Shown here: positions 1-6,777 of the stretch, piece by piece
How the letters are laid out: the number at the start of each line of letters is the position of its first letter
How positions within the stretch are numbered: position 1 is the first letter of the stretch
Source of the DNA: a virus
Lineage: Duplodnaviria > Heunggongvirae > Uroviricota > Caudoviricetes
Strand: one strand, 5' to 3'
Virus record (IMG/VR): IMGVR_UViG_2526164595_000004
DNA: 6,777 bases
Translations under genes and position numbers: made by a program
The notes under the pieces: model-generated
What the model was told of the DNA's origin: nothing
Databases searched by the model: none
The model's input: only the letters and a program-made list of their open reading frames with translations

Positions 1-28
1 AGTTCAGCTCGCCGTCGAAGACTTTCCC
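1..28 (-). CDS. T: 5' fragment of the T reading frame (gpGT fusion), reached by -1 frameshift from G; continues off-window
   Basis: The -1 frame after the GGGAAAG heptamer stays open to the window edge (GGG AAA GTC TTC GAC GGC GAG CTG AAC ...). The lambda G-T arrangement is established knowledge. Too short here to confirm by homology. Confidence 0.4.
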
Positions 29-435
29 GCAGAAAAATCATCATCAGTCAGCGTGTTATTTTTCGCCACTTCAGTAATATCAGTATCCGGACGAACAGCT
101 TCGATCATCCCGGACAGGCACAACACCACGTCTTCCGCCCGGGCAATGGCATCGGCAGGCCAGGTGGTGAGCACTTCCTGCTCTATCTTCATCACGGCCT
201 CATTCATTGACGGTGACTGCGTTTTCTGTGGATGGTTATGCCACAGGGACATCGCCACCAGAAACGCGCCGGTTCTGACGAGATCTTCCACGCTAACCTG
301 CAGGTTGCCGCAGGATTCTGCCTGTTCTGCACGCCGTTTCAGGAGGGCAAGATGCTCGATACGCTGCAGCGCAGACAATTCGGAAAGCGTGACAGACACA
401 CCGTTATATTCAAATTGTTCTGTTTTCAGAAACAT
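4..435 (-). CDS. G: Tail assembly chaperone gpG-like
   Basis: 143-aa ORF; MFLKTEQFEYNGVSVTLSELSALQRIEHLAL...GAFLVAMSLWHNHPQKTQ...NEAV..IEQEVLTTWP is near-collinear with lambda gpG (about 140 aa) as I recall it. GGAGG lies 7 nt upstream of the ATG (plus 442-446). Stop at 4-6. Confidence 0.9.
   Translation of the reverse strand: MFLKTEQFEYNGVSVTLSELSALQRIEHLALLKRRAEQAESCGNLQVSVEDLVRTGAFLVAMSLWHNHPQKTQSPSMNEAVMKIEQEVLTTWPADAIARAEDVVLCLSGMIEAVRPDTDITEVAKNNTLTDDDFSAGKSSTAS
22..28 (-). promoter_or_regulatory. Programmed -1 ribosomal frameshift slippery heptamer G GGA AAG (G to GT recoding site)
   Basis: Minus strand reads gcG GGA AAG tct in the G zero frame, 6 codons before the G stop. Heptamer and position match the known lambda G/GT slip site. 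Confidence 0.7.
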
Positions 436-448
436 GTATTACCTCCGT

Positions 449-1201
449 TTACCCTGCAGCGCCCGCTTCAGTAACGGTGACTTCAGCCACTGCGGCGAAC
501 TGACCATTTCCGCTCACCACAGGGATCTGCACCTTACCTGTCGCCACGCCGTTTACCGTAATTGTCATATCTTTCACACTAATGGTGGCTTTCGACGGAT
601 CGGCGGAAACCGCTCTGAACGTCTTGTCGGTTGCACTTTCCGGCTCAAAAGAAACCGTCAGGGTGGTTGTTTTCCCTTTTGCCACCGTACCGGATGTCGG
701 CGTCACCTTAATCGCACTGACCGGCGTAATTTTGCTGCGTTCTTCCGCTACAGAAGGTTTACCCACGTTAGTGACTTTCACCGTGCGGGTGATCACTTCT
801 TTCGCCGTCACGGCCTTACCGATACTGCTGACCCAGCCACGAAACACATCCACCGTGCCATTCGGAAAACGGATTTTATAGGCCCGGACATCGCCGCTTT
901 CAAACCAGCCTATAAGCCCTTTCTGGCCTTCCTCTCCCGGTTTCCAGGCCAGCGTAAAACTGGTATCACCTGCAGATTTCTGCCCCTGCCCGGTCGCGGT
1001 CCAGTCTGCGTCTTCATCATCCAGGTAGTTATCATCGTAGGATTCTGCCGTCATCTCGCCCGGCGTCAGATCCTTCACCTTAGCCAGTCGCTGCCAGTCA
1101 GCGTCTGACAACGGGTTTGCATAAGCATCACCCTTGCCGTTGTAAACCCACAGAGTGGTACCGGCACCTTTTACTGGCTCCAGGGGATTTGGTGTTGCCA
1201 T
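449..1201 (-). CDS. V: Major tail tube protein gpV-like with C-terminal Ig-like (Big_2-type) domain
   Basis: 250-aa ORF; [12 protein letters not shown]...[55 protein letters not shown]...[41 protein letters not shown] matches lambda gpV closely. C-terminal ...[38 protein letters not shown] resembles the Ig-like domain. SD GAGGA overlaps the U stop; start 8 nt after it. Confidence 0.93.
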
Positions 1202-1208
1202 ATCGTCC

Positions 1209-1604
1209 TCACATCTCGTATGTAATGGAATAAGTCAGATCCGCAGAGCTCCATAACGCCATATCGTCATCACGACGATACTCATAGCCCTGCGTAACCA
1301 TCGTGGTAATCAGTCCTGCCAGTGCCGGGATCGCAGTCATCGCCGGATAAATCCGGCTTTCCATCCACTGATCAAGCTCTGAATCCGGTACCTGTGCCGG
1401 TAAAAACACCTCAATATGCAGTGTGGCCCGCCAGGTATCTGCATCCAGCTCTTCACCGGTATACTCTGCATCCGTCAGATAAACCGCGATCGCAGGAAAA
1501 TCCTCTTCGTCAAAAACAACGGGGCGACCATCAAACAGCGTCGCCCCGTGTTCATGCTGCTCGAGTGCATCCAGCACTGCGGCACGAATATCAGTGTGTT
1601 TCAT
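1209..1604 (-). CDS. U: Tail terminator protein gpU-like
   Basis: 131-aa ORF; [58 protein letters not shown]...[26 protein letters not shown]...[20 protein letters not shown] is collinear with lambda gpU (131 aa). Start overlaps the Z stop as ATGA (plus 1601-1604). Confidence 0.93.
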
Positions 1605-2176
1605 CGTTTTATCGCAATCCTCAGTTGTTGTTTCAGCGCGGATGCCAGTTCTCCGGGCAGGCGTTCACGCCGGATACGGTCAACATTCTCATCAAATGCC
1701 TGTTTCAGTGGGGCCGCCATCGGGATTTTCACCACCTGAATGGGAAGGCGATTACGCTTTTTCCTTCCCTTGTCGTCATTGCCCTCCTCATATCTGGCCT
1801 GGGGAAGACGTTGCATAACATGCCAGCGCCCATTATTTAATCGCTGGATAAATGCCCGCTGATAACGATGCTGACCGGCTTTGAGTATGCTGTCCGGACG
1901 ACGCCCCAGCATTCTGATCCCCAGCTTAATCACAGGGAGATCACCGCGGTTAACGATAATTCTGGCATTCGGATTTCTGACCGTCGCCCGTTTCAGTCTG
2001 GACCGTTCCTTAACCAGTTTCCGGCGAACCTTGGTCTCCCGGGCAACCTGTGATGAAGACTGATTAATCGCCGTTGTGGCCACGCGGTTAATGGTCATTG
2101 CAGAAGCAGCCGGAATGGCGTTTTTACGAACCCGGCTCAGATTGTCAATCGCCTGATCAAGCCCTTTTATCGCCAT
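1601..2176 (-). CDS. Z: Tail completion protein gpZ-like
   Basis: 191-aa ORF; MAIKGL.QA..NLSR...A.P.A.AM.INRVA..AI.QS.SQVARETKVRRKLVKER.RLKRATV.NP.ARI.VNRGDLPVIKLG...NGRWHVMQR...VVKIPMA.PL..AF..N..RIRRERLP.EL..AL..QLR..IKR matches lambda gpZ. ATGA overlap with U indicates translational coupling. Confidence 0.9.
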   Translation of the reverse strand: MAIKGLDQAIDNLSRVRKNAIPAASAMTINRVATTAINQSSSQVARETKVRRKLVKERSRLKRATVRNPNARIIVNRGDLPVIKLGIRMLGRRPDSILKAGQHRYQRAFIQRLNNGRWHVMQRLPQARYEEGNDDKGRKKRNRLPIQVVKIPMAAPLKQAFDENVDRIRRERLPGELASALKQQLRIAIKR

Positions 2177-2190
2177 AATTCACCCTGCGT

Positions 2191-2544
2191 TTATCGTCGC
2201 CGGTTAACTGCGGGTGGTTGCCCACGGTTGAGCCAGAGATAACAGCTACCCCCGTCATCCGGAGAAACACGATCCACCCAGAATGTCTCACCATTAATGG
2301 TCAGCGTGTCACCACGCCGCACGGCACGAACCGTATCCGTCCGCACAAATAATGACGGGCTGCTTCCTTCAATACGGACCCCGCTACCGGCAAACCCCAG
2401 CGACTCCGGATCGTCAAAAACCCCCTGAACTTCGCTGCCACACTGTGCCCCCGAGGTGAACTGCGCACAGAGCCCCATCACTTCAACGATCGTACTGTCC
2501 ACCCCGGCGAGGGCAGCATCAAAGGCATTCTGAAAATCACGCAT
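2191..2544 (-). CDS. FII: Head-tail joining protein gpFII-like
   Basis: 117-aa ORF; M.DF.N.FDAA.A..D.TI...MG......SG.Q.G....GVFDDPE...AG.GVR.EGSSPSLFVRTD.VR..RRGDTLTI....FWVDRVSPDDGGSC.LWL.RG.PPAVNRRR is a strong match to lambda gpFII (117 aa). Confidence 0.92.
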   Translation of the reverse strand: MRDFQNAFDAALAGVDSTIVEVMGLCAQFTSGAQCGSEVQGVFDDPESLGFAGSGVRIEGSSPSLFVRTDTVRAVRRGDTLTINGETFWVDRVSPDDGGSCYLWLNRGQPPAVNRRR

Positions 2545-2565
2545 ATTCAGCCGTTCCGTCCTGTA

Positions 2566-2904
2566 TCATGGCCGTTGCCAGTGATGATGGCACCAGAACA
2601 CTCTGCCAGCATCAACATGCTCAACAGGCTCACCTGTTTCATCGTCAACACCGCACAGGTAAAAACACTTCAGAAGCCTGATACGTTCCAGAATACCAAC
2701 GTCATCCTCACCGGTGTGCCTGCATGCCTGCTCATGAACGGTATCATCAACATCTGCGATTTCATTTTCCGAGGCGCAAACCTCCTCTTCCCACTCTGCC
2801 ACACGCTGTGCGATATCCGCAGCACTCCCCGACATATCCGCCTCGCGCCCCAGCAGACCAGCCAGTTCACAAAGACGTTTCAGATTTTCTTCTTTTGTTG
2901 CCAT
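2566..2904 (-). CDS. FI: DNA-packaging / head assembly protein gpFI-like
   Basis: Start chosen at the internal ATG (2904-2902) preceded by AGGAGG (plus 2910-2915) with a 5-nt spacer, giving 112 aa. N-terminal half MATKEENLKRLCELAGLLGREADMSGSAADIAQRVAEWEEEV parallels lambda FI MTKDELIARLRSLGEQLNRDVSLTGTKEELALRVAELKEEL. The C-terminal part is more divergent and ends in an odd Cys/His/Trp-rich tail, so the 3' end is uncertain. Confidence 0.7.
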   Translation of the reverse strand: MATKEENLKRLCELAGLLGREADMSGSAADIAQRVAEWEEEVCASENEIADVDDTVHEQACRHTGEDDVGILERIRLLKCFYLCGVDDETGEPVEHVDAGRVFWCHHHWQRP

Positions 2905-2918
2905 ATCAGCCTCCTGTG

Positions 2919-2947
2919 AAAAAAGACACGGGGGCATTTCGCCCTCG
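2919..2947 (-). terminator. Terminator-like GC hairpin plus T6 run between E stop and FI ribosome-binding site
   Basis: Minus strand: CGAGGGC-gaaat-GCCCCCG (7-bp stem, one A.C mismatch) followed by tgtc TTTTTT, immediately upstream of the FI AGGAGG. Seen directly in sequence; function not demonstrated. Confidence 0.3.
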
Positions 2948-2955
2948 CTCACGGA

Positions 2956-3985
2956 TTATTTCACCTGTACCACCACAAACTCATCCGGATCCGGCAGCAC
3001 CATCAGCGGTGCGGACTGCGTCATGGTGAATTCACAGGACGGATCGCCCACAGTCAGCCAGTGTTTCGGGTAACGGGAAGAAGCCACCACACCTTCAGAC
3101 AACGCCTGTGCATCCTTAATGGCTCCATAGCAACGAATCCCCTCTGCTGCCGTATTCCCCAGCACCAGCGTGCCCTCCGGCAGATAACGTTTTTCGGTAC
3201 CGTCCTCTGCCACATAAGACGTTTTCGCTACCACAATGGCCAGATCACCGTAATACCCTTTGAAGGATACCACTGCGCCCAGGTCTTTCACTGCCGTTTC
3301 GAGTTGTGAATTTGAGCCGCGACGGGTATCCAGTTTTTCGCGGAACAGCTTAAAGCCATTCAGCAGACGCCAGACCGTACCGTCCATAATGGCAATATTC
3401 ACAAGACCGCTGGCCTGATCGCAGTAAAGGTCAATATCATGCGTCGGATCGAACGTGTCACGATCCTGCTCAGACCACTCCTTACCGCTACCTTGTATGA
3501 TGTTATTCTCCGTCAGAGCGGCCGAAATCCACCTCGACCGTGTCAAACTGTTCCCCTTCCATGGTGTATTTGCCATACAGCACGGCATTCACCGCCTGCA
3601 TTTCTTCCACCTGGACAATAGCGTGCTCTTCCTGTTTGAGGTTATCGGTGATGATACGCAGACGACGGTAGGCCGGGTCGTTCAGCTGAGCCGGATCTTC
3701 ACCGGGAAGGCGCTCAACCGCCTGCTGGTAATTAAATTCGTGTTTCGGCTTGACGTAGCCCGGACGCAACACGCGGGTTTCACCACCACGATGGCGCAGC
3801 ACTTTTCCTTCAACGATCGGGGAGACATAGGCCGCCACCGGCGTTTTTCCGGTAATTTTGTCCAGCATCACCTCTTCGGTGTGGAAATTCACCGTACGGC
3901 GGAAAAACAGCTCCAGAAATAGCGCACGGAATTTAACTTTTTGTTCGGTATAACCGAGTAACTGGCGGGTCGTAAACAATCCCAT
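2956..3985 (-). pseudogene. E: Major capsid protein gpE-like, reading frame interrupted by an apparent +1 insertion near 3510-3511 (pseudogene or sequencing indel)
   Basis: The N-terminal 160-aa ORF (3503..3985) and C-terminal 210-aa ORF (2956..3588) are in different frames but together are collinear with lambda gpE (341 aa). Examples: YVSPIV.G.V.R.RGG...PGYVKPKHE, AIVQVEEMQAV.AVL.GKYTM.GE.FD.VEVD.GRS in the first; ENNI.Q.G..EWS..D...DPT.DI, KLDTRRGSNS.LETAVKDLG, EFTM.QSAPLM in the second. Minus strand reads tct gac G gag aat aac at the junction. SD AAAGGAA upstream of ATG 3985. Confidence 0.85.
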
Positions 3986-4013
3986 AAATCAGTTCCTTTC
4001 ATTCAGAAATCAG

Positions 4014-4035
4014 TCAGGCCAACGCGGTGGCCTGA
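4014..4035 (-). other. Intergenic RNA hairpin between D stop and E start
   Basis: Perfect 7-bp inverted repeat TCAGGCC / GGCCTGA with an 8-nt loop, inside the 57-nt D-E spacer. No adjacent U-run, so it is not a canonical intrinsic terminator. Confidence 0.3.
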
Positions 4036-4042
4036 TAACGTG

Positions 4043-4390
4043 TTACGGCAGCGCCGCGTGACTCAGGGCACTGCCGGCAAAGGCATTGGCCTTTTTGTGT
4101 TCATCCACACTGTCAGGCCAGCGGATTGCCTCCGTCGCAAAGGTCCCCGACTTGTAATAGGTCAGCACCGTCTCTGTGCCTTCAAGCGGCAGTACCAGTA
4201 TGCCAACCGCACTACCGGCTTTCTGTCCATCCCAGACCACCAGTTTCCCGGTGGCTTCATCCAGCATCAGGGGCGTCAGAGCCGGTGTTGCAGAAGAAAT
4301 CCCGCTGCTGCCTGTGGCGGTATGAGCCGGATCATTACCAGCAAAAATACGTACTTCCGCACGCTGTTCAGTGATGGTTTTCGTCACCAT
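4043..4390 (-). CDS. D: Head decoration protein gpD-like
   Basis: 115-aa ORF; ...GNDPAHTATGSSGISSATPALTPLMLDEATGKLVVWDGQKAGSAVGIL...TYYKSGTF..E...WP.....KK.AFAGSA matches lambda gpD (110 aa; SDPAHTATAPGG...MTPLMLDTSSRKLVAWDG...AVGIL...FYKSGTF). GAGG 10 nt upstream of the ATG. Confidence 0.9.
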   Translation of the reverse strand: MVTKTITEQRAEVRIFAGNDPAHTATGSSGISSATPALTPLMLDEATGKLVVWDGQKAGSAVGILVLPLEGTETVLTYYKSGTFATEAIRWPDSVDEHKKANAFAGSALSHAALP

Positions 4391-4426
4391 TTTGTTAAAA
4401 CCTCATATTGATGGTCAGCACTGACT

Positions 4427-5029
4427 TCATGGCATGGCCATGAGCATTTTCACGTCCGCATCACCGTCTTCTGACGTCTGTGACACGCCACCCCGCACCG
4501 CTGCCGGTGAATGATTCGCCATGAAATGTTCAAACAGGGCGGTTGTGGATGCAGAGACCGGTTCGGCCTTACCTGATCCCGCAGCCAGCACAGCCCGGGC
4601 GTTCTCCACGGTCATTCCCGGGCAGGCCGCCAGTTTTTCAGCCTGCGCTTCTGCCCCTTTTGCCTCATCCAGGGCCATGATCTGATCACGAAGTGAGGGC
4701 CCGGCATCCGCCAGTGGTGCAGCCGCCAGGATCGGGCGGGCTTTTTCCACCGTCATCTCCGGCATCGCCGCCAGCGTTGCTGCCAGTTGTTCACGACCGT
4801 TCGCTTCTTCACACGCCATAATGCGATCGGCTTCACTCTGCGCGGATGCCACCGGCTGCTGCGGTGCCGCCGCGGCCAGAATCGCCCGGGCCTGTTCAAC
4901 GCTCATGCCCTGTTGCCCTGCCAGCATCGTGGCAAGCTGTTCACGTCCTTTCGCTTCCTGGCATGTCAGGATCCCCATCACTCGCTGGTTCTCCTGCACG
5001 GCGGCTTCCGTTGCAGTTAATTGCGGCAT
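4427..5029 (-). CDS. Nu3: Nested in-frame scaffolding protein (Nu3-like) from an internal start within the 3' part of C
   Basis: Internal ATG (5029-5027) preceded by GAGGAGG (plus 5034-5040). Product of about 200 aa begins MPQLTATEAAVQENQRVMGILTCQEAKGREQ..., paralleling lambda Nu3 (...ENSRIMGILNCEEAHGREEQARVLAETPGMTVKTARRILAAAP). The nested C/Nu3 arrangement is established for lambda; the exact start here is inferred. Confidence 0.55.
   Translation of the reverse strand: MPQLTATEAAVQENQRVMGILTCQEAKGREQLATMLAGQQGMSVEQARAILAAAAPQQPVASAQSEADRIMACEEANGREQLAATLAAMPEMTVEKARPILAAAPLADAGPSLRDQIMALDEAKGAEAQAEKLAACPGMTVENARAVLAAGSGKAEPVSASTTALFEHFMANHSPAAVRGGVSQTSEDGDADVKMLMAMP
4577..4984 (-). repeat. 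Three tandem, diverged copies (about 140-160 nt, 36-41 aa) of the scaffold motif inside C/Nu3
   Basis: Protein repeats RVMGILTCQEAKGREQLATMLAGQQGMSVEQARAILAAAAP, RIMACEEANGREQLAATLAAMPEMTVEKARPILAAAP and QIMALDEAKGAEAQAEKLAACPGMTVENARAVLAAG. Matching DNA similarity is visible, e.g. ctgttcacgtcctttcgcttcctggcatgtcag versus ttgttcacgaccgttcgcttcttcacacgccat. Confidence 0.7.
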
Positions 5030-5920
5030 AGTGCCTCCTCTGACATTACTGTTCAGCGCCGTGGCCATCACACTGATGGCATCCGACGCATTGATTAATT
5101 CATCCGCCAGCCCGGCCTCAATGCCGGACTGACCTTCAAAAACGGCGGCCTCTGTTCCCGTGACTGCATCAACAGACAGACCGGTATACATCGCCACTTT
5201 TTCGGCAAACATCCGGTGCGCCGCATCAATCCGCTGCTGCATATCCTGGCGAACCTCTGCCGGCAACGCTTCAAACTGATTGCCATCCACCTTGTGCGCC
5301 CCGGCATAAATCAGCGTGATATCCACACCGGCCTGCGCCAGATGACCGGCATAGCTGACATGGCTCATCATCACGCCAATGGAGCCGATACGGGATGTCT
5401 GGGTAACCAGCCGTCGGGAGCAGGCCGACGCCAGCAGCATGGCTGCAGAACAGGCCGTGTCATTGCACAGTGCCCAGACCGGCTTCTGCTGCCGGAGGCG
5501 GTAAATCATGTCAGCGCAGTCAAACGCGCCGGCGGCCTGCCCGCCGGACTGTCAATGTCCAGCAGTATGCCCCGCACCTGGCTATCTGCCATTGCCTGCT
5601 GAAGACAGGCGACAATGCCGTCATAGCCAGTCATTCCGGAAAATGGCCGCATCCCCCCCAGCCGGTGCACCAGCGTGCCGGTCACCGGCAGTACCGCAAT
5701 ACCGTTCACCACCCGGTAAACACGGGCCGGTCGTTTACCTCCGGCCATGTACTCGTCCGTTTCAGCCAGCATTCCGGGAGCATCAAGCTGTACCTGCTGT
5801 TGCGGTACCGAAAGACTTGCTGCCCCCATCTCGCGCCCCAGCGCGCAAAAGAAAACCCGCGCATAGGCGGGCTCCAGAAGCAGCGGTTCATTGAATGCTG
5901 CTGCAATAATGTGTGAAAGA

Positions 5921-6777
5921 TTACGTCTCACGTGGTGTTGTCTCCTCTTCCGGCCTGCGACTCTCCGCTATCTGCTGCTGATACGCCTGCGCTATCCACA
6001 CCGGACGTGAGAGTCCGGCTTTTTCCCGCTCTGCAGATTCCCTGACCTGCTGGCGGAAAATGTCCTGATAATCCTCGCCCATCAGCGCCAGCTCTTTCTC
6101 ATACGTGCTCAGTCCGGCCTCAATGCGCATCACTGATTCCTGAACCTCCTTGAGCCCGTCAATGGCCATTCTTCCGGCTCCAATCCACTCAGCCCGTGAC
6201 CAGGCTGATCGCGCCTGATAAAAATCAAACCGTGCCCGTGGCGGACGAATAATCCCCCGAAGAAGTGCCTCTTCCAGCCAGCAGGAAAACATCTGCGTGG
6301 CCAGCCGGGACGCAATAAATTTTCGCCGCCCCATAAAATAGCGCCACGACTCATTGGCGGATGCGCGGGCACTTGAGTAACTGACCTTCGAGTAATCACG
6401 GGACAACTGTTCGTAGGAAACGCCAAGACCGGCGGCGATATACCGCAGCAGCGCCTGTTCAAGCGCCGAAAATCCATTGTCTGAATCCTGCGCGGTCTGA
6501 AGTTTCAGATCATCACCGGGGAAAAGGTGCGGAATTTTGACACCGCCCAGCGTCACGCTATTCGTGTCATACCAGGTGGAGAACTTATCCAGAATATTAA
6601 TAAGCGGATTATCCTTCTGCCCTCGCGGCGCACCGGCGATATATTCAAAGGACCTCTTCGGTATCAAGGTCACTTTCTAATCGTCGCTGCATACATCGCC
6701 TTCTACTATGGCCGACTGAAGCTGTGTTGCCTGCAGGGAATCCAGCATCTTCAGCCGTTCCATAACGCTGTAAAACT
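5921..6777 (-). pseudogene. B: Portal protein gpB-like, 3' portion (5' end off-window); frame broken by three clustered +1 indels and an in-frame TAG at 6677-6679
   Basis: Same-frame translation upstream of the TAG (FYSVMERLKMLDSLQATQLQSAIV) and the 250-aa ORF downstream (..GG.K.PHL.PGD.L.LQTAQD.DNG.S..EQ.LLRYIAAGLGVSYEQLSR.Y...SYS.ARASANESW.YFMGRRKF.ASR...QMF.CWLEEA...AGRMAIDGLKEVQE.VM.IEAGLSTYEKE) match lambda gpB. Between them the conserved KAMYAATI and ESDLDTEEV segments are only readable in the other two frames. Confidence 0.85.

What the first reader, a model, noticed from the sequence alone, without database searches (positions are those of the whole stretch)
1..6777. Head genes are disrupted while tail genes are intact: decaying prophage, possible tail-module retention, or localized sequence error
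All five frame-disrupting indels fall in three head genes (B, C, E), within 3510-6703. D, FI and FII, which lie in the same half, and the tail genes Z, U, V, G (4-2176) have clean ORFs, conserved translational coupling and the GT slip site. This asymmetry could mean a cryptic prophage losing capsid function while keeping tail genes, as in lambda-like F-type tailocins. It could also be uneven sequence quality. The window is too short to decide, because the tape measure, tip and fibre genes lie beyond position 1.
Basis: inference. Interest (0 to 1): 0.45.

Follow-up and report, generated by a model that had tools for sequence, protein, structure and literature searches.

The report
Chimeric draft contig, not decaying prophage
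The broken head genes are assembly and sequencing artefacts: the window is one short draft-genome contig in which reads from two nearly identical, fully intact lambda-like prophages of the same E. coli strain were merged into a single consensus.

Summary
None is biological. The window is the whole 6,777-bp contig AIHO01000041.1 of the E. coli DEC15A (O111:H21) draft. The finished genome of that strain (NZ_CP077477.1, 'O111:H21 strain 15A') holds two complete lambdoid prophages, and every head and tail gene in both is annotated intact. The two copies differ at 310 aligned columns. The window equals copy 1 at 210, copy 2 at 98 and neither at 2, alternating in 42 runs, some only 2-3 bases apart. 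The E and FI frameshifts lie exactly on such switches. At E the window keeps both columns where one copy has an alignment gap. Where the copies agree, the window differs at only 7 columns: a six-error cluster 73-155 bases from the contig end (B) and a GGG-to-GG undercall (C). The tail genes look clean because the copies differ there at only 27 positions with no indels. The asymmetry is not significant (p about 0.1-0.2). This is not a real feature, and there is no evidence for a tailocin or prophage decay.

The parts
4..435 (-). G, tail assembly chaperone. Intact and identical in both prophage copies of the strain except for one site.
   Evidence: (PF06894)
22..28 (-). GGGAAAG G-T programmed -1 slippery heptamer. 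Gene T lies beyond the contig end.
   Evidence: sequence read directly; annotated joined G-T product in phage 21
449..1201 (-). V, major tail protein (250 aa). Intact. Carries copy-2 SNPs at 926 and 928 in a region otherwise without copy differences.
1209..1604 (-). U, tail terminator (131 aa), intact
1601..2176 (-). Z, tail completion protein (191 aa), intact. This exact protein is found on only 30 contigs, including the 5,207,197-bp 15A chromosome.
2191..2544 (-). FII, head-tail joining protein (117 aa). Intact, but a hybrid: the 5' end follows copy 2 and the rest follows copy 1.
2566..2904 (-). FI as it reads in the window (112 aa, unique to this contig). Its true end would be at 2537. The body follows the copy-1 allele and the 3' end the copy-2 allele.
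2599..2601 (-). FI junction: switch from copy 2 (2562-2599) to copy 1 (2601-2878) with one column dropped, giving a -1 frameshift.
2956..3985 (-). E, major capsid protein, split into 160-aa and 210-aa ORFs. Removing one base gives 342 aa.
3508..3524 (-). E junction: copy 1/2/1/2/1/2 alternation within 17 bases. The window keeps both alignment-gap columns of two equal-length alleles, giving a +1 at 3515.
4043..4390 (-). D, head decoration protein (115 aa), intact
4427..5931 (-). C/Nu3, S49 prohead protease and scaffold, split at 5546. Restoring one G gives 501 aa.
5546..5547 (-). GGG to GG homopolymer undercall at a place where both copies read CCGGGCGGGC
5921..6777 (-). B, portal (C-terminal 284 codons; the gene runs off the contig)
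6623..6704 (-). Error cluster 73-155 bases from the contig end: insertions at 6704 (A), 6678 (A) and 6652 (T), plus substitutions at 6656, 6624 and 6623. Both copies are identical and intact here.

Best explanation
The window is a collapsed-repeat, chimeric consensus contig from the 2012 draft assembly of E. coli DEC15A. The strain carries two near-identical phage-21/lambda-type prophages, one at the ompW-trp site and one at the yecD site, both with intact head and tail modules. The assembler merged reads from both copies into one contig and called the consensus column by column, so the sequence flips between the two copies. Where the copies are collinear and nearly identical (Z, U, V, G), this does no harm. 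Where they are locally very divergent (the middle of E and the 3' end of FI), the mixed pile-up was aligned with gaps, and the consensus gained a base in E and lost one in FI. The remaining four indels are ordinary read errors at places where both copies are identical: a low-quality cluster near the contig end in B and a G-run undercall in C. Shown: contig identity, the two intact copies, base-by-base attribution, and the position of the lesions. Inferred: the assembler's behaviour and the error chemistry.
For: (1) The window is the entire contig AIHO01000041.1 of GCA_000250495.2, E. coli DEC15A. (2) The truncated E, C and FI products occur on this one contig only, out of about 15 billion proteins. 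No complete E. coli genome among 5,426 matches the B or E lesion regions exactly; the best identities are 97.2% and 93-95%. (3) The finished genome of the same strain has two full prophages with B 530 aa, C 501 aa, E 342 aa and FI 122 or 127 aa, all annotated intact. Its best match to the window is only 98.5%, so the window sequence does not exist in it. (4) Three-way alignment: of the 310 columns where the copies differ, the window equals copy 1 at 210, copy 2 at 98 and neither at 2. There are 42 runs, and 14 of the switches span 5 bases or fewer. SNPs 5243T and 4781A, absent from all other references, are in copy 2, which ties 15A to DEC15A. (5) The E and FI indels both fall in these tight switch intervals, which cover 0.7% of the window; by chance p = 7e-4. 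(6) Where the copies agree, the window differs at only 7 columns: the B cluster and 5546. (7) Among these 7 private columns, 4 are indels and 3 are substitutions, an error-like ratio. (8) Copy 1 and copy 2 differ at 27 positions with no indels in window 1-2400, against 232 differences in 2401-3600, which explains the clean tail genes. (9) Reverting single bases restores full-length C, E, FI and an in-frame B.
Against: I could not see reads, quality values or coverage. The sequencing platform and assembler of the DEC15A draft could not be verified, because Hazen et al. 2012 is not in the held library. That 'strain 15A' is DEC15A rests on serotype, name, top rank among 5,426 genomes and shared private SNPs, not on a stated record link. 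The contig ends do not coincide with copy 1/copy 2 divergence points, so what set the contig boundaries is unexplained. Whether the draft also contains separate contigs for each copy is unknown (one search was uninformative).
Confidence: 0.95

Rival explanations
1. A real cryptic prophage in DEC15A is losing capsid function (B, C, E and FI pseudogenes) while its tail genes stay intact. It would be either simple decay or an early step towards a lambda-like F-type tailocin.
For: The six frame-disrupting lesions all lie in head genes, and Z, U, V and G are intact with the G-T slip site.
Against: The finished genome of the same strain has no such locus, and both matching prophages have intact head, terminase, tail and lysis genes. 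The window is a base-by-base alternation of those two copies, with switches 2-3 bases apart, which homologous recombination cannot produce. The lesions are private to one contig. Among private changes, indels outnumber substitutions. The asymmetry is not significant, p = 0.1-0.2.
Confidence: 0.02
2. A real third, recombinant prophage or a subpopulation variant existed in the 2012 DEC15A culture, formed by gene conversion between the two resident prophages, and is absent from the stock used for the finished genome. Some or all of the frameshifts would then be genuine.
For: Resident lambdoid prophages do recombine, and the window contains only copy-1 and copy-2 alleles. The finished record has four places with similarity to the window, and only two were examined.
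Against: Forty-two alternating tracts in 6.8 kb, including single-SNP tracts separated by 2-3 bases, are not a plausible conversion product. The junction at E keeps both gap columns of an alignment, which is a computational outcome and not a recombinational one. The best place in the finished genome is 98.5% identical, so none of the four places is this sequence.
Confidence: 0.02
3. A single real prophage copy was assembled correctly but with scattered platform errors only, meaning uniformly low quality and no chimerism.
For: The B cluster and the C homopolymer deletion are plain read-type errors at places where the copies are identical.
Against: All 89 mismatches to copy 1, except the three substitutions in the B error cluster and position 2560 at the FI junction, are the copy-2 state, including dense third-codon-position patches. 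Random errors would not reproduce another copy's alleles.
Confidence: 0.01

Closest known systems
Collapsed-repeat or chimeric consensus contigs in short-read or pyrosequencing draft assemblies of polylysogenic E. coli
   Same: A short stand-alone contig covers a segment present in two or more near-identical prophage copies. Every base is attributable to one copy or the other. The contig's sequence is absent from the finished genome. False frameshifts appear where the copies diverge locally.
   Different: Read depth, expected to be about twice the chromosomal median, could not be checked. The contig ends do not sit at copy 1/copy 2 divergence points.
Flow-sequencing (454-type) homopolymer and phasing indel errors that create false pseudogenes
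   Same: There is a GGG to GG undercall at 5546. In the B cluster each spurious base equals the base of a homopolymer lying just after the next base run (T[A]GAA, T[A]GAAA, GG[T]CCTTT, C[G]AGGG). Among private changes, indels outnumber substitutions.
   Different: The platform of this draft was not verified. The exact 26-base spacing of the three insertions is unexplained.
Phage 21 / lambda head-tail structural module (B, C/Nu3, D, E, FI, FII, Z, U, V, G-T)
   Same: Same gene order, Pfam families, overlapping start/stop coupling and G-T slip site. Identity is 89-95% to phage 21 head genes and 95-97% to ECOR-derived lambdoid phages.
   Different: Nothing biological. The apparent lesions are artefacts.
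F-type (lambda-like, flexible) tailocins
   Same: Only the superficial picture of intact tail genes next to broken head genes.
   Different: In the finished genome both loci carry complete terminase, portal, protease, capsid, decoration and head-completion genes as well as the tail genes. A tailocin locus lacks head and packaging genes.

Membership tests
Lambda / phage 21-type head-tail structural module | Gene order B-C/Nu3-D-E-FI-FII-Z-U-V-G with the matching protein families | tested here: met
   Pfam hits on the called genes: Phage_portal_2, Peptidase_S49, HDPD, Phage_cap_E, Packaging_FI, Phage_attach, Minor_tail_Z, Phage_tail_U, Phage_TTP_12/Big_2, Phage_TAC_2. Annotated relatives agree.
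Lambda / phage 21-type head-tail structural module | G-T -1 slippery heptamer GGGAAAG near the end of G | tested here: met
   Present at 28..22 on the minus strand.
Decaying (cryptic) prophage | Inactivating lesions that are a property of the genome, reproducible in an independent assembly of the same strain | tested here: not met
   Both prophage copies in the finished 15A genome have intact B, C, E and FI. The lesions are absent from both and from all other references.
Decaying (cryptic) prophage | Lesions accompanied by lineage-specific substitutions at a typical substitution-to-indel ratio | tested here: not met
   Where the copies agree, the private changes are 4 indels and 3 substitutions, and all 3 substitutions lie inside the B indel cluster.
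F-type tailocin | Tail module retained while capsid, portal and terminase genes are absent or dead at the locus | tested here: not met
   Terminase small and large subunits, W, portal, protease, D, E, FI and FII are all intact at both loci of the finished genome.
F-type tailocin | Production of tail-like bactericidal particles on induction | not testable with these tools
   This needs mitomycin C induction and electron microscopy or a killing assay.
Collapsed-repeat chimeric contig | The sequence is a whole short contig, and the finished genome holds two or more near-identical copies of the region | tested here: met
   The contig is 6,777 bp and equals the window. The copies are at 812-859 kb and 109-152 kb of NZ_CP077477.1.
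Collapsed-repeat chimeric contig | Every base is attributable to one copy or the other, with switching too fine for recombination | tested here: met
   308 of 310 informative columns are attributable. There are 42 runs, and 14 switches span 5 bases or fewer.
Collapsed-repeat chimeric contig | Read depth about twice the single-copy depth, with two read haplotypes in the pile-up | not testable with these tools
   No reads or coverage data are available.

The most novel reading that the evidence does not exclude
The 2012 DEC15A culture physically contained a hybrid prophage molecule, or a subpopulation carrying one, produced by extensive gene conversion between its two resident lambdoid prophages. 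Its head genes would be genuinely frameshifted, so the contig would record a transient recombinant that the finished genome's stock lacks.
Probability: 0.02. Interest if true: 0.3.

Novelty: not a real feature. Interest (0 to 1): 0.03.

Why it matters
It matters only as a caution. In draft assemblies of polylysogenic E. coli, short stand-alone prophage contigs can be column-wise blends of several copies. Their apparent pseudogenes, six here, were deposited as truncated proteins (EHX96990, EHX96993, EHX96988/WP_001440772) and can be misread as prophage decay or tailocin domestication. If a finished genome of the same strain exists, a simple two-parent attribution test settles such cases. Biologically, the strain carries two complete phage-21-type prophages, which is ordinary.

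Tried and rejected
(a) Looking for the lesions in other genomes. Megablast of the B, E and E-downstream segments against 5,426 complete E. coli genomes gave no exact match. That first suggested a rare allele, but the real cause was chimerism. (b) Two-parent analysis with copies from other strains (L001 + L004, L001 + L013) left 18-60 unexplained columns. Shared population polymorphism could have explained that result, so I did not treat it as decisive until the strain's own second copy was found. (c) Exact look-up of the 360-aa C fragment found nothing, because the gene caller had used another start. (d) Three attempts to read Hazen et al. 2012, and literature searches for the accession, strain and platform, gave nothing usable. 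(e) An exact-protein look-up of the intact head proteins of both copies, to see whether the DEC15A draft also holds them on other contigs, was uninformative because accession lists are truncated. (f) I tested whether contig ends mark copy 1/copy 2 divergence. They do not. (g) I did not use the homology, structure or RNA tools, because gene identities were already unambiguous and the question was one of sequence authenticity.
Full report
WHAT THE WINDOW IS. All long ORFs lie on the minus strand in lambda order: B (partial), C/Nu3, D, E, FI, FII, Z, U, V, G. Pfam hits on the called genes confirm the identities: Phage_portal_2, Peptidase_S49, HDPD, Phage_cap_E, Packaging_FI, Phage_attach, Minor_tail_Z, Phage_tail_U, Phage_TTP_12/Big_2 and Phage_TAC_2. 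The DNA is 95-97% identical to ECOR-derived lambdoid phages and 89-95% identical to phage 21. It is up to 98.5% identical to prophages in about 1,500 complete E. coli genomes. The G-T slippery heptamer GGGAAAG is at 28..22 on the minus strand, and the sequence stops 3 bases after the G stop codon.

CHECKING THE OBSERVATION. I aligned the window with an intact annotated prophage (L001, from E. coli O111:H21 strain 15A). This gave 89 mismatches and 10 indel columns. Translation shows their consequences. B reads ...SAIV|EGDVCSDD* and returns to frame after the third insertion. C stops after 141 aa. E stops after 160 aa. A 1-base deletion at 2600 shifts the last ~20 codons of FI. The product is 112 aa (...GRVFWCHHHWQRP*), whereas relatives have 122 or 127 aa. 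There are therefore six lesions, all in head genes. The asymmetry is still not significant. If six lesions fell at random over the window, all would miss the tail genes (4-2176) with p = 0.10. For four independent events p = 0.21.

WHERE THE WINDOW COMES FROM. An exact look-up of the truncated 160-aa E fragment returned a single contig, AIHO01000041.1 of GCA_000250495.2. It is 6,777 bp long, so it is the whole window. The source names it E. coli DEC15A. The truncated E, C and FI products each occur on this one contig only. The top hit among 5,426 complete E. coli genomes is 'O111:H21 strain 15A', NZ_CP077477.1.

SIGNS OF CHIMERISM. Mismatches to L001 are strongly clustered, at 2488-2600, 2882-2925, 3010-3647, 4022-4088 and 5144-5528. 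In E they fall on every third base. They are therefore genuine allelic differences and not noise. Against five and then six further references, the only window-private columns were the six frameshifting indels and five substitutions. Three of those substitutions lie inside the B indel cluster and one at the FI junction. No complete genome matches the E segment at better than 93-95%. The E and FI indels sit exactly where the window changes from one known allele to another.

THE DECISIVE TEST. Querying window 1-2598 alone revealed a second copy in the finished 15A genome, at 129-132 kb. It belongs to a complete lambdoid prophage at the yecD site with every structural gene annotated intact: Nu1, A, W, B 530 aa, C 501 aa, D, E 342 aa, FI 127 aa, FII, Z, U, V, G, T, H, M, L, K, I, J, lom, stf and tfa, plus lysis genes. 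Copy 1, at the ompW-trp site, is equally complete. I then aligned the window with both copies.
- The copies differ at 310 columns. The window equals copy 1 at 210, copy 2 at 98 and neither at 2 (2560 and 2600, both in the FI junction region). The 2560 column is explained by copy 1 under the alternative gap placement seen.
- The window alternates between the copies in 42 runs. Fourteen of the switches span 5 bases or fewer.
- Where the two copies agree, the window differs at only seven columns: 6704, 6678, 6656, 6652, 6624, 6623 and 5546.
- SNPs 5243T and 4781A were absent from every other reference but are present in copy 2. This shows that 15A and DEC15A are the same lineage.
- The best match of the finished genome to the whole window is only 98.5%, so the window's sequence does not exist in it.

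HOW EACH LESION AROSE.
- E (shown). Copy 1 reads CGATC-GACGAAGAAT and copy 2 reads CGCTCTGAAGGA-AAT. These are two equal-length alleles that an aligner offsets with compensating gaps. The window reads CGCTCTGACGGAGAAT. It keeps both gap columns and alternates 1/2/1/2/1/2 within 17 bases. That is the outcome of a column-wise consensus over a mixed pile-up, not of recombination.
- FI. The window is copy 2 up to 2599 and copy 1 from 2601, with one column lost at the join.
- Both indels fall in tight switch intervals that cover 0.7% of the window (p = 7e-4 by chance).
- B. Six errors lie within 82 bases, 73-155 bases from the contig end, where the two copies are identical. Each spurious base equals the base of a homopolymer lying just after the next base run: T[A]GAA, T[A]GAAA, GG[T]CCTTT and C[G]AGGG. 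I read this as flow-sequencing phasing error. That is an inference, because the platform could not be verified.
- C. A GGG to GG undercall, again where the copies agree.

WHY THE TAIL GENES LOOK CLEAN. In window 1-2400 the two copies differ at only 27 positions and by no indel. In 2401-3600 (FII 5' end, FI, E) they differ at 232 positions. Blending reads is harmless in the tail genes, and it does occur there: copy-2 SNPs appear at 926, 928, 1581, 1587 and 2033. In the divergent region the same blending produces gaps.

COMPARISON WITH KNOWN THINGS. The underlying biology is an ordinary phage-21/lambda-type structural module, present twice in the strain. The defining feature of a decaying prophage is lesions that reproduce in the genome. 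The defining feature of an F-type tailocin is a locus lacking functional head and packaging genes. Both were tested against the finished genome and were not met. The features of a collapsed-repeat chimeric contig that could be tested were met. Read depth could not be tested.

CAVEATS. No reads, qualities or coverage were available. The link between '15A' and DEC15A is inferred from serotype, name, rank and shared private SNPs. The contig ends do not coincide with copy 1/copy 2 divergence; the first differences are 71 bases beyond 6777 and 688 bases beyond position 1. The other two lambdoid places in the record may set those boundaries, but I did not check them. Whether the draft also has separate contigs for each copy is unknown.

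VERDICT. The indels are in the deposited sequence, but they are artefacts of assembly and sequencing. There is no evidence for prophage decay or tail-module retention. Novelty: not a real feature. Interest: about 0.03.

Noticed in passing
window 6652, 6678, 6704: The three B insertions are spaced exactly 26 bases apart. Each inserted base equals the base of a homopolymer lying just after the next base run. The regular spacing is unexplained and may be coincidence or a property of a single low-quality read.
   Followed up: partly
window 1 and 6777 (contig ends); L001 and L014 flanks: The contig ends do not coincide with divergence between the two 15A prophage copies; the first differences are 688 bases beyond position 1 and 71 bases beyond 6777. 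The finished record has four places similar to the window, so further lambdoid prophages may define the assembly-graph branch points.
   Followed up: partly
L001 14586-16215 (also L007 and L012, 1-1616): A divergently oriented pair, an sce7726-family protein and a 'beta family protein' (PF14350), sits between the lysis cassette and the small terminase gene of prophage copy 1. This is a typical moron position and could be a defence cassette.
   Followed up: no
L014 3620-4702 and 5528-5773; L001 9358-9607: Prophage copy 2 carries an ompC-like porin gene. Both prophages carry a tRNA Ile-Arg-Arg cluster downstream of the Q antiterminator region.
   Followed up: no
L008 2482-9204 (CP146681.1, a complete E. 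coli genome): The large terminase, portal and E ORFs are split in this related prophage. The locus shows 48 gap openings per 17.5 kb against L014. This looks like an indel-rich long-read assembly rather than real decay, but I did not examine it.
   Followed up: partly
window 2601-2800; L001 23871-24239 vs L014 19679-20062: FI is the sharpest mosaic boundary between the two resident prophages: 114 differences in 200 bases, and 122 aa against 127 aa. The flanking E and FII genes are similar, as expected for lambdoid module exchange.
   Followed up: partly
L013 7358-9958 (metagenome scaffold ERZ28638332): A natural phage combines the copy-2-type FI 3' end with copy-1-type tail genes and matches window 1-2601 at 99.8% without gaps. 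Such allele combinations therefore do occur in nature, which is why two-parent analysis with foreign references was not decisive on its own.
   Followed up: yes

What the first reader, a model, noticed from the sequence alone, without database searches (positions are those of the whole stretch)
3503..3520. Major capsid gene E is split by a +1 frameshift
The capsid N-terminal 160 aa ends ...VEVDFGRSDGE-stop. The continuation ENNIIQGSGKEW... through the lambda-like C-terminus is in another frame, overlapping 3503-3588. Minus strand reads tct gac g gag aat aac; removing one G gives GRSD-ENNI, collinear with lambda GRSEENNI. No slippery heptamer is present, so programmed recoding is unlikely. A real shift leaves no intact major capsid protein.
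Basis: partly seen in the sequence, partly recalled or inferred. Interest (0 to 1): 0.5.

Follow-up and report, generated by a model that had tools for sequence, protein, structure and literature searches.

The report
Capsid gene frameshift: assembly artefact
The one-base frameshift that splits the lambda-like major capsid gene is really in the deposited sequence, but it is almost certainly an assembly error made when two nearly identical prophages of the same E. coli strain were merged into one draft contig, so it is ordinary.

Summary
On the minus strand, gene E (Pfam Phage_cap_E) is split into 3985..3503 (160 aa, stop TAA) and a continuation in another frame down to 2956. One extra base lies at 3508-3515, and removing it restores a 342-aa protein collinear with lambda gpE.

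The window is the whole 6,777-bp contig AIHO01000041.1 of the draft E. coli DEC15A assembly. A closed genome, E. coli O111:H21 strain 15A (probably the same strain), carries two phage-21/lambda-like prophages, each with an intact 1,029-nt E gene.

The contig is a patchwork of those two copies. Of 309 variable sites, 300 match copy A or copy B (202 and 98, in 38 alternating runs). The two copies differ in E by one pair of compensating 1-nt indels, 7 nt apart. The contig keeps the extra base at both, giving +1.

The hybrid 22-mer is absent from every collection searched, and 159 natural alleles are all in frame. Three other genes on the contig (portal, C, FI) are also broken: near the contig end, in a G run, and at another A-to-B junction.

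Verdict: a collapsed-repeat consensus artefact, not programmed recoding and probably not a pseudogene. Read data were not available to prove it.

The parts
3503..3985 (-). N-terminal fragment of major capsid gene E (160 aa, ends GRSDGE-stop)
   Evidence: PF03864 profile positions 1-149, E=3.6e-27. Exact protein EHX96990.1 of E. coli DEC15A.
2956..3509 (-). C-terminal part of gene E, in the frame one base off. The mechanical ORF extends up to 3588 with 26 unrelated residues.
   Evidence: PF03864 profile positions 151-329 matched by residues 27-209 of the 210-aa ORF.
3508..3521 (-). The frameshift site. Six variable columns in 14 nt alternate A,B,B,A,B,A between the two parental prophage alleles. 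T at 3515 is present only in copy B. G at 3508 is present only in copy A. The contig has both, so it is one base too long.
   Evidence: Three-way alignment. Copy A reads GGCCGATC-GACGAAGAATAAC (GRSTKNN). Copy B reads GGACGCTCTGAAGGA-AATAAC (GRSEGNN). The window reads GGCCGCTCTGACGGAGAATAAC.
2566..2952 (-). Gene FI with a frameshifted C-terminus. One base is missing at about 2600, exactly where a run of 122 copy-A sites switches to a run of 23 copy-B sites.
4427..5931 (-). Gene C (S49 peptidase/scaffold), split into 141-aa and 360-aa ORFs by loss of one G from a GGG run at about 5546. Both parental copies have GGG.
   Evidence: The gene is an intact 1,506-nt CDS in both closed-genome copies.
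5921..6777 (-). 3' part of the portal gene. It has three 1-nt insertions (6704, 6678, 6652) and three substitutions (6656, 6624, 6623) found in neither parental copy, all within 155 nt of the contig end. They create in-frame TAG stops.
1..6777 (-). The whole contig: a portal-C-D-E-FI-FII-Z-U-V-G block of a phage-21/lambda-like prophage, built as a patchwork of two co-resident copies.
   Evidence: the contig is AIHO01000041.1, 6,777 bp. (202 A-only sites, 98 B-only sites, 9 unexplained, 38 runs).

Best explanation
The frameshift is an artefact of draft assembly. E. coli DEC15A carries two phage-21/lambda-like prophages whose head and tail genes are about 97-98% identical. Reads from both were collapsed into one short contig, and its consensus switches back and forth between the two copies. 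In gene E the copies differ at two hypervariable codons (TCG ACG AAG against TCT GAA GGA). Aligned base by base, that difference appears as a pair of compensating 1-nt indels, 7 nt apart. The consensus kept a base rather than a gap at both indel columns: the T of copy B and the G of copy A. The result is one nucleotide too many and a stop after codon 160. Both real genes in the cell are intact, 342-codon major capsid genes. Shown here: the patchwork composition, the position of the extra base between the two indel columns, the intact copies in the closed genome, and the absence of the hybrid sequence elsewhere. Inferred: that closed-genome 'strain 15A' is DEC15A, and that the assembler's consensus step produced the hybrid. 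No reads were available.
For: (1) The window is exactly the 6,777-bp contig AIHO01000041.1 of GCA_000250495.2, E. coli DEC15A. The exact 160-aa product occurs on that contig only, among 153 billion gene positions.
(2) Closed genome NZ_CP077477.1 (E. coli O111:H21 strain 15A) has two places matching the E fragment. Each is annotated as an intact 1,029-nt major capsid CDS within a complete head-tail block.
(3) In the three-way alignment, 300 of 309 variable columns equal copy A only (202) or copy B only (98), in 38 alternating runs. Of the 9 columns explained by neither copy, 6 lie within 155 nt of the contig end, 1 is a G-run length error, 1 is the FI junction and 1 is a single substitution.
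(4) The only two indel columns between A and B in gene E are window 3515 and 3508. The window takes the 'base' state at both. A random insertion would fall in this 8-nt interval of a 1,029-nt gene less than 1% of the time.
(5) Controls. Natural relatives scored against A+B leave 63 (L001) and 869 (phage 21) unexplained sites, or are almost pure A (L004, 304 A to 4 B). A pair of copies from other strains leaves 30 unexplained sites, against 9 for the strain-15A pair.
(6) The hybrid 22-mer GGCCGCTCTGACGGAGAATAAC has 0 hits in genome, metagenome and viral collections. The parental 21-mers have 18 and 55 hits in IMG/VR.
(7) The 87-nt junction has no full-length match above 83.9% identity in 5,426 complete E. 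coli genomes.
(8) A pattern that tolerates -1 to +2 nt found 159 natural alleles (19 haplotypes), all exactly in frame.
(9) Three other genes on the same 6.8-kb contig are also broken, at a contig end, in a homopolymer and at another A-to-B junction.
(10) The portal end of the contig falls where the two copies change from 16 differences per 200 nt to near identity, as expected where a collapsed repeat begins.
Against: No reads or depth data could be examined, so the collapse is inferred from the product. That 'strain 15A' is DEC15A rests on matching serotype, the naming pattern of neighbouring records (for example O111:H8 strain 8E) and the best-parent test. No record states it. Natural E alleles also look patchy when scored against A and B (up to 21 runs). 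A few natural sequences (L051, L078: 24 A, 59 B, 5 neither) look like true A/B recombinants, so patchiness alone does not prove an artefact. The long pure runs (122 A sites in FI) show that the consensus was not a simple per-column vote everywhere. The other contig end lies inside a stretch where A and B are identical, so it is not explained by the A/B fork.
Confidence: 0.86

Rival explanations
1. Genuine pseudogene. In the DEC15A culture sequenced for the draft, recombination or patchy heteroduplex repair between the two resident prophages produced a hybrid E gene. Its crossover fell between the two compensating indels, truly inactivating the capsid gene of one prophage.
For: The junction position is what an A/B exchange would give. 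Natural A/B recombinant alleles of E exist (L051, L078). Frameshifted E genes occur in about 5% of the IMG/VR prophage loci sampled (L034, L060, L069).
Against: The closed genome has only two E copies and both are pure and intact. Six switches within 14 nt, and 38 across the contig, are far finer than ordinary recombination tracts. Three further frame disruptions on the same contig sit at typical error sites. The hybrid is seen nowhere else.
Confidence: 0.07
2. Simple base-calling indel. The contig faithfully represents one real, naturally mosaic third allele, and only the extra base is a sequencing error.
For: The C gene defect is a plain homopolymer miscall and the portal end carries private errors, so this assembly does contain base-level errors.
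Against: The site is not a homopolymer. Both candidate extra bases are exactly the states of the two co-resident alleles. No third allele of this composition exists in the closed genome or in 5,426 E. coli genomes.
Confidence: 0.06
3. Programmed +1 translational frameshift, producing full-length capsid protein from the split gene.
For: None beyond the existence of two overlapping frames.
Against: There is no slippery or shifty motif at TCT GAC GGA GAA TAA. All 159 natural alleles are in frame. The split is unique to one draft contig. Lambda gpE and its relatives are made from a single ORF.
Confidence: 0.01

Closest known systems
Major capsid protein gpE of phage lambda and gp7 of phage 21 (Pfam PF03864 Phage_cap_E, HK97 fold; PDB 7vi9)
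   Same: The repaired 342-aa product aligns over its full length with lambda gpE (E=2.4e-134). The DNA is 92% identical to the capsid gene of phage 21. The portal-C-D-E-FI-FII-Z-U-V-G gene order is identical.
   Different: The deposited sequence has one extra base after codon 157-159 and therefore two ORFs. The encoded protein is otherwise an ordinary allele mix.
Collapsed-repeat (chimeric consensus) contigs in short-read or 454-era draft bacterial assemblies, typically at multi-copy lambdoid prophages
   Same: A short contig. Two copies about 97% identical in the same genome. Every variant is attributable to one copy or the other. Indels arise where the copies differ in length. Errors appear at the contig end and in a homopolymer.
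   Different: Double read depth could not be shown here. Some long pure-copy runs show that the assembler followed one copy through the most diverged stretch (FI).
Genuinely decayed cryptic lambdoid prophages of E. coli and Shigella
   Same: Several structural genes are interrupted by frameshifts.
   Different: In real decay the lesions are shared by independent assemblies of the lineage. Here the closed genome has all ten genes intact in both copies.

Membership tests
Lambda-type major capsid protein E (PF03864) | Significant match to the Phage_cap_E profile over its whole length | tested here: met
   The fragments cover profile positions 1-149 and 151-329. The repaired protein covers 1-329 of 329, 222.7 bits against a cut-off of 22.9.
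Lambda-type major capsid protein E (PF03864) | End-to-end collinearity with lambda gpE, whose structure is solved | tested here: met
   Residues 1-341 align with 1-340 of 7vi9_A, E=2.4e-134.
Lambda-type major capsid protein E (PF03864) | A single uninterrupted ORF of about 341-342 codons | tested here: not met
   The deposited contig has a +1 shift and a stop after codon 160. Both closed-genome copies do meet this feature.
Lambda-type major capsid protein E (PF03864) | Position between the decoration gene D and the packaging gene FI | tested here: met
   Pfam HDPD lies upstream and Packaging_FI downstream. The phage 21 annotation agrees.
Programmed ribosomal frameshift site | A shift site and two-frame arrangement conserved among relatives | tested here: not met
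   All 159 natural alleles (19 haplotypes) are in frame, even though the search tolerated -1 to +2 nt. About 1,550 E. coli genomes carry a copy one base shorter.
Programmed ribosomal frameshift site | A slippery or shifty sequence at the frame change | tested here: not met
   The sequence CGC TCT GAC GGA GAA TAA has no X XXY YYZ heptamer and no known +1 motif (read directly).
Collapsed-repeat assembly chimera | Two or more near-identical copies in the same genome | tested here: met
   There are two head-tail blocks in NZ_CP077477.1, 96.6-98.4% identical. That this record is DEC15A is inferred, not documented.
Collapsed-repeat assembly chimera | Contig variants are a mixture of the copies, with almost no private variants | tested here: met
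   300 of 309 variable sites equal A or B. The controls leave 30 to 869 unexplained sites.
Collapsed-repeat assembly chimera | Frame errors located where the copies differ by indels or where the contig switches copy | tested here: met
   E at 3515/3508 and FI at about 2600.
Collapsed-repeat assembly chimera | About twofold read depth and biallelic read columns over the contig | not testable with these tools
   No read data are accessible.
Genuine prophage pseudogene | The same lesion present in an independent assembly of the lineage | tested here: not met
   The exact truncated product is found on this contig only. The hybrid 22-mer is absent from all collections. The closed genome is intact.

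The most novel reading that the evidence does not exclude
The hybrid is real. Inter-prophage gene conversion between the two co-resident phage-21-like prophages, with patchy mismatch repair, created a mosaic E allele in the 2012 DEC15A stock. Because the exchange fell between two compensating indels, it knocked out the capsid gene. That would be an example of co-resident prophages inactivating each other by recombination.
Probability: 0.06. Interest if true: 0.2.

Novelty: not a real feature. Interest (0 to 1): 0.04.

Why it matters
It matters only as a data-quality point. The split capsid gene, and the split portal, C and FI genes beside it, should not be counted as prophage decay, pseudogenes or recoding. 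The two 'phage major capsid E family' fragments deposited for DEC15A are annotation artefacts. The case also shows a general trap. Two in-frame alleles that differ at adjacent codons can align as compensating indels, and a merged consensus then gains a base. Short multi-copy prophage contigs in draft assemblies should be checked against a closed genome before a frameshift is interpreted.

Tried and rejected
1. I first treated the six indels against the closest relative as possible prophage decay. I rejected this after the three-way comparison with both copies of the closed genome.

2. I considered using the number of A/B switches as proof of artificial mosaicism. I rejected this because natural alleles scored the same way also show 15-21 runs, through shared ancestry and real recombination. 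The argument now rests on the near absence of private sites, the balanced A/B mix, the co-resident parents and the indel-pair position.

3. The exact 35-mer and 22-mer searches for the source or any second occurrence in GTDB representative genomes, JGI metagenomes and IMG/VR all returned nothing.

4. I tried to document the sequencing and assembly method, and the identity of strain 15A with DEC15A, from the literature. The DEC draft-genome note (Hazen et al. 2012, J Bacteriol 194:3026, cited in PMC6256406) is not held. No paper mentions CP077477.

5. I could not check whether the DEC15A draft has other E-bearing contigs, because look-ups are limited to proteins of this window.

6. Programmed frameshifting was considered and dismissed.

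Full report
**What is there**

The minus strand of the window carries a lambda/phage-21-type morphogenesis block. The genes are portal (3' part), C (S49 peptidase/scaffold), D (decoration), E (major capsid), FI, FII, Z, U, V and G.

ORF 3985..3503 encodes 160 aa ending ...VEVDFGRSDGE and stops at TAA. The capsid sequence continues (...ENNIIQGSGKEW...) in another frame, within ORF 3588..2956. Pfam Phage_cap_E matches profile positions 1-149 in the first piece and 151-329 in the second. After removal of one base it matches 1-329 in a single 342-aa protein. That protein aligns end to end with lambda gpE (7vi9_A, E=2.4e-134), which reads GRSEENNITQ at the same place.

**Where the sequence comes from**

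An exact-protein look-up shows that the window is the entire 6,777-bp contig AIHO01000041.1 of the draft assembly GCA_000250495.2 of E. coli DEC15A. The truncated 160-aa product is on record from that contig only.

**Comparison with relatives**

More than 1,500 complete E. coli genomes carry a homologous block, and the E region in them is one base shorter. The best whole-window match (98.5%) is NZ_CP077477.1, E. coli O111:H21 'strain 15A'. Against it the window has six single-base indels:
- three insertions in the portal gene (6704, 6678, 6652);
- one deletion in C (5546);
- the insertion in E (about 3515);
- one deletion in FI (about 2600).

It also has 101 clustered substitutions.

The same closed genome has a second copy of the block near 128 kb. 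That copy is the better match for the stretch just upstream of the frameshift. In both copies all ten genes, including a 1,029-nt major capsid gene, are annotated as intact.

**The key result**

I aligned the window with both copies, A at 832-839 kb and B at 125-132 kb. Of 309 columns where the three are not all identical, 202 equal A only and 98 equal B only, in 38 alternating runs.

Only 9 columns match neither copy:
- six lie within 155 nt of the contig end, in the portal gene;
- one is a GGG-to-GG run-length error, which splits gene C;
- one is the missing base in FI, exactly at the switch from a run of 122 A sites to a run of 23 B sites;
- one is a lone substitution at 2560.

In gene E the two copies differ by exactly one pair of compensating indel columns:

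- A: GGCCGATC-GACGAAGAATAAC (GRSTKNN)
- B: GGACGCTCTGAAGGA-AATAAC (GRSEGNN)
- Window: GGCCGCTCTGACGGAGAATAAC

Over 14 nt the window takes the A, B, B, A, B, A states. It holds a base at both indel columns, the T of B at 3515 and the G of A at 3508. That is the extra nucleotide. Deleting either base gives an open 342-codon gene.

**Controls**

- Natural relatives scored against A+B leave 63 (L001) and 869 (phage 21) unexplained sites, or are almost pure A (L004, 304 A to 4 B).
- A pair of copies from other strains explains the window worse, with 30 unexplained sites against 9. This supports the view that strain 15A is the same strain as DEC15A, or a very close relative.
- The 87-nt junction has no full-length match above 83.9% in 5,426 complete E. 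coli genomes.
- The hybrid 22-mer is absent from the genome, metagenome and viral collections. The two parental 21-mers occur 18 and 55 times in IMG/VR.
- A degenerate pattern allowing -1 to +2 nt recovered 159 natural alleles in 19 haplotypes, and every one is in frame.

One caution is needed. Natural E alleles also appear patchy when scored against A and B (up to 21 runs), and a few look like real A/B recombinants. The number of switches is therefore not proof by itself. The case rests on four things together: almost no private sites, a balanced A/B mix, parents that co-reside in one genome, and the extra base falling in the one 8-nt interval of a 1,029-nt gene (under 1%) where a blend of the two alleles must gain a base.

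**Mechanism (inferred)**

Reads from two prophages about 97% identical were collapsed into one contig. The consensus follows one copy through the most diverged stretches and flips between copies elsewhere. Where the alleles align with compensating gaps, a base was kept at both gap columns.

Consistent with a collapsed repeat, the portal end of the contig lies where the copies change from 16 differences per 200 nt to near identity. The other lesions sit at classic error sites: a contig end, a homopolymer and a copy switch. The assembler and sequencing platform could not be checked, because the genome announcement is not held.

**Rivals**

- A real inter-prophage recombinant pseudogene is possible but unlikely, at about 7%. 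The closed genome has two pure intact copies, and six switches in 14 nt is finer than ordinary conversion tracts.
- A plain indel miscall in a real third allele, at about 6%, does not explain why both candidate extra bases are the states of the two resident alleles.
- Programmed +1 frameshifting is excluded for practical purposes. There is no shifty motif and no conservation.

**Comparison with known things, and novelty**

The gene is an ordinary member of the lambda gpE / phage 21 gp7 family. The split belongs to the well-known class of collapsed-repeat consensus errors at multi-copy lambdoid prophages in draft assemblies. It is not a biological feature, and interest is very low. Mapping the original reads, or copy-specific PCR, would settle it.

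Noticed in passing
window 6623-6704 (minus strand, portal gene): Three single-base insertions lie exactly 26 nt apart (6704 A, 6678 A, 6652 T on the gene strand), with three substitutions (6656, 6624, 6623). None is present in either parental copy. They create two TAG stops and then restore the frame. All lie within 155 nt of the contig end, so low-quality read ends are the likely cause. The regular 26-nt spacing is unexplained.
   Followed up: partly
window 5540-5550 (minus strand, gene C): Loss of one G from a GGG run (CAGTCCGGGCGGGC becomes CAGTCCGGCGGGC) splits the S49 peptidase/scaffold gene into 141-aa and 360-aa ORFs. Both closed-genome copies have GGG and an intact 1,506-nt gene.
   Followed up: yes
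window 2560-2610 (minus strand, gene FI): One base is missing exactly where the contig switches from copy A (122 consecutive A-type sites) to copy B. This gives FI an aberrant C-terminus (...VDAGRVFWCHHHWQRP). It is the same kind of junction artefact as in E.
   Followed up: yes
codons 158-159 of gene E (window about 3508-3515); IMG/VR loci L008-L166: These two codons are a hypervariable spot among natural lambda/21-type capsid genes (TK, EG, AG, AA, AT, VD, VE, VG; 19 DNA haplotypes in 159 sequences), flanked by the conserved DFGRS and NNI. Lambda has EE here. They may be surface-exposed residues under diversifying selection.
   Followed up: no
L034, L060, L069 (IMG/VR); P0006 (E. coli DEC12B, 194 aa): Other draft-derived prophage loci also have E genes of 1,031, 1,027 and 1,028 nt with early stops. 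Another DEC-collection draft has a truncated capsid protein on a 43-kb contig. Frameshifted E genes are thus not rare in drafts. Whether they are errors or real decay was not examined.
   Followed up: no
MT713136.1 (Aeromonas phage AP1) 250152-250396, hit H21: A 254-kb Aeromonas phage record holds 245 nt that are 97% identical to the 5' end of this E. coli lambdoid capsid gene. The stretch is near the end of the record and has no annotated feature. It looks like contamination or a chimeric end in that record.
   Followed up: no
L051, L078 (IMG/VR): These natural E alleles score 24 A-type and 59 B-type sites with only 5 private sites. They look like genuine recombinants between the two allele families, so real A/B exchange does occur in nature.
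   Followed up: partly

Follow-up and report, generated by a model that had tools for sequence, protein, structure and literature searches.

The scaffold region of the 6,777-nt stretch of DNA analysed here, referred to as the window, raises the question of why a Nu3-like protein contains three copies of a motif that phage lambda carries once, and whether this arrangement is real, new and relevant to head assembly. A preliminary description of the window, made from its sequence, had recognised the three copies, had set them against a single unit in lambda, had suggested that the duplication could affect scaffold-capsid stoichiometry or binding, and had regarded the repeat as prone to assembly collapse or expansion. 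In the following, the identity of the gene, the history of the repeat and the possible role of the repeated unit are considered.

Locus and gene identity

According to the list of open reading frames (ORFs), the window carries lambdoid head and tail genes on the minus strand, and its closest intact relatives are E. coli prophages with an identity of 98.5 %. The RefSeq gene order in these relatives is portal, S49 family peptidase (501 aa), head decoration protein, major capsid protein, FI, head-tail joining protein, tail proteins and gpG. The lambda-like head order of portal, protease/scaffold, decoration and major capsid is found both in the ORFs of the window and in the RefSeq annotation of a collinear intact prophage (L004). 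A Peptidase S49 domain was identified in the 360 aa ORF (Pfam PF01343, 6.3e-36). The S49 protein of an intact relative also matches SppA-type models, with scores under their curated cut-offs.

The Nu3-like ORF is in frame with the C-like protease gene and lies inside the 3' end of the latter. Its start ATG is located at position 5029 and its N terminus reads MPQLTAT…, and a ribosome-binding site (RBS) is annotated in M81255 and OL657228 at the position equivalent to the GAGGAGG of the window. An internal in-frame start with its own predicted RBS is therefore present inside the 3' part of the protease gene. The preliminary assignment of the region to a Nu3-like scaffold nested in a C-like protease gene agrees with the ORFs, the PF01343 domain and the identity to phage 21 genes 5 and 6. 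The features of the locus are summarised in Table 1.

Table 1. Features of the protease/scaffold locus, in window positions unless a GenBank accession is given
Feature	Position	Strand	Details
C-like S49 prohead protease gene (homologous to phage 21 gene 5)	4427..5931	minus	present as two ORFs, 5506-5931 and 4427-5509
Nu3-like scaffold gene (phage 21 gene 6 homologue)	4427..5029	minus	200 aa + stop; from ORF and translation
Shine-Dalgarno sequence GAGGAGG	5035..5041	minus	read from sequence; 5 nt upstream of the Nu3-like ATG
Unit 1 (Tri1)	4862..4993	minus	aa 13-56; 35-aa core aa 20-54 at 4868-4972
Unit 2 (Tri)	4715..4834	minus	aa 66-105; 35-aa core aa 70-104 at 4718-4822
Unit 3 (Tri3)	4574..4693	minus	aa 113-152; 35-aa core aa 117-151 at 4577-4681
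M81255 Tri1 box	~4859-4962	minus	overlaps unit 1
M81255 Tri box	4712-4822	minus	corresponds to unit 2
M81255 Tri3 box	4568-4681	minus	corresponds to unit 3
C-terminal tail …TALFEHFMANHSP…DADVKMLMAMP	4430..4573	minus	conserved in 21-type proteins
Unit 2 deletion allele (L150), E. coli 98198	NZ_CP173570 914187-914732		break between two LAA repeats

Frameshifts in the window

Compared with the intact prophage L004, the window shows a 1-nt deletion in a run of C at about 5541-5544 (CGCCCGG to CGCCGG). It splits the C-like gene into ORFs of 141 aa and 360 aa, with the frameshift upstream of the catalytic domain. Therefore, the sequence as read does not allow a C-like product of about 500 aa to be made in the window. 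The preliminary estimate of such a length is correct for the intact homologues, in which the protein has 501 aa compared to 439 aa for lambda C, and fails only for the window with its broken frame. None of the 1873 E. coli genomes with the segment contains the deletion, the best match having 202 nt against 201 nt. Either the gene is truly a pseudogene, or the frameshift is an error of sequencing.

Relative to the intact prophages, a 1-nt insertion at 3515 splits the major capsid gene into the ORFs 2956-3588 and 3503-3985 on the minus strand. This insertion was found in none of the approximately 1870 complete E. coli genomes with the segment. The stretch from 3250 to 3750 is the most divergent part of the window, with at most 96 % identity to any complete E. 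coli genome. In the portal gene, single-base insertions at 6652, 6678 and 6704 lie within about 50 nt, and their net effect of +3 restores the frame after a short scrambled stretch. The FI region (2559-2925) shows several compensating indels compared to L004. Taken together, the indels of the window reflect either a decaying prophage head module or errors in the source sequence. No such damage is seen in the Nu3-like ORF with its three units, where a single base separates the window from the best intact relative.

The three units and their earlier annotation

Three tandem units of about 35-40 aa are found in the translation of 4427-5509 (minus strand), namely ENQRVMGILTCQEAKGREQLATMLAGQQGMSVEQARAILAAAAP for unit 1, EADRIMACEEANGREQLAATLAAMPEMTVEKARPILAAAP for unit 2 and LRDQIMALDEAKGAEAQAEKLAACPGMTVENARAVLAAGS for unit 3. 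All unit cores fall within the interval 4577-5029 to which the motif had originally been assigned. The units share 54-63 % of their residues, and their pairwise BLOSUM62 local scores of 81-103 compare with 23-24 ± 4.6-4.8 for 2000 composition-preserving shuffles. This corresponds to z values of 12-17, with the observed score reached by 0 of the 2000 shuffles. The presence of three tandem copies was thus confirmed by the translation and the shuffle test, and the internal similarity of the scaffold region proved significant at the protein level when the units were aligned to each other.

The feature itself has been described before. Over the full 1505 nt, the C/Nu3 region of the window is 96.9 % identical to phage 21 at the nucleotide level (megablast), the gene being 97 % identical to genes 5/6, and the scaffold proteins share 94.5 % identity. 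The nested start with its RBS, the three units at equal positions and the flanking genes are all shared between the two. The differences are limited to a few substitutions and the 1-nt deletion at about 5544, which is private to the protease frame of the window. GenBank M81255.1, the record of the phage 21 head operon from the 1990s, contains gene 5 with 1506 nt and the nested gene 6 with 603 nt and its own RBS. Gene 6 carries three repeat_region features labelled 'Tri1 box', 'Tri box' and 'Tri3 box', which the record describes as 'function unknown; putative'. These boxes were mapped to the window by the constant offset between locus and window. The original paper on the phage 21 head genes was reportedly published by Smith and Feiss in Gene in 1993. 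Phage 21 gp5/gp6 have also been named head-tail preconnector, and in the complete phage 21 genome from 2022 (OL657228.1) the products are called 'capsid protease/scaffolding protein' and 'scaffolding protein' (PMC9119081).

Since the feature table of M81255 marks the Tri1, Tri and Tri3 boxes, the triplication was already known. Novelty of the feature is not supported, as the boxes have been on record since the early 1990s and 1870 of the 5426 complete E. coli genomes carry the gene. The triplication is real but ordinary, and a known feature of phage-21-type head genes.

Comparison with lambda

Lambda C/Nu3 resembles the window in its S49 protease with a nested scaffold and in its gene order. 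The motif string that had been given for lambda in the preliminary description, …SRIMGILNCEEAHGREEQARVLAETPGMTVKTARRILAAAP, occurs once in lambda C (NC_001416), and the profile hidden Markov model (HMM) of the unit detects exactly one unit in lambda C/Nu3. The assumption that lambda Nu3 has a single unit rather than three equivalent copies was therefore correct, based on both the NC_001416 sequence and the unit HMM. The lambda unit is identical to unit 1 of the window at 26 of 42 positions. Unit 1 is also its positional counterpart, and the lead-in RVMGIL.C.EA is common to both. Besides having one unit instead of three, lambda differs in about 36 additional linker residues before the unit and in the length of C. 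That the C-like protein is longer than lambda C is the net result of two added units minus this lambda linker of about 36 aa upstream of its unit, which makes up for part of the difference.

The C-terminal tail of lambda (TALDRLMQGAP…NDLLNTPV) scores 16.2 bits with a profile of the 21-type tails, a value reached by 0 of 1000 shuffles, for which the maximum was 9.8 bits. Judging from this profile match, the lambda and 21-type C-terminal tails are homologous. The two proteins therefore have a common plan of linker, n units and tail, with n = 1 in lambda and n = 3 in the window. A MAFFT alignment had presented the lambda segment 'ALDRLMQGA' as a candidate for a vestigial second unit. This was rejected because the segment fits the profile of the 21-type tails and its match to unit 2 is not significant (z 1.3).

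The annotated start sites of the two scaffold genes differ. In RefSeq, lambda nu3 (NC_001416; L003 833-1438) starts at MDATRQ and encodes 201 aa. The start of phage 21 gene 6 aligns with the later MTKETQ of lambda, which would give a protein of about 130 aa. MTKETQ is reportedly the experimentally determined N terminus of Nu3. Due to this mismatch, the annotations of lambda nu3 and phage 21 gene 6 are not equivalent.

The unit as a widespread protein module

A profile of 40 positions built from 19 units was searched against 1.84 billion representative proteins, and 1075 clusters (50 % identity) contained the unit at E-values up to 0.001. Among the best 150 of these clusters, 130 have one unit, 15 have two, and five have three or more. 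As the ranking favours multi-copy proteins, a single copy is clearly the norm. Typical carriers are 430-560 aa long and combine a Peptidase_S49 domain with a unit close to the C terminus, and they include GC-rich sequences far from enterobacteria. Across the clusters, the unit is the conserved C-terminal element of S49 protease/scaffold proteins. Three representative proteins (P0129, P0133 and P0141) consist of lambda C fused to parts of terminase, of tail protein L or of the tape measure protein, and have the appearance of lambda vector sequences that are chimeric or rearranged, or of artefacts of gene calling.

A stand-alone protein of 195 aa with two Tri-type units and without a protease domain was found at positions 6001-6588 of the Logan sequence SRR25568644_270 (1-12588; L149). 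This small integrase-bearing element encodes small-terminase-like and tape-measure-like proteins, an unannotated protein of 297 aa and a tail gene in the neighbourhood, and an S49 gene was not found within the 12.6 kb examined. The element may be a satellite or a small prophage that uses the Tri scaffold module.

The searches of Pfam and NCBIfam returned no model for the unit, and the corresponding PHROGs families are described as 'head maturation protease' and 'head scaffolding protein'. A sequence search of the PDB with the protein and the unit profile gave chance matches only, namely the Lac repressor, haemoglobin and a 24-residue chain of the Toxoplasma mitoribosome entry 9HQV. Foldseek against the PDB, for which a first model of modest quality was used, yielded nothing significant, with no match below an E-value of 2.8. 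Against BFVD, it only returned other S49 prohead proteases, including S49 proteins of cyanophage and uncultured siphoviruses, with E-values of 0.3-1.9 over about 59 residues.

Predicted architecture and possible function

In an AlphaFold2 model based on an alignment of 26 sequences, each unit forms three short helices, which for unit 1 span aa 6-21, 30-37 and 44-53, and the conserved EAKGRE segment sits around the first loop of the unit. For the tail, helices are predicted at aa 160-172 and 191-197. The model is of moderate confidence, with pLDDT values of 75-83 in the units and below 65 in the linkers and a pTM of 0.27. This low pTM indicates that there is no fixed arrangement between the units. 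A single-sequence model gave a helix-loop-helix for each unit. The protein is thus predicted to consist of a short linker, three small helical bundles on flexible Pro/Ala/Gln-rich linkers, and the tail.

Information on the function comes from lambda. The genes C and Nu3 overlap in frame (Shaw & Murialdo 1980, as cited in PMC8508860), and gpC acts as the protease of the prohead (Medina et al. 2010, as cited in PMC8508860). Nu3 is a scaffold that is degraded before packaging, and a two-hybrid study detected Nu3-Nu3, Nu3-C and Nu3-E interactions (PMC3224144). According to the earlier work cited there, C-Nu3, Nu3-Nu3 and Nu3-B interactions had been reported previously (PMC3224144).

Through the nested genes, the protease and the scaffold would receive the same units and tail. 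The units could serve as repeated docking surfaces for the major capsid protein or for other scaffold or protease chains. Such docking would bring scaffold and protease together within the prohead ahead of their degradation by the protease, and three flexibly linked units would form a multivalent binder with a valency above the single unit of lambda. Docking is the simplest reading because the units and the tail are common to protease and scaffold and the unit is the one strongly conserved element of the shared part across the family. By analogy with the C-terminal coat-binding modules of other scaffolds, the major capsid protein would be slightly preferred as the partner of the unit. The C-terminal helix-turn-helix of P22 gp8 is comparable as a small helical module in a scaffold, and is proposed here as a functional analogy only. 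It differs in being present in one copy and in the lack of a fused or nested protease, and neither the PDB sequence search nor Foldseek revealed a sequence or fold match to this P22-type coat-binding helix-turn-helix. A possible, though not probable, reading is that the Tri unit is an uncharacterised interaction domain that binds the major capsid protein, its copy number of one to four tuning the number of capsid subunits recruited per chain. The genomes of lambda (48.5 kb) and phage 21 (42.9 kb) are similar in size and both phages build T=7 heads. As these heads are built with one and three units, respectively, the valency has no obvious structural read-out.

Alternatively, the units might be self-association modules that build the core through scaffold-scaffold and scaffold-protease contacts, with copy number tuning the cross-linking of the core and the capsid being contacted by the tail only. 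The C-terminal tail, rather than the units, could be the capsid-binding element: it is separately conserved in lambda-type and 21-type proteins, and in other phages the coat is usually bound by the extreme C terminus of the scaffold (P22 literature). The Nu3-Nu3 and Nu3-C interactions of lambda are also consistent with self-association (PMC3224144). However, the Nu3-E interaction has been reported by the same study, and the AlphaFold model shows no confident packing between units within one chain (pTM 0.27). The present results are compatible with self-association as well as with capsid binding, and the former is likewise regarded as possible rather than probable.

It is very unlikely that the unit is a helix-hairpin-helix-like (HhH) nucleic-acid-binding motif through which the scaffold or protease contacts DNA. 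A visual similarity exists between LAxxPGMTVEQAxxIL and LPGIGxxxAxxIL, and weak Foldseek matches to the HhH regions of RecR and RuvA were obtained with probabilities of about 0.1-0.25. However, all of these matches have E-values of 4-10 and are not significant, no Pfam HhH model matches, and the units are roughly charge-neutral. Furthermore, the proheads in which scaffolds act are free of DNA, and the scaffolds are removed prior to packaging.

The repeat at the DNA level and its age

The repeat is detectable at the protein level only. Tandem Repeats Finder reported no period of 141-150 nt in the DNA of the window, and a DNA repeat search of the window gave just imperfect matches of 12-25 nt. 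DNA identity between the units amounts to 59-68 %, and exact matches extend over no more than 8 nt between units and 9 nt anywhere in the gene. Codon positions 1 and 2 are 69-83 % identical between units compared to 34-40 % for position 3, and the same codon is used at just 9 of the 19-22 conserved residues per unit pair. This low identity at third positions and high identity at first and second positions fits old copies under protein-level constraint.

The same codon pattern, which points to selection on the protein, speaks against a role of the repeat as DNA, for example as regulatory sites such as CII binding sites. This idea is suggested by OL657228, in which matches to TTGYN6TTGY are marked as 'CII binding site' in the gene, corresponding to 4777-4790 and 5011-5024 on the plus strand of the window. 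However, two matches compare with 1.2 expected, at least two occur in 70 of 200 shuffles, and the candidate sites do not recur once per unit. The number of matches is therefore at chance level, and a DNA-level function is highly improbable.

The age of the triplication can be estimated from homologues in other genera. Gifsy-1 and other gpC homologues of Salmonella, Trabulsiella and Providencia have three units in the same order, and differ from the window by an overall identity of about 56-71 % and by other linkers and tails. In the Salmonella and Trabulsiella homologues, each unit has its best match in the unit at the corresponding position of the window. For unit 1, the identity to unit 1 of Salmonella and Trabulsiella is 81 %, unit 2 is 79 % identical to unit 2 of Salmonella, and unit 3 is 66-68 % identical to unit 3 of Trabulsiella and Salmonella. 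Neighbouring units within one protein are 58-61 % identical in the same comparison. Since each unit is nearest to its positional counterpart in other genera, the triplication predates the divergence of these enterobacterial phage lineages. These identities and the codon pattern mean that the triplication is old and that purifying selection acts on every copy.

Prevalence, copy-number variants and assembly risk

The 603-nt scaffold gene is present in about one third of the complete E. coli genomes, including Nissle 1917 and O157:H7, O103, O145 and O121 carriers. At least 80 % of the gene is covered in 1865 of the 1870 carriers, and in the sampled rows nearly all copies have exactly 603 nt in one piece. 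Three units were found in all 80 of the 80 closest IMG/VR viral contigs. About 20 phage records, including Gifsy-1, contain a 21-type gene, and about 80 further records match over just one unit-length stretch, which fits the single unit of lambda.

Among the GTDB species representatives, 49 loci have one unit and four loci, from E. coli, Shigella flexneri, Trabulsiella guamensis and Providencia alcalifaciens, have three, many of the single-unit loci being lambda contamination. Lambda-type C genes were observed on short, low-coverage contigs (L015-L023, L036, L038, L039, L043 and others) of assemblies labelled as Kitasatospora, Neobacillus, Oceanobacillus, Leeuwenhoekiella, Akkermansia (MAG), Pseudomonas, Shewanella and others. 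Most of these genes are 54 % identical to the query, like the lambda-like matches from E. coli and Shigella. They are almost certainly due to contamination with lambda DNA.

Rare variants in copy number were also found. The general homologous-protein search gave mostly fragments and is suited to spotting such variants, not to estimating their frequencies. In E. coli 98198 and CT282, an in-frame deletion of 57 nt removes 19 aa (LAATLAAMPEMTVEKARPI) of unit 2. In three protein clusters (P0013, P0019 and P0022), unit 2 is fully or partly missing or fused with unit 1. In every deletion allele seen, unit 2 is the one affected, being lost completely, shortened or joined to unit 1. A four-unit variant from E. 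coli (P0030) belongs to the same protease/scaffold family and carries the same unit. It differs from the window in its number of units and in that its units 2-4 are mutually 82-88 % identical, which indicates a separate and younger amplification.

The expectation that the repeat is prone to assembly collapse or expansion was not confirmed. An assembler would meet no long DNA repeat that it could collapse, as the units share 59-68 % DNA identity and at most 8 nt of exact match, and the full 603 nt in nearly all finished genomes and the three units in all 80 IMG/VR relatives also contradict an instability of the repeat. For the same reasons, it is exceedingly unlikely that the three copies arose by a recent duplication, or that they are an artefact of assembly or sequencing which hides a different true copy number: the private single-base indels elsewhere in the window do point to an imperfect sequence quality or integrity, and rare relatives with two and four units exist, but the scaffold region is one base off an intact prophage, and the positional orthology across genera indicates an old triplication, so that this explanation is effectively refuted.

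As a whole, the locus is best explained as the scaffold gene of a phage-21-type lambdoid prophage, nested in the protease gene, with the three copies corresponding to the annotated Tri boxes and stemming from an old triplication under purifying selection. We assign this explanation a probability of about 0.9.

Significance

For genome scanning, the finding is of minor importance, as it concerns a textbook lambdoid head gene whose triplication was recorded three decades ago. A modest residual value lies in the unit itself. Within a large family of phage protease/scaffold proteins, it is the single conserved element of the scaffold part, and it has neither a curated family model nor a solved structure. 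If the Tri unit does bind the major capsid protein and its copy number tunes recruitment, phage 21 and lambda would represent a natural valency experiment. The natural alleles with one, two, three and four units provide a ready series for relating scaffold valency to prohead assembly.

What the first reader, a model, noticed from the sequence alone, without database searches (positions are those of the whole stretch)
5536..5550. Frameshift (1-nt deletion in a G-run) splits the S49-family prohead protease upstream of its catalytic region
The N-terminal C ORF ends ...GILLDIDSPAGRPPARLTALT-stop, while the lambda-like continuation (GGQAAGAFDCADMIYRLRQQKPVWALCND..CSA...) is in another frame. Adding a single G restores it. 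The conserved CSA(G/A) segment that contains the putative catalytic serine lies downstream of the break, so a real shift would give an inactive protease. The nested Nu3-like scaffold ORF has its own start and would be unaffected.
Basis: partly seen in the sequence, partly recalled or inferred. Interest (0 to 1): 0.5.

Follow-up and report, generated by a model that had tools for sequence, protein, structure and literature searches.

The report
Probable sequencing-error frameshift in prophage protease
The one-base gap that splits the phage head protease gene is really in this sequence, but the sequence is a small, error-laden draft contig that blends two near-identical prophages, so the break is most likely an assembly or base-calling mistake, not biology.

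Summary
On the minus strand a GGG run found in all relatives is GG here (window 5544-5545). The phage-21/lambda gpC-type S49 prohead protease therefore reads ...DIDSPAGRPPARLTALT-stop, and the rest (GGQAAGAFDCADMIY...CSAA...) follows in another frame. Adding one G gives a 501-aa protein 3-4 residues from intact homologues.

The break is very unlikely to be biological.
- The window is the whole 6,777-nt contig AIHO01000041.1 of the E. coli DEC15A draft.
- None of 2,689 homologous places in 1,742 complete E. coli genomes shares the deletion.
- The contig looks like a site-by-site blend of two phage-21-like prophage copies found in the finished genome of E. coli O111:H21 strain 15A. It equals one or the other at 300 of 309 variable columns.
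- Both copies carry GGG and an intact protease gene.
- Three other genes are broken by 1-nt indels. The portal has three insertions within about 130 nt of the contig end. The major capsid and FI genes break exactly where the contig switches between the two copies.
- Outside the contig end there is almost no private substitution.

Verdict: a draft-assembly artefact in an ordinary lambdoid head gene. A genuine private inactivating mutation is the minor alternative. Low interest.

The parts
5544..5545 (-). GG run where every relative has GGG. This is the 1-nt deletion that shifts the frame of the protease gene, and it falls in the codons of the conserved SPGG motif.
   Evidence: alignments; 0 of 2,689 places in complete E. 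coli genomes match the 71-mer exactly; the listed best hits differ by a single gap.
5506..5931 (-). N-terminal fragment ORF of the gpC-like protease. It is 141 aa, and its last 13 residues (AGRPPARLTALT plus stop) are out-of-frame junk. GenBank EHX96993.1.
   Evidence: It has no Pfam hit on its own.
4427..5509 (-). Downstream ORF (360 aa counted from an internal Met) carrying the Peptidase_S49 domain and the Nu3-like C-terminal part. The open frame actually extends upstream to about 5550.
   Evidence: Pfam PF01343, E = 6e-36.
5447..5449 (-). Codon of Ser162 (restored numbering) in TACSAAM. It aligns with the Ser of the AASGG motif of Bacillus subtilis SppA.
   Evidence: alignment to 3rst_A; coordinates. 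That this SppA serine is the nucleophile is from my own knowledge.
4427..5029 (-). Nested Nu3-like scaffolding ORF. It is 200 aa, in the same frame as the C-terminal part of C, with its own ATG preceded by GGAGG. The deletion does not affect it.
   Evidence: The corresponding CDS and RBS are annotated in phage 21.
6652..6704 (-). Three private 1-nt insertions in the portal gene (6704 +A, 6678 +A, 6652 +T), exactly 26 nt apart and 74-126 nt from the contig end. The second creates a TAG. Three private substitutions sit beside them (6656, 6624, 6623).
   Evidence: The 111-mer has no megablast match in complete E. coli genomes.
3508..3521 (-). Frameshift in the major capsid gene (split into 160-aa and 210-aa ORFs). 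It lies at an interleaved junction between copy-B-type and copy-A-type sequence. The window keeps B's extra T and A's extra G from a pair of compensating indels.
   Evidence: The hybrid 71-mer has no match of 95% identity or better in complete E. coli genomes.
2598..2601 (-). One base missing at the switch from copy-A-type to copy-B-type sequence in gene FI. The last ~20 residues of FI are put out of frame.

Best explanation
The frameshift is a technical error in a draft assembly, not a feature of the phage. The window is one short contig of the E. coli DEC15A draft. It covers the head-tail genes of a phage-21-like (lambdoid) prophage that is present in at least two near-identical copies in this lineage. 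The assembler merged reads from both copies into one consensus that flips between the two alleles. Where the alleles differ by indels the consensus is out of frame (capsid E, FI). At the low-coverage contig end it carries spurious insertions (portal). In the protease gene a GGG run was called as GG. In the real genome the gene is most probably an intact 501-aa gpC-type protein: an N-terminal S49 serine protease with a C-terminal scaffold part that is also made separately as the nested Nu3-like protein. Shown: the deletion, its uniqueness, the hybrid make-up of the contig, and the intact genes in both candidate parental copies. Inferred: that strain 15A is the same strain as DEC15A or a very close relative, and that the missing G is a base-calling or consensus error.
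For: (1) The window is the whole 6,777-nt contig AIHO01000041.1 of GCA_000250495.2, E. coli DEC15A. The 141-aa product is on record from that one contig only.
(2) The exact 71-mer around the deletion is absent from all 2,689 homologous places in 1,742 complete E. coli genomes; the listed best hits differ by just the one gap. It is also absent from GTDB species representatives and IMG/VR. The 17 full-length annotated phage matches span 1,802 nt against the 1,801-nt query.
(3) I aligned the window with the two prophage copies of E. coli O111:H21 strain 15A. Of 309 variable columns, the window equals copy A at 202 and copy B at 98. Only 7 are private: six lie within 155 nt of the contig end, and the seventh is this deletion. 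Two columns differ from both copies. Controls over the same 4 kb gave 22 sites not matched by A or B for PE144 and 147 for phage 21.
(4) Both copies have GGG and annotated intact 1,506-nt S49 peptidase genes.
(5) The capsid frameshift is an interleaved A/B junction between two compensating indels, and the FI frameshift sits at an A-to-B switch. Neither hybrid exists in 5,426 complete genomes.
(6) The contig starts exactly where copies A and B change from about 12 differences per 250 nt to none, as expected for a collapsed repeat.
(7) Outside the contig end there are 1-2 private indels and only one site where the window's base matches neither copy (2560), which is the reverse of what gene decay gives.
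(8) No single natural copy matches the whole window better than 98.5%, whereas 'A or B' explains all but 9 of 309 variable columns.
Against: No reads were available, so the error is inferred and not seen. The identity of strain 15A with DEC15A rests on name, serotype and the fit of the sequence, not on a record that says so. A-versus-B switching alone is not diagnostic, because a natural copy from another strain (PE144) also switches 30 times in 4 kb. Unlike the capsid and FI breaks, the protease deletion cannot be produced by mixing the two alleles, since both have GGG. It therefore needs a separate base-calling error. I could not establish the sequencing platform: the DEC genome announcement is not held.
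Confidence: 0.87

Rival explanations
1. The deletion is a genuine, recent, private mutation in one prophage copy of DEC15A. It truncates the protease at residue ~129 inside the SPGG motif. That copy could still make the Nu3-like scaffold from its own start but no active protease, so it would be defective for head maturation unless complemented by the sister prophage.
For: The deletion is in the deposited sequence. Prophage genes do decay, and a co-resident copy with an intact gene would relax selection. The deletion is not explained by allele mixing, because both alleles have GGG.
Against: It is seen in one draft contig only. Both copies in the finished O111:H21 strain 15A genome are intact. 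The contig demonstrably contains other artefactual frameshifts. Private substitutions that would accompany decay are almost absent: one site outside the contig end.
Confidence: 0.11
2. The shift is functional. Either a programmed -1 ribosomal frameshift rejoins the two frames, or the protease is naturally made as two separate polypeptides.
For: Only the bare fact that the two ORFs overlap by a few bases (stop at 5508-5506, ATG at 5509-5507).
Against: Rejoining needs a -1 slip at T-CCG-GCG, which is not a slippery X-XXY-YYZ heptamer (read directly). The arrangement is conserved nowhere: 0 of 2,689 homologous places, and every relative I examined has one 501-aa ORF. The break cuts through the SppA-like fold at the SPGG motif, not at a domain border. 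The first in-frame Met of the downstream ORF lies after part of that fold.
Confidence: 0.02

Closest known systems
Phage 21 gene 5 product (capsid protease/scaffolding protein) with nested gene 6 scaffolding protein; the lambda gpC/Nu3 equivalent
   Same: 97% DNA identity over the gene. It has the same gene order: portal, C, D, E, FI, FII, Z, U, V, G. The restored 501-aa protein differs at 15 residues. The nested 200-aa scaffold ORF has the same start and RBS position.
   Different: The window lacks one G of a GGG run, so the ORF is split into 141-aa and 360-aa pieces.
S49 family peptidases WP_033816702.1 and WP_001253945.1 of the two phage-21-like prophages in E. coli O111:H21 strain 15A (NZ_CP077477.1)
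   Same: The restored window protein is 3 and 4 residues from these. It is B-like in its N-terminal part and A-like in its C-terminal part. The flanking DNA of the window equals one or the other copy at 300 of 309 variable columns.
   Different: Both are intact 501-aa genes with GGG at the site.
Signal peptide peptidase SppA (S49; Bacillus subtilis 3rst/4kwb, E. coli protease IV 3bez)
   Same: The fold-level sequence match covers residues 77-289 of the restored protein (E = 8e-17). The SPGG motif and the Ser of the A-S-G/A motif are aligned. Pfam PF01343, E = 1e-35.
   Different: The phage protein has no membrane anchor. It carries a long C-terminal scaffold/Nu3 extension. SppA's general-base Lys position aligns with a Tyr here, with a Lys three residues further on (which residues are catalytic in SppA is from my own knowledge).
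Collapsed-repeat or chimeric consensus contigs in draft bacterial assemblies (multi-copy lambdoid prophages)
   Same: It is a short contig bounded by the point where the copies become identical. Alleles are interleaved site by site, frameshifts arise where the alleles differ by indels, and errors cluster at a contig end.
   Different: The protease deletion itself is not an allele-mixing product. It needs an extra homopolymer miscall.

Membership tests
Peptidase S49 / lambda gpC-type prohead protease | Peptidase_S49 domain above Pfam's gathering score | tested here: met
   PF01343 scores 123 bits (cut-off 24.9) on the restored protein at residues 146-293, and 124 bits on the downstream ORF. The 141-aa fragment alone has no hit.
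Peptidase S49 / lambda gpC-type prohead protease | Nucleophile serine in the conserved A-S-G/A motif, aligned with that of SppA | tested here: met
   Ser162 (TACSAAM) aligns with the Ser of SMAASGGYY in 3rst_A. Its role as nucleophile is taken from knowledge of SppA and was not tested.
Peptidase S49 / lambda gpC-type prohead protease | One continuous ORF spanning the protease domain and the C-terminal scaffold part | tested here: not met
   It is split at 5544-5545 in the window. It is met in every relative I examined and by implication at all 2,689 places. The failure is attributed to sequence error.
Peptidase S49 / lambda gpC-type prohead protease | Nested in-frame scaffold gene (Nu3 type) with its own start, and position between the portal and decoration/capsid genes | tested here: met
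   ATG at 5029 with GGAGG upstream, 200 aa. The gene order was confirmed by Pfam calls on the contig and by the phage 21 annotation.
Programmed ribosomal frameshift site | Slippery sequence at the shift point | tested here: not met
   The sequence at the required -1 shift is AGT CCG GCG GGC, with no X-XXY-YYZ heptamer.
Programmed ribosomal frameshift site | The two-frame arrangement is conserved in homologues | tested here: not met
   0 of 2,689 homologous places in complete E. coli genomes share it, and no phage record does.
Genuine prophage pseudogene | The lesion is reproduced in an independent assembly or in clonal relatives | tested here: not met
   It is found on one contig only. It is absent from both copies of O111:H21 strain 15A and from all complete genomes.
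Genuine prophage pseudogene | Accompanying signs of decay, meaning private substitutions in excess of indels | tested here: not met
   Outside the 155-nt contig end there is one site where the window's base matches neither copy (2560), against 1-2 private indels in 6.6 kb.
Genuine prophage pseudogene | Read-level support for the deletion | not testable with these tools
   No reads are available here.

The most novel reading that the evidence does not exclude
The deletion is real. DEC15A would then carry a phage-21-like prophage whose protease is knocked out inside the SPGG motif while its nested Nu3 scaffold gene stays expressible, with the copy relying on the intact protease of a sister prophage in the same cell.
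Probability: 0.1. Interest if true: 0.12.

Novelty: not a real feature. Interest (0 to 1): 0.05.

Why it matters
It matters mainly as a caution. The gene is a textbook lambdoid head protease/scaffold gene. The split ORFs deposited as EHX96993.1 and EHX96992.1, and the split capsid and portal products from the same contig, are most likely annotation debris from a collapsed multi-copy prophage in a draft genome. Scans that flag frameshifts as biology should first ask two questions: is the window a short repeat contig, and is the lesion seen anywhere else. If the deletion were real it would be one more private prophage pseudogene, which is commonplace.

Tried and rejected
- **Exact-pattern scans.** I scanned for the deletion-bearing 44-mer in GTDB species representatives and IMG/VR and found no hits. 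That gives neither a source nor a second occurrence.
- **Sequencing platform.** I tried to read the DEC genome announcement (Hazen et al. 2012, reference taken from PMC5592225), but it is not held. Searches for the accession and the strain name found nothing relevant.
- **Catalytic residues.** Literature searches for SppA and gpC catalytic residues found no usable source. Only general lambda head-assembly background was retrieved.
- **Switch count as proof of chimerism.** I first took the number of A/B switches as proof. I rejected that after the control, because a natural copy (PE144) shows 30 switches in 4 kb. The argument now rests on three things: private sites, frameshifts at allele junctions, and uniqueness of the hybrids.
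- **Failed control run.** A first control with unequal sequence lengths gave a meaningless alignment and was redone.
- **Phage 204576 as comparator.** I rejected CP025907.1 because it is itself full of single-base indels.
- **Programmed frameshifting or a two-piece protease.** I considered both and rejected them (no slippery site, no conservation).
- **Other strain-15A matches.** I did not pursue the other two places where the window matches strain 15A, which are probably tail genes of other prophages.

Full report
**What is in the window.** All sizeable ORFs with homologues lie on the minus strand. They form the head-tail module of a phage-21-like lambdoid prophage: the 3' part of the portal gene, the gpC-type protease/scaffold gene, the decoration protein, the major capsid protein, then FI, FII, Z, U, V and G. 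The annotated phage 21 record confirms the order. DNA identity is about 97% to phage 21 and up to 99.3% to prophages in complete E. coli genomes over the protease region.

- The ORF at 5931..5506 encodes 141 aa ending ...GILLDIDSPAGRPPARLTALT-stop.
- The continuation ...SGGQAAGAFDCADMIYRLRQQKPVWALCNDTACSAAM... is open in another frame down to 4427.
- Alignments show a single missing G. Relatives read TCCGGGCGGGC and the window reads TCCGGCGGGC, with the GG run at 5544-5545.
- Putting the G back gives a 501-aa protein. It differs at 3, 4 and 15 residues from two strain-15A proteins and from phage 21 gp5.
- The restored protein matches Pfam Peptidase_S49 (E = 1e-35, residues 146-293).
- It aligns with B. 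subtilis SppA over residues 77-289 (E = 8e-17). The break therefore falls inside the protease fold, in the conserved SPGG motif (residues 128-131).
- The serine of the CSAA motif (Ser162, codon 5449-5447) aligns with the serine of SppA's AASGG motif and lies downstream of the break.
- The nested Nu3-like ORF (ATG at 5029, GGAGG upstream, 200 aa) is intact. It corresponds to the annotated scaffolding gene of phage 21.
- For background, lambda C protease, Nu3 scaffold and portal B form the head-assembly initiator, and gpC is regarded as the viral protease (PMC3224144, which cites Medina et al. 2010).

**Where the window comes from.** An exact look-up of the 141-aa product shows that the window is the entire 6,777-nt contig AIHO01000041.1 of GCA_000250495.2, E. 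coli DEC15A. The product is recorded from that one contig only. The other listed members of its protein cluster are labelled partial, most of them from short contigs.

**The deletion is unique.** A 71-nt query centred on the site hits 2,689 places in 1,742 complete E. coli genomes. None is identical. The listed best hits are 98.6% identical, which is one gap in 72 columns. The deletion-bearing 44-mer is absent from GTDB species representatives and from IMG/VR.

**The contig is not trustworthy.** Against its relatives the window has other single-base indels that break genes.
- **Portal gene.** Three private insertions (6704 +A, 6678 +A, 6652 +T) lie exactly 26 nt apart and 74-126 nt from the contig end. 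They move the frame stepwise through all three phases, and the second creates a TAG. Three private substitutions lie beside them.
- **Major capsid gene.** It is split into 160-aa and 210-aa ORFs.
- **FI.** Its last ~20 residues are out of frame.

**Comparison with strain 15A.** The best full-length match is E. coli O111:H21 strain 15A (NZ_CP077477.1, 98.5%). That genome holds two phage-21-like copies of this module: copy A (L004) and copy B (L006), taken.
- In a three-way alignment, the window equals A at 202 and B at 98 of 309 variable columns.
- It is private at only 7 columns. Six of those are in the contig-end cluster and the seventh is the protease deletion. It differs from both copies at 2 columns.
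- The capsid break is an interleaved B-to-A junction that lies between two compensating indels. The window keeps B's extra T and A's extra G, a net +1.
- The FI break sits at the A-to-B switch.
- Neither the capsid hybrid nor the portal version exists in 5,426 complete genomes.
- The contig begins exactly where A and B change from about 12 differences per 250 nt to none. A collapsed repeat contig would start there.
- Both A and B have GGG and intact 1,506-nt protease genes.

**A caution on the argument.** Switching between A and B is not by itself proof of chimerism. A natural copy from strain PE144 shows 30 switches over 4 kb. However, it also has 22 sites matched by neither copy, and phage 21 has 147. 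The window has 7, all in the two places named above. The case rests on four things together: the near absence of private substitutions, frameshifts placed at allele junctions, an error cluster at the contig end, and the uniqueness of each lesion.

**Interpretation.**
- **Most likely (about 0.87).** The contig is a consensus of reads from two co-resident prophage copies, and the missing G is a homopolymer miscall.
- **Minor alternative (about 0.11).** It is a real private mutation in one copy.
- **Effectively excluded.** A programmed frameshift or a naturally two-piece protease. The required -1 shift has no slippery heptamer, the arrangement is conserved nowhere, and the cut goes through the fold.

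**What remains inferred.** I could not see reads. I could not confirm from a record that strain 15A is DEC15A. The link rests on the name, the O111:H21 serotype and the fit of the sequence, and that DEC15 strains are O111:H21 is from my own memory. I could not establish the sequencing platform, because the DEC announcement paper is not held.

**Verdict.** The gene is an ordinary, already known lambdoid head protease gene. The frameshift is most probably not a real feature.

Noticed in passing
window 6652-6704 (minus strand, portal gene): Three private single-base insertions lie exactly 26 nt apart (74, 100 and 126 nt from the contig end), with three private substitutions next to them. They shift the portal frame through all three phases, and the second creates a TAG. 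The regular spacing is unexplained; it is probably low-quality read ends.
   Followed up: partly
window 3508-3521 (minus strand, major capsid gene): The major capsid gene is split into 160-aa and 210-aa ORFs by a net +1. The cause is an interleaved junction between two alleles that differ by a pair of compensating indels 7 nt apart. The hybrid is found in no complete E. coli genome.
   Followed up: yes
window ~2598-2601 (minus strand, FI gene 3' end): One base is missing at the switch from copy-A-type to copy-B-type sequence. FI ends ...GRVFWCHHHWQRP* instead of ...VLVPSSLATAMIQHGTAEYA*, and the normal FI/FII start-stop overlap is lost.
   Followed up: yes
L004 6001 / L006 6276 (strain 15A copies A and B) versus window 6777: The contig end coincides with the point where the two prophage copies of strain 15A go from about 12 differences per 250 nt to none, which fits a repeat-collapse boundary. 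The other contig end (after gene G, before T) lies inside a stretch where A and B are identical. It may be set by two further partial copies in that genome, which I did not locate.
   Followed up: partly
L003 (CP025907.1, Escherichia phage 204576): This public 'complete genome' phage record differs from the window, and where compared from the other relatives, by dozens of single-base indels, mostly in short homopolymer runs, and it is unannotated. It looks like an uncorrected error-prone assembly and is unsafe as a reference.
   Followed up: no
L004 and L006, FI gene (window ~2600-2880): The two co-resident prophage copies carry very different FI alleles (122 versus 127 aa, with a divergent central part) inside otherwise near-identical head modules. 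This is a local mosaic patch typical of lambdoid phages.
   Followed up: no

What the first reader, a model, noticed from the sequence alone, without database searches (positions are those of the whole stretch)
6645..6710. Portal gene carries three single-base insertions within about 55 bp and an in-frame amber stop
Reading the minus strand, the lambda-like portal translation runs SAIV (frame 0), then KAMYAATI (shifted by one), then ESDLDTEEV (shifted again), then FEYIAGAPRG... (back in frame 0). The extra bases sit near plus 6703, 6678 and 6650. The net +3 restores the frame downstream but creates TAG at 6677-6679 and scrambles about 18 codons. The 8/8 identity of KAMYAATI to lambda in an off-frame makes chance divergence very unlikely. 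The portal would be truncated or split, which marks a defective prophage, unless these are localized sequencing or assembly indels. Three same-sign indels this close together is unusual either way.
Basis: partly seen in the sequence, partly recalled or inferred. Interest (0 to 1): 0.6.

Follow-up and report, generated by a model that had tools for sequence, protein, structure and literature searches.

The report
Sequencing errors at a contig end
The three extra bases and the stop codon in this phage portal gene are really in the deposited sequence, but they are almost certainly sequencing or assembly errors at the ragged end of a draft contig that merged two near-identical prophages, because a finished genome that is apparently the same strain has an intact portal gene in both copies.

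Summary
On the minus strand, a lambda-family portal gene carries three 1-nt insertions at window 6704, 6678 and 6652, and the second one creates an in-frame TAG at 6679-6677. The biological reading (defective prophage) is not supported.

The window is the whole 6,777-bp contig AIHO01000041.1 of the 2012 draft of E. coli DEC15A, so the insertions lie 73-125 nt from a contig end. The finished genome of E. coli O111:H21 strain 15A has two copies of this head-tail module, both with intact portal genes. Of 324 variable alignment columns, the window equals copy 1 at 217, copy 2 at 98, and neither at 9. The contig is therefore a collapsed, interleaved consensus of the two prophages.

Six of the nine private columns cluster at 6623-6704, where the two true copies are identical. 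All five events there have the published form of 454 carry-forward errors: a spurious base matching an upcoming homopolymer. None of 2,883 copies of this stretch in 1,798 complete E. coli genomes shares the insertions. Splits in the capsid and protease genes are also artefacts.

Interest is low.

The parts
5921..6777 (-). 3' 60% of a lambda-family portal gene (gpB homologue), cut by the contig end at 6777. As deposited it is interrupted by three insertions and a TAG.
   Evidence: PF05136 is recorded on the called 250-aa product. The relatives are annotated 'phage portal protein'. The finished copy is 318/521 identical to lambda gpB.
6704..6704 (-). Spurious insertion 1: A (minus strand), T[A]GAA
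   Evidence: Absent from both finished-genome copies and from L001. Fits the carry-forward form.
6677..6679 (-). In-frame TAG created by spurious insertion 2 (A at 6678), T[A]GAAA
6656..6656 (-). Private substitution A>G inside AAAA, ahead of GG. Causes K>E in the repaired ORF.
   Evidence: Both finished copies have A. Fits the carry-forward mismatch form. K>E is seen.
6652..6652 (-). Spurious insertion 3: T (minus strand), GG[T]CCTTT. Restores the original frame.
6623..6624 (-). Private AG>GA change (CGCAGGGGC > CGCGAGGGC). One G of a GGGG run is called one flow cycle early. Causes Q>R.
4427..5931 (-). C/Nu3 (S49 peptidase / scaffold) gene, split into ORFs 5506-5931 and 4427-5509 by loss of one G from a GGG run at about 5545
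   Evidence: Both finished copies have GGG and an intact 1506-bp CDS. ORF list.
2956..3985 (-). Major capsid gene (gpE homologue), split into ORFs 3503-3985 and 2956-3588. Between about 3503 and 3515 the consensus takes the first member of a natural compensating indel pair from copy 2 and the second from copy 1.
   Evidence: alignment (CGATC-GACGAAGAAT in copy 1, CGCTCTGAAGGA-AAT in copy 2, CGCTCTGACGGAGAAT in the window). Both finished copies have an intact 1029-bp CDS.
2566..2904 (-). FI gene whose 3' end (about 2488-2620) is a copy 1 / copy 2 chimera with two private columns (2599, 2560). The encoded 112-aa protein occurs nowhere else in the protein collection.
1..6777 (-). Whole contig: a collapsed consensus of two lambdoid head-tail modules (portal, C, D, E, FI, FII, Z, U, V, G) of E. 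coli DEC15A
   Evidence: Contig identity. Three-way comparison gives 217 / 98 / 9 columns. Control.

Best explanation
The three insertions and the amber codon are errors in a 2012 draft assembly, not mutations. Shown: the window is one entire small contig of E. coli DEC15A, formed by collapsing two about 95-100% identical lambdoid prophage head-tail modules into a single consensus. Shown: the consensus hops between the two copies, sometimes base by base. Shown: the contig starts 71 nt inside the stretch where the two copies become identical, and its first 155 nt carry five private errors. Inferred: those 155 nt were probably supported by few or poor reads. Shown: each error is a spurious base identical to a homopolymer lying one or two bases further on (T[A]GAA, T[A]GAAA, AA[G]AGG, GG[T]CCTTT, C[G]AGGG). 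This is the published signature of phasing (carry-forward / incomplete-extension) errors in flow-based pyrosequencing. Inferred: the platform was 454-type. Shown: in the finished genome both portal genes are intact.
For: 1. Source: the exact 250-aa product, and the FI product, occur only on AIHO01000041.1, a 6,777-bp contig of GCA_000250495.2. NCBI names the organism E. coli DEC15A. The AIHA-AIHS accessions belong to the DECA collection drafts.
2. Independent assembly: NZ_CP077477.1, E. coli O111:H21 strain 15A, has two full copies with intact 1593-bp portal CDSs that are not flagged as pseudogenes.
3. Chimera: of 324 variable columns the window equals copy 1 at 217, copy 2 at 98 and neither at 9. 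A control using an unrelated genome's copy leaves 34 unexplained columns. No complete genome matches the capsid-FI segment above 95.8%, or its core above 93.1%, as expected for a sequence that exists in no cell.
4. Localisation: 6 of the 9 private columns lie at 6623-6704, where copies 1 and 2 are identical, P about 1e-8. The contig end lies 71 nt from the last copy 1 / copy 2 difference.
5. Error form: all five events meet the Huse et al. 2007 definition of carry-forward errors (PMC2323236). The chance baseline is 11% per insertion and 8% per substitution, giving joint P about 1e-5. The 5545 lesion is a GGG>GG undercall.
6. Population: none of 2,883 places in 1,798 complete E. coli genomes exceeds 95.9% identity over 6620-6740, so none carries any of the insertions.
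7. Repair: deleting the three bases yields a portal sequence identical to the finished copies except K>E and Q>R.
Against: I could not see reads, qualities or coverage, so low support at the contig end is inferred. I could not verify the sequencing platform of the DEC drafts because Hazen et al. 2012 is not held. I only found that the same institute used 454 Titanium plus Celera for other E. coli in 2012 (PMC3491183). That 'strain 15A' is DEC15A rests on the name, the serotype and the 315/324 column match, not on a BioSample link. In a two-copy repeat, depth 73-155 nt from the end would not necessarily be very low, so how the errors won the consensus is not explained. The exactly equal 26-nt spacing of the three insertions is also unexplained.
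Confidence: 0.93

Rival explanations
1. The mutations are real. One DEC15A prophage has a portal gene inactivated by three nearby +1 insertions and an amber codon, making it a decaying, defective prophage.
For: The bases are in the deposited sequence. Other head genes on the contig are also disrupted, which superficially resembles prophage decay.
Against: Both copies in the finished strain 15A genome are intact, and no place in that or any other complete E. coli genome has the insertions. The other 'decay' lesions are explained as a chimeric join (capsid) and a homopolymer undercall (C gene). The lesions cluster at a contig end and have a chemistry-specific form. Three same-sign frameshifts would each have had to arise in an already dead gene within 52 bp while the other 800 bp stayed identical to intact copies.
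Confidence: 0.03
2. It is an artefact, but not a flow-chemistry phasing error. Instead it is a consensus or multiple-alignment error of the assembler at a repeat boundary, for example misaligned reads from the diverged upstream parts of the two copies, or errors from another platform.
For: The contig is demonstrably a collapsed repeat whose consensus switches copy base by base. The contig end is only 71 nt from the repeat boundary. The platform is unverified.
Against: Across 6590-6777 the two copies are identical, so mixing them cannot create new bases. All five events fit the carry-forward definition, with joint chance about 1e-5.
Confidence: 0.04
3. It is recoding: the portal is expressed through programmed frameshifts or amber read-through.
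For: None beyond the net +3 restoring the frame.
Against: No homologue has the arrangement. There are no slippery motifs at the sites. The intact sequence exists in what is apparently the same strain.
Confidence: 0.002

Closest known systems
454/pyrosequencing carry-forward and incomplete-extension (CAFIE) errors, as classified by Huse et al. 2007 (Genome Biol 8:R143; PMC2323236)
   Same: [quoted passage not shown] All five contig-end events fit. The GGG>GG undercall at 5545 is the companion homopolymer error.
   Different: Here the errors survived into an assembled consensus rather than sitting in single reads. The platform of this draft was not verified.
Collapsed-repeat (chimeric consensus) contigs in draft bacterial assemblies with multiple lambdoid prophages
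   Same: A short contig; two copies in the finished genome; a consensus alternating between the copies; a contig end at the repeat boundary; and a sequence that matches no real genome well.
   Different: Nothing unusual. Read depth, which should be about 2x, could not be checked.
Lambda gpB / phage 21 gp4 portal protein (Pfam PF05136, Phage_portal_2)
   Same: The underlying gene is an ordinary member. It is 96-99% identical at the DNA level to phage 21, PhiR12 and prophage portals, the finished copy is 318/521 identical to lambda gpB, and it has W-B-C-D-E synteny.
   Different: Only the deposited draft copy is interrupted.
Crick-Brenner triple-frameshift (+ + +) pseudo-revertants in T4 rIIB
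   Same: Three same-sign single-base insertions close together restore the downstream frame.
   Different: This is only a formal resemblance. Here a stop codon lies in the shifted stretch and the insertions are not real mutations.

Membership tests
Lambda-family portal protein (PF05136) | Sequence membership in Phage_portal_2, with homology to lambda gpB | tested here: met
   PF05136 is recorded on the 250-aa product. The finished copy is 318/521 identical to lambda gpB, and KAMYAATI is 8/8.
Lambda-family portal protein (PF05136) | Position between the head-tail joining protein W / large terminase and the C (S49) protease in a lambdoid head module | tested here: met
   Annotated synteny in L001, L002 and L005. 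Downstream gene order in the window.
Genuine pseudogene in a defective prophage | The disruption is reproduced in an independent assembly of the same strain or lineage | tested here: not met
   Both copies in NZ_CP077477.1 are intact. No complete E. coli genome shares any of the insertions.
Genuine pseudogene in a defective prophage | The disruption is supported by high-quality reads | not testable with these tools
   No read data are available.
Collapsed-repeat contig | Two or more near-identical copies in the true genome, and a consensus that mixes their diagnostic bases | tested here: met
   217 / 98 / 9 columns, with base-level interleaving. The control leaves 34 unexplained.
Collapsed-repeat contig | Contig ends coincide with the repeat boundaries | tested here: inconclusive
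   The portal end lies 71 nt inside the identical stretch, which fits. The other end (window position 1) is not near a copy 1 / copy 2 difference; it may reflect the 4 places found in the record.
Collapsed-repeat contig | About twofold read depth | not testable with these tools
   No reads are available.
454 carry-forward (CAFIE) error | [quoted passage not shown] | tested here: met
   5 of 5 events fit. The baseline is 11% for insertions and 8% for substitutions, joint P about 1e-5.
454 carry-forward (CAFIE) error | The data were generated by flow-based chemistry | not testable with these tools
   Hazen et al. 2012 is not held. The only indirect support is that the same institute used 454 Titanium plus Celera in 2012.

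The most novel reading that the evidence does not exclude
The DEC15A culture sequenced in 2012 really carried, in at least one prophage copy or a subpopulation, a portal allele with three closely spaced +1 insertions at exactly 25-nt intervals, later lost or absent from the stock used for the finished genome. This would imply a localised, periodic insertion-generating process acting on a prophage gene.
Probability: 0.02. Interest if true: 0.45.

Novelty: not a real feature. Interest (0 to 1): 0.04.

Why it matters
It has no biological importance. It is useful as a caution. Short contigs from draft assemblies of E. coli carrying several lambdoid prophages can be consensus chimeras that exist in no cell. 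Their frameshifts, premature stops and 'unique' proteins are then propagated into protein databases: here EHX96994.1, EHX96993.1, two capsid fragments and a one-off FI protein. They can be mistaken for prophage decay. A genome scan should down-weight frame-breaking indels within a few hundred bases of a contig end, and indels that have the X[N]Y-NN form.

Tried and rejected
- An exact-protein look-up of the 360-aa C-terminal C/Nu3 ORF found nothing, because gene callers used a different start (337 aa).
- A literature search for AIHO00000000 gave a false positive. Searches for DEC15A and CP077477 gave nothing useful.
- The DECA genome announcement (PMC3370608 / 10.1128/JB.00426-12) is not held, and a search for DECA + Hazen + 454 found nothing. 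The platform therefore stays unverified.
- The first reference used, L001 (ATCC 11775), is mosaic relative to the window in the FI-Z region and produced many spurious indels. It was replaced by L002 and L005.
- Programmed frameshifting or amber suppression: rejected, because there are no slippery motifs, no homologue shares the arrangement, and what is apparently the same strain has the intact sequence.
- Chimerism between the two copies as the cause of the portal insertions: rejected, because the copies are identical across 6590-6777.
- I did not use the large protein searches, structure prediction or RNA tools, because they could not bear on the question.

Full report
**1. What is in the sequence**

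The minus strand of the window encodes the 3' 60% of a lambda-family portal gene, followed by the rest of a lambdoid head-tail module: C/Nu3 S49 peptidase, D, E, FI, FII, Z, U, V and G.

- Frame 2 reads ...QLQSAIVEGDVCSDD*KVTLIPKRSFEYIAGAPRGQ...
- Frame 0 holds KAMYAATI.
- Frame 1 holds ESDLDTEEV.

KAMYAATI is 8/8 identical to lambda gpB. Alignment to close relatives places three unambiguous single-base insertions at window + coordinates 6704 (A on the minus strand), 6678 (A) and 6652 (T). None is in a homopolymer. The second insertion creates the in-frame TAG at 6679-6677.

**2. Where the window comes from**

An exact-protein look-up of the 250-aa ORF downstream of the TAG found one contig among the collection's 153 billion gene positions. 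It is AIHO01000041.1 of GCA_000250495.2, which is 6,777 bp long, so the window is that whole contig. NCBI names the organism E. coli DEC15A (EHX96994.1 and EHX96993.1). AIHA-AIHS are accessions of the 2012 DECA collection drafts (PMC3558956). The insertions therefore lie 73-125 nt from a contig end, and the whole cluster of private changes lies within 155 nt of it.

**3. An independent assembly exists**

The best full-length match among 5,426 complete E. coli genomes is NZ_CP077477.1, 'E. coli O111:H21 strain 15A' (human, New Jersey), at 98.5% identity. That genome has two full copies of the module:
- Copy 1 is at record 832,434-839,208 (L002).
- Copy 2 is at about 125.3-132 kb (L005, found through and fetched).

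Both copies have intact, unflagged 1593-bp portal, 1506-bp S49 peptidase and 1029-bp major capsid CDSs.

**4. The contig is a collapsed chimera of those two copies**

In a three-way MAFFT alignment there are 324 variable columns. The window equals copy 1 at 217, copy 2 at 98, and neither at only 9. The assignment alternates in blocks and in places base by base. Replacing copy 2 with the homologous region of an unrelated genome (ATCC 11775) leaves 34 unexplained columns instead of 9.

Consistent with a sequence that exists in no cell, no complete E. coli genome matches the capsid-FI segment better than 95.8%, or its core better than 93.1%. The FI protein as encoded here occurs nowhere else. This both ties the draft to the strain 15A genome and shows how the contig arose.

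**5. The other 'broken' genes are explained**

- **Major capsid gene:** the two true copies differ by a natural compensating indel pair about 12 nt apart (copy 1 CGATC-GACGAAGAAT, copy 2 CGCTCTGAAGGA-AAT). The window takes the first member from copy 2 and the second from copy 1 (CGCTCTGACGGAGAAT). This gives a net +1 and splits the gene into ORFs 3503-3985 and 2956-3588.
- **C/Nu3 gene:** it is split at about 5545 by a GGG>GG change that neither copy has.

The appearance of a multiply decayed prophage therefore comes entirely from the assembly.

**6. The portal cluster**

Across window 6590-6777 the two true copies are identical to each other, so mixing them cannot create new bases. Even so, six of the nine private columns lie at 6623-6704. 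The binomial P for that concentration is about 1e-8. The contig begins 71 nt downstream of the last copy 1 / copy 2 difference (L002 2930), just inside the repeat.

Written on the minus strand, the five events are:
- T[A]GAA
- T[A]GAAA
- AA[G]AGG (a substitution)
- GG[T]CCTTT
- C[G]AGGG (with the GGGG run shortened by one)

In each case the spurious base equals a homopolymer one or two bases further on. Huse et al. [quoted passage not shown] On the sequence of finished copy 1 (L002), only 11% of possible non-homopolymer insertions and 8% of substitutions have this form. That gives P about 1.4e-3 for the three insertions and about 1e-5 for all five events (a stricter version gave 6e-4). Read on the plus strand, the same events have the mirror form (NN-Y-[N]) expected of incomplete extension in a read running out to the contig end. 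I cannot tell which orientation applies.

**7. Population check**

A 121-nt query spanning the cluster hits 2,883 places in 1,798 complete E. coli genomes. The best identity is 95.9%, so no copy anywhere carries the insertions. Twenty phage records, including phage 21, also lack them. Deleting the three bases gives a portal sequence identical to both finished copies except K>E and Q>R, the consequences of the two private substitutions.

**8. Verdict**

The deposited bases are as described, but they are sequencing or assembly errors at the end of a collapsed-repeat contig. They are not mutations, and they do not mark a defective prophage. Confidence in the artefact verdict is about 0.93.

Three steps are inferred rather than shown:
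- That 'strain 15A' is DEC15A. This rests on the name, the serotype and the 315/324 column match.
- That read support at the contig end was poor.
- That the platform was flow-based. Hazen et al. 2012 could not be read. The same institute used 454 Titanium plus Celera for other E. coli genomes that year (PMC3491183).

The exact 26-nt spacing of the three insertions (25 nt in the reference) is unexplained. I treat it as coincidence, with odds roughly 1 in 25-50 given the span.

**9. Novelty and interest**

This is not a real biological feature. The underlying gene is an ordinary lambdoid portal. The interest is only methodological.

Noticed in passing
window 3503-3588 (minus strand); L002 about 6255-6275; L005 about 8140-8160: The two real prophage copies in strain 15A differ in the major capsid gene by a natural compensated indel pair about 12 nt apart (CGATC-GACGAAGAAT in copy 1, CGCTCTGAAGGA-AAT in copy 2), which changes a few residues in frame. 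The draft consensus switches copy between the two indels and so creates a false frameshift that splits the capsid gene.
   Followed up: yes
window about 5545 (minus strand): One G is missing from a GGG run that is present in both finished copies. This splits the C/Nu3 S49 peptidase gene into 141-aa and 360-aa ORFs and is a typical homopolymer undercall.
   Followed up: yes
window 2488-2620 and 2566-2904 (minus strand): The FI 3' end is a copy 1 / copy 2 chimera with two private columns (2599, 2560). The resulting 112-aa FI protein is unique in the 15-billion-protein collection, so a database singleton was created by the assembly.
   Followed up: partly
window 6704, 6678, 6652: The three insertions are exactly 26 nt apart in the window (25 nt in the reference), and the first two both turn T|GAA into TAGAA. 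The motif is explained by the carry-forward form; the equal spacing is not.
   Followed up: partly
window 22-28 (minus strand): GGGAAAG lies near the end of the G (tail assembly chaperone) gene. This is the canonical lambda G/GT -1 programmed frameshift heptamer. The T part lies beyond the contig.
   Followed up: no
window position 1 (contig's other end); L002 9775: This contig end is not near any copy 1 / copy 2 difference (the nearest are at L002 9481 and 10463). The finished genome has 4 places matching parts of the window, so the break may reflect a change in repeat copy number from 2 to 4 in the tail genes. Copies 3 and 4 were not fetched.
   Followed up: no
L001 934-1468 (ATCC 11775 prophage): RefSeq annotates a frameshifted rrrQ lysozyme pseudogene in the related prophage of the E. 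coli type strain. It is unrelated to the finding.
   Followed up: no
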